Shown one piece after another: positions 1 to 43,768 of a stretch of DNA of 43,768 nucleotides. The position numbers and the translations under genes are program-made. Location: positions 1 through 43,768 of the IMG/VR virus record IMGVR_UViG_3300031176_000060. One strand, given 5' to 3'. Source of the DNA: a virus. Lineage: Duplodnaviria; Caudoviricetes. Within the stretch, counting starts at the first letter, position 1, and each line of letters begins with the position of its first letter. The notes under the pieces were generated by a model. That model was not told where the DNA came from. It made no database searches and worked only from the letters and a program-made list of their open reading frames with translations.

Positions 1-222
1 TCAATATCCTGCAGCATAGCGATTCACCACTGGGGCAACGGCAAGGATGTTGTCAACGGAGAATACGCGAAACGCCCGACGCGCAAAGCAATAGGCTTTC
101 ACCCGGCCGCTGCTGATTTCATGTATCCGGACCGTTCTCTTCGACGTTCGGCCGCTGCGATCCAAATAGATGATCTCGACAAGATGACCGCTGTTCATAT
201 AGCGCTGTAAGTCCCCGAGCAT
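1..222 (-). CDS. Small WYL/YolD-like protein, probably SOS-inducible
   Basis: VEIIYLDRSGRTSKRTVRI...AYCFARRAFRVFSVDNI resembles a WYL-type SH3-like fold; GAGGGG RBS before ATG at 222; LexA boxes upstream. Confidence 0.7.
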   Translation of the reverse strand: MLGDLQRYMNSGHLVEIIYLDRSGRTSKRTVRIHEISSGRVKAYCFARRAFRVFSVDNILAVAPVVNRYAAGY

Positions 223-242
223 AGTTGTTCCCCTCGCACACA

Positions 243-279
243 AGAACATTTGTTTGTATTTTACACGAACGTTTGTTCT
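243..279. promoter_or_regulatory. Two Firmicute LexA (SOS) boxes over the promoter of the 1..222 gene
   Basis: AGAAC-ATTT-GTTTG (243-256) and CGAAC-GTTT-GTTCT (266-279) vs consensus CGAAC-N4-GTTCG; minus-strand TTGAAA-18-TAAAAT brackets the second box. Confidence 0.8.
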
Positions 280-375
280 GTTTTCAAGACAATTTTCACC
301 TAGATCTGTTCGCTTTCCATCAATTGGTGTAGAATTATGTAAATAAAAGTCAGAAAAATTTGCGAGGTGCCCTGG

Positions 376-1401
376 ATGAATGCATTAAATTTCATACCTG
401 TGATTCCAAAAGAAAAACAATACTGGCTTGTTAGGACTCAGGGAGGTAGATACTATCGCGATTTTAAAACAGGTGGATTCATTGCAATCAACTGGGATTC
501 TATTACCTTTGATGACATAGAAGCACTGAATTTTTCTGAATTAACTCAAAAAGTTAAACAAGCGTATCCGGAAAAAAAGAAACCCGGTCGTACAGCAAAT
601 CAGTTACGGATATTTCACCAAGTGATTAAGCCTGGAGATATTGTGATTATCACGAGTTATGCTTCGAGTGAATTTTCAATTGGTGAAATCATGGATGAAC
701 CCCCTTATATACAAGTAGTTACAGAAGCGGAATTAGAAGCGAATCCACGATTGTGTCCATATCAAAAAAGAAGACGAGTTAAATGGTTGAAAACTTTACA
801 TAAGTGGGACGTAGATAAGGAATTATTTAAGTTGATTCAGCATGCCCAACATACAATCTCTGAAGCGAACAATTACGCTGATTCAATCGAAAGTCATATC
901 CACAATTTTTATATCAGGGGGAATGAGGCACATTTAGTCTTAGAAGTGAAAAAAGAAGATAGTATTCCATTCACCGATTTTTACCGTATGGGGAATGAGA
1001 TTATTCAACTAGTGGAAGAATTCTCAAAAGAAACTAAGAAATTCAATATCAATCTTAATGAGATTGAAATTAAGGTCAATGTATCATCGCCCGGTAAAAT
1101 AACATTTAAAGGAACTGTACTCACTTTAGGCATTTTAGGTTTCCTTATTGTGGGTACATTAGGTGGGGGTGTTAAAATACCGATGCCCTCGTTTACTGGT
1201 CTTGAGCCGATCGAAATTCAACTGAATGGTGCGCTCCATGAAATATCCGAATTCCTAGATAGGAAACAAGCTCGTGAACATAGAGACTTATTATTAAAAA
1301 CCTACATGGAACATTTAGAAGTTAAAGCTCCTGCGGAATTGGTCGATCTTTTGAAGGCTGTCGAGGCAACAAATGAGCAAAATGACGCTTCTGAAAAATG
1401 A
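376..1401 (+). CDS. Moron: N-terminal EVE/PUA-like domain (as on Mrr-associated restriction proteins) plus C-terminal TM segment; candidate defence protein
   Basis: YWLVR..GG...F...GFIAINW, IKPGDIVI, RRRVKW motifs; hydrophobic VLTLGILGFLIVGTLGGG; AT-rich; opposite strand to phage; GAGGTG RBS favours ATG 376 over GTG 367. Confidence 0.6.
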   Translation: MNALNFIPVIPKEKQYWLVRTQGGRYYRDFKTGGFIAINWDSITFDDIEALNFSELTQKVKQAYPEKKKPGRTANQLRIFHQVIKPGDIVIITSYASSEFSIGEIMDEPPYIQVVTEAELEANPRLCPYQKRRRVKWLKTLHKWDVDKELFKLIQHAQHTISEANNYADSIESHIHNFYIRGNEAHLVLEVKKEDSIPFTDFYRMGNEIIQLVEEFSKETKKFNINLNEIEIKVNVSSPGKITFKGTVLTLGILGFLIVGTLGGGVKIPMPSFTGLEPIEIQLNGALHEISEFLDRKQAREHRDLLLKTYMEHLEVKAPAELVDLLKAVEATNEQNDASEK

Positions 1402-1452
1402 TCATTTGGTATATACTATGCTTAATCGCAAAAGCAGAAAGGATGTTAACCC

Positions 1453-1659
1453 ATGGATGTGTTTTTGAATACAGTGTCCGTGATTGGTACCTTCTTCTGC
1501 GTTTTTGGACTGCTGTTCTTTGTTCAACGATATACAATTGGCTTCTTGCCTTTCTTCAAGAAGCAACTCAAAAATCAGCTCTCTATTGGAGATGTTTTCT
1601 TCTCCATTACTTCTATCATGTTTATTGTATTTTTCGTCGATTTTTATACTCCTTATTAA
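1453..1659 (+). CDS. Small two-TM membrane protein, probably co-transcribed with 376..1401
   Basis: AAAGGA RBS; two hydrophobic stretches; ends just before the terminator. Confidence 0.7.
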   Translation: MDVFLNTVSVIGTFFCVFGLLFFVQRYTIGFLPFFKKQLKNQLSIGDVFFSITSIMFIVFFVDFYTPY

Positions 1660-1702
1660 AAAAAGCCCTCTGGCGGTTCGTCGCCAGAGGGCTGCTGTTT
1701 TT
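1660..1702. terminator. Bidirectional rho-independent terminator
   Basis: AAAAA-GCCCTCTGGCG-gttcgt-CGCCAGAGGGC-tgctgTTTTT between convergent genes. Confidence 0.85.
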
Positions 1703-1886
1703 ACTCTGCTTTCGGTTTACGGTTGTTCAAGAAGGCCGCTACCACGGTGGCCACGGCAGCAGCGCCGTTCGCAATCGCGTTGATCTGCTCGTCCGTGATG
1801 ATCGAGTAACCGAACGCCTCCAGCGCCAGTTTGGCGGCGCCCAGCAGGCCAGTGATCAGTACTACAGTGTTTCCCTCTTTCTTCAT
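1701..1886 (-). CDS. Phage holin (SPP1-like small holin)
   Basis: 61 aa, two hydrophobic segments, ITDEQIN..AN motif, basic tail; directly after endolysin. Confidence 0.7.
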   Translation of the reverse strand: MKKEGNTVVLITGLLGAAKLALEAFGYSIITDEQINAIANGAAAVATVVAAFLNNRKPKAE

Positions 1887-1887
1887 G

Positions 1888-2745
1888 TCACGCACATCCT
1901 TTCTTCAGTTTCACGGTTTTCGTTTCCCTGCACCACTCGACCGCCAAGCCAAGGACTGCAGCCATCTCTCGGGCCGGCGCGTAGGACGTGCCGTTCTCGA
2001 TGATTTCCGTCACGTCTTTTCCGTTCACGCGGACCTGCTTAGTAGTTGCACACCATTCCACCTTGCCGCCGGAAGCATCGGCCACAGCTCGGATCGGCAA
2101 CCAGGATACTCCGTCTCGGAGGTAACCCTGGACCGGCAGGCGGCAGCCATTGATCTCTACGGAAACCTTATCCACAGGTTTTTGTGCTGGTTGTGGATTT
2201 TCTGTGACTAAATTTTTTTGAACATCTTCCTTGAACTTCGCCCAGGCTTGCGCCGCTGTCAGTCCGGTGTACTTCCGTGCGAAGTCATCCGACACAAAAT
2301 AGGCCGGGCAGTTCTTTCCGGTGATGTCGAAGTGGCGCCACAGCCTGTCCACTCCCCATCCATACCGCTTCAGGATGTCGGCGGCCAACTCCACCGTGCG
2401 GCGGTACGTTTCCTGGAAGTTGCCGTCCGCGTTGACGCACATCTCAATCCCAATCGTGCAGTTGTTCGGATAGCTGCTCAACTTGGCTACCGCCTCCCGT
2501 TTGTACTGCTTGGCGCCGACGTGGTAGGCCATTTCGTTTTCGGGCAGGCAGCGTACGATTTGCTTGTCGTCCACGATGTAGTGCGCGCTTGCCTCAGTTG
2601 TAGGCTTGTTGAAGTAGTTGCGGTTGGCCACAGCGTTCGCGCCTTTGCCCTCGTTGGCCGTCCAGTGGATGACAAGGCCCCGGGGGGTAATCTTGGTCCC
2701 GGGGCGCGCGTTTTTGTTTGTCAGAAGCATGTCGGTAATCTGCAT
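1888..2745 (-). CDS. Endolysin: N-acetylmuramoyl-L-alanine amidase (Amidase_2) with C-terminal copper-amine-oxidase-N-like binding domain
   Basis: VIHWTAN, SAHYIVD, AYHVG, IGIEMC, RHFDITGKNCP motifs; C-terminal LPIRAVA..GGKVEW repeats. Confidence 0.93.
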   Translation of the reverse strand: MQITDMLLTNKNARPGTKITPRGLVIHWTANEGKGANAVANRNYFNKPTTEASAHYIVDDKQIVRCLPENEMAYHVGAKQYKREAVAKLSSYPNNCTIGIEMCVNADGNFQETYRRTVELAADILKRYGWGVDRLWRHFDITGKNCPAYFVSDDFARKYTGLTAAQAWAKFKEDVQKNLVTENPQPAQKPVDKVSVEINGCRLPVQGYLRDGVSWLPIRAVADASGGKVEWCATTKQVRVNGKDVTEIIENGTSYAPAREMAAVLGLAVEWCRETKTVKLKKGCA

Positions 2746-2749
2746 GGCG

Positions 2750-2944
2750 TTACCTCCTCAGTTGGTCTTCCATACGGTCAAGCCGCTCGATGACCAGATC
2801 GTATTTCTCCGAGAACTTCTCCAGGATGTCCTGCAGGCGTTGTTCCCGCTCACGTGCTTCTTTCTTTGTGGTAAACAAGAGCCAAACGAAAAGGCCAGCG
2901 AACGGACCTTGCTGAATCAACGTGTTCCAAAGTGTTTCTTCCAT
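2750..2944 (-). CDS. BhlA/UviB-family holin-like protein
   Basis: QQGPFAGLFVWLLF..KKE..REQRLQ signature; 64 aa from ATG 2944. Confidence 0.88.
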   Translation of the reverse strand: MEETLWNTLIQQGPFAGLFVWLLFTTKKEAREREQRLQDILEKFSEKYDLVIERLDRMEDQLRR

Positions 2945-3068
2945 GTGCTCCCCCACTTGTCTCTTTCTAACCCCGATCGGTTCGGGGCGGGCTCTCAGTC
3001 TTGATGCAAAATGGGGAGCCGCGGCCCCCATGAAAAAACGCCCTTCCCGCTGTGGAAAAGACGTCATT

Positions 3069-3218
3069 TTACTCTGTTGTTTGTTGTGGATTGGTGATGA
3101 TTTCCGTTTTTTCGTTTTCAGTGATGTAGCCTTTTTGCACAGCCGTGGTGAGCTGATCCTCACCCCATGCGCCAGATTGCCAGCGCATTAAACAATAGGA
3201 ATAAAGTTTGCTTGCCAT
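3069..3218 (-). CDS. XkdX-family protein (49 aa, not in ORF track)
   Basis: Hand translation MASKLYSYCLMRWQSGAWGEDQLTTAVQKGYITENEKTEII...; AV.KG.IT..E...I motif; AGGAGG RBS. Confidence 0.8.
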   Translation of the reverse strand: MASKLYSYCLMRWQSGAWGEDQLTTAVQKGYITENEKTEIITNPQQTTE

Positions 3219-3235
3219 CGATTATTCCTCCTTTC

Positions 3236-3520
3236 TCATCCTAACAGAAGGGCATCGACTGCCTCTTGGGTGATTCGAAGTTGTTCTTCCAGTTGTGCGA
3301 TCTTTTCCTCTGGCGTGAGCGGACGGTCCAAATATTCATACCACAATTCTTTGGTCCGCGGATTAACGTATAGGACACCAGACTTTCCCACTTGTGGTTG
3401 TTCTTCCGGGATGGAATTAACCAGCATCGAATTGTCATCTGTTAGGCCGTCGTGCTGGTATTCAATAACTGTAACAATCGCTTTGTCTTCGCTGATTTTT
3501 GAAAATCTAATCTTCAACAT
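3236..3520 (-). CDS. Tail-fibre-associated/chaperone protein
   Basis: GK..VLYVNP.TKELWYEY.DRPLTPEE + coiled coil, typical of genes between fibre and XkdX. Confidence 0.6.
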   Translation of the reverse strand: MLKIRFSKISEDKAIVTVIEYQHDGLTDDNSMLVNSIPEEQPQVGKSGVLYVNPRTKELWYEYLDRPLTPEEKIAQLEEQLRITQEAVDALLLG

Positions 3521-3526
3521 GATTTA

Positions 3527-4585
3527 TCACCTCTTCAAAATTTGTTTTGCTAATTTGTAAACTCCGTATTCTCCGGAGAAAAAGCAAGCTACCATTCCTG
3601 CCCCTATTTTCGCCGCCCTTCCTTGCCAATCCGAGCCAGTACCCACTTTCGGAGAGGTTTTCAGGAAGAGAACTTCGCTGGTAACAAGGTCCACAATAGC
3701 AAAGCCTTCATTTGTCGCGAAGGGGAACGGTAAGCAAACAACATCAGGAGCGATCTCGATAGGTTGGCACGGTTGTCCAATGCCTGTGACCGTAATTGTT
3801 TTTATCTCCGTTCCTGCGATCGGGTCAATTACTTTCACTTGCCCGCCCAAACATGCAACCGCATAACTTTGTGTGAAACAACATGTCCAGTTAAATCCGC
3901 TTGCCGATATACTTTTTGCAAACGAACCCGTAAGATTCTTAATCACGACAACGTTATTCGATGTCTGCGGGAAAATTACACGGTCTTTGGTAATGTCAAT
4001 GTCACAACCATACATCGTATTTCCTACCGAGTTATTAAGACTATGTGAACGAACGATATTTAGGTTTAAATCGGCAACATCAATATGTCCCGTCCATACA
4101 CAAAAATAGATTTCGTTACCAATAAGTTGGACGTGATATGCACCTATAGATGAACCGGTTGTTGTGCTTCTTACCCTTTTTATCGCCGCCCCTGTTTGAG
4201 CGTTCACCTCTGCCACTACCGCATAATAACTTTCACCGGATTTTCCGTATATATACAAACGCCCGTCCTCGGTTACGATCAGATCGTCATACGTCGCAAT
4301 TTCAAAATTTGGATCAGACGAAAGAGGGAGATTGATTGTCCTTTTTAGCACCCCAGTTGTAGCATCGTGTACGAATACTTGTTTTGTTTTTCGAGAAAGA
4401 GCATAGATTTCATTAGCTGATTGTCGATACCGCAATGCATGGACGTTATTTATATTGTGTGTCGTCGCTTTACTCCAGATAGTTTTTTTAACGTCCACAA
4501 ACTCGTAAATTTGGACGGGTAAATCTTGTCCAACACGAAGGCCTCCACCTTTCCCGTGGGCAGCTAACACTTGTATTACGTCCAT
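3527..4585 (-). CDS. Putative receptor-binding/tail accessory protein with beta-propeller-like repeats
   Basis: Repeated D..TG...(K/R)TI strand motifs; position after tail fibre; lower GC than flanks; GGAGGTG RBS. Confidence 0.6.
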   Translation of the reverse strand: MDVIQVLAAHGKGGGLRVGQDLPVQIYEFVDVKKTIWSKATTHNINNVHALRYRQSANEIYALSRKTKQVFVHDATTGVLKRTINLPLSSDPNFEIATYDDLIVTEDGRLYIYGKSGESYYAVVAEVNAQTGAAIKRVRSTTTGSSIGAYHVQLIGNEIYFCVWTGHIDVADLNLNIVRSHSLNNSVGNTMYGCDIDITKDRVIFPQTSNNVVVIKNLTGSFAKSISASGFNWTCCFTQSYAVACLGGQVKVIDPIAGTEIKTITVTGIGQPCQPIEIAPDVVCLPFPFATNEGFAIVDLVTSEVLFLKTSPKVGTGSDWQGRAAKIGAGMVACFFSGEYGVYKLAKQILKR

Positions 4586-4596
4586 CCTCTCACCTC

Positions 4597-5589
4597 CTAC
4601 GCAATATTTGTAATGTCTCCGTCCGTGTCGTATGTCATCGTCCACACCTTCGTCTCGACCGGCGTTGTTCCATCCGCTGCGTAATACGTCCAGGTGTCCG
4701 TCTGATAGTTTCCGTTCGCGTCTGGGTTGCTCAAGACCGAGCGCATGAACAGTGTGTCGTCCTGACGGCGGTATTCCACGGTCGTAAAGATGCCATTAGC
4801 GTCCTTCCCGCTCTTGGTCACCTTGTAGTTGGCCAACTTGTCGGCCACGATCCGCCCGAATCCGTCCCGCGTCGGGATCTGGTTTGGGCCGGCGCCGACG
4901 GTTTTACCTCCCACGCTGGCCGCGTCGCCAGTGATGCTCACATTTGCTTTACCATCCGCCCCCAGGCGCAGCACCTTGTTGGCACCGCTTGTCGCTACCT
5001 CTGAATGCTGGACGAAGTCGGAGGCGTGTTTACCGTCCACGGTGTCGGCATCACCGGTAATGGAGAACTCACCTTTCCCCGTGCTGTTCAGCCGAGGAAT
5101 CTTGTTTGCTCCATTCGGAGCTACCTCGGTCTGCTTGACAAACGTGGAACTGTCAACGACTGCGCGCCGGTCATTGGATGTGATTACGCTGCTGGCATCC
5201 GTAGCAAAATACCAAAGAAGGCATTTCGCTTGCGCGGTTGCTTGGTTCGTAGTGATTTTGACCACACCGTCGGAATCAAGGTAAATGTATTGGCCCTGTG
5301 TCGGGTTCAGCGCGATGCTGCCGGCCGAGACATCGAAGCGCACGCCGTTCACGTAGGCTGACCCCGACGTCCAACTTGCGATCAATCCATTTGCTATGAA
5401 GGTCAGTCCCGAAATGACAGAGCTGCCGATAACGCTCTGGGCGAGGCTTTCAACCAACTGGTGCGCCTTCTCAACGCCGCTTTCCAGGTTGTTGAGGCGG
5501 TTCGCCGTTACCTTTGTCCCCTGCTGGACAACTTCGCCAGTGCTCGGGTCGATGATATGGTCGACCCATGTATTCTTTTGATAGCTCAT
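4597..5589 (-). CDS. Tail fibre protein
   Basis: N-terminal Y.K..W.D..GT.VTA.RLNNLE.G; internal ~42-aa duplicate (GANK..RL...GK...SITGDA..V.GK); DADTVDGKHASDF motif. Confidence 0.75.
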   Translation of the reverse strand: MSYQKNTWVDHIIDPSTGEVVQQGTKVTANRLNNLESGVEKAHQLVESLAQSVIGSSVISGLTFIANGLIASWTSGSAYVNGVRFDVSAGSIALNPTQGQYIYLDSDGVVKITTNQATAQAKCLLWYFATDASSVITSNDRRAVVDSSTFVKQTEVAPNGANKIPRLNSTGKGEFSITGDADTVDGKHASDFVQHSEVATSGANKVLRLGADGKANVSITGDAASVGGKTVGAGPNQIPTRDGFGRIVADKLANYKVTKSGKDANGIFTTVEYRRQDDTLFMRSVLSNPDANGNYQTDTWTYYAADGTTPVETKVWTMTYDTDGDITNIA

Positions 5590-5906
5590 GATGTGCTCAC
5601 CTCCACTTTTACTTCAAATTCAAAAGCGATCAGCAAGCCGCTGTCGCCTTTTGTGATGCTTAGGGGTTTCGTCGCCAGGGCGTTTCCGGTGCTATCGACC
5701 AAAGACGCTGCCTGAATTTGTCCCTGGGCTTGCACGTCGTCCAAATAGATGTATTTGGTGACCTTCATCCCGTTGATGCTTGTCTTGAAAATGGGGTAGG
5801 TTTTTACCTGCCCGTCGACGTTTACCAAAGCATTTGCCACATGGCCGTTCAAATCATCCCGAAGCAATTCAAGCAGCCGGTTTTGAACGATTGCCAATGT
5901 TCTCAC
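5586..5906 (-). CDS. Baseplate/tail-fibre attachment protein (hypothetical)
   Basis: Coupled between baseplate and fibre genes. Confidence 0.55.
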   Translation of the reverse strand: MRTLAIVQNRLLELLRDDLNGHVANALVNVDGQVKTYPIFKTSINGMKVTKYIYLDDVQAQGQIQAASLVDSTGNALATKPLSITKGDSGLLIAFEFEVKVEVSTS

Positions 5907-5909
5907 CTC

Positions 5910-6557
5910 CTATTCCGGAACAGAGTAGAACGTATTGGTCAGCGGGTAGTCCACCGTGTGGGTGCGTGCAGATTCGGCTACAGCCACAGCTTCACGGAAG
6001 ATACGGCCTTCCAAGTCGTCCTCAGTGTAGAACATACCGCAGATGGGATATTCAACCTCGAAAGAGCGAGCGGAAGCCGAGACGATTATCGACTCCGGTT
6101 TCGTTCTGGCCAAAACCGAAAAGCTCAAATGCTTGGGCCGCATTTCGTATACCGTCTCAACTAGCCTTTCATAATCAAGGAGGTCGTCAATTTCAACTAC
6201 CACCTCGAAACGCTTCTCACGCCCGTACTCCACCACAGTTGCACGCTTGGTCCGAGTAAATTCTCCTGCGATTTTCTCCATTTCCTCGGGCGTGATCAGC
6301 GGAGGAATGTTATGCCGCGCTAGAACCCGCGCTCGCCGGGCTTCAATTGGTGTTCCTTCCGGGAGCGGCGGAAGTTTCAACTGCTTTTCCCACTCAGACA
6401 GTCCCCATGTTGCGAGGATCGGATTGCCCTGTTTAAACACGTCCAGAGCAAAGTCAACAAGCAGGTCGGTTTCGCCTTCGACGGCGCCAAATATGCCATT
6501 GGCGATCTTAGACTTTTTGTAATAGGGAGGGACCAAGTTAATAAGCCGTTGACTCAT
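5910..6557 (-). CDS. Baseplate wedge protein (YmfQ/DUF2313-like)
   Basis: ATWGLSEWEK.L, RRARVLAR, RPKHL motifs; follows baseplate J. Confidence 0.8.
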   Translation of the reverse strand: MSQRLINLVPPYYKKSKIANGIFGAVEGETDLLVDFALDVFKQGNPILATWGLSEWEKQLKLPPLPEGTPIEARRARVLARHNIPPLITPEEMEKIAGEFTRTKRATVVEYGREKRFEVVVEIDDLLDYERLVETVYEMRPKHLSFSVLARTKPESIIVSASARSFEVEYPICGMFYTEDDLEGRIFREAVAVAESARTHTVDYPLTNTFYSVPE

Positions 6558-7663
6558 GCCATCACCTCAAGGGTAACTGTACCGAGTACCGGCACTTCAT
6601 CAGGGCCAAACGTGGCATTTGCCGCTTCCCCGTTGATCGTCAATCCGCTGTAATCCTCCACGCCCTTAATACCGTGCAGCAGCGCGCCTGCTTTGGTCCA
6701 AACGATTGGCCGTGTTGTTTCCTCTGCATCGGTGGATTCCAAAAGGTCCGATAGGTATTCGGCCAGCGCCGCCTTATACGCCTCGGTGACGTCGACGATC
6801 ACGAAATTCTTTGCCAGTTTGACCATTGAGTAAAAGTCGAATGTTTTCGGCATGGCGGCGACCACGAAGATGCCATCGTCACCGGGCCCAAGCGGTCGCT
6901 GGGAAAGGATATGTGCCCGGGCCGCTGCCACAATCGTGGGATCTGGAGGCAATCCATTCTGTCCGAGCAACACAACCCGAACGGTGTTGGGGCCGTCCAA
7001 ATTCTCGAAGACCCTTGCAGCAGTAACACCCGGAACCTCCAAGGCCCACTCTACATAGTGAGCAGCATTCCCTGATGTAGCCCGTCTCCGTACCTTTTGC
7101 CAATACCGGTTTCGAAGGTCTTCATCCGATTCATCGTCAGCTCCGCCTTCTAAATCCGCCAGCAATTCGACCGATTGCAACCCGTTGATCGTTTGTACCG
7201 GCAGCAACTTGGTTCCTGCTTTCAGGTTTCCTTTCTGGCCTGCTTCTTCGGCTTGTAACGACCCGAATCCAACACCCGAACCGTCCAGCCTTACGTCTTC
7301 GGGGATAACAAAAAACAGAGGGGCAATTCCCTCTGTCATAAACCGGGTGCCGGCAGGAATCATGTCGCCTGGAATCCCTGTCAGCTTCATTTGCGGGGTC
7401 GGCAGCTTCGCCTTTGTTGCCAGTTTCCTCGTGATGCCTTGCGTGCTTACGGCGAGGTCAAGATTTTCCCCCTCCGCATATTCAACCCACAGGGCGTAAT
7501 ACAGCGCCAAGATGAATCGATACGCTTCCGCAAGCTCCATGGATGTAGGCTTGAGAAAATCATAGGGGATGCTGCCCTCGTCAACATTCATAGGGCCAGC
7601 GATCGTGAGATACCTGCTGACAAGCCTTTTATAAATCTCTTCTTCCGTGGGAATTTGAATCAT
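6554..7663 (-). CDS. Baseplate J/gp47 protein (XkdT-like)
   Basis: GGADDESDEDLRNR, SGNAAHYVEWALEVPGV, GPNTVRV; ATG 7663 overlaps upstream stop. Confidence 0.92.
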   Translation of the reverse strand: MIQIPTEEEIYKRLVSRYLTIAGPMNVDEGSIPYDFLKPTSMELAEAYRFILALYYALWVEYAEGENLDLAVSTQGITRKLATKAKLPTPQMKLTGIPGDMIPAGTRFMTEGIAPLFFVIPEDVRLDGSGVGFGSLQAEEAGQKGNLKAGTKLLPVQTINGLQSVELLADLEGGADDESDEDLRNRYWQKVRRRATSGNAAHYVEWALEVPGVTAARVFENLDGPNTVRVVLLGQNGLPPDPTIVAAARAHILSQRPLGPGDDGIFVVAAMPKTFDFYSMVKLAKNFVIVDVTEAYKAALAEYLSDLLESTDAEETTRPIVWTKAGALLHGIKGVEDYSGLTINGEAANATFGPDEVPVLGTVTLEVMA

Positions 7664-8103
7664 TCGACGATCACCTCCTGCGGGATGGCGTCCTCGTCTG
7701 TGATCAAGAGAAAGCTGATTTTCAACGCGGCGCCGATCCATTCAAACGTAAAATTCCCGCAGCGATCAACGCCGGGCAGGAATTCAACAGCTTCCCGGAC
7801 AAGGCGCTTTGCCTCGGCTTGCTTCCACTCGCGGGTACCGTCCCCTCTGATAAGCTCCTTCAGTTCATTTCCATACACGGACGTGTAAATGGGGAAGGTG
7901 TATCGATCAGTGCTCAGTGCTTTTTGGCTGTTTTGTTGGACAGCTTCTACTCCATCCAAGATCACCGGTTTTCCGTTGGGCTGATGAATGAACTCCCCCT
8001 GTTCAAAGTCAAAGGCGTATGTCCGCAGAGACGTAACCGTTTGATCAGTCTCGGCTTCCTGAACCTGTGTTGTTTGTTCAAATACCGCGGGGAAAATACT
8101 CAT
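7660..8103 (-). CDS. Baseplate protein DUF2634 (XkdS-like)
   Basis: YAFDFEQGEF, KALSTDRY...IY...YGNEL. Confidence 0.85.
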   Translation of the reverse strand: MSIFPAVFEQTTQVQEAETDQTVTSLRTYAFDFEQGEFIHQPNGKPVILDGVEAVQQNSQKALSTDRYTFPIYTSVYGNELKELIRGDGTREWKQAEAKRLVREAVEFLPGVDRCGNFTFEWIGAALKISFLLITDEDAIPQEVIVE

Positions 8104-8552
8104 GGCCTTCTCACCCTATCCATGATAATGTATAGCGATCCGACTGACGCAACAAGCACGCGGTCGCCCTGCTTCAGGACGTCTTCAAAGCGCAATTGGA
8201 CATTTTCATAGGTGAAGGACGAAATCTGGTTGTGAGGGTCCTGCATTTCGTCATTGACATCGAAGTACAGCCCGTCACCACTCACCAAATCCTTGGCTGT
8301 TTTGTCACCCAGGTCTCTTTCCTTCCCCTCTGTATGTTCGATGGTTACAACCCTCTCGTGCCGTGTCATCCCCTCACAAATCATGAGAAAATCCTTCCCG
8401 AACGGTGTTGTCAAACCATCGATCAAGATCGACAGATCAGGCGGCGGCGTAATTACAGTGGCCAGTTCCAACCGTACCTCCTTTTGCTGCCCTTCCATTC
8501 CTTTCTTCTGCGAGCCCCCCAACACAAAAGCCAACTTTTGAAAACCGTTCAT
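8100..8552 (-). CDS. DUF2577 (XkdR-like) baseplate spike protein
   Basis: ATVITPPPDLSI, LKQGDRVLV...YIIMDRV. Confidence 0.82.
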   Translation of the reverse strand: MNGFQKLAFVLGGSQKKGMEGQQKEVRLELATVITPPPDLSILIDGLTTPFGKDFLMICEGMTRHERVVTIEHTEGKERDLGDKTAKDLVSGDGLYFDVNDEMQDPHNQISSFTYENVQLRFEDVLKQGDRVLVASVGSLYIIMDRVRRP

Positions 8553-9571
8553 GCGCCGCTCACCTCCATCTGCAGCTGTAATTTCATCTCATGGTAGCCT
8601 GGCCGAATGGTGTGGCTGTCCCCCCAAACGGTATAAACGCCCTTGAGTCCCGTGATTTCCTCAAAGACCTCTATCTTGGTCCCGGCAATTACATCATCGA
8701 TTCCCAGGGAGTTGACCGATGCCTCGTCCTTTACCTTGCTAAGGTTTTGCAATTCCTGCTTCCCAAGCGCTACAGCACTGCCTTTCTGTTGGTCCTGAAC
8801 TTCCACCACCTTCACCATCCGACCGTATCGTTTGGCTTTGGCCTGGTCCGTCTCTTCATAGAGGATGGCGCTTGACTCGTTATCGCTGCCGATCACCCTC
8901 ACGACTGTCCGCATCTCGGCAATCGATCGTTTCCGACTGGCCTCCAGAAGATTGCTGCCCTGCTGAATTTTCCACTGCTTCGTTTGGCCGCGCTGCGTAC
9001 CAACAAACACTTTGCCTTCCTCAATCCAGCACCAGTAACGGATGCCGCTCGACCGATAGACCTGGTTTAAGATGTCCACCACCGCATCCCAGACACTCTT
9101 CCCGCGGATGACTTGCTTTTCAACAGGAGGCATGCGTCCGATCCCGCCAATTGGAATGCCGTGCTGCTGAAAAATTCGTGTCAGGAGCCTGTCTGCCGCT
9201 TCTCCAGTCGAAACTACTAGCACATCATTATTCAGCAGGTAGTACCCGAAATCGTAGGCAACCGGGTTGATATCTCCCTTGGAGGACTTGCCCAGATCCA
9301 CGATCATTCCCGTAAACAGTGACCGGGGAGAGCCACTGATATAGGAGATCAACTCCATCAGGTCGCCTTCTTCCACATTGACATCCGGCCAGAACCTGTC
9401 CCGCCCTTTGTTTGTCTTCACAGCGAGCGTTCGTTTCGCCTCTTGCCGGCTGCCTGACCACGTCGCTTCAGAAAAAGGGAGACGGAACGCCTGTTTTCCG
9501 GGCTTCTGGATGCGAATTTCATAGTGATACCTGGGCTGCATGGTGGACACCTCACTTTCTACCAGGCTCAT
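8549..9571 (-). CDS. Baseplate hub protein (XkdQ/YqbQ-like)
   Basis: TWSGSRQEAKRTL, AYDFGYYL, HEMKLQL; synteny. Confidence 0.82.
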   Translation of the reverse strand: MSLVESEVSTMQPRYHYEIRIQKPGKQAFRLPFSEATWSGSRQEAKRTLAVKTNKGRDRFWPDVNVEEGDLMELISYISGSPRSLFTGMIVDLGKSSKGDINPVAYDFGYYLLNNDVLVVSTGEAADRLLTRIFQQHGIPIGGIGRMPPVEKQVIRGKSVWDAVVDILNQVYRSSGIRYWCWIEEGKVFVGTQRGQTKQWKIQQGSNLLEASRKRSIAEMRTVVRVIGSDNESSAILYEETDQAKAKRYGRMVKVVEVQDQQKGSAVALGKQELQNLSKVKDEASVNSLGIDDVIAGTKIEVFEEITGLKGVYTVWGDSHTIRPGYHEMKLQLQMEVSGA

Positions 9572-10143
9572 TTGAGCTTGGGTTTTCCCCGGGAGAGATA
9601 CTTATCAACCAAGCTTTCCTTGCTGTCGCTGTCTTTTTTCTTAGTGGATGAAACTTTCGCCATTCGTGTATCTGGCCGTGTTCCTTTGCCTGTTGTTTGG
9701 AACTGAATATTGACGTTGGTGCTTTCTAAGGTCACGAAGCGATACTCTTTTAACGCCAAGCTGAATTCCACATCGAAGCCGTCCCATTCATATGAGAAGT
9801 CACGAATAGTGACCGGCGAGTTAATGGAACTGCCGGTGACTTTGAACCGGATTGGGTACCCTGTGTTTTTCCACCGCTTGATCGTTGCCACGAATTCTTC
9901 AGGTGAGGGAAAGCCGTCATAATCGCATATCCCCGGGTCAAACCGTTCCGGCCAGACGGTGGAGAATGAGTATTCGTCCAACTCCGGATCGCCGATGATG
10001 GTTGCCTCTCCGATCGCCACCAGATCGATGTCCGTGTATTGGTGCCCTATTTTGACCGATACCTTTGGCGGCAGAACGGGCAGTCGCAGCTTTTCAGCGT
10101 TATTGTTCCAGGTCAGCCAAAACTCAAGGTGTTTGGATTTCAT
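9568..10143 (-). CDS. Tail tube initiator (XkdP/YqbP-like, no evident LysM)
   Basis: LRLPVLP, IGEATIIG, FSLALKEYRFV; ATG 10143 with RBS. Confidence 0.75.
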   Translation of the reverse strand: MKSKHLEFWLTWNNNAEKLRLPVLPPKVSVKIGHQYTDIDLVAIGEATIIGDPELDEYSFSTVWPERFDPGICDYDGFPSPEEFVATIKRWKNTGYPIRFKVTGSSINSPVTIRDFSYEWDGFDVEFSLALKEYRFVTLESTNVNIQFQTTGKGTRPDTRMAKVSSTKKKDSDSKESLVDKYLSRGKPKLK

Positions 10144-10191
10144 CTCACCCGCCCCCCAATGAAAAAAGCACACCCATGATGGATGTGCCCG

Positions 10192-10200
10192 TGTTATAAT
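10192..10200 (+). promoter_or_regulatory. Extended -10 promoter for toxin mRNA
   Basis: TGtTATAAT about 78 nt upstream of the toxin start. Confidence 0.6.
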
Positions 10201-10277
10201 CTTCCATGTACAATAGAATCGGCTCCTCAAGGGTGGTCGGCTCATCTCCCATGTCGGAAACGAAGGGAGGTGGGAAC

Positions 10278-10397
10278 GTGGCAATTACTCACGAAACGCT
10301 TACGCTTATGCTCCAGTTTGGCGGCTTTATCGTCGGACTGCTGAGCCTCGTCGTAACAATCGTAGTTGCCCTGACCAAAAGGAATGACCGCCCTTGA
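10278..10397 (+). CDS. Type I TA toxin, holin-like single-TM peptide (39 aa)
   Basis: MAITHETLTLMLQFGGFIVGLLSLVVTIVVALTKRNDRP matches the 'putative holin-like toxin' pattern; RBS GGGAGGTGGG can pair with upstream CTCATCTCCC. Confidence 0.8.
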   Translation: MAITHETLTLMLQFGGFIVGLLSLVVTIVVALTKRNDRP

Positions 10398-10503
10398 GAT
10401 TGGCGTCCAAGGCGGTCATTCTTGACTGACTGATATTGCGCTGAGCCGCCCCCTTGTGGGGACGTCTATTGTACAGGCCGTCGGTGTTGCAGCACCGGCG
10501 GTC
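10378..10503 (-). ncRNA. Putative cis-antisense antitoxin RNA
   Basis: Minus-strand TATACT at 10510-10515; terminator hairpin GAATGACCGCC/GGCGGTCATTC followed on the minus strand by a U-run overlapping the toxin 3' end; ends approximate. Confidence 0.6.
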
Positions 10504-10509
10504 TTTATT
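10475..10509 (+). terminator. Toxin mRNA terminator
   Basis: GGCCGTCGGTG-ttgcag-CACCGGCGGTC-TTTATT. Confidence 0.7.
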
Positions 10510-10602
10510 AGTATATTCAATATTCGATATGCGATAACGCATACTCTTCTTACATCCAATATTACCACAACTGATAATAAATAAAAATATATAATATCGC
10601 CT

Positions 10603-10636
10603 GAAAGACGCTCTTGATGCGGAGAGCGTCTTTTCG
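10603..10636. terminator. Hairpin/terminator downstream of tape measure gene
   Basis: AAAGACGCTCT-tgatgcgg-AGAGCGTCTTT. Confidence 0.6.
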
Positions 10637-10739
10637 TCTTACTTGAACTATATCGTGGTGACGAATGCTACATGGACACGCCGCTGGATTGATACCCGGC
10701 AACATTATTTTAGCATCAGCACAGAAAGTCTTCACCTCT

Positions 10740-13082
10740 TTATTCAAGAACAGTCGTTCCAGTCCCAGCTAATACGTGGAGTACCTTTTCGGCAATAGTA
10801 TCGGCCAACTGCTCGGCCAAACTTTCCATATCCTCTTTGCCATTTACACTGTTGGTCTGCAAGGTGACCTGAATGGTTGGTCGGAAATCTACGAACGTTG
10901 AATTTGAACCAGAACCGCCAACAGCAGCTTGAGCGATTCCGGAATTGGCAAGGGATGGCGTATAGCTTGGCACTTGGCTGAATGCACTGTCCATAGCCGT
11001 AACCAGGGAATCCCCTGCAGCCTCCACCCCGATGGCCATTGTCTCAGGGATTGCCATACCGCTGTCGGTTAACCGGGAGAATGGCCCCAGATCCGCGTCT
11101 GAGTGAGGCAGGAATTGATCGGCCCATTCAAACACGCTGGAGAGTGCGTCTGCAATCTTGTCTTTGACTGACAAGATGCCGTCTACAATCGTGGTGATGA
11201 TTTTCTGCCCGCTCTCGAATAAGCCGCTGATCCATCCGCCAAACCAGCCATCGATGGTCGTAAAAGCGTTTTGGAAAGTGGCTTTTATCGTTTCCCACGC
11301 CCCGGACCAATCCCCGGTGATGAATTGAGTGAACGCAGTAAAGAGTCCCTTCCACAGTTCAATCACCATGGTAAAATAGGCTGTCAGTCCATCCCATACT
11401 GACTGCGCTACCCCTTTGACCCACTCCCAGGCGGCAACCAGATACGAGCTGACCATATCCCAGTTTTCGTACAGCCACCATGCCGCGGCAATCAAGGCGA
11501 CAATCCCTGCAATGACAAGTAGAATAGGCCATAACGCACTGAGAGAAGCAAGACCAAATCCACTTATGGCAGCGCTCATCGCAGAGAAACCGACCGTTAC
11601 CGGCGTCCATATCCCTGCCAAAAACACCAGGGGCGTAATCAAAAGAGCGAGAGCTGCAAACAACATCAGAAAGGAGACAGCAACTTTTGTGATAAACGGA
11701 TGCTCTTTGGCAAACTCCCCGATTCCTTTGGCAATGTCCGCGATGAAGCCAACGATCGGTTTGGCTACGTCCAGAACAGCATCCCCAACCGGTTCAAACG
11801 CAAGCTGCATCTCGTTGGTCATGGCCTGCCATTCATTGGACACCTTCCCCACAATCTCTTCCGTCTTCCCGGCAAAATCCTCAAGGGGTTTAGCGTTCAG
11901 CATGGCCATGACCGCGTCCCGGCCGAGATCTTCGTACTGGGTGCCGAACACCTTGGATAACACATCGTCCTGTACCTTCTGATCCTTGATGGAAGCTATT
12001 CCGGTCGTAATCGCGATGATCGCTTTCTCGGCTTCTTTGCCGCCGGCCTTAATCTGGTCAAGCATCTTGAACAGTTTCTCTTCCCCGAAGATATCTTCAA
12101 GCGCACCAAGAGCATTTTCATCGAGAGCCTTGTTCAGCCGAATACCAAAAGACTCTTTAAATGCGTCGCCCAGCTTGTCAAAGTTGAACGCGCCCGCCTC
12201 GGTACCGGCCACAAACATGCCCATCATTTTCTCGGCGCTGATCCCGGCCTCTTTGAACTGCGGAGAGTATTCCCAGATCGTATCAAGCAGGTCGTCCGCT
12301 TTATCTCCGACTCGCTGATAGGCAGCCGTGATCATGTCGAGACCTTTTACAGGACCGGTCCCCCACTGGGTTTGCATCATGTCCAGCGCTTTTGCAATAC
12401 TGTCCTGATCGAGGTCGCCGAGCGAAATCTTTTCCAAAGCGATTGCACCTTCTGCAACCTTGCGAATCTCATCGTCGGTCCCTTCTAACAGATGCTTAAA
12501 CCGCCCGAATGATTCCGATGCCTCTTGCGGCGCCTCTACCAAACCGGACGTAAACAGTTGTTTCACTGAGTCTGACATGGATACCATTTCGGCATCCGTT
12601 GCCCCCACGCGCGCCTGCAGCATATCGAGGGAATGATCCATTTCGTACGCCGATACTGCCGCGGCTGACAAGCCGGCTGTCACCACCGCTCCACCGGCAG
12701 CAGTCAGGCCAGCGATTTCCTCCATGTGCCCAGCGGCTTTGTCAACGTACTCCAGCGATTCTGCCGCCTCGTCACCAGCTTTTGCGGCAGCACGCAGCGC
12801 CTTTTCCAACCGGCCAACATGTTGCGCGTCGACCGCTTCAGCTTTGTCATCAACCTCGGCAATCTGGCGGGCAAGCTTCGTTGCCTGGCGATAAGCATCG
12901 TCCATCGCATGGTCCAGTTGGGTAATGGAAGCATGATCGATGCCGTCCAACGCATCCTCAACTTCGGTGGCCGCGTCCTCTATGTCATCGAAGATGTCCA
13001 GCACGTCGCCAAGGTGTTTCAGAAGGGAGGAGATCTGCTTGGTCATCTTCTCTTGGAACGCCAGCGTTGTGGTCAAAGCCAT
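10740..13082 (-). CDS. Tail tape measure protein
   Basis: 780 aa Ala-rich; DKADDLLDTIWEYSPQFK, GAFNFDKLGDAFKE; TM region and W-periodic repeats; LPHSDADLGPFSRL. Confidence 0.93.
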   Translation of the reverse strand: MALTTTLAFQEKMTKQISSLLKHLGDVLDIFDDIEDAATEVEDALDGIDHASITQLDHAMDDAYRQATKLARQIAEVDDKAEAVDAQHVGRLEKALRAAAKAGDEAAESLEYVDKAAGHMEEIAGLTAAGGAVVTAGLSAAAVSAYEMDHSLDMLQARVGATDAEMVSMSDSVKQLFTSGLVEAPQEASESFGRFKHLLEGTDDEIRKVAEGAIALEKISLGDLDQDSIAKALDMMQTQWGTGPVKGLDMITAAYQRVGDKADDLLDTIWEYSPQFKEAGISAEKMMGMFVAGTEAGAFNFDKLGDAFKESFGIRLNKALDENALGALEDIFGEEKLFKMLDQIKAGGKEAEKAIIAITTGIASIKDQKVQDDVLSKVFGTQYEDLGRDAVMAMLNAKPLEDFAGKTEEIVGKVSNEWQAMTNEMQLAFEPVGDAVLDVAKPIVGFIADIAKGIGEFAKEHPFITKVAVSFLMLFAALALLITPLVFLAGIWTPVTVGFSAMSAAISGFGLASLSALWPILLVIAGIVALIAAAWWLYENWDMVSSYLVAAWEWVKGVAQSVWDGLTAYFTMVIELWKGLFTAFTQFITGDWSGAWETIKATFQNAFTTIDGWFGGWISGLFESGQKIITTIVDGILSVKDKIADALSSVFEWADQFLPHSDADLGPFSRLTDSGMAIPETMAIGVEAAGDSLVTAMDSAFSQVPSYTPSLANSGIAQAAVGGSGSNSTFVDFRPTIQVTLQTNSVNGKEDMESLAEQLADTIAEKVLHVLAGTGTTVLE

Positions 13083-13085
13083 TCC

Positions 13086-13288
13086 CTATCTCCTCCTCCC
13101 TCTTACACGTCGGCCTTTGAGCCGTTCCATTTTCTTTTCCTGCTCAGCCTTGCGTTGGATTTCCATAGCCGTAGAGATCAGGACAAATTGTTTCTCACGC
13201 TCAGGCAGGCATAAAATTTCCGAGGGAAGCCGGTTTTTTTCTTGCCAGATGTAAGAATAGAGAGCCAACTCCGGGCTCTCTTTTATGA
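13086..13288 (-). CDS. C-terminal part of the frameshifted tail assembly chaperone (G-T-like)
   Basis: Open -1 frame LIKESPELALYSYIWQEKNRLPSE... beginning at the slippery site. Confidence 0.7.
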
Positions 13289-13295
13289 GTTTTTT
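13260..13295 (-). other. Programmed -1 frameshift signal
   Basis: A AAA AAC (13295-13289) just before the stop, then 8 nt spacer and hairpin GAGAGCC-N7-GGCTCTC. Confidence 0.8.
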
Positions 13296-13714
13296 ACCTC
13301 TTCCTCGGCTTCCTCATCGTCCGCAAAATCACTGATGGCTGCAATCGCTTCATACAACGAATCGATTTCATTTGGTCGGAAGATGCAAGGTACGACATCA
13401 ACGGCAGCAATCTTCCCGAACTTTGCGAGGACCTGCGGCGAATCGATCCGGAAATTTGTCCGATCGGTATCGATACCCGCAATGATGATCTCCGATTTAA
13501 ACCGGAGGTCATCGAATTCTACTTTCCGTTCCGCTTTGCTCTTCTTGCCGGTGACAGAAATCCTCAGTGCAGCCTTCCGAGCCTTGTAGTACACATCCCC
13601 AGGGACGGAGCGAATCGGAAGCTTCACGCCGTTTCGCTTCCACTCCCATTCGCTCTTCTCATCCGCTTGGGTGTTCATGCCGAGAAACTCTTCCATCGTG
13701 AGAAATTCGCTCAT
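13283..13714 (-). CDS. Tail assembly chaperone (XkdN-like)
   Basis: Between tube and tape measure; acidic end EEEVKN with slippery site. Confidence 0.85.
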   Translation of the reverse strand: MSEFLTMEEFLGMNTQADEKSEWEWKRNGVKLPIRSVPGDVYYKARKAALRISVTGKKSKAERKVEFDDLRFKSEIIIAGIDTDRTNFRIDSPQVLAKFGKIAAVDVVPCIFRPNEIDSLYEAIAAISDFADDEEAEEEVKNS

Positions 13715-13746
13715 ACCTGTTACCTCCTATGGGGTCAACCCCTGTT

Positions 13747-14157
13747 TTAAATGAATTCGTAATCATCGACTGTTCCTTCAAGTGAAGTATCCTCGTCAAT
13801 CGCGCCATGTTCCCATTTCGCAAGTGCCAGCGAATCCGGCGAAAAGCCTTTTACGGCTACCCGGTATCTTCCCGCCACAGGATCGTCCAACTCCCCGATA
13901 AAGTTCACCTTCTTTTCGGGGTTGTTGGCAAGCTCCTGGATCAGTTTTTGGACATTTGCTGTCCGTTCAAATGTGGCGGTCATACTTACGGAGGAAGACA
14001 CAACACGGTGGCCTTTCCGCAGCTTGCCCGCACGCTTGCTTTCCACTTTGTCAAACTCCTCGGTCAACTCAAAACCGATGCACTCCGTCAATTCGTTACC
14101 GTTCTGATCGTAAAAATGACCGTGGGTACCCGAATAGGTTTGAGCATCCTTGTTCAT
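13747..14157 (-). CDS. Tail tube protein (XkdM-like)
   Basis: SGTHG, GELDDP, LAKWEHG, DDYEFI; follows sheath. Confidence 0.85.
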   Translation of the reverse strand: MNKDAQTYSGTHGHFYDQNGNELTECIGFELTEEFDKVESKRAGKLRKGHRVVSSSVSMTATFERTANVQKLIQELANNPEKKVNFIGELDDPVAGRYRVAVKGFSPDSLALAKWEHGAIDEDTSLEGTVDDYEFI

Positions 14158-14168
14158 TTGGCGTCACC

Positions 14169-15584
14169 TCACTTTGCCTTGTTGTAGGTGTAGATTTTTT
14201 CAAGCGCGTCCTGGTGACGGAATCCCGCAATGAAGTGCCCCGCGTTGCGCGCCGGGGTGTAGATCGGGTCCGGCCCGTGATACTCGGGGTCTTCGATGTA
14301 TTCATAGTCGGCCGCAATGACTTCGATCGCTGCCAGCGGTTTAAACACCGTTTCTTTCATCATCTGGCAGAAGGCCGCTCTGCGCGCCGGACTGTTGCTG
14401 TTCGGTTGCTGTCTCACCCATTCTTTTGCTGCTTCTTCCTCGGCATGCAGGATGGTGAACATGGTGTCCGCCACTCGAATCTTCCCAAACTCTTTTGACT
14501 GGTCCGGCCCCGGTGTGGTCAGCGTGTTTACAGGCTCCTGGATGATGACTTTCCCGTTGTCCATGTTCAGCATGAGGACACCAGCTTGAACGAGTTCGAT
14601 CAGGTCGGTATCCTGATCCCACTCTACAGTCAGGGCATCAAATGGCGTGATGTACAGCGCCATCGTGTAGTTGAGAGGCATCGCTGCCATCAGGGCCGCA
14701 ATATACACAGCCAGCTTTGCGCTCGGGTATGTCTTCCCTTTCCACTTGAAGCCGCTGCCGCAGTTTACGACCGCCATGTTGTTGGCGTCCTTGCTGGACT
14801 GGATCATTGCAGCCTTGTTCTGGTCCCGCGTCGAATCCCCGCCGTAGACAAATCGGATATAGTTGCCGAGAGCCACCTGTTGATTTGTCCAATCCTGGGC
14901 AGCAGCGTTCAGAGCGGCGTCCGCAATCCCCAGGGTGAACACACCAAATTTCCCTTTTTGAGTGGCGAGTGCATTTTGGTACGCGGTATATTTGGTCGCC
15001 TCCACGCTTTTGCCACTGTCGCCGCCTGTCAGATTTGTGCCCGCGGTTGGGTCCGGCAGCGTGTCAGTCAGTTTGGTAAGGACGACATACTCGCTGTTGG
15101 CAAAGGCAGTTACCAGCTCGTCGTTGGTGCCACCCGTTTGGCTCTCGACCAATTCGGCGTCCTTGTAAATCAGTACATCGACTTTTGTTCCGTCGAGAAG
15201 GTTGGGTTGGACGACGACCTTGAGGTGGTTACCAAGCTCACCTTTATACTTCGCTTCGACTTTGAGTACGTCGATTGCGCCGCTTTTCAAGATCGCATTT
15301 GCAGCCGCTGCGCTGTTCCCGGCGACACGATACAGCAGCACTTCGGTGGGTTGTGGATCGGCTGCCCATATCAGATCGAAGTCCTCCACCTTCCCGAATT
15401 TCTTCTCGGCAGATGTCTTATTGCGTACCGTCACAAACTCGCCGATTGGCCCCCAATCAGCAACAATCGGCAGGGCCAGTTTCCCTCGTAATCCTGGTGT
15501 GGTCTGTTCCTCGATAAACGATTTCAAAAAGGAGTAAGCACCGGACAGGACTTTCTCCTCTCCAGGTTGATACTTGCCGGCCAT
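14169..15584 (-). CDS. Tail sheath protein (XkdK-like)
   Basis: GEEKVLSGAY, ADWGPIG, AKYKGELGN, VNTLTT, KIRVADT, DALEKIY. Confidence 0.93.
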   Translation of the reverse strand: MAGKYQPGEEKVLSGAYSFLKSFIEEQTTPGLRGKLALPIVADWGPIGEFVTVRNKTSAEKKFGKVEDFDLIWAADPQPTEVLLYRVAGNSAAAANAILKSGAIDVLKVEAKYKGELGNHLKVVVQPNLLDGTKVDVLIYKDAELVESQTGGTNDELVTAFANSEYVVLTKLTDTLPDPTAGTNLTGGDSGKSVEATKYTAYQNALATQKGKFGVFTLGIADAALNAAAQDWTNQQVALGNYIRFVYGGDSTRDQNKAAMIQSSKDANNMAVVNCGSGFKWKGKTYPSAKLAVYIAALMAAMPLNYTMALYITPFDALTVEWDQDTDLIELVQAGVLMLNMDNGKVIIQEPVNTLTTPGPDQSKEFGKIRVADTMFTILHAEEEAAKEWVRQQPNSNSPARRAAFCQMMKETVFKPLAAIEVIAADYEYIEDPEYHGPDPIYTPARNAGHFIAGFRHQDALEKIYTYNKAK

Positions 15585-15788
15585 CTATTTCACCGTCCTT
15601 TCCTTGAACTTTTTCACGAATGTCTCCGCCTCTGCGACCGTCATCTCGGTGGGAGCATCAAAAAAGGCGGCAATCGCTTCCGTTCGGTTCAAGCCGAACT
15701 TTTGCTGTGCCACCTTCATGATCTGGTCCTTCGCGTACTTTACTTCTTGCTGACCGACATCGTTGTCAGTTCCTTGTTTACGGGCCAC
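15585..15788 (-). CDS. Small neck/tail protein upstream of sheath
   Basis: GTG with GGAGGGG RBS; T..EA...V.KF....VK end typical of pre-sheath genes. Confidence 0.65.
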   Translation of the reverse strand: MARKQGTDNDVGQQEVKYAKDQIMKVAQQKFGLNRTEAIAAFFDAPTEMTVAEAETFVKKFKERTVK

Positions 15789-16245
15789 TTCGTCCCCCTC
15801 CTTTCTTCAATGTCGGGTCAAACCGTGTATGAATGACCTCCAACGGGTCGTACACCACCGGCGTGTAAGGCAGGTCAACCAGATACTTCAACTCTATGGA
15901 CTGGTCAAAGCCGTCCGGCTTGCTAAACGATAAGCGGCACTCCCGCATGTACCCAACTTGCACGCGGTCCGTGTTGTATAGCGGCAGCGCCCAACGCTTA
16001 TCAGCAAGGTCTTGCCGTACCAGGGAGACCATCTGTTTTAGCTGCTCCGCGTTTTCGGCCAACAGGGTAAGGCTCATCGTCCCTTTTTCCCGGTAGACGT
16101 CCGGCCGCCGAGGTTCCGGGATGCGGAAAGGCTCCTCTACGAACCACATGGGGCGGGTAAAATCCTTGGGAACACGGAGGCTTTCCGTCTGGATGCCGGT
16201 CAACGCGTAAAGCCAGTGGCGTACGGAGAGAACATCATCGCCCAT
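15778..16245 (-). CDS. Putative tail terminator/neck protein
   Basis: VPKDFTRP.WFVE; position after HK97 gp10-like gene. Confidence 0.65.
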   Translation of the reverse strand: MGDDVLSVRHWLYALTGIQTESLRVPKDFTRPMWFVEEPFRIPEPRRPDVYREKGTMSLTLLAENAEQLKQMVSLVRQDLADKRWALPLYNTDRVQVGYMRECRLSFSKPDGFDQSIELKYLVDLPYTPVVYDPLEVIHTRFDPTLKKGGGRSGP

Positions 16246-16732
16246 CCGGGAACAACCTCCTCGCCAGCTCGTCCAGTTCTTCTTTCACCAGTTCGTCCAT
16301 GATCGACTCTACCTCTGCTTCCGATCGTGCCAGATAGTGGACTCCAGGGATCCGTCGGCCTTTCAAAACCATGCCGGTGGGATGCCCCGGGGCATAAACA
16401 AATTTTTCATCGTCCCAGTAACCAGGTACGAACTGCCCTTTTCGTTGGGTAAACCCTTCTTCCACGTACCGGGCGTACTCCAAGGCAGTGCCGACGGTGA
16501 TTTCTGCTTTCGTTCCCTGCAAGACTAGGTCGAAAATGTTATCTCTGTTGCCGATCATGAGCGACTGTCGCAGTACACCATCCCGGACCGGCGCCCGGTC
16601 CTGTGCTCCCCTGAGAACCTGAAAGCCAGCTTTCCGGGCAACGCGGTCCATGGTAGCCTGCACTTCTCTTTTGGCTTGCTTTTTCAGGTGCCGGTACTGG
16701 CGTTCCAAGTCCTTTTTATTGACGCGAGCCAT
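16235..16732 (-). CDS. HK97 gp10-family neck protein
   Basis: APVRDGVLRQS, VGTALEYARYVEEG, GQFVPG. Confidence 0.88.
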   Translation of the reverse strand: MARVNKKDLERQYRHLKKQAKREVQATMDRVARKAGFQVLRGAQDRAPVRDGVLRQSLMIGNRDNIFDLVLQGTKAEITVGTALEYARYVEEGFTQRKGQFVPGYWDDEKFVYAPGHPTGMVLKGRRIPGVHYLARSEAEVESIMDELVKEELDELARRLFPDGR

Positions 16733-17118
16733 CAGATTTCAGGCTCCTCTCCAGTAACGGCGTCAATGAGACTGATGACAACCTCATAGTGATGTATGCC
16801 GGCCGAACCATACACGGGATACGGAAGGCCAACTTCATACAGATTTCCGGCAAACTCGGGCTGTTCGATCTGGACACGCATCCCCGGCTTCAGACCGGGG
16901 TGAAGGGTATGCATCAGGAAGTCCTGAGATGTCGCCTGACGCCCGGTGAGTTGCTGAATGCGACCGGGGGAGCCAGATACCCTGCAAGGCACGTTCTGGG
17001 CCACAGGGAGCCATTCTGAGCGGTTTTTTCCCCCGGTAAAGGGGTCAACATCCCCCTGCATATCCAAAAGGGTAAAAGAGTGGCACAGAAGCCGTTTGTA
17101 TTCGGTCAGATCATCCAC
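16732..17118 (-). CDS. Head-closure/head-tail joining protein
   Basis: NVPCRVS, HHYEV; position. Confidence 0.65.
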   Translation of the reverse strand: MDDLTEYKRLLCHSFTLLDMQGDVDPFTGGKNRSEWLPVAQNVPCRVSGSPGRIQQLTGRQATSQDFLMHTLHPGLKPGMRVQIEQPEFAGNLYEVGLPYPVYGSAGIHHYEVVISLIDAVTGEEPEI

Positions 17119-17423
17119 ATCTTTTGCCCCCTGTTCTTGCGGTATTTGTTCAGAATCTCCTCAACCTTGGGGTCGTTGTTGACGTAGGTAATGGATTCCT
17201 GATAGTCCCCCTGCTTGACGCTGGTCACCCGTTTTTCCTGTGCCATGTCCTTGGCGATCATCGCGACGGCCAGTTTCAATTCGTCAGGGACAGGATCGGG
17301 AATCGTCACCTGTCCCTCGACATACACATTTGCGCGCAAAACAACCGCGTTCAGACGTTCGGCATCCCATGTGCTAAATTCGGGATAAAACCCGATCAGT
17401 TCACTACTTGTCAGAATCGCCAT
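17106..17423 (-). CDS. Head-tail connector (gp6/gp15-like)
   Basis: VPDELKLAV, SVKQGDY, ILNKYR. Confidence 0.72.
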   Translation of the reverse strand: MAILTSSELIGFYPEFSTWDAERLNAVVLRANVYVEGQVTIPDPVPDELKLAVAMIAKDMAQEKRVTSVKQGDYQESITYVNNDPKVEEILNKYRKNRGQKMWMI

Positions 17424-17574
17424 CCGGTTTCACCGGCTCCTGTACAGCCGCGTCTCCTGCCGGGTCATCCTCCACCTTGTAGCCGTGTTGGCAGTAGATG
17501 ACCTCAAACGCTTTCCGCGACACTTTCAGCTTTTCTTTCCCCTTGCTGATCACCAGAATGTCATTGGGTTTCAT
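17404..17574 (-). CDS. Small post-capsid protein (56 aa, not in ORF track)
   Basis: Hand translation MKPNDILVISKGKEKLKVSRKAFEVIYCQHGYKVED...; GGGAGG RBS. Confidence 0.7.
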   Translation of the reverse strand: MKPNDILVISKGKEKLKVSRKAFEVIYCQHGYKVEDDPAGDAAVQEPVKPDGDSDK

Positions 17575-17607
17575 ATGGTAAACCTCCCCTCAGATTGATT
17601 ACGTGCC

Positions 17608-18594
17608 TTACGGGGTATAGCCGGCCGGGCGGAGTACGCCGAACGCGTTTTCCTTGACGACCAGGAATGCCACTTGGAAAGTCGCTTTCAGCGCCACCAT
17701 GTCCTGCTCAGCAAGAGAAAGAGGCTTCCCGTCTGCAGCGGAAATCGTGTGCAGGGTAGCCTCTTTCAGGATTTCGTATTCAATTTGCTGCAGAATGCCA
17801 ACCTTGGCCTTTTTGAAGTCGCCGGCAATCAGATCGGCCTTGGTTTTATCCCAGGCGCCGTTGCGGCAGTATTCGATCGGCAAGGAGTACAGGGAATCTT
17901 CGGCAACGCCATCCCGAACAGACGTCAGGTAAAGAGGATCGCCCTGACTGTTTTTCAAGCCGCGCAGAGAAGATTTCAGACCGAAGTGAGCAGCAAAGGC
18001 ACGCGGCTCTTGGTCGTCCGCTTCGATCAGGGCCATAACACTGTTCACGTCATCGGCCAGATTTTGACCGGCCACAGATCCGCGGGTGAAAGTATTGCCG
18101 GAGTTGACGGCAGCAGTCAGGATGTTCGTTGCGAACGGCGACTCGGTACCGATGAACGCGGCCGCATCCAGCTTGGTGTAGAAGGCCTCGGCAATGTATG
18201 GTTTGAGTTCTTCGAAGACATCGATACTTGGACGAGTGAGAGCTTCCTTCGACATTGGGACGATGACGGCCAATTTCTTCGCATTAAGCGTTACCTGTGC
18301 CCACGTGGCTTTCGACGTCTTGATCCGCTCGCCTTCACCTACCCAGTAAGCGCCAGGGCCATCCAGCAACACGGGAATCTTTTTGGTTGCGGAGGTCATC
18401 GGCTCAAGATCGGCAAGTTTCATGATCGCGGAGCCTCGAACCACGTCTTTCACAATTTCCGATGCTGTCTCCTCGGGAATCAAACCCGTCAACTCGGTGC
18501 TAAGCGTGGCTCCTTCTCCGTTAAATCTTTGCAGATCAAACGGAAAAGCTGCTGCCGCAGTCTGTACCATTACCTTCATTGCTTTCTTCAACAT
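17608..18594 (-). CDS. Major capsid protein (HK97 fold)
   Basis: GLIPEE, GPGAYWVGEGERI, AKKLAVIVPMSKE, LAEQDMVALKAT; N-terminal DLQRFN processing motif. Confidence 0.95.
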   Translation of the reverse strand: MLKKAMKVMVQTAAAAFPFDLQRFNGEGATLSTELTGLIPEETASEIVKDVVRGSAIMKLADLEPMTSATKKIPVLLDGPGAYWVGEGERIKTSKATWAQVTLNAKKLAVIVPMSKEALTRPSIDVFEELKPYIAEAFYTKLDAAAFIGTESPFATNILTAAVNSGNTFTRGSVAGQNLADDVNSVMALIEADDQEPRAFAAHFGLKSSLRGLKNSQGDPLYLTSVRDGVAEDSLYSLPIEYCRNGAWDKTKADLIAGDFKKAKVGILQQIEYEILKEATLHTISAADGKPLSLAEQDMVALKATFQVAFLVVKENAFGVLRPAGYTP

Positions 18595-18609
18595 GTGTTC
18601 GTTCCTCCT

Positions 18610-19308
18610 TTAGATACGCTGCAATTTACGCAGGTCTGAGATATTCGGAATCGTAGATTTTTGGTTGGCCGGCGGTTTTGCGGCGGGCGTGTTGCCGCGC
18701 GGGACCCCATCGCTCTTCAACCAAGGCTTTGCCGTGATCAGTTCGGAAACATGCTTGTCGATGTTCTTGATTTTGCCCCCGTCCGTTACCTCTACCTTTG
18801 CCAGATCGGCCAGGCGGATCGCATCGGACAGCTTGTCCGGGTCAATCCCCTGCTTAATCGCTTCTACGATAAAGGCATTTTCCACGCGAAGGGATTGAAT
18901 CGTGGTGTTAGCCGTCTTCAATTCGGATTCCCGTTCGGCAAGCTTTTGCTCAGCAGTCTTCTCCGCCTCCTGACGCTGCTTGTGCGAATCGACAATCGCT
19001 TTCAGCTCGTCGGCCTTTTCAATGCCCAGACCTTTCAGGAAATCGCTCACGGCACCCTGCAGGGCCGACTCGTATTCTTGCTGTGATGCGAACGACACTG
19101 CCGGCTTATTGCTCTCCCCGCCTTTATCGCCTCCGCCATTTGCCTGACTGCCTGCTCCATTGGCACCAGCAGCTACGGCGGTGCCACCATTTCCACCGCT
19201 CCCGACCTGACCACCTCCATTTACGCCTTCACCCCCTCCTGCAGCAGCACCGCCGCCATCGTTAAACAGTTGCATGTTAATCCGATTGATCCGGTTAAAC
19301 TTCTTCAT
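18610..19308 (-). CDS. Capsid scaffolding protein
   Basis: NMQLFN motif, Gly-rich linker, coiled coil, KPWL near C terminus; precedes capsid. Confidence 0.85.
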   Translation of the reverse strand: MKKFNRINRINMQLFNDGGGAAAGGGEGVNGGGQVGSGGNGGTAVAAGANGAGSQANGGGDKGGESNKPAVSFASQQEYESALQGAVSDFLKGLGIEKADELKAIVDSHKQRQEAEKTAEQKLAERESELKTANTTIQSLRVENAFIVEAIKQGIDPDKLSDAIRLADLAKVEVTDGGKIKNIDKHVSELITAKPWLKSDGVPRGNTPAAKPPANQKSTIPNISDLRKLQRI

Positions 19309-19516
19309 GACTGTTTTCTCCCTCCTCAGAAATGATTTTTAACGATACGTGATTGGGATACTGCTCCGCGACCGCCTGAATGCCCAGCAGCGCGGTTTGC
19401 ATGATCGTGGAGATGGCCGCGCAGACGATGTCCTTGCCGTACTCGGCATATCCCGCGTGCCCGTCTGCGTGTATTTGCATCTCCCCACTTTTCATGCGAG
19501 CCTGAATCTTGATCAC
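19295..19516 (-). CDS. prp: Phage-encoded ribosomal-processing cysteine protease Prp (DUF464)
   Basis: Catalytic motifs GHAGY and DIVCAAIS; GTG with GGAGG RBS. Confidence 0.88.
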   Translation of the reverse strand: MIKIQARMKSGEMQIHADGHAGYAEYGKDIVCAAISTIMQTALLGIQAVAEQYPNHVSLKIISEEGENSHEEV

Positions 19517-19637
19517 ATCGACCTCGCCTCCTTTCCCAGCCAAAATAAAAAAACCGACATTCACAGTTCGGTTTTCTTTGATTAAAAGTTTTAGTAAAAT
19601 TTACAAAAGTGTTGGGTTAAGAATGGAGGGACCACAT

Positions 19638-19931
19638 TTGATACGTCATCTTACAAGAGCCATAATCTTTTCCGTCTCAGTAAACCTCCTTTATTATTTT
19701 CTTCTTCCTATCCTTTCTGGTTTGTTCCTGACTCATTTCTACGTACCTGATATCACCGAGGCTTATGAAGAAGTAAACTATCTACAAAATGAAGTTGCCT
19801 TTGGTGTCATTATTAGACCTGACTTTGAAACAAACATTCTCTTTCATCTACTTGTAGGAATAGGAATTTACGGTTTACTCTTCACAGCTATACGCCTTTT
19901 CAAGAAGTTCAAATCCTCAAAGGTAGGCTAA
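19638..19931 (+). CDS. Moron: two-TM membrane protein
   Basis: AT-rich, antisense to head operon, GGAGGG RBS before TTG 19638. Confidence 0.7.
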   Translation: MIRHLTRAIIFSVSVNLLYYFLLPILSGLFLTHFYVPDITEAYEEVNYLQNEVAFGVIIRPDFETNILFHLLVGIGIYGLLFTAIRLFKKFKSSKVG

Positions 19932-20839
19932 AACGTTATCCCTTTCTCTTTTACCCACTCCTCGTATGAGCGCGCCGGCGTGTAGCCACGCTCTGCCCTA
20001 CCGATACGATAAGAGCGCTCTCGCTCTAATCGCTCCAGCACTTTCGACTTGATCACTGGCCGCCAGTACGAGCGACAATTCGGATGATTGGGGATGCGCT
20101 CCCCTTCGCGCCCCGGGTTATCCGGCGTGTCGTAATCGAGTGGGTACCGTTTCCCGTCTGCTTTTCTACACTGGGATGAGGTCCTTTTGTCCAACGTTGC
20201 GCAAAACTCTTTCTCGCCGATGATGTCCGCGTTTGCCTGGTAAGCCGTCGTCTGCCCTTGCGCTGCCGCTCGGTTCAGTTCCGTACGTGCCAGCCGCAGA
20301 GCACTGGACCAGCTCTCGGATGTGCGCAGTGTGATCTCTTTCGCTGTTCTGGACACTCCCCAGCCCTGTACGGCAGCCTGCGTAATCACGTCTTCCATCG
20401 CAGCAGCCAGCAGGTCCGTGCGCATTCGAATCCGTTTGGAAAAATGCCGGCCTTCCCACGGCCTTTCGACGGCCGCCAGAATCATCCCCGGATTGATTTG
20501 GGGAATGGTGACACCGACTTGAAAGTCTTGCTCAATAAAATACAGGTGATGGAGAATGCTTCGCTTATATTCGTCTCCCCACGCCTGCCGCAACTCTTGC
20601 TCTTCTTCCTGCCCAAGTTCTTTCAAAATGGTGCGGATGCTCCCCAAGATCAAATCAAGCCGAGAAGCATTGTAGATCAGCGAAACCAGCTCTTCGCCGC
20701 TTTCGGCAAAGCGTGCGTACAGATCGTTGATCTCGGCGAGAATGCGGGCATTTGACCGGTTGAAAAGCCCGCGGAGTTTCTTTCCATGTTTCATGATCCG
20801 CTGTTCCAGTTCTTCTTGGTAGCGCTCTTCTCGGCTCAT
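19928..20839 (-). CDS. Minor head/morphogenesis protein (SPP1 gp7/Mu F family)
   Basis: RLARTE, ATLDKRTS..CR..DG, PNHPNCRS. Confidence 0.9.
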   Translation of the reverse strand: MSREERYQEELEQRIMKHGKKLRGLFNRSNARILAEINDLYARFAESGEELVSLIYNASRLDLILGSIRTILKELGQEEEQELRQAWGDEYKRSILHHLYFIEQDFQVGVTIPQINPGMILAAVERPWEGRHFSKRIRMRTDLLAAAMEDVITQAAVQGWGVSRTAKEITLRTSESWSSALRLARTELNRAAAQGQTTAYQANADIIGEKEFCATLDKRTSSQCRKADGKRYPLDYDTPDNPGREGERIPNHPNCRSYWRPVIKSKVLERLERERSYRIGRAERGYTPARSYEEWVKEKGITF

Positions 20840-22377
20840 GCGGCATCACCCGGCGGATCGCTTCCGCCCTCTTCAACCTGCTTGTCCTCTTCGGCCGTTT
20901 CAATCGCGTATGGGTCAAGCAACGCCATTCTGCGCTGCACCTCTTCGTCCTGTTCAGCCAACAGCTTATCGCGGGAGGCTTTCGGGTCATCAACGAATGG
21001 CAGCAGTGCCAAGCGTTCCTCATGCGACAACTGGCCAACGAGCTTGGTGACAATATCGACCATTTCGACCAGATTGACCGGCATGTTTTTGCTGAACTTA
21101 ATATCTACGGCTTGATAATCCCACTGCTTGCGGTACTTCGCGTTGAGCATGCCTGTCAGGATACGGATACGGTTTCGTAGCCCGCGCCCGTAGTTTCGCA
21201 TCTTGATGCCGGCCTTGATGTCGGCGTGGTAGAAAATGATCTTGAGCGCGATTCCGGATGGCGCCGTCCCCACCTGGTCAGGTCGAAGATGAGGCGTTCC
21301 CGATTGATCCAGAAGCGATTCAATCAGGCGGTTGATGGTGTTTTCCTCGTGCTGGTCTTGTAGGTCCCATGTAACGGGAACTGCCTTTTTCCCGACGAGA
21401 ATCTGCGAAGTAGACCACTGCTTAGCGAGATACTGCTTTTTCTTCTCCACATCCGTGATCAGGTTGCCTTCCTGGTCATAGAGCAATAGCTCGTCCAGGT
21501 CCAAGTCTTCAAAAATGACCTTCGGGTTTTTGAAATACTCCTGGACGTCGACCTTGCCACTTACGGCCTTATTGATGGCGTCCATGAGGTGCTTTAAATC
21601 ACCGAGATCGCCCATCCCCTCGATCATGCCGTCGTCCCGATACTGCTGGTGTTTCCGGCGCCGATTCACGAAGTGCGTCCAGGGAACGACAGGTTTCTGC
21701 TGCAGTTTCCCGTCCTGGTCCTTCATCAGAACGGTGACGTTATGAGCGACGGGATTTTGCTCCCTACTCGTATCCAAGACAAGGCCTTCCCCTTCTTGCC
21801 GGAGATAGGTGATCTCGTTTTCGTCGTACACCTCGACGATAAGCTTCTTCTGGTTCCGGTCGACGTCAGTCAGGTAGTAGTACCGAATGACCGCGATCAG
21901 CTTGGCCTTTACCGTGGTGTCGTACACCGCGATGCATTCGTCAGCCGTAAACTCTGCCATGCAAATCTGGCCGTCTTCGTCAAAGTAGTAATACTCGAAC
22001 ACCTCGCCGTCGATTGATCCGTCCTCCACAATGTCGTAGGTCAGGCTCTCCTCGTCGTTGTCGACCAAGACTGCCTGCAACTTCTTAATGTATTCGTCAA
22101 TCTCTTCCCCGTCTTCGTTGGCCGAGTAGCGGATCGGGTTACTGACGATGTACGACGTCCCAAAATCGATGATTTTCCGAGCGAAGTTGAGGACGATCTT
22201 GTTGTTGGGTTTTCCCTTCTCCTCTGGCTTTCGCAGGATGTCCTGATCGCCGTCGACGTAGCGCCGCATGACGGTATAGTCACGGGTTTGATGCTTCTTG
22301 ATCAGGTCCATCACCCAGCGCCAGGAGTTCAGTTCCTTGTTCTGCTGATAAAACTCCTCCAGCAGCATGGTCTGCAC
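20836..22377 (-). CDS. Portal protein, SPP1 gp6-like
   Basis: KPNNKIVLNFARKIID, SGIALK, LPFVDDP. Confidence 0.93.
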   Translation of the reverse strand: MQTMLLEEFYQQNKELNSWRWVMDLIKKHQTRDYTVMRRYVDGDQDILRKPEEKGKPNNKIVLNFARKIIDFGTSYIVSNPIRYSANEDGEEIDEYIKKLQAVLVDNDEESLTYDIVEDGSIDGEVFEYYYFDEDGQICMAEFTADECIAVYDTTVKAKLIAVIRYYYLTDVDRNQKKLIVEVYDENEITYLRQEGEGLVLDTSREQNPVAHNVTVLMKDQDGKLQQKPVVPWTHFVNRRRKHQQYRDDGMIEGMGDLGDLKHLMDAINKAVSGKVDVQEYFKNPKVIFEDLDLDELLLYDQEGNLITDVEKKKQYLAKQWSTSQILVGKKAVPVTWDLQDQHEENTINRLIESLLDQSGTPHLRPDQVGTAPSGIALKIIFYHADIKAGIKMRNYGRGLRNRIRILTGMLNAKYRKQWDYQAVDIKFSKNMPVNLVEMVDIVTKLVGQLSHEERLALLPFVDDPKASRDKLLAEQDEEVQRRMALLDPYAIETAEEDKQVEEGGSDPPGDAA

Positions 22378-22398
22378 TTTTTTTCACCCCCTTTTTCG

Positions 22399-22426
22399 GG
22401 TCCCGATAACATGTATTATGTGAACT
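22399..22426 (+). other. dif-like Xer recombination site
   Basis: GGTCCCGATAA-CATGTA-TTATGTGAACT; 11-6-11; right arm differs by one base from B. subtilis dif TTATGTAAACT; intergenic. Confidence 0.7.
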
Positions 22427-22577
22427 TGCCTTCAAATCCCGAATTTCAGCCAAATTTGGCCGTTTTCGGCGATTATGCCTTTTTGCCATGGGTCAAAATG
22501 TCCACCACCGGGAGACAAAACGACATTTTCGGGTCAAAAACACGATCTCCCGTTTTCTCCGGATTTCTCCGTTTTTC

Positions 22578-23981
22578 TTAGGCTGCTTTGTCAGCGATTT
22601 TCCACGGGATGACCTTAAACCGCGCGATCAACAGTTGATGGAAGGTCTTGCTGTTCCACACCAAATAACGCAGAGCGTCCATCGCGTGATCGTTTTCCTT
22701 GAGCGGAATCTCTGCTTTGTCGCCGGCAGCGTCTTCCGGGTACCGGTAGTTTGTCAGCTCTTGGATCACGTCTTTCAAGTGGTCGCTAATAAAAATGTTC
22801 GGCCGCCCATTGTCGGACTTGACCGTGAACAGCGTTGATACGGCGCGAATCCCCTGTTTCAGATGCTTCTTGGCCGGCCTGGCCGGCAACCCGTTCGTCT
22901 GATACGTCTTGATGTTGCTCGGGTCCTCTTCATCGCACCAAAACAACCTGATCTTCCACTTCTTCATCAGTTCCTTGTCCTGGGCCACCCAGCAGTTCGG
23001 GTCCCCTGGAATAAGAATCTCCATTTGCGGCTTGTAGATCGCGTCCACGATCCACAGTTCTCCGTTTGATGTCATGGCGCCAACCAGGGTGACGCCGGGA
23101 TTGGTGAAGCCCCAGTCCTTTCCCGCCTCCACATGGACGAAATGACCGTCGCGGAACTTTTGCTCGCACAGCTCGCGCGGCACCACGTGAATGGAACGGT
23201 CAAACTCCTCGTAAACCTGCCCGAAAAACACATCGAACCGGGCGAAAATCTCCCGGTCGACGTATCGCTTGGGCATCGTCTCAATCATACGCTGAATGTT
23301 CTTTTGCAACTCCGGCAACGGATTGTCTTTGCTGGTCCAGTAGAAATTCCGCCATTCAGGATCGTTGCGATACTCGTCAGGTTGACCGCCTGCTGGCGTA
23401 TGTTGGCCGTTGAGAACGATGTCGTGGTAGAACCAGTTCATGCCCTCTGGAGTGGTCGTCCAAATCGACCAACCACCTTTATCAGCAAGCGCGTAGGACA
23501 GGTATCCGGTCCATGTTTCCGGCTTCATCTTGGAAGCCTCATCAAGCCATACGCCATCCAATCCTTTACCGACGAGGGTCTTGGGCCGGTCTGCCGATTT
23601 GAATTGAATCAGGATGTAACCCTTCAGCCAGATTCGGTTCTTGGAAGCATCCCAGTTTTCAATCATTTCCTCGGGGATGACAGCGGCCAGCTCCTCCTGT
23701 TGGATTTCGGACATGGAATAGGTTGGCGACACGCACCAGTATTCCAACCGCGGCTTTGGCTTCTTCATGACCTTGAGATTTCGCGGTGGCTTATAAGGCA
23801 GCCCCTTCCCCGCCTCAATATCGGCCAGGATGTTGTCAAAAAACTTCCGGGCGCCCACATTGGTTTTGCCTCCGCGTCGGCCGCAGTTCATGACCACGTT
23901 CCGGACCGAGCATTCCATGACCTCAATTTGTTTCGCGTGAGGTGTCCAATCCGCGAAAGGGTCAACCATCAGACTTGTCAC
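22578..23981 (-). CDS. terL: Terminase large subunit
   Basis: Walker A GRRGGKT, Walker B WLDE, TTPEG, DWGFTNP, NDHAMDALRY; GGAGGTG RBS before GTG 23981. Confidence 0.95.
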   Translation of the reverse strand: MTSLMVDPFADWTPHAKQIEVMECSVRNVVMNCGRRGGKTNVGARKFFDNILADIEAGKGLPYKPPRNLKVMKKPKPRLEYWCVSPTYSMSEIQQEELAAVIPEEMIENWDASKNRIWLKGYILIQFKSADRPKTLVGKGLDGVWLDEASKMKPETWTGYLSYALADKGGWSIWTTTPEGMNWFYHDIVLNGQHTPAGGQPDEYRNDPEWRNFYWTSKDNPLPELQKNIQRMIETMPKRYVDREIFARFDVFFGQVYEEFDRSIHVVPRELCEQKFRDGHFVHVEAGKDWGFTNPGVTLVGAMTSNGELWIVDAIYKPQMEILIPGDPNCWVAQDKELMKKWKIRLFWCDEEDPSNIKTYQTNGLPARPAKKHLKQGIRAVSTLFTVKSDNGRPNIFISDHLKDVIQELTNYRYPEDAAGDKAEIPLKENDHAMDALRYLVWNSKTFHQLLIARFKVIPWKIADKAA

Positions 23982-24597
23982 GCGACCACCTCCGAACGAT
24001 GATCTCTTTCTCGGGACCACCGCCACTATTGAGCAACTGCGCCTTGAGGTGAATGGCTTTCAGCTTTTTGTCCTGTACTCTCGTCAGGGCTTCTTCCAGC
24101 GCAAGAATGTCCTCAATGGCCCGGTATTCGGTCTCCTCGATCTCGGTGGTGACCAGCTCGTCCCGGGTGCGAATGAACGTCTTCGTTTCCCCGGACTTCT
24201 CATCATGAACCTGGACCGGCTCCTTTATCGTTTTTCTCTCCTGTAGGACACGCCGCTGCTTTTCGGTTAACCCTTCCGTCAGCCTCCGAATCCGCAGCAT
24301 CATTTCACGCTCACGCCAGGCGAGCAAGCGGATTTCGTCGTCGGCCTGCTGGATGGGATCCAGGTCGATCCGCTCAAGCATCTCCGCCTGATCAGGTGTC
24401 AGGGCATCCATCCAGAGTGATTGGTACTCGCCGGTCTTGACGGCGTTGGTGTTGCGTTTCATCTTCTCCGGGGGAGCACCACCACCAGCACCGTGGTAGT
24501 GGCATACGTCGTACCCTGGCTTGGCCCAGTTCTTACACTGTTCGCCGGTTTGCTTGCTCCTTGCTTTGCATCGCTTTTTCTCAGGATTCCGTGCCAT
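23962..24597 (-). CDS. terS: Terminase small subunit
   Basis: N-terminal C..RSK..G..C...C.YHG and NTNAVKTG motif; directly upstream of terL. Confidence 0.85.
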   Translation of the reverse strand: MARNPEKKRCKARSKQTGEQCKNWAKPGYDVCHYHGAGGGAPPEKMKRNTNAVKTGEYQSLWMDALTPDQAEMLERIDLDPIQQADDEIRLLAWREREMMLRIRRLTEGLTEKQRRVLQERKTIKEPVQVHDEKSGETKTFIRTRDELVTTEIEETEYRAIEDILALEEALTRVQDKKLKAIHLKAQLLNSGGGPEKEIIVRRWSRDKSDG

Positions 24598-24635
24598 CTA
24601 CATGACCACCACCTCACCAGTCCATGGGGTTTGTT

Positions 24636-24869
24636 TTAGATTTCGTCCTTCTGCAATTCAATGTCCAACTCTATCAGCTTCTTCAGGTCATCGACCGTTT
24701 TAATCTCGATATGACCCGATTGAAAATCTTTCACCCATTTTGCAATAGCAGCCTGAACGACCTTTCGATACTTGGTCTTGGATTCCAGAATACCCTCGAT
24801 CACTTCGACTTCATGCTGCAGCAGAAGGTCCTCAGCATCATGATGAGAACGTTTGTTTCTATTTTTCAT
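24636..24869 (-). CDS. Hypothetical protein
   Basis: GAGGGTG RBS; I...TVDDLKKLIELD. Confidence 0.7.
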   Translation of the reverse strand: MKNRNKRSHHDAEDLLLQHEVEVIEGILESKTKYRKVVQAAIAKWVKDFQSGHIEIKTVDDLKKLIELDIELQKDEI

Positions 24870-24902
24870 TGAGACACCCTCGGCTTTCCGGTAAAATGGA
24901 AA

Positions 24903-25003
24903 ACGAGATAGCGGCTGTGGGAAAATCCGAGCGCTCGGTTGCCCGCTATCTCAGCCGGGGGTGTCCCGGGTGCATAGGGGGACGTTGCAGCGTCCTCCTT
25001 TTG
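24903..25003 (+). ncRNA. Candidate ~100-nt structured small RNA
   Basis: TTGAGA-17-TAAAAT promoter (24869-24897), 10-bp stem GAGATAGCGG/CCGCTATCTC, second hairpin, terminator GGGGGACG-ttgcag-CGTCCTCC-TTTT. Confidence 0.55.
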
Positions 25004-25007
25004 CTAT

Positions 25008-26303
25008 TTATGCGGCTTCTTGCTGTCTGCTGACAAGCACCGGTTCGATTCCGGTCGCCTCATAGAAGCGCCGCTTAATGACGTCGCAGAATTTCGGATC
25101 CAGCTCCATGGTCCTGCAGATACGTCCCATCTGCTCGCAAGTCATGAGGGTGGATCCGCTGCCACCGAACAGATCAACGACGACGTCGCCCTTTTGGCTG
25201 CTGTTCCCGATCGGTATGGCCAACAGATCAAGCGGCTTCTGTGTCGGATGAACGTACTTGCTTACGTCGCCGCGGGATACCTCCCACACCGTTTCCGGCT
25301 CCCGTTGTTCCCCAGGTAGTCCGGCCCGCCATACCGTCGTCTGCTTCCGATCCCCGTACCATGCAGGTGCCTTCCCTTTCAGATGAGCGTAGAACACCGG
25401 CTCGTGTTTGAATTTGTACTGTGCAAAACCGAAGCTGGCCGCGTTCTTTACCCAAATGCACTGAGTGCGAACGACAATGCCAGCTTTATTCATGGCGTTC
25501 TCAAATTCTCGCTGGTAGAGGGAAGGATGAAAAACGTAGATGGCCGCTTTCGGGTCCATGATGGCCGAGTAGTTGGCAAACACGGCGTCCAGGAAAGCGA
25601 CGAACTGTTCCAGCGGCATGTCGTCATTGAGGATGCTCTCCCGCCCATCCGCGGCCAACTCCGCCGAGTCACTTTCAAACGCGACATTGTAAGGTGGGTC
25701 AGTCACGACCAGCGCGGCCTGCTGCCCGTCCATCAGCCGCTGTACATCCTGCTTGTTTGTAGAGTCGCCACACATGAGAACATGCCTGCCAAGCCGCCAA
25801 ATGTCCCCGTACCTGGTCACCGGTTCCTTGATTTCGTCCAGCGCCTTCTCGACGTCGAATCCATCATCCTGGACTGGTTCCTCCACTTCGATGTTCTGGT
25901 ACTCAGAAAGCAGCTCTGTGACTTCCTCTTGGTCGAAACCGGTAAGCGTGACATCCAGCTCGCTCTCCTGCAGCTCAGCCAGCACCTGCGCCAGCTTCCC
26001 CTCGTCCCAATCGCCTCTGATTTTGTTCAGGGCGAGATTGAGAGCCTTCTCCCTGGTCTCGTCCAGGTCAACTACCGAAACCTCTACCTCTGTGGCTCCC
26101 TGCTCATTGACGAGGATTTTGTACCGCTGATGACCGCCTACGAGGTTCCCGGTCCGTTCGTTCCATACGAGTGGTTCGACGTAGCCAAAGTCCTCGATCG
26201 ACCGTTTCAGCTTTTCGTATTCGGGATCTCCCGGCTGCAGGTCTACTTTCGGATGGTAGGGCGCCGGGTTGATCATCGAAACGGGGATTTTTCGTATTTT
26301 CAT
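25008..26303 (-). CDS. ParB-like N-terminal domain + N6A/N4C DNA methyltransferase (beta class)
   Basis: VGGHQR ParB motif; DPPY, HPTQKP, DLFGGSGST. Confidence 0.93.
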   Translation of the reverse strand: MKIRKIPVSMINPAPYHPKVDLQPGDPEYEKLKRSIEDFGYVEPLVWNERTGNLVGGHQRYKILVNEQGATEVEVSVVDLDETREKALNLALNKIRGDWDEGKLAQVLAELQESELDVTLTGFDQEEVTELLSEYQNIEVEEPVQDDGFDVEKALDEIKEPVTRYGDIWRLGRHVLMCGDSTNKQDVQRLMDGQQAALVVTDPPYNVAFESDSAELAADGRESILNDDMPLEQFVAFLDAVFANYSAIMDPKAAIYVFHPSLYQREFENAMNKAGIVVRTQCIWVKNAASFGFAQYKFKHEPVFYAHLKGKAPAWYGDRKQTTVWRAGLPGEQREPETVWEVSRGDVSKYVHPTQKPLDLLAIPIGNSSQKGDVVVDLFGGSGSTLMTCEQMGRICRTMELDPKFCDVIKRRFYEATGIEPVLVSRQQEAA

Positions 26304-26523
26304 GCTGTTTCCTCCCCTCCGTGGCGATAGATATAAGAATAAAGAATATTGCCAGCCACAAAACGGCTGAATCCCTTGTCCCGCAAGGCTTGAAGGCTAT
26401 TTTTTGAGCGCTACGAGCGTATCACTTTTTACCCCAAAAAGTATACGTTTCGTATCACTGCTAAAAACGGGGTTGAGCCTTAGAGCCACAAGGTTTCGCG
26501 GCCTCTTGGCTTCTGGCAACCCC

Positions 26524-27018
26524 CTATTCAGAATTCGGGTCTTCGCCAGCTTCTGTGATCTCCTGCCTGAACAACTGCAGCAGGCTGGTTTCCGCCTCCT
26601 TCCCATTGAGGGAATACAGCGGGTTGATTGCCAACGCCGTCCTACCGGCAATGTCGGTCCACCGGAGAATTCGCTGTTCGACGAATGTCCTGACGATCTT
26701 CCTCGCCTGGGAATATGAGCAGTCAGCGATCCGGGCCAGCTCCTTGATTGTGAGCGGGACGCCTTTCTGGCCGCGCTCATTGTCCCCCAGCAGGAGATTG
26801 GTTCCCTCGCTGGCATATGGCGCGATCTTCAACAAAAAACCAGCCTCGGCGAGCGACAGCTTTCTGAGCCGTCTCTTTGCCTTCTGGCTGGCTTTGATCT
26901 TCACGAATTTTGCACTGCGGCCTGCTGGCCGAAAGACCTTAACGATCTCGTCCGGGCGCCGGAGAATTTGCTCCTCGTAGAATACCTCCCCCGTGTCCGG
27001 GTCGACGAATTGGCGCAC
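26524..27018 (-). CDS. HTH protein resembling Firmicute RepL/replication-maintenance proteins
   Basis: VDPDTGEV N terminus, FVK, HTH LTIKELARIADCS, INP motif. Confidence 0.55.
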   Translation of the reverse strand: MRQFVDPDTGEVFYEEQILRRPDEIVKVFRPAGRSAKFVKIKASQKAKRRLRKLSLAEAGFLLKIAPYASEGTNLLLGDNERGQKGVPLTIKELARIADCSYSQARKIVRTFVEQRILRWTDIAGRTALAINPLYSLNGKEAETSLLQLFRQEITEAGEDPNSE

Positions 27019-27060
27019 TACACGTCATCCACCTCCATGAAAAAAAGCACCGCGTGGGTG

Positions 27061-27297
27061 CTATTCGAGATACAGCTTATATCTCATAACAGTATCTTCC
27101 CCGTCCGGGAATCTCGTTTCTATCTCCACAATTCTTTTTTGTTGGTTAATATTGGAAACAGCAATTATATCCCCAACGTTAATCTCCCAATTCCACTCAG
27201 GGGACTCCTTTTTCACATCAACCCCGTAATAACTTCCAACCATCTGACCATTTTCATATACTTCAATCTCGTCCTGTGGATTTATTTTATAAGTCAT
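27061..27297 (-). CDS. Hypothetical protein
   Basis: GGAGGTG RBS before ATG 27297; AT-rich. Confidence 0.65.
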   Translation of the reverse strand: MTYKINPQDEIEVYENGQMVGSYYGVDVKKESPEWNWEINVGDIIAVSNINQQKRIVEIETRFPDGEDTVMRYKLYLE

Positions 27298-27429
27298 ACA
27301 AATCACCTCCCATCTCCACAATTCGCCACCAGCGACCATATTCCTACAACTTTCGCCCGACATTTTCCGACAAGCAGCAGGATTAAACTACCATTCTGTT
27401 TAATTCCGAAGTAGGAGGGAGGTGAAATA

Positions 27430-27621
27430 ATGGCTAAATATGTGATTAACCACAACACCAAAGAGATTCATCGTACAGCGTACACAACCAACAATTGTCA
27501 GATTCCTGAGATTACGTCTTCTCATCGTGAAGATACTGATAGCGATGGTCGTGTAGCTCAATTGATCCGAGATGGTTATAACGGTTGTTACTGGTGCTAC
27601 CGGACACAGCATACTGGCTAA
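27430..27621 (+). CDS. Small putative Zn-binding protein (moron)
   Basis: Strong RBS AGGAGGGAGGTG; H..C..CxxC pattern; hairpin 27630-27652 follows. Confidence 0.75.
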   Translation: MAKYVINHNTKEIHRTAYTTNNCQIPEITSSHREDTDSDGRVAQLIRDGYNGCYWCYRTQHTG

Positions 27622-27651
27622 AGGCCTGACGGGGGAGAGAATCCTCTCTCC

Positions 27652-28065
27652 CTATTCCACAATTCCTAAATTCTTTTGGAAGGGGATTCCTTCCTTTTTG
27701 TGCCAAGCCTTGACTTCCTCCATTGTTAAGCATCCGGTTTTGAGTTGCATTCGCCATACACCATTATGATTCCCATCAGCATAATAGTATGGGTACGGCC
27801 GGTACCCGAGTCGTCGTGCCTCCTCCACACTTTCCTCCTGTATTAATACGCTGGGCGGGTCAGCATATCCTTTCCAACGACCAAACGCATTCTCCCACTC
27901 GATCACCTCTCCAGCTCGTCCATGGCCGCAACAGCACCCCAGGGTTATAATACCCTGATCGTTCAAGTCTTGGATCTCGTCCGCGATGCAGGCATCCACT
28001 TTTACCCGCTGGTTTTGCTGTTCGTTGATAACATTCACCCACTTGTAGACTCCCTGCAAACACAT
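27652..28065 (-). CDS. Hypothetical phage protein with CCCGHG motif
   Basis: VDACIADEIQ.LN..GI.TLGCCCGHG; GAGGTG RBS. Confidence 0.7.
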   Translation of the reverse strand: MCLQGVYKWVNVINEQQNQRVKVDACIADEIQDLNDQGIITLGCCCGHGRAGEVIEWENAFGRWKGYADPPSVLIQEESVEEARRLGYRPYPYYYADGNHNGVWRMQLKTGCLTMEEVKAWHKKEGIPFQKNLGIVE

Positions 28066-28210
28066 CCGAGATCACCTCTTTACAACAGTATGGGCGCAGT
28101 TCATCCGTTTAGACCTAAGAAAGGATGCACCACCCCGTTTCCGAGGCGGTACCAGAGGGGTTCTACCGAAAGAAAAAACTCCTTTCACTTATAGGTGGCA
28201 TTCGCATGAC

Positions 28211-28245
28211 AAAAAACAGCCTCATCCAACAAGGAAGAGGCTGTT
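28211..28245 (-). terminator. Terminator at end of sigma-like gene
   Basis: AACAGCCTC/GAGGCTGTT stem with minus-strand T-run. Confidence 0.55.
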
Positions 28246-28788
28246 CATCACTCGTTCCGATATTTTTTGTTGTGCGCGCTTGATGTGAGTGTCTACGCTG
28301 CTTTTTGTAATGCCGAGCATATCCGCAATTTGTGAATGAGTGAAGCATTCTCCATGTGCAAGCACATAGCACTCCCTTTCCCTCTCGCTCAATACGCACA
28401 GCGCGTCCTCAATCTGATGCAGCTGCCACTCCGTCAAGTTCGCCGGACTGCCGGCCGTGCTACGAGCGACGAACGCCTGCATCCGAATCGGGTCCATAAG
28501 CCGTTCCCGCTGATACGCCGCCTGCCGCTCAATCCCCCGTCGGTTCCCCGGACGCCGGCCGGTCTCCAGCCACTCGATCACGTACTCGACGTTGCTGATC
28601 ATCTCGCCGATGATTTGACGCTCGCTTTTATTTTCGTCTCCATTCGACGTGGTTTTTGCCTTCCCGTTCTTCTTTTGGGCTTCTTCAAGACGAACGATTC
28701 TATCCGAATCGTCGCTCTCTTTCAGACGACGCTGAATGCGTTCCAGCGCCTTTCTGGTCTCTTTGTACTCCTTCAGCAAATCCTGCAT
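28222..28788 (-). CDS. Sigma-70 region-4 late-gene activator (Xpf-like)
   Basis: YVIEWL.TGR.PG.RRGIER and LSERERECY...IADMLGITKSSV...IKRA. Confidence 0.88.
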   Translation of the reverse strand: MQDLLKEYKETRKALERIQRRLKESDDSDRIVRLEEAQKKNGKAKTTSNGDENKSERQIIGEMISNVEYVIEWLETGRRPGNRRGIERQAAYQRERLMDPIRMQAFVARSTAGSPANLTEWQLHQIEDALCVLSERERECYVLAHGECFTHSQIADMLGITKSSVDTHIKRAQQKISERVMNSLFLVG

Positions 28789-28809
28789 GAGAACCCCTCC
28801 CCAATGCGT

Positions 28810-29031
28810 CTATTTGCGTCTGTTAGCCCGATCTTTGAGGAACCGTCGCGGCCCGACGTCCCCCATTAGGCGCCGCACTTCTTCAAACGTCAGCACATCT
28901 GCCGGCTTTCCGCGTGCCCGCGGCGGCTGTTGCTGCAGCCGTTCCTTTGCACGCTCCAGGTGCTCAGCAAAACTGATCGGCTCTTTCTCTTTCCTCTGCT
29001 TGTAATCCAAAATGTCCCTGACTTTTGCCAC
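28810..29031 (-). CDS. Hypothetical protein
   Basis: AGGAGG RBS before GTG 29031. Confidence 0.65.
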   Translation of the reverse strand: MAKVRDILDYKQRKEKEPISFAEHLERAKERLQQQPPRARGKPADVLTFEEVRRLMGDVGPRRFLKDRANRRK

Positions 29032-29053
29032 GGCTTGTCCTCCTTTTTCCGGC

Positions 29054-29109
29054 AAAATAAAAGAGGACGCCAGAACACACCCGTATTGGGTGATCGTTCT
29101 GACGCCCTC
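29054..29109 (-). terminator. Long-stem terminator/attenuator
   Basis: GAGGGCGTCAGAAC...GTTCTGGCGTCCTC-TTTTATTTT on minus strand. Confidence 0.65.
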
Positions 29110-29171
29110 CCGTATCTCGGTATCAGGCGTATATTTCGCTCGATACTTCGTTTTTGTTATTTTTCCGCTTA

Positions 29172-30149
29172 CTACAATTTGTTAAAAATGTGGTCCATAT
29201 GATATTTCAAGAAATTAGCTTCTAAATCATTTCGGGGGTAAGCCAACTCTCTCATATGATATCGGTTGGTATTGTCAATGTGAATTACTTTCATAGTATC
29301 AGGCTCTATCCCAATTGATCCATAATCAAATTCGGTGTGGTGAGTAGGACAAAGAATTATAATATTATCTTGAACATCAGGCCCATTGTGAGGGCTTCCT
29401 AACGGCTTTAAATGATGCCCTTCCGCATACTTTCTTCCGTTTGACAACTGAATTGTCTCCCCACAAATCTGGCATTTATACTCGTACCTATTCTTCAGTT
29501 GTCGAACTAAGTCAGTATCCCTAATTGTTCGGGTGATAAATGTTGTTACTCTTGAAGGTGGTAAGTAATCTGGTTGAACAGGTTCAGAGTAAGTCGGAAT
29601 AATTTCCTCTCGTATCTCTTCCTCGTTATAATCGAATCCAACTGAGTCAGCGATAATTGAAAAAAGATCGTAGAGTGACTCAGTAGCTGCAAACAAATAG
29701 CCTTGTGCAACCCTTAATTGACTTCCTCTGTACAAAACATAAAATGAACCCTTTTTCGTTTGATTCCTGATTTGGTAGAGTTCACTCTCGTAATCGTGGA
29801 AGATTTTACTTACTCCCACTGGGCTGGGCAGTGATTGAAAATTTCGAAGTGACACTCTGTAATAAGGTGACATTCCTGCCCATTTGTCCGCCTTTGGCGG
29901 TTCGTCTTGTAATTTAACTACTGAAGTAGCAGCCGTTGAAACTCCAACCCAAGCGTACTCCTTGCCATTATCAAGAAAATGAATGATGAAGTCACCTGGC
30001 TGTACTTCGTTCATGATTTCCCACGACCTACCACCGGCACGGTTGTAAACTGGACTCCAAAGACAAGTCCCAAATTCCCATCCTAAGCCTCCATGCTCAG
30101 GATTTGTTACCTCTACAAAAGCACGCCTATTAAATAACCCCGGTAACAC
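29172..30149 (-). CDS. EVE/PUA-like domain + HNH endonuclease; putative modification-dependent restriction enzyme
   Basis: LWSP, MNEVQPGDFIIH in N terminus; CQICG..EGHHLKPLG..HNGPD..DNIIILCPTHH..FD; AT-rich. Confidence 0.8.
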   Translation of the reverse strand: MLPGLFNRRAFVEVTNPEHGGLGWEFGTCLWSPVYNRAGGRSWEIMNEVQPGDFIIHFLDNGKEYAWVGVSTAATSVVKLQDEPPKADKWAGMSPYYRVSLRNFQSLPSPVGVSKIFHDYESELYQIRNQTKKGSFYVLYRGSQLRVAQGYLFAATESLYDLFSIIADSVGFDYNEEEIREEIIPTYSEPVQPDYLPPSRVTTFITRTIRDTDLVRQLKNRYEYKCQICGETIQLSNGRKYAEGHHLKPLGSPHNGPDVQDNIIILCPTHHTEFDYGSIGIEPDTMKVIHIDNTNRYHMRELAYPRNDLEANFLKYHMDHIFNKL

Positions 30150-30202
30150 CTTTCTCCCCTCCTGTCACCAAATTTTCGACAGGAGGGAATGTTTTCCTCT
30201 CT

Positions 30203-30409
30203 CTAAAACAGTTCGCTTTCTCTGAAATCCACCTTGGAAATCTTTCCCTGACTTGATTTTACCACGGTTTCGCCGTGTGGCACCAGTGGTACGAACTTGG
30301 CTTTCCCTTGTTTCGGATCCACCAGGATCATGGCCGGCTCTTTTCCTACTGGGACCGTGATCGTCATTGTCTTTATATCGATTTTCAGTTCCTTGGCTCG
30401 TGTGCTCAT
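30203..30409 (-). CDS. XtrA/YqaO-family protein
   Basis: GKAK..PL..HGET.VK...GKI..V.F.E.ELF; GAGGGG RBS. Confidence 0.75.
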   Translation of the reverse strand: MSTRAKELKIDIKTMTITVPVGKEPAMILVDPKQGKAKFVPLVPHGETVVKSSQGKISKVDFRESELF

Positions 30410-30614
30410 CTTCCATTCCCCCTCGCGGATTGCCCGTAGTATAATTTTCTTGGCGAAGTTTGTATTTGGCTCCCGGCAGGGGGCTGTTTTTTCTATGGAG
30501 GTAACATATGCCTGAATATAGTCTCCTTGACGCGGATAACAAGTCACTTTCCGTCGTTCTCTTTTTTGGTGTGGTTTTTGCGATTCTCTTGTTCTACAGA
30601 TCAAAAAAGTAATT

Positions 30615-30932
30615 TTAAGGTTCATCCCTCGCCAGCCGCGGCCAGTTCACATGCGGCGTGTAATAGTCGCATTTGGCCGATTGGCCTCCCCGCGGCACTT
30701 CAACCAGCGCCCGAGGAATTAACGCGCGCCGCTGCCCTTTGAGCTGGCTGGTAAACGTACCGGGAGGCATCAGAATGTATGCATCTTCTCCTGGATAAAC
30801 TATCGTCAGCACTTTGCCGCGTTTCGTTTTCGTGATGCCGCCCGCCTGACTCTTCCACTCCACAGTGTCGCCGACGGCATAATCCAGATGGTATGTCGTT
30901 TTGCCGTGCGTGAATTCTGTTTTGTAGTGCAT
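30615..30932 (-). CDS. Hypothetical phage protein (last gene of cassette region)
   Basis: VGDTVEWKSQAGG..K.KRGKV; GGAG RBS. Confidence 0.7.
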   Translation of the reverse strand: MHYKTEFTHGKTTYHLDYAVGDTVEWKSQAGGITKTKRGKVLTIVYPGEDAYILMPPGTFTSQLKGQRRALIPRALVEVPRGGQSAKCDYYTPHVNWPRLARDEP

Positions 30933-30971
30933 GCTTTCTCCTCTCCTTTACTCCCGAAATACTGTGTTAAA

Positions 30972-31166
30972 TCAATCGTTTTGGCTGACAACTATCAGTG
31001 AATCAACCGGATAGTATGCCAAGTGACCAAACGGCAATTTCGGCCCAACAGGCCACTGAACAAACGCTCGACCTGTCTTGGAAATCTTCACGACTTCCCC
31101 GTACTTGAGTACATCATCTTTCTTGTGGTGAACAATATCACCCTTCTTTACCTGCGTCTTATTCAT
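30972..31166 (-). CDS. Small SH3/KOW-like hypothetical protein (cassette)
   Basis: VKKGDIVHHK...YGEVVKI; AGGAGG RBS abuts site 31179; stop abuts site 30945. Confidence 0.7.
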   Translation of the reverse strand: MNKTQVKKGDIVHHKKDDVLKYGEVVKISKTGRAFVQWPVGPKLPFGHLAYYPVDSLIVVSQND

Positions 31167-31270
31167 CCCGATCCCTCCTTTTGTCACAGGTAATGTTGTG
31201 ATAAATCACCTTACAAAAGCTGGAACTTTTTCAATTGCCAATCGTAAAAATCGAAAAAGGAGGTTTGACA

Positions 31271-31480
31271 ATGGGCATTATTTTCGTAATCTTTTTCTAT
31301 ATCCTCTGGTTCGTCATTACTGGCTATATTGCGCTAAATCCGCGTGGTGCTTGGGAACTTCTCTGTAAATGGGAATCTACGCGGTACCCATCAAGACAAT
31401 ATTTTGGGTTACTTCGCCTATTCGGTATTTTGGCTTTTTGTGGCCCACTAATCTGGTTCATAACCCAATTCTTTAAGTGA
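31271..31480 (+). CDS. DUF6199-like two-TM protein (inverted cassette)
   Basis: NPRGAWEL..W....PS......RLFG pattern; AGGAGG RBS. Confidence 0.7.
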   Translation: MGIIFVIFFYILWFVITGYIALNPRGAWELLCKWESTRYPSRQYFGLLRLFGILAFCGPLIWFITQFFK

Positions 31481-31514
31481 TCCCCTCATTTAACTTGCCG
31501 TGTGTTGTGTTAAA

Positions 31515-31688
31515 TCAAATTTTCGCAATCGGCAGCTTTTCTTTTGTGATCGGGTCTGTCGGCCAATCTCCGTTTTCGAAGTACTTAGGGTATAGGATTC
31601 TGTCAGCATCTCCGAACAGAATTTTTCCACCTGTGAAGCAAAGATGGGGTTTCCCGTCCCAACCTAAAGTGACACCGATGATCTCCAA
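31515..31688 (-). CDS. Hypothetical 57-aa protein (cassette; not in ORF track)
   Basis: Hand translation MEIIGVTLGWDGKPHLCFTGGKILFGDADRILYPKYFENGDWPTDPITKEKLPIAKI; fills the space between sites 31488 and 31702. Confidence 0.6.
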   Translation of the reverse strand: MEIIGVTLGWDGKPHLCFTGGKILFGDADRILYPKYFENGDWPTDPITKEKLPIAKI

Positions 31689-31733
31689 TTTTCAAACCCC
31701 CATTTACCTCAATTACCGGTGTGTTAAGATGCC

Positions 31734-32177
31734 CTATGGAGCCAAGTCGTTCATATGTTGGGCGCAATCTTGGCAGATGCCGCCTTGATCCAACGGCATT
31801 AGTTCAGTTTCTTCTTGGCACCAAACACACTTCCCAAGAAAATTGCACCCTTCCTGTAAGGTCTGTAATACCGCGTTGCAAATGGCTTCTTCTTTCGATT
31901 CCTCCAGCCATGCCTTGCCGACTTTCCCGCACGGAGTAATGCCCTTGAATGAGTATCCTCCATCATGTCTGTGCAAAGACCACTCTTCGCCAAATACCTT
32001 TTCAGCAAGCTGAATCGCATCGGCTATGTTGTGGAGTGGGTCCCAACTATCTACTTGTGCAGAAATGTCTTGACCCTCGGAGTCTACCCATATGATCGAC
32101 ACCCCAATATTGACTTGCCTCCACTCCATCCCCTGCGTAGCCAGCGTTTCAATGATCTGCTGTTCGGTCGATTCCAT
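31734..32177 (-). CDS. Phage ABA-sandwich-domain-like protein with C-terminal Cys cluster
   Basis: WDPLHNIADAIQLAEK ... EAICNAVL; CVWC..CQDC tail. Confidence 0.65.
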   Translation of the reverse strand: MESTEQQIIETLATQGMEWRQVNIGVSIIWVDSEGQDISAQVDSWDPLHNIADAIQLAEKVFGEEWSLHRHDGGYSFKGITPCGKVGKAWLEESKEEAICNAVLQTLQEGCNFLGKCVWCQEETELMPLDQGGICQDCAQHMNDLAP

Positions 32178-32337
32178 CGTCCCCCTCCTCTTCAAACGCC
32201 ATTTTGAACGTGCTTTCCAAGATGCTCACATACTTTTCCAATTGCCAATCAGACATTTTGCTTATATCCGGACCGTGTCCCGGTACGGTCCGGAAGTTCT
32301 CCAATCGCTTGAGTAGGGCTTGTCTGGTCGCCGTCAC
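32149..32337 (-). CDS. Hypothetical protein
   Basis: AGGAGG RBS; overlaps next gene. Confidence 0.65.
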   Translation of the reverse strand: MTATRQALLKRLENFRTVPGHGPDISKMSDWQLEKYVSILESTFKMAFEEEGDDGIDRTADH

Positions 32338-32437
32338 CAATTTTCCTCCTTAACTAGTGTGAAAAGTTCATTATTCAGTTGGTTAATGTAACTTCCGATA
32401 AGGTTTATAAAACTATCAAATAAAAAGGGTGTTCTAT

Positions 32438-32689
32438 ATGGCATACCTTATCGGTACCTTTGTTTGGTTAATTTTGGTTGGATTCAGTATCTACATGTGG
32501 AATCAACCGAGTGGTTTTCTTGTACTTTTAGGGCACTTTATGGTTTTTGTTGTCGGTGTAGGAAGTACAATTCTTTATGCTATCTATTTACTTTTGGTTT
32601 TTTTATCCAAGCGGAATATGATAGCTTTTTGGATTATCCTTGGAATCACTGTGATAGCAATACTTAGCCTGTTTCTGTATATAACTTGA
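32438..32689 (+). CDS. Three-TM membrane protein (inverted cassette)
   Basis: Very hydrophobic, AT-rich; followed by hairpin 32705-32734. Confidence 0.7.
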   Translation: MAYLIGTFVWLILVGFSIYMWNQPSGFLVLLGHFMVFVVGVGSTILYAIYLLLVFLSKRNMIAFWIILGITVIAILSLFLYIT

Positions 32690-32829
32690 AGGACTTTATT
32701 GAGCAGCCGGGCCAATCCGGTCGCCGGCTTCTTTACTGGATACACATCGTGTTAAACACCTTAGACCTGCTCCCCAATGCAAACCCTCCAATTTGGAAAC
32801 ACTATACGGTGATAGGAGGTCGAACCAAC

Positions 32830-33050
32830 ATGGGGGCTAATGAAACCAAGAAAACTATGCGGTTTTGGATATTTTCAGGTATTGTTGCAATCGTCGCTTC
32901 ACAGTTGCCACTATTACTGAAAAAAAGCAACTCGACAATCAAGCACAGCAGCAACAACAAAAAAGACCTTGGTGGATAAAGTTGCTTATATGGGCACTTA
33001 TAGCAGTTACAATTCGGATTATTATTTGGTTGTTCAACTTTTTTACTTAA
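32830..33050 (+). pseudogene. Two-TM membrane protein gene split by a frameshift in an A7 run
   Basis: AGGAGGT RBS; adding one A at 32920-32926 joins MGANETKK..FWIFSGIVAIV.. to ..RPWWIKLLIWALIAV.. Confidence 0.55.
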
Positions 33051-33131
33051 TCCATCCCCCCATTTAACAAATTGAGCATTGTGTTAAATTGCTTGGTCAT
33101 GGCTCTGCTTAATTGCTACCAGATTGTGTTC

Positions 33132-33674
33132 CTACAAACTGAAATCATCCACCGCCTGGTCCATCAGGTCCTGATTGATACCGATGTATCTGAGCGTGAT
33201 GCTCGGATGACTGTGGTTGAAGATCATCTGCAGCGTCGCCACGTCCTTAGTCCGCTGGTAGAAGTGATACCCAAATGTCTTGCGCAGCGTATGTGTCCCG
33301 ATCTCGCTCAGTCCGACCTTGCGTGCCGCTCCGTTGATGATCTGATACGCTCTCACTCGCGTAATTGGTGCCGGCCGCTTCTTTGAGGCGAACAGGTATT
33401 CATCGGCCTGCATGCTCGCGGTATACTTGTCGATCTGCTTCCGTAGCTTGGCGTTGATCTTGAATCGCTTTCTCTTTCCGGTTTTCTTCTCGGTGATCAG
33501 GATGTGACTCTTTCCCCGAACGTCTCCGACTTTCAAGCGCAGCAGGTCAGAGATGCGCAACCCCGTGTTGATCCCAAGGACAAACAAGAACTGGTTACGC
33601 CGCGACTGCTTTTTAAGCAGCTTCTTCATCTGCTTGATTTTTGCTTTGTCTCGTATCGGCTCAACGTAGTTCAT
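33132..33674 (-). CDS. Short tyrosine recombinase (catalytic domain only, 180 aa)
   Basis: TGLRISD, EKKTGK, GTHTLRKTFGY, NHS....TLRYIG: complete R-K-H-R-H-Y set. Confidence 0.93.
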   Translation of the reverse strand: MNYVEPIRDKAKIKQMKKLLKKQSRRNQFLFVLGINTGLRISDLLRLKVGDVRGKSHILITEKKTGKRKRFKINAKLRKQIDKYTASMQADEYLFASKKRPAPITRVRAYQIINGAARKVGLSEIGTHTLRKTFGYHFYQRTKDVATLQMIFNHSHPSITLRYIGINQDLMDQAVDDFSL

Positions 33675-33733
33675 CCTGATCACCTTTTTTGTCCCAACTG
33701 GTTGTGTTACGCTTCCAGAAGGAGCGTGATCGC

Positions 33734-33949
33734 ATGGAAAAGTCGTTCTATTACGCGGTCCCCTGGCAGGAAGTCAGCTACCTGCGCGAAGCCCTAGCCG
33801 CTCTGGAGATTCCGTTTGTCCTTGAGCAGGATGACTCGCTTGAACTGTCCGCCGGCGAGGTAGCCTTCGTTTTCCCCAATCTCCCCATCAGGCAGTTCCG
33901 CCACGTTTATGAGTTGTTCGGTCAGGCCGGCCGGCTGTATCCGGCCTAA
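33734..33949 (+). CDS. Hypothetical protein divergent from recombinase
   Basis: AAGGAG RBS; 71 aa, LEIPFVLEQ. Confidence 0.65.
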   Translation: MEKSFYYAVPWQEVSYLREALAALEIPFVLEQDDSLELSAGEVAFVFPNLPIRQFRHVYELFGQAGRLYPA

Positions 33950-34173
33950 TCCACCCTTTCCTTCGCCCAGGCTGCAAAAGCTGCCCGTGTCATATTGCCC
34001 TCCCGGCCCTTACCTCGGCCCTCAATCACCCTGTATCGAATGCAATCAGTGTCTGTTACTGCAGAGTAGAGTTTGTACTGCGGTCCTTCGTCTATCACTT
34101 TTCGGACCGAGTGCCCGCGCCCTTCTTTGCCATTGGAGTAATGACCGCCGATTACGATTTCCGATTTCTTCAT
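33946..34173 (-). CDS. Hypothetical phage protein
   Basis: GGAGG RBS; ..FAAWAKERV end. Confidence 0.7.
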   Translation of the reverse strand: MKKSEIVIGGHYSNGKEGRGHSVRKVIDEGPQYKLYSAVTDTDCIRYRVIEGRGKGREGNMTRAAFAAWAKERVD

Positions 34174-34175
34174 GA

Positions 34176-34331
34176 CTACTTCCTCCCGTTCCACGCCGGC
34201 AGCGCGCCGCCGACTTTCCAATTGTTCACTTTGGGGTTTGTCAACGATCGTTTGATATGCTCCGAAACATCACGCCTGATGATGCAGCCTTTTCTCCACG
34301 GATGATCCGGTTTGGGCTTTACTGTCATCAT
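34176..34331 (-). CDS. Hypothetical phage protein (KP..DHPWR motif)
   Basis: AGGTGGGG RBS; 51 aa. Confidence 0.6.
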   Translation of the reverse strand: MMTVKPKPDHPWRKGCIIRRDVSEHIKRSLTNPKVNNWKVGGALPAWNGRK

Positions 34332-34359
34332 GCCCCCACCTTTCAGGAGAGGAGCAGCT

Positions 34360-35319
34360 TTACGCTGCCCCTTGCTCCTCATTTCCGTTGGTCTTCGTCA
34401 GATGCTCAGCGACGAGCTTTTTGTACTTGCTCCATGCTGTTTGCAATTTGGACGACGATGTGCTGAGGGAAGCAGCAATTTGTAACCACGATTCGCCATT
34501 CTTGCGGCGGGCCAACAAGGTCGGGAAGTCATAGGGGATGTCTTCAAACGTGGGGGCTTGTCCGCTCAGAATGAATGCCTCCAGTGCATCCTTGTCTACC
34601 GAAGCTGCAGTTTTTTCTGCATCCCCGGATTCTCCTTCTCCTTGGAAGTCATCTTCTTGGTCTTGGACTGAATCACGGTTTTCCTCGATGTCCTCGCCGG
34701 CCGCAATCGTGTTGTCGTTTTCGCCCTTGGCCGTTCCTTTTTCCGGTTCCGCCTTTTCCTTCCCTTGTCTCCACTCGTCCCACTTCTTTGCCAGTGGCGC
34801 AACGCGCTTCCGGTACTCATCGACCAAATCCACGATCTTGCCGCTAGAAATCCCCAGCTCGCTCGCCAGCTTCATATAGGTTTCGCCCTCATGTTTACGC
34901 TTGATGATGGAGTAGAAGTCATAAGGCAAGTCTTCAAAACTGGGAGACAGTCCACTGAGAATAAACTCATCGATCACTTGCAATTCAGCCTTTTCAGTTT
35001 GTTCCTTGGTTGGCACTTTCTCAGGCGGAAGTCCAAGGTCTGCCTCAAGTTGTTCGCCGGTGGGCTTCACTTCGGACACAACGCCTTTATCGTCAACCTT
35101 GTATGTGGTGAGGGGTTCATTCGTTTTTGCGTTGATCGTGATGTTGTAGTTGACGATCAGGGATTCCATCGATACGTCTACTTTGCAATCGATCATCTCG
35201 GAAAGGATGTCCAACTTTCCGTTGAGGCCGTTGTCTGTCACTTCAAGCACGATTTCTTTCTTGCCGCCTGGCTTCAGATTCACTTTCTTGACAACAGATT
35301 GGAAATCAATGTAAGGCAT
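34360..35319 (-). CDS. Phage protein with tandem duplicated HTH-like domains
   Basis: FILSG..P.FED.PYDF.....R...GE.....A..L..SS.K......Y.K.VA occurs twice. Confidence 0.75.
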   Translation of the reverse strand: MPYIDFQSVVKKVNLKPGGKKEIVLEVTDNGLNGKLDILSEMIDCKVDVSMESLIVNYNITINAKTNEPLTTYKVDDKGVVSEVKPTGEQLEADLGLPPEKVPTKEQTEKAELQVIDEFILSGLSPSFEDLPYDFYSIIKRKHEGETYMKLASELGISSGKIVDLVDEYRKRVAPLAKKWDEWRQGKEKAEPEKGTAKGENDNTIAAGEDIEENRDSVQDQEDDFQGEGESGDAEKTAASVDKDALEAFILSGQAPTFEDIPYDFPTLLARRKNGESWLQIAASLSTSSSKLQTAWSKYKKLVAEHLTKTNGNEEQGAA

Positions 35320-35338
35320 GCGAGAATTCCTCCCCGGC

Positions 35339-35773
35339 TTAAATTTCAAGAATCTGGACTTCTACCCGCGGCCGATCGCTATACCATTTGCTGACGGACA
35401 CCTCAACGACCTGGGAATCGTCCTTCCAGACCACGTTTTTCAGCGCATCCTTGATGCCTTTGAGGTAGTTGTCCGCATCAGGCTTGGATGTTGGCCGCAA
35501 CTCCCCGGCCTCCGCCTGCGCTGCCTTCTTCTTGCTGAACGACTTGGGGATTGGACGGTACACATTGACCTTGAGCTGCAAAGGACCTTCAATCAGCTTG
35601 GACGGTGCGTGTTCGCTTGCGACCAATCTGACATAATCTTTGTAATCGCGTGACTTCTGCGGGTCGTACAAGCGGACGAATCCCCCCGCCGTTGATGCCC
35701 GCGGCCTTCCCTGGGCGACAGGTTCTCCGTAGACGGTAAAGCTGATGCTCTGCTTTTCGACTATCGCGCCCAT
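35339..35773 (-). CDS. rusA: Holliday junction resolvase RusA
   Basis: GEPVAQGRPR, KPDADNYLK.IKDAL...VWKDDSQVV. Confidence 0.95.
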   Translation of the reverse strand: MGAIVEKQSISFTVYGEPVAQGRPRASTAGGFVRLYDPQKSRDYKDYVRLVASEHAPSKLIEGPLQLKVNVYRPIPKSFSKKKAAQAEAGELRPTSKPDADNYLKGIKDALKNVVWKDDSQVVEVSVSKWYSDRPRVEVQILEI

Positions 35774-35776
35774 GGT

Positions 35777-35935
35777 CTACGCTCCTTTCCGAAACACTCG
35801 AACCGAGCCTGTTTGCCGGTGAACGATGACCATCTCGGCAGGAGTGTCCCTCTCGACGAACCAGTTGCTTGGATTCAGCTTGTGTTGCTCGATTACTTTC
35901 TTCTGGGCCCGTGTCGGGCGTTTTGGCTGCTTCAT
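35777..35935 (-). CDS. DUF6906-like small phage protein
   Basis: MKQPKRPTRAQK...LNPSNWFVER. Confidence 0.75.
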   Translation of the reverse strand: MKQPKRPTRAQKKVIEQHKLNPSNWFVERDTPAEMVIVHRQTGSVRVFRKGA

Positions 35936-35949
35936 GATCGCTCCCCCTC

Positions 35950-36675
35950 CTACGCCGTCCGTCTTGGCATCCAGGCTTCTACGTAGCGCAGTACCTGCTG
36001 CAGCTCGGTCCGACGTACATCCCGATAGCTGGGCACTCCCCAACGATCTTTGATCTCCCGATACAGTTGCCGGAATAATTCACGGCGCCGCTGTGGATCG
36101 CTCTCCATCTCGTACACCCGGCGGGCAACTGCCTGCTGCAGAATGCGCTGCTCTCCGTGGTCGATGGTGATTTGTTCGTCGACCTTCTGCTCCAGTTCCA
36201 TCAGCTTTTGGCTGTGGGTTTGGGTGATAGATTTAACCTCCTCCATCTCCTCCGCCAATTCTGCCGTCAGCTTGAGGGATTGAATCAGCGCCTGACGTTC
36301 GCTGAGGGGGACGACCTTGTTTTGATCGACAGCGTATGCTCCGGTCTTACGGATAGTAGGGATAACATCGTCAAAAATCCATCTCTCAAAACGTTCCGCC
36401 TTTTCTTTGATCGCTTGGTTCTTACTTTGATCAGCAGCTTTCACGATGAGACGATAGATATCTCCTTCTGGAATGACCTTGACTTCTTGCTCCCCGCCAT
36501 CTGTAAGGACACGGTAAGTTACCGCCCCCTTGCAGTGAGTAGTAACTGCTTCATATGGCCTTGCATATCCAAGCGACTTTGCAACGTCATTGCCGACAGC
36601 ATAAGGTTTGCCATTAATTTCGATCATTCTAATTTGACCGAACTCAGAGTTATCAAAGATCCGAAGTTGTCTCAT
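35950..36675 (-). CDS. BRO-N/ORF6C antirepressor-like protein
   Basis: FDNSEFGQIR, DVAKSLGY, FERWIFDDVIPTIRKTGAY; C-terminal GVPSYRDV. Confidence 0.9.
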   Translation of the reverse strand: MRQLRIFDNSEFGQIRMIEINGKPYAVGNDVAKSLGYARPYEAVTTHCKGAVTYRVLTDGGEQEVKVIPEGDIYRLIVKAADQSKNQAIKEKAERFERWIFDDVIPTIRKTGAYAVDQNKVVPLSERQALIQSLKLTAELAEEMEEVKSITQTHSQKLMELEQKVDEQITIDHGEQRILQQAVARRVYEMESDPQRRRELFRQLYREIKDRWGVPSYRDVRRTELQQVLRYVEAWMPRRTA

Positions 36676-36690
36676 TGTCTCACCCCATCT

Positions 36691-37323
36691 TTATCCGATT
36701 TTCAGTTCAATGAATGATATGTTCGTAGGCAGTTCCACAGTAAGTCGACCAGCAACTGCAAGCCCCCGTTGTGCATCATAAGCTTTCATGTAGCGCATTA
36801 ACTGCTTCAGTGCCTTATTGTCAAAGGCATCCAATTTGACCTCAACCGGTATGACTTCATCTCCCAATTTAACAAATGAATCTGGCCGATTATTTTTTAA
36901 CCCTCGAACGCTAACGATCTCTGCCTCGGGTGATATGAGCTCCTTAACGCGCGATTTAAACAGGTCCTGCAGAGCAAATTCATTTGTTGAAACATCAGAA
37001 ATCCATGTGAGATGAGTTACCATAGTCTCGTAAAGATTATTAAAAGTGGTTATGTTTTTTGGTCCTTGCCAAGAGTGATACAATGTTGAGGCAAGCTTCA
37101 TGCATTCCCAAGCTTTTTTCTTGTTCGCCTTGGAATATTCACTGAGGATTTCTCCTGCTAGAGACAAAATGTCAAAAACATGGACATATAACTTGTCATC
37201 AAAACTTTTTCCGATCTCCAGCACCTCGCACACATCACGGGCCACGAACCAAGGTTCACCATCCCGCAGAACAACTCGTACCTGCTTATCCTGAAAACTG
37301 AAAACGTTTTGAAGTGCTTGCAT
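36691..37323 (-). CDS. Partial BRO-N fused to a PD-(D/E)XK nuclease-like domain
   Basis: VRVVLRDGEPWFVARDVCEVLEI then AT-rich segment with RPD....PVEVK.......QL.RY. Confidence 0.7.
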   Translation of the reverse strand: MQALQNVFSFQDKQVRVVLRDGEPWFVARDVCEVLEIGKSFDDKLYVHVFDILSLAGEILSEYSKANKKKAWECMKLASTLYHSWQGPKNITTFNNLYETMVTHLTWISDVSTNEFALQDLFKSRVKELISPEAEIVSVRGLKNNRPDSFVKLGDEVIPVEVKLDAFDNKALKQLMRYMKAYDAQRGLAVAGRLTVELPTNISFIELKIG

Positions 37324-37328
37324 GTTTG

Positions 37329-38228
37329 TCACCCTCCCGCTGTTTGTTGTTTGGCTCGCAGTTTCGACAATAGACCACTTAACTCAGGGTCATCCTTAAC
37401 GCCCATAGGGGTCCCCGTTTCGATCCGATCACCCTGGCGCTGCTGCCACTGCACTGAGGCCGGGAGCTTGTCCTCAAGAGGCGTAACTCTCCTCGCCGTT
37501 CTTTCCTCTCGCCGGCGTTTAATGGCTACTTTCTCTGCTTCCACGGCTTCCAGGGTTTTATATCCCTTGTTCAGCCAGTCCTTGAGGATAGAAGTTACAT
37601 ACGACCATCTTGTTTGATTTTGTACCAATGCTCTTTTCATCGCTTCTACGACGAGCTGATCTCCCATCTCCTCGCACCACTGTGTCATGTCTTGGACAAT
37701 GAAAGGACTCATGACCCCGAAGTTGTTTTGATAAAAGGTGAATGGGTCGTCACCGGTTACAGCAGCAGATTCTTTTGTTTCGTTTTGTTTAGTTTCGTTT
37801 AGTTTAATAATGGATGCGGTTTGTGACGCACTTTGTGTCGCGGTTTGTTCTCGGTTTGTGATGCGGTTTGTGTCGCTTAAACCGACGCAATGGTCTATCT
37901 CGTATGTTTGTGATGCGGTTTGTGACGCACTTTGTGTCGTTTTTTCAGACGCAAACGGAATGATTCTGTACACGGCTGATTGTTGGCCTGACCTGCTTCT
38001 AAACTCAATTCTCCCGGCTTGTTGAAGGCGATGGCGTGCCCTGTTGACCGCATCCTTCTTTAACCCTGTTTTTACAGATAGGGTCGATATGGCTACCGCA
38101 AACTCTGGTACCCATCCAGCCTTGTTGTTTATGTGCATCAAGGCATGCCATAAAACAATCGCTGAATCAGGTATTGGGTTTGTTTCGAGCCAATCGTAGA
38201 AGGCGTTGATCTCCTGAATGTAGTTCAA
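37329..38228 (-). CDS. Phage replication initiator, DnaD-domain protein
   Basis: MNYIQEINAFYDWL N-terminal wHTH; FYQNNFG, YVTSILKDW...G.KT DnaD motif. Confidence 0.9.
   Translation of the reverse strand: MNYIQEINAFYDWLETNPIPDSAIVLWHALMHINNKAGWVPEFAVAISTLSVKTGLKKDAVNRARHRLQQAGRIEFRSRSGQQSAVYRIIPFASEKTTQSASQTASQTYEIDHCVGLSDTNRITNREQTATQSASQTASIIKLNETKQNETKESAAVTGDDPFTFYQNNFGVMSPFIVQDMTQWCEEMGDQLVVEAMKRALVQNQTRWSYVTSILKDWLNKGYKTLEAVEAEKVAIKRRREERTARRVTPLEDKLPASVQWQQRQGDRIETGTPMGVKDDPELSGLLSKLRAKQQTAGG
37772..37939. repeat. Iteron cluster plus AT-rich tract: probable phage origin
   Basis: GATGCGGTTTGTGACGCACTTTGTGTCG at 37813 and 37912, further 12-nt-periodic GGTTTGT units, T-rich tract 37772-37805. 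Confidence 0.8.
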
Positions 38229-38398
38229 CCGTTTTCACCTCGCCTTTCAGCCAAAACCCTGTAGTTTTTGATCTTGAGGGGCTTCCACCCCGGATACCGA
38301 CTTGACATATATGCGGCTGCATAACGCTTGAGAGTTTCGGTATTCGTGAATGTCCGGTACAAATCCGGGAGTGGAAACCATTGCGTCCGTTCGTTCAT
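38225..38398 (-). CDS. Hypothetical 57-aa protein (not in ORF track)
   Basis: MNERTQWFPLPDLY...RYPGWKPLKIK; ATGA and TTGA overlaps with both neighbours. Confidence 0.7.
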   Translation of the reverse strand: MNERTQWFPLPDLYRTFTNTETLKRYAAAYMSSRYPGWKPLKIKNYRVLAERRGENG

Positions 38399-39279
38399 CT
38401 CGATCCAAACAATGAGTCAATCTCAGCAGGATCAAATTCTGCCGATGCTTGATGATCTACCTGGCTTTCTTCTGATGGTTCGTTTGTTTCAGAATCTGGC
38501 CCCGGTTCGTCGTCGATAACCTGGAAATCCGTGTCGATCACGACGGGATTCGTTTCAGAGGCTACATTCTCTTGTGGCTCGGATTCTTCGTTATATGCTT
38601 GCTGCATCTCAATGGAGAGAATGCCCCACTTGGAAAGCATGTTGCGGATGACGGTCTTCTTTGCCATCGCGTCGTAATCGTTTTTCCAACCGAAATCACT
38701 CTTTGAAAACTTCTTCCGATGTGCTTCAATCTGTTCTTTCGTCCAGTACACCGTCTTGCGGAATCCGTTGATCAATTCGAAGTAGCCGGCGTAGCCAATA
38801 ATGGAATCCGACTTTTTCTTTTCAAAATCGATGATCAATTCTTCTGTAAGTGGATTCCACTTCTGCAGTTCGCCCTGGTGCACTTCAAGCACATTGATCG
38901 CCTTGTACTTGGCCGTTCGGAGAGCCAATTGGATGTAGCCCTTGTACCCCAACTGAAACTGTGCGATCTGCCGTCCCGATTTGTCTTTGTACGGCACCAC
39001 CCAGGCGTAGCCAAGGTTTTTATCGATGGGTAGGTCCAATGTTGCGGCTACCATTGCCGACGAAATGACACTCATCGGTTCACACTTCTGCAGGTACCCA
39101 TCGGACGCATAGAGATTCACAATGCTGCTCATGAACTGAGGTGCACGCTTATCCAGGATCTCTTCAAAGCGCTTTTTGATACTTGGTGAATCCAAAATCG
39201 ACTTGATCGCAGCGGTTGGTGATGGTGTTTTACTCGTGCTATTTTGTAGCTGGTTTTTCAGGCTTGCGTTTGTCGCCAT
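38395..39279 (-). CDS. recT: RecT-family recombinase
   Basis: LDLPIDKNLGYAWVVPY, AQFQLGYKGYIQLALR, DAMAKKTV. Confidence 0.95.
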   Translation of the reverse strand: MATNASLKNQLQNSTSKTPSPTAAIKSILDSPSIKKRFEEILDKRAPQFMSSIVNLYASDGYLQKCEPMSVISSAMVAATLDLPIDKNLGYAWVVPYKDKSGRQIAQFQLGYKGYIQLALRTAKYKAINVLEVHQGELQKWNPLTEELIIDFEKKKSDSIIGYAGYFELINGFRKTVYWTKEQIEAHRKKFSKSDFGWKNDYDAMAKKTVIRNMLSKWGILSIEMQQAYNEESEPQENVASETNPVVIDTDFQVIDDEPGPDSETNEPSEESQVDHQASAEFDPAEIDSLFGSR

Positions 39280-39290
39280 GTCTTTCCCTC

Positions 39291-40229
39291 CTATGCCGTT
39301 GGCTTGATTCCAAACCGACGGGAGACGGATGATTTGAGATACTGCTTGTAGATGTCGGGCCGCTCCTTCGCCAGTCTTTTACTATCCACTCGCTCTGACG
39401 TGACTGTCTTCCACGTGACAATGTGATTTTTGGCAACGCCGATTTCGTTCTCACCCAGCAGGGCTTTCAGCTTGTTTTCCAACTCGCTTACACGTTCGTC
39501 CGCTGCCTTTTGGTGCGCTTTCGCCTCTTCCAACTCAGCAATAAGTTGATCGGCCTCTGACGGTAAGGGAACCTCGTTCTTATTACCAACGGGATACATC
39601 TTGTTCAACAACTCCGTGGAAGCTGCCGAGCCATCCATCTCCGGCGGCACCTGCGGTACGACGTGATTGTTCCAGAAGTCAGATTCAATCTGGATGATCT
39701 GCTGAATCAGCTCGTCGTCCCGCTCGATCTTCTTGTACACGAATTTGTTGCCGCCAATCAGCACCGCGATCCACCAGGCATCGTACCCGGTTACGGCCAT
39801 ATAGTGCTGGCACTGAAGCAGGTACGGCGCCGGAACCTCTTCGCCTTCCCATTCCACCTTGAGGTATTCGCTGGCCGTCTTACACTCCAGGCCGGCTTTT
39901 TGCCCGACGATCAGCCGGTCGATGTTGGCGATCATGAACGGGTAATCCGGGTGCTGCAGGATTTGATTGCAACGCCTTACTTTCATGCCGGTTCGCAGAC
40001 TGAACTCTTCAGCGACGAGGACCTCTTGTTTTGTTCCCCAGTAGGCCGCCTCGCTCTGCGTTTCTTCCAGAGGAGCTTGTCCCGTTTTTTCAAGCCACAC
40101 CTGAACAGGTGACTTCCATTTGCTCAGGCCGGCGATTGCTGCGGCGTCGCTGCCGCCGATGCCTTTGGTACGGAGTTTCAGCCAAATCTCACGGTCCATG
40201 TCTTTCGTTGATGCGATGGCAACTGCCAT
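39291..40229 (-). CDS. yqaJ: YqaJ/lambda-exonuclease-family recombination nuclease
   Basis: GIGGSDAA, ANIDR, LECKTA, QCQHYMAV. Confidence 0.95.
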   Translation of the reverse strand: MAVAIASTKDMDREIWLKLRTKGIGGSDAAAIAGLSKWKSPVQVWLEKTGQAPLEETQSEAAYWGTKQEVLVAEEFSLRTGMKVRRCNQILQHPDYPFMIANIDRLIVGQKAGLECKTASEYLKVEWEGEEVPAPYLLQCQHYMAVTGYDAWWIAVLIGGNKFVYKKIERDDELIQQIIQIESDFWNNHVVPQVPPEMDGSAASTELLNKMYPVGNKNEVPLPSEADQLIAELEEAKAHQKAADERVSELENKLKALLGENEIGVAKNHIVTWKTVTSERVDSKRLAKERPDIYKQYLKSSVSRRFGIKPTA

Positions 40230-40308
40230 GGTATCCCTCCTCTTGATTTTTAGAGGCGAACACGCTACGCTTGAAATAGCTCAATCTTGCATAGCGTTTC
40301 ACCGAGAC

Positions 40309-40515
40309 TCAGCGTGGCCGCGCTGGGTCTTTTGCTTTTATTGCTGCCTGGATGTCATCTAAGCACCAACCGGTTAGTTTCTTTTCGTATTCCTGCCCTG
40401 CTTTGCATGTCGCGATGATTGTTGTAGTGCCGTATGCATTCAGCGCTTCCTTTGGCGTTTCCATCGGAAGGTATACAAAGCAGCGTTGCCCGCAAAACTT
40501 GCAATATGGTCCCAT
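40309..40515 (-). CDS. Hypothetical Cys-containing protein
   Basis: AGGAGGG RBS; MGPYCKFCGQRC. Confidence 0.7.
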   Translation of the reverse strand: MGPYCKFCGQRCFVYLPMETPKEALNAYGTTTIIATCKAGQEYEKKLTGWCLDDIQAAIKAKDPARPR

Positions 40516-40537
40516 GTTTTCCCTCCTTTCCGCTTAG

Positions 40538-40845
40538 TCACGAGGCCGCCGGCAGCCCTTCCCGCACTGCCAGCAGTTGCAACCCTCTGTTGCCCACTCT
40601 TGACCTCGCTATGTAGTCGCAGGGCGGGCAGGGAATCGAACCCTGCAAACAGTTGACTAGTCTCGTTTTCCTGGTAACCCGCGATTGCGGTCTTTAGGTT
40701 TCCGCGCAACTGTTGAGGTATGACTCATGCGTTTACCCTTTCCGCCACCGCCCTGGGAGGTTCCGACCTCCGTGGAAGCATCGACTGATTCGGGGACTGC
40801 TGCACTTAATTTTGTCGATGCTCCCACGCAGGCCGAAGCCCGCGT
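40538..40845 (-). ncRNA. Candidate ~300-nt structured RNA in early operon
   Basis: No convincing ORF; consecutive hairpins including cUUCGg, a 14-bp stem and a T-arm-like GCAGGG-TTCGATT-CCCTGC. Confidence 0.45.
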
Positions 40846-41069
40846 CATTTCAAAAGGCGTCTGGCCTGTTCTCTTACTCCGTCAACGAACTCCTCCGGCG
40901 CCATCGTCGCTTTCATATCCACCAGGTACTCCAGCTCCTCGATCACGTCCCGGACCGTCCATTCCAGGTCGTCGCGGTCATCGTCGAACGCGATTGGATG
41001 CAGCAGCCGTTGCCTGGTCGGTTCGGTTCGCTCGACGTATTGCGGGAAATCAAGCAGTTGCTCGAGCAT
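40845..41069 (-). CDS. Hypothetical protein
   Basis: GGAGG RBS; overlaps upstream gene. Confidence 0.65.
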   Translation of the reverse strand: MLEQLLDFPQYVERTEPTRQRLLHPIAFDDDRDDLEWTVRDVIEELEYLVDMKATMAPEEFVDGVREQARRLLK

Positions 41070-41286
41070 TCCGTATCGCCTCCTGCAACGCGGCAAGTTC
41101 TTGGGCCCGCCACTCAATTTCGTAAGAGAGATCGCGCTTGTGAGCGTACAACTCCTCGCGCAGACGTTTCAGCTTGACGTACTCCACATCCACCGCCCGC
41201 CATTCGTCGTCAGCTTCGCGGTAGGCTTGCTCCAGGTTGATAAGCTCGCGCTGCAGATCAGCAATTTGTGCGGAAAGAGGTTTCAT
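41050..41286 (-). CDS. Hypothetical coiled-coil protein
   Basis: AGGAGG RBS before ATG 41286. Confidence 0.7.
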   Translation of the reverse strand: MKPLSAQIADLQRELINLEQAYREADDEWRAVDVEYVKLKRLREELYAHKRDLSYEIEWRAQELAALQEAIRNARATA

Positions 41287-41352
41287 GGCTTGTCCTCCTT
41301 TATGAAGCTGTGGTACGCTACCAGTGACCAATATTTTTGAAGCGTCTATCTC

Positions 41353-41487
41353 TTAGGCGCTTTTTTCTTTTTCTGCCTTCAGATAAAGCTCGACCATTTC
41401 CCCAATCGTGATCACATTTCGACCAAGGGGTCGGTCCGCGTCGCAAACCAGTTCGATCACTCCTGCTGCTGTTGTCAGGTCTTTCAT
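41353..41487 (-). CDS. Hypothetical 44-aa protein (not in ORF track)
   Basis: MKDLTTAAGVIELVCDADRP...; GGAGGAG RBS, ATGA overlap. Confidence 0.6.
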   Translation of the reverse strand: MKDLTTAAGVIELVCDADRPLGRNVITIGEMVELYLKAEKEKSA

Positions 41488-41654
41488 GCTTCTTTCTCCT
41501 CCCTCGCTTCAAGGTATTGTCGGTTCAGGATCAAACGATTGCGGTACTCTTTTAATGCCCTGCGCCCGCCCGGGTACTTGGACGCTGCTGCTGCATCGTG
41601 GACAAAGTGCTTTTCGTGAGCTTCCTGCGCCAGTCGGTTCCAGTCCTTCATCAT
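41484..41654 (-). CDS. Hypothetical 56-aa protein (not in ORF track)
   Basis: MMKDWNRLAQEAHEKH...; GGAGGG RBS, ATGA overlaps on both sides. Confidence 0.6.
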   Translation of the reverse strand: MMKDWNRLAQEAHEKHFVHDAAAASKYPGGRRALKEYRNRLILNRQYLEAREEKEA

Positions 41655-42283
41655 CGGCTTGTCCCTCCCATCATCAAAGCTTCCTGCCTCTCCCGGCGCA
41701 TCAACTCGCGCGGATCACTGACGACGATTTCCAAGGCCCGCGCTTCTGCAAGCCAGTTATGCTGATGTATTACCGGGTCGATTCCGTATCTCTCGTCCAT
41801 CAGGATATGAACGTCGTCTCCAGCCTGGAAAAGGTCCTCGATCTGCTTACCGAGGTGCGTCAGTATCCGTTCGTCGTCTTGCGTTATCGGCTGCCACGGG
41901 CGCCGGGTTCGCTCCCACTCGATCACGGCTTCCGCTTCTTTGATCACGTCCCGACACTGTTTGATCAGATTATTGAGTGAGACCGTCAGGCTACCCATCA
42001 GACGCGGATCAGTTGGCGGCGGAGCGTCGCCGTACAAGTGCTTGAGCATTCGTATTGCATAGTGATTGCCGCATGCTTGAACGAAGTCCTCGGCGTCTTC
42101 CCGCATCGGAGTGGTCCGGCCGTTGATCACATCAGACACCCACCTGGCCGATCGGCCGATCTTCTTTCCGAGCGTTTCGTACGTCAACTGTTCGCCTGTT
42201 CTTTGGTGGCGAAACGCATACTCGCAGATGTCATGTATCCGCGACCGCGAATACAGCGAGATTGGTTCGTTACTGTTCCCCAT
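41651..42283 (-). CDS. XRE-like HTH phage regulator
   Basis: LTYETLGKKIGRSARWVSDVING.T.P. Confidence 0.8.
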   Translation of the reverse strand: MGNSNEPISLYSRSRIHDICEYAFRHQRTGEQLTYETLGKKIGRSARWVSDVINGRTTPMREDAEDFVQACGNHYAIRMLKHLYGDAPPPTDPRLMGSLTVSLNNLIKQCRDVIKEAEAVIEWERTRRPWQPITQDDERILTHLGKQIEDLFQAGDDVHILMDERYGIDPVIHQHNWLAEARALEIVVSDPRELMRRERQEALMMGGTSR

Positions 42284-42522
42284 CTGTTCCCCTCTTTTCT
42301 TAATGGTTTTCAAGATACGATGTGATTGTGCTCATCTTCCAAGCGCTCCCTCGGCAACCCACCGAGGGGCTTTCTTTGAAAACTCCCGCCAGGCCGAAAG
42401 AAATGCTTGGCGCCGGGCTTTGGTAGGACTTTCCACCCATTTCGTCGAATCTGTATGTCGGAAGAACGTGAACTTTGGCGAGTGGCGTTCTTCTGATGTC
42501 GGAAATGGAAGGTGGTGGAGTG

Positions 42523-42726
42523 ATGGATATTGACTTTAAAGACTTAGAAGAGACTGTTATCAAAAGATTTCAAGAAACATTAACGAATCCTGATAGTGGA
42601 ACGGCTAAGTTAGTCTTACAACACGCTAGAATTTCGGCCAGAATAGCTACTATGGTTTTGCAAGAGTATCATCGCAGACTGCAGTCGATCCAAAACGAAG
42701 CTCGCTCTCAAGCCGATCAGCAATAG
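42523..42726 (+). CDS. Hypothetical protein (antisense moron)
   Basis: GGTGGTGGAG RBS; LQEYHR motif. Confidence 0.6.
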   Translation: MDIDFKDLEETVIKRFQETLTNPDSGTAKLVLQHARISARIATMVLQEYHRRLQSIQNEARSQADQQ

Positions 42727-42865
42727 CCTTGATGGTTTTTTCGATGTCACAACCGGTATTGATATTGATTAATGGTGTGACTATCACATTTGGCTGAATT
42801 GTTTTTTTCAGTTCAGCCACTTCTTCCCGCACAATCTCGCGGATGCGTTGCTCGGTCAGTTCCAT
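42650..42865 (-). CDS. Hypothetical protein
   Basis: GAGGTG RBS; EQRIREIVREEV; overlaps convergent gene by 77 nt. Confidence 0.55.
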   Translation of the reverse strand: MELTEQRIREIVREEVAELKKTIQPNVIVTPLININTGCDIEKTIKAIADRLESELRFGSTAVCDDTLAKP

Positions 42866-42955
42866 GCTTTCACCTCTTTTATTGGAGTTGTCCACCGGTT
42901 CCAGTGTTGACCGATGCCATGAGACTTTATATGAGATATGGAGGTTGGTGATAAA

Positions 42956-43144
42956 ATGAGTGAGAAAAATCATGAAATTATTCATGACCTCACAATTTTG
43001 TATATGAAAAACTCTGTAAAACTAGCTGACTATAGTACCCCTGAAGATTATGCTCGTATTTACTTGGAGAACTACTACAAAATCCAAAAAGCATTTACTG
43101 AATCAAAAAGCACGATAGTAGCTGATGTGTTTGGGAAAAAGTAG
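42956..43144 (+). CDS. Hypothetical protein (antisense moron)
   Basis: GGAGGTTGGTG RBS; HDLTILYM...TPEDY..Y. Confidence 0.65.
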   Translation: MSEKNHEIIHDLTILYMKNSVKLADYSTPEDYARIYLENYYKIQKAFTESKSTIVADVFGKK

Positions 43145-43169
43145 CACCACTTTTGATGAATAGGGTCTG

Positions 43170-43358
43170 TTACCTTAAGAATCCATCTTCCATCAAATGG
43201 TGAATTAACTTTCCAAGTTCAGCAGCACCCTTTATTACCTCCGGCAAGACCTTCAGTTCTTCGTCGGAGGCTCCGTTCTCACACTTGTCTTGTATCCAAG
43301 TAAAAACTGATTGTGCAGTCTCAGTGATACGGAGCAGCGTTTGCTCATTTTGGTTCAT
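43170..43358 (-). CDS. Hypothetical protein
   Basis: GGAGGTG RBS; EELKVLPEV. Confidence 0.65.
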   Translation of the reverse strand: MNQNEQTLLRITETAQSVFTWIQDKCENGASDEELKVLPEVIKGAAELGKLIHHLMEDGFLR

Positions 43359-43389
43359 AAGATCCACCTCCTTTACTGGGGTTGGCACT

Positions 43390-43554
43390 CTACTTTTTCC
43401 CGGTACCTTTCGGGCGTTTGGACGGGTTAATCGAGCGTTTGAACAGCCCGGTTAGATTTGTGGACTGCGGTACCATCAGTTTCGGGACATTGCCTTGCAG
43501 CGCTTCGTGAAGAAAGCGATCCAAGTTTCCCGGCAACTTTTTGGGTTCGTTCAT
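43390..43554 (-). CDS. Hypothetical protein
   Basis: AGGAGG RBS before ATG 43554. Confidence 0.55.
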   Translation of the reverse strand: MNEPKKLPGNLDRFLHEALQGNVPKLMVPQSTNLTGLFKRSINPSKRPKGTGKK

Positions 43555-43567
43555 TCGGGACCTCCTT

Positions 43568-43768
43568 TCATGCGGATTGTTGTTCTTCGTCAAGCAGATC
43601 GGCGACGCTGACGCCGAGGGCGCGGGCAAGGTTTTTCAGAATCCTGACCGTAGGACTAACTCGACCGTTTTCTATATCGCTAATCAGCGATTGGGACACA
43701 TTTGCTGATACGCTTAACTCCGTTTGCGTCATGCCTTTCAATTCTCGGAGTGCCCGGAGTTTCTTCAT
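43568..43768 (-). CDS. Cro-like XRE-family repressor
   Basis: LRELKGMTQTELS....VSQSLISDIENG...P....LA.ALGV; first gene of lytic operon. Confidence 0.92.
   Translation of the reverse strand: MKKLRALRELKGMTQTELSVSANVSQSLISDIENGRVSPTVRILKNLARALGVSVADLLDEEQQSA

Follow-up and report, generated by a model that had tools for sequence, protein, structure and literature searches.

The locus and its sites

The window is a 43,768-nucleotide stretch of tailed-phage DNA (Caudoviricetes), in which a series of short sites on the minus strand separates small genes next to a recombinase gene. The latter encodes a minimal tyrosine recombinase of 180 aa (33132..33674, minus strand; PF00589, phrog_216) that consists of the catalytic domain only and aligns to the catalytic domain of XerA. 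R40, K63/K64, H128, R131, H154 and Y163 are invariant in 9/9 aligned recombinases, and with the R-K-H-R-H/W-Y residues present, the enzyme is predicted from these residues to be active. In the phage collection, 248 records match the family, and two relatives carry the NCBI name 'YoeC'. A divergent 71-aa gene (33734..33949, plus strand; phrog_24281) lies upstream; in most loci that have the recombinase, this gene stands at the head of the array, and it is found near 23/41 pattern-found arrays. The predicted fold of its product (pLDDT 94.6) is similar only to generic ferredoxin/ACT/PII-like folds, with a best structural match of Z 6.2 (rmsd 3.2, 65 aligned), and Foldseek returned nothing at E 0.001 or better.

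A sequence-only reading of this DNA had listed seven 28-bp sites. All seven are present where it placed them and in the same orientation, although it missed two further sites (32340 and 33685), and one of its seven, at 33107, is degenerate. Reading spacers on the minus strand, the orientation of the recombinase, site 1 (33107..33134) overlaps the recombinase stop codon and has the spacer TCTGGT, where relatives have (G/T)CTCAA. The sites that follow, all on the minus strand, are 33062..33089 (TGCTCA), 32730..32757 (TGTGTA), 32340..32367 (TAGTTA; 18.9 bits), 31702..31729 (CGGTAA), 31488..31515 (CACACG), 31179..31206 (CATTAC), and the last site, 30945..30972 (TATTTC). From the last site back to site 1, site-to-site spacings are 234, 309, 214, 638, 390, 332 and 45 bp. 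The modules had been put at 210-1030 bp, but the '1030-bp' module is split into 638 and 390 bp by the site at 32340-32367, whose right arm serves the next gene as its ribosome-binding site. A ninth, weaker site (33685..33712, minus strand, spacer CCAGTT) separates the recombinase from the divergent small gene; its spacer differs among relatives, which excludes it from the fixed code described below.

The exact pattern proposed in the sequence-only reading matches 3/7 sites, with five matches when both strands are counted, compared to none in 100 shuffles. Using a leave-one-out position weight matrix (PWM), six of the seven sites scored 12-24 bits, a level that no more than 2 of the 87,468 other positions reached. 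Site 33107 scored -3.7 bits, with 375 positions equal or higher, and is thus weak on sequence alone; it is positionally real, because in relatives, too, a site is found at the stop codon of the recombinase, and the joint of one relative falls at 33121. That the sites are confined to gene boundaries within the array holds with the qualification that scattered weaker matches occur outside it (e.g., 10560, 15.2 bits). An Rfam scan gave a single chance match (21 bits versus a gathering score of 52), promoter and terminator scans were at chance level, and none of 50,697 deposited phages matched the array in a blastn search.

The cargo begins, next to the recombinase, with a reversed gene for a small membrane-type protein (32830..33050, plus strand). 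It is apparently frameshifted in the window copy, as contigs of runs X14 and X16 have one extra A in the A-run at ~32919. Beyond it lie a reversed gene for a hydrophobic 83-aa protein with no family match (32438..32689, plus strand), a two-gene cassette (31734..32340, minus strand) encoding a 63-aa phrog_10757 protein (32149-32340) and a Phage_ABA_S protein (31734-32195), a 57-aa gene (31515..31688, minus strand), a reversed gene for a hydrophobic 69-aa protein (31271..31480, plus strand), and a ~65-aa gene (30972..31169, minus strand). Past the last site, a phrog_11941 gene (30615..30932, minus strand) is followed by a conserved xtrA-like block.

An ordered spacer code in Brevibacillus phages

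To compare arrays we used an arm-only PWM that left the spacer unweighted, which yielded 188 sites in 34 arrays. The mixed gene orientation reported for the window is real, with its three reversed cargo genes, but atypical, as 223/246 cargo ORFs in the 34 arrays are co-oriented with their array. These 246 ORFs fall into 172 families, 138 of them singletons. After removal of eight isolated or weak sites, 111/169 segments between sites contained a single gene. In 92 cases the stop codon of the upstream gene ends 6 or 1 bases into the next site; the left arm holds stop codons, while ribosome-binding sites lie in or right behind the right arm. Cargo families show a partial slot preference: in one 15-member family, 11 lie beside TAGTTA/CGGTAA sites and 4 elsewhere, and a cassette in locus L084 that is 69% identical to the 31515..31688 gene occupies another slot. 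The presence of several orphan DNA methyltransferases among the cargo suggests a rapid turnover of anti-restriction genes.

The spacers follow a shared order. For 164 of the 188 sites the spacer was seen in at least three arrays, and coded sites were co-oriented in the arrays listed. Pair-order agreement was 303/303 across the 18 recombinase-anchored arrays (shuffle maximum 0.756) and 396/398 across all arrays (shuffle maximum 0.719). A spacer was repeated within one array for only 5/188 sites, and L084 carries several non-code spacers. The ten code words are 2-6 letters apart, with 42/45 pairs differing by at least 3. Same-slot identity was 0.97 for spacers, a value that is overstated because class assignment allowed up to 2 mismatches (14 sites were left unassigned), compared to 0.70 and 0.59 for the two arms; arms from different slots shared 0.69 and 0.50. 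Many right arms (GGGAG...) diverge far from the palindrome; this and the partial slot preference of the cargo speak against the reading we favour below. Flanks of 24/33 other arrays have at most 11% in common with the window by tblastx, so the shared order is not simply due to recent descent of whole phages. The sequence-only reading took the differing hexamers as a sign that heterologous overlaps are tolerated and proposed excision/insertion and cassette shuffling. Instead, they form a conserved, ordered code common to phages, which suggests that spacers have to match and that genes are exchanged between genomes rather than excised or reshuffled within one.

Slot replacement and the link to a recombinase family

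Near-identical relatives were found to replace single slots. A contig of run X14 matches 30629-31725 with 5 differences and resumes at 32342-32756 with 3 differences, with one slot replaced in between: the two-gene cassette 31734..32340 is swapped for 742 other letters. In a contig of run X18, 30975-31184 is replaced by 665 other letters in place of the ~65-aa gene, while 31185-31513 matches with 2 differences. Another contig spans 32743-33075, from spacer to spacer. Run X15 gave short low-depth pieces only. Overall, 10/11 long-piece ends inside the array fell within a site ±3 bp, although such site windows make up 12% of the array. The proposal that tyrosine-recombinase-type sites bound swappable accessory-gene cassettes, with breakpoints at the sites, is supported.

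Between loci, identity drops just past the spacer in the pairs window/L239, L003/L161 and L241/L338; for window/L239 it stops 2 bases past the spacer CGGTAA of site 31702..31729. In L162/L163, one break lies inside the spacer, between two near-matching code words. A broader locus comparison placed 14/49 block ends in sites (p 3e-5 versus 8%; p 0.02 versus 16%). Most block ends in that comparison lie outside sites, which counts against the reading we favour below, and breakpoints recur outside the array at the non-site positions 30492, ~30230 and 33942. Shared cassettes also occur within single genomes. Two array prophages in G002 have a common 122-bp cassette that is 100% identical, and G003 holds a prophage array and at least 4 more array clusters, one of which shares 203 bp (99.5%) with the prophage. 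Reduced arrays are present in two cultured phages, Abouo and Davies, which differ in a two-gene block bounded by a ~33-bp imperfect direct repeat.

All 16 array-adjacent recombinases fall into one 22-row clade (SH-aLRT 98), which includes 5 contig-truncated rows and 1 borderline row, in a quick tree made without bootstrap from 102/246 proteins. No coded array was found beside the other 224 distinct family proteins; because the array label was defined by the Brevibacillus code, this comparison would not pick up arrays with different codes in other clades. Near distant kin (<70% identity) the same palindrome occurs within 400 bp, with 23 matches in 322 kb compared to 3 in 3,073 kb. In these loci, each of the 5 natural pairs has reverse-complementary matching spacers, and L142 has two different pairs. 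An ACAA-type inner arm accompanies the family in loci labelled Clostridia, Brachyspira and cyanobacteria-related MAGs. Thus the motif is tied to this recombinase family, as the single clade and the palindrome beside distant kin indicate.

The further claim that the array is driven by its adjacent recombinase is only partly supported. A close recombinase was absent from the 5-8 kb flanks of 30/41 distinct arrays found by DNA pattern, a search in which 47/97 loci were not taken as arrays because they had fewer than 2 coded sites. No recombinase was present anywhere in five records rated 100% complete, and G006 and G008, rated 100% complete, had no tyrosine recombinase match at all. The enzyme would therefore often have to act in trans. 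Among the named matches in the best 120 homologues, none bore the name B. laterosporus, although Abouo and Davies have their reduced arrays; like the missing enzymes, this weighs against the reading favoured below. In five recombinase-less loci (L345, L353, L355, L369 and L389) the small gene is followed by a decayed upstream site and then directly by the first array site. This arrangement is only suggestive of the recombinase gene itself being a cassette. The variable upstream spacer runs counter to that idea.

Probable address-coded exchange and competing explanations

We consider it probable that the array is a natural system of address-coded cassette exchange, in which about ten orthogonal spacers block deletion within a genome yet allow swaps between genomes, catalysed by the 180-aa recombinase family in cis or in trans. 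By analogy with tyrosine-recombinase chemistry in Cre/lox and Xer, only sites with matching spacers would recombine efficiently, so spacers unlike one another would block deletions inside one genome. Exchange would take place when two genomes meet in one cell, for example when a phage infects a host that carries a prophage or a chromosomal remnant. A crossover at one shared address and a second at another would swap the block between them, as in recombinase-mediated cassette exchange, and the fixed order would keep any two crossovers balanced. Slots might be gained or lost through the few spacers that are repeated and through occasional crossovers between near-matching ones. A wider version of this model, which to us could equally hold or fail, is that the code is a genus-wide standard: unrelated Brevibacillus phages and chromosomal remnants would share some ten ordered, orthogonal addresses, any two arrays could exchange individual genes, among them DNA methyltransferases and immunity-like genes, via one minimal recombinase acting in cis or in trans, and chromosomal tandem arrays would serve as a cassette reservoir.

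The same exchange could instead be catalysed by host XerD, XerC/XerD or some other tyrosine recombinase acting in trans, although we regard this as unlikely; the small recombinase would then be a passenger or regulator and the arrays a pdif-like system in phages. Such a system would suit the 30/41 arrays without an adjacent enzyme, chromosomal clusters included, and the arms do resemble the host XerD arm (left arm mean 6.8/11); PMC11705084 describes pdif sites as having a stronger palindrome than dif and as exchanging genes through central regions that match. The host dif is given in the supplement of PMC3025954 as GAGTCCGATAA-TATATA-TTATGTAAAC(T/C), and we located it in G002. A Firmicutes dif consensus pattern had no match in G001-G003, and other chromosomal palindromes (L346, L348, L350-L352) were neither dif nor array sites. 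However, the best array-site match to the host XerC arm is 7/11 (mean 4.2), the ATAA-N6-TTAT core occurs in 0/188 sites, and the ACAA-type inner arm is also found with members of the small recombinase family in the loci labelled Clostridia, Brachyspira and cyanobacteria-related MAGs.

It is quite unlikely that the sites are conserved boundary sequences used for RecT-type annealing or by RecA, with the order reflecting ancestry and no site-specific enzyme involved. The phage does encode RecT and a YqaJ nuclease, non-site conserved blocks also carry breakpoints, and the block that differs between Abouo and Davies is flanked by its imperfect repeat. Same-slot sites, however, share only 20/28 bases, with a median longest exact run of 9 and runs of at least 20 in 3% of same-slot pairs; according to PMC3945230, Red-beta needs a minimal pairing segment of 23-27 bp and RecA one of 31-34 bp. 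Homology would also leave unexplained the invariant spacers within variable, palindromic arms. Integron- or Tn916-like excision and reinsertion regardless of spacer match, as the sequence-only reading proposed, is highly improbable. The break between near-matching code words in L162/L163, cassettes found in different slots, the few in-array repeats and the non-code spacers of L084 would all fit, but shuffling would scramble or chimerise spacers, whereas they are nearly invariant and ordered, and no attC-like hairpins were seen on the plus strand at 8 sites. Least credible, and very improbable, is that the sites are operators of a recombinase-fold repressor without recombination, as MrpR is for SPBRE in SPbeta (PMC10516654, in part): sites overlap ribosome-binding sites and one lies between divergent genes at the array head, but MrpR, according to the same excerpt, retains just three of seven catalytic residues while those here are invariant, and operators would leave unexplained why spacers are conserved slot by slot and why joints fall at them.

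How single genes are swapped at phage gene borders is an old question, to which the usual answer is homologous or illegitimate recombination. If address-coded exchange is correct, it would provide a programmed, site-specific route with a readable address code, and the first candidate substrate and function for an uncharacterised family of 180-aa recombinases that is very common in phages. Genome engineering could also profit from so small an enzyme (180 aa) that comes with some ten naturally orthogonal sites. The chemistry step is already known, with pdif exchange as the closest parallel in nature; what we found undescribed is the shared code with its order, the occurrence in phages and the dedicated enzyme. 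Our literature search, which covered few subscription journals, found no description of an address-coded phage array system, which does not prove its absence from print.

Comparison with known systems

Acinetobacter pdif/xrs modules on Rep_3 plasmids likewise have 11-6-11 sites flanking accessory genes, recombine only between closely related central regions, and are proposed to exchange genes by cointegration and resolution between replicons rather than excision (PMC11705084, in part). The arrays described here share this geometry and the matching of partner spacers. In pdif, the enzyme is host XerCD, sites are often oppositely oriented, and no fixed spacer order is described in that portion of the source, whereas the present arrays are phage-borne, with same-orientation sites, about ten spacers in conserved order, and a linked minimal recombinase clade. 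They lack the XerC-type arm and the paired XerC- and XerD-type arms around an ATAA-N6-TTAT core.

The arms presumably also fit the integron pattern RYYYAAC/GTTRRRY. Integrons and CALINs similarly have a recombinase followed by compact, mostly single-gene, co-oriented cassettes, with enzyme-less arrays common (PMC9024848, in part), and the 34 arrays show the same compactness. Integrons excise cassettes and reinsert them at attI, while slot order here is set by spacer identity. The 180-aa protein scored 32.6 bits on TIGR02249, versus a cut-off of 265, and 108-nt windows at 8 sites on the plus strand gave z -1.70 to +1.91 with no shared long hairpin. With neither IntI nor structured attC, the earlier conclusion that this is not a classical integron stands. 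Coupling sequences of Tn916/CTnDOT type are unmatched, unlike the near-identical spacers within slots, and the catalytic residue loss of MrpR-type repressors is not seen.

FimB/FimE and C. difficile RecV are small invertases of ~180-200 aa that consist of the catalytic domain only, with no core-binding domain. We take the window recombinase to be a candidate relative of RecV. It scored 35-37 bits on NCBIfam invertase models (cut-offs 221-222), and no site consensus for RecV-type invertases is given in the available part of PMC5903667. Like these invertases, distant kin of the window recombinase flank short segments with inverted, spacer-matched sites. Invertases flip segments within one genome, in contrast, and inverted matched pairs, as in shufflons and invertible switches, occur only beside those distant relatives.

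Phage boundary sequences and PeSL-type cassettes are short conserved gene-border sequences that channel mosaic exchange by homologous recombination. Mosaicism mediated by Red-beta is discussed in part of PMC3945230. The conservation pattern here differs, being that of a recombinase site with slot-specific spacers.

In engineered recombinase-mediated cassette exchange, heterospecific lox or FRT sites with orthogonal spacers block deletion and direct swaps between molecules. That system is a laboratory construct, usually with two spacers, whereas the arrays would be a natural version, with about ten spacers shared across the phages of a genus.

Setting and sites of the array

The 43.8-kb virus record that makes up the window encodes a contractile tail, head, terminase, sigma factor and RecT/YqaJ, and its nearest named relatives are Brevibacillus prophages. 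The array (approximately 30945-33712) occupies a variable region with replication genes on one side and sigma-factor and packaging genes on the other. Each site is a 28-mer in which two 11-bp arms surround a 6-bp spacer. All seven sites listed by the sequence-only reading were found in place, but two others, at 32340 and 33685, had been overlooked. Six of the seven stood out using a leave-one-out PWM, while the site at 33107 did not by sequence; relatives show a clear site at the equivalent place, over the recombinase stop codon. On the recombinase strand, the window spacers are CCAGTT, [recombinase], TCTGGT, TGCTCA, TGTGTA, TAGTTA, CGGTAA, CACACG, CATTAC and TATTTC. The array feature is real, and more structured than in the sequence-only reading.

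Two genes outside the array were also recorded. A 325-aa HNH protein of lower GC (29172-30149), possibly a defence gene, gave weak matches to restriction enzymes of the modification-dependent type (mREase_IV in PADLOC and, under its cut-off, NF045808 in NCBIfam), and a low-GC-looking, moron-like 344-aa gene after the lysis module (367-1401) had no confident Pfam match.

Ordered spacers and cassette cargo

Relatives of the recombinase were taken from viral, genome and metagenome collections and scanned with a PWM trained iteratively on the same loci, giving the spacer no weight. Sites were grouped downstream of the recombinase in a single orientation, with a recurring spacer order: (G/T)CTCAA, TGCTCA, TGTGTA, TAGTTA, CGGTAA, CACACG, CAATCG, CATTAC, GAGAAA, TATTTC. 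Across 34 arrays, 164 of 188 sites carried a spacer common to at least three arrays, and only 5/188 repeated a spacer inside one array. In the 18 arrays anchored by the recombinase, pair order was concordant in 303/303 comparisons, against a shuffle mean of 0.667 and maximum of 0.756; over all 34 it was concordant in 396/398. The backbones flanking other arrays were mostly dissimilar to that of the window. The literature searched, coverage of which was incomplete, yielded no report of phages with an ordered spacer code. One array with several non-code spacers, beside a Brevibacillus-type recombinase, lies on a contig labelled Bathyarchaeia (locus L084), which is probably mis-binned or, alternatively, a phage with an extended code.

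Same-slot sites had an identity of 0.97 in the spacer compared to 0.70 and 0.59 in the arms, and left-arm identity between different slots (0.69) equalled the same-slot level. Such a pattern would be expected if a protein binds a consensus on either side of a strand-exchange region whose sequence needs to match. It contradicts the tolerance of heterologous overlaps suggested by the sequence-only reading.

Segments between sites (n=169) had a median length of 418 bp and held a single gene in 111 cases. Most ORFs (223/246) were co-oriented with the array. The first start codon was a median of 13 bp past the spacer, and translation usually stopped inside the left arm of the next site. The 246 ORFs formed 172 families, 138 of them singletons; families preferred certain slots without strict confinement. 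The majority of 139 cargo representatives had no match in a Pfam scan; matches included methyltransferases (C5, D12, N6/N4, Dam), PAPS-reductase-like, ASCH, YopX, GNAT, TriTu immunity and, weakly, Lar-like proteins. The cargo gene at 32830-33050 has an apparent frameshift in an A-run compared to contigs of sequencing runs X14 and X16. Many arrays, whether or not the recombinase is present, begin with a divergent 71-aa gene of generic predicted fold.

Breakpoints and proposed block exchange

Contigs from three sequencing runs of different studies were near-identical to the window with single slots replaced. One X14 contig matched 30629-31725 (5 differences), had a different stretch of 742 letters where the window has 616, and matched again at 32342-32756; a second spanned 32743-33075, its two ends lying in adjacent spacers. 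In X18, 30975-31184 was exchanged for 665 other letters, followed by a match over 31185-31513 (2 differences), and X16 pieces ended at 31741, 32337 and 33075. Among 11 ends, chosen as ends of long pieces and omitting joints that map only a lone site, 10 fell inside a site ±3 bp, windows that make up 12% of the array. Among fetched loci, identity ended 1-5 bases beyond the spacer in window/L239, L003/L161 and L241/L338. L162 and L163 have the same site maps as two contigs of genome G002; they have a 122-bp cassette in common (100% identity), which stops within the spacer between CATTAC and CAATCG.

Breakpoints thus coincided with sites in the run contigs, but in the wider locus comparison only 14/49 block ends were in sites (p 3e-5 or 0.02 according to null). 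Breakpoints also recurred outside the array at non-site positions (30492, ~30230 and 33942). Ordinary mosaicism operates as well. Both 30492 and ~30230, at the edges of a conserved xtrA-like block, are breakpoints in several relatives and have no coded site.

We propose that matching spacers would permit strand exchange and unlike spacers would block it, so that a single genome would be stable. With two genomes in one cell, crossover at a shared address and resolution at a second would swap the block lying between the two addresses, and the fixed order would keep products balanced. Slots could be gained or lost through occasional repeated spacers, tandem restarts or near-match crossovers. Site-specific, spacer-matched exchange, whether by the recombinase family or by a host enzyme, is likely.

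Candidate catalysts and known systems

The array-adjacent protein (33132-33674, minus strand) is a 180-aa tyrosine recombinase consisting of the catalytic domain only, with all catalytic residues invariant, and passed no cut-off of Xer, IntI or invertase models. A quick tree placed all 16 array-adjacent proteins in a single clade of 22 rows (SH-aLRT 98); of the 224 other distinct proteins in the family, none adjoined a coded array. In 248 distant loci, the symmetric site form was concentrated near the gene, with 23 occurrences in 322 kb compared to 3 in 3,073 kb elsewhere. In 5/5 natural pairs the spacers were reverse complements of each other, the arrangement required for inversion of a segment, with two pairs of differing spacer in L142. 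The family is therefore linked to this type of site, and natural pairs respect spacer identity. Beside the distant family members of L158, L038, L138 and L142, inverted, spacer-matched sites surround either the recombinase gene itself or 157-209-bp segments, and these arrangements are candidate invertible switches.

The link to this clade stands, but the proposal that the adjacent recombinase drives the array fits only part of the material. Three DNA-pattern scans gave 97 loci, 50 with at least two coded sites (41 distinct), and just 11/41 had a close recombinase in the fetched flank. Five records rated complete lack the family throughout. The main rival, catalysis by a host enzyme, would fit the other 30/41, but the XerC arm of host dif is absent from 188/188 array sites. 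We consider it fairly probable that the recombinase family carries out the exchange. Because most arrays lack a close recombinase, action in trans would be required. This is plausible, since G002 has two recombinase-bearing array prophages and genome G003 has one plus several recombinase-less clusters. One such cluster, next to a phage integrase and an IS, goes through three code restarts in ~14 kb, and a different one has 203 bp in common with the cassette of the G003 prophage (99.5% identity).

The restart-bearing G003 cluster (C18, ~109.5-123 kb; L441:17476-20000, L393, L442:196-1050) has ~20 coded sites in three tandem restarts without a close recombinase, and its mostly reversed cargo includes SMI1/KNR4, GNAT and BslA-like genes; L395, L396 and L446 show similar restarts. 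A complete phage (G006; L329 and L430) has no tyrosine recombinase match and an array in two pieces far apart. Downstream of arrays without a close recombinase, L321, L356, L362 and L394 carry a 41-47% paralogue that could be an alternative catalyst. The cultured phages Abouo and Davies, both with reduced arrays and variant spacers, differ by a two-gene block (L447:3800-4445 vs L448:4061-4191) bounded by an imperfect repeat of ~33 bp; the repeated sequence is a second motif, similar to the site that precedes the recombinase. A palindrome akin to the XerD arm occurs on chromosomes (L348, L351, L352) and is likely a transcription-factor operator; the genes beside it are homologous from one Brevibacillus genome to another (L348 with L352; L350 with L351). 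Outside arrays, the chromosomal ORF at L442:13441-14727 weakly matched a delta-endotoxin N-terminal Pfam domain.

As the sequence-only reading had held, this is not a classical integron: the recombinase is below the IntI cut-off, and 108-nt windows around eight sites (plus strand) had no long attC-like hairpin in common. Comparison with their defining features likewise placed the array outside Tn916-type elements and shufflons, and the recombinase outside MrpR. The array sites differ from pdif in the XerC arm. Acinetobacter pdif exchange, in which cointegrates arise only if the central regions are closely related (PMC11705084), is nevertheless the closest natural parallel, and the proposed exchange would work similarly.
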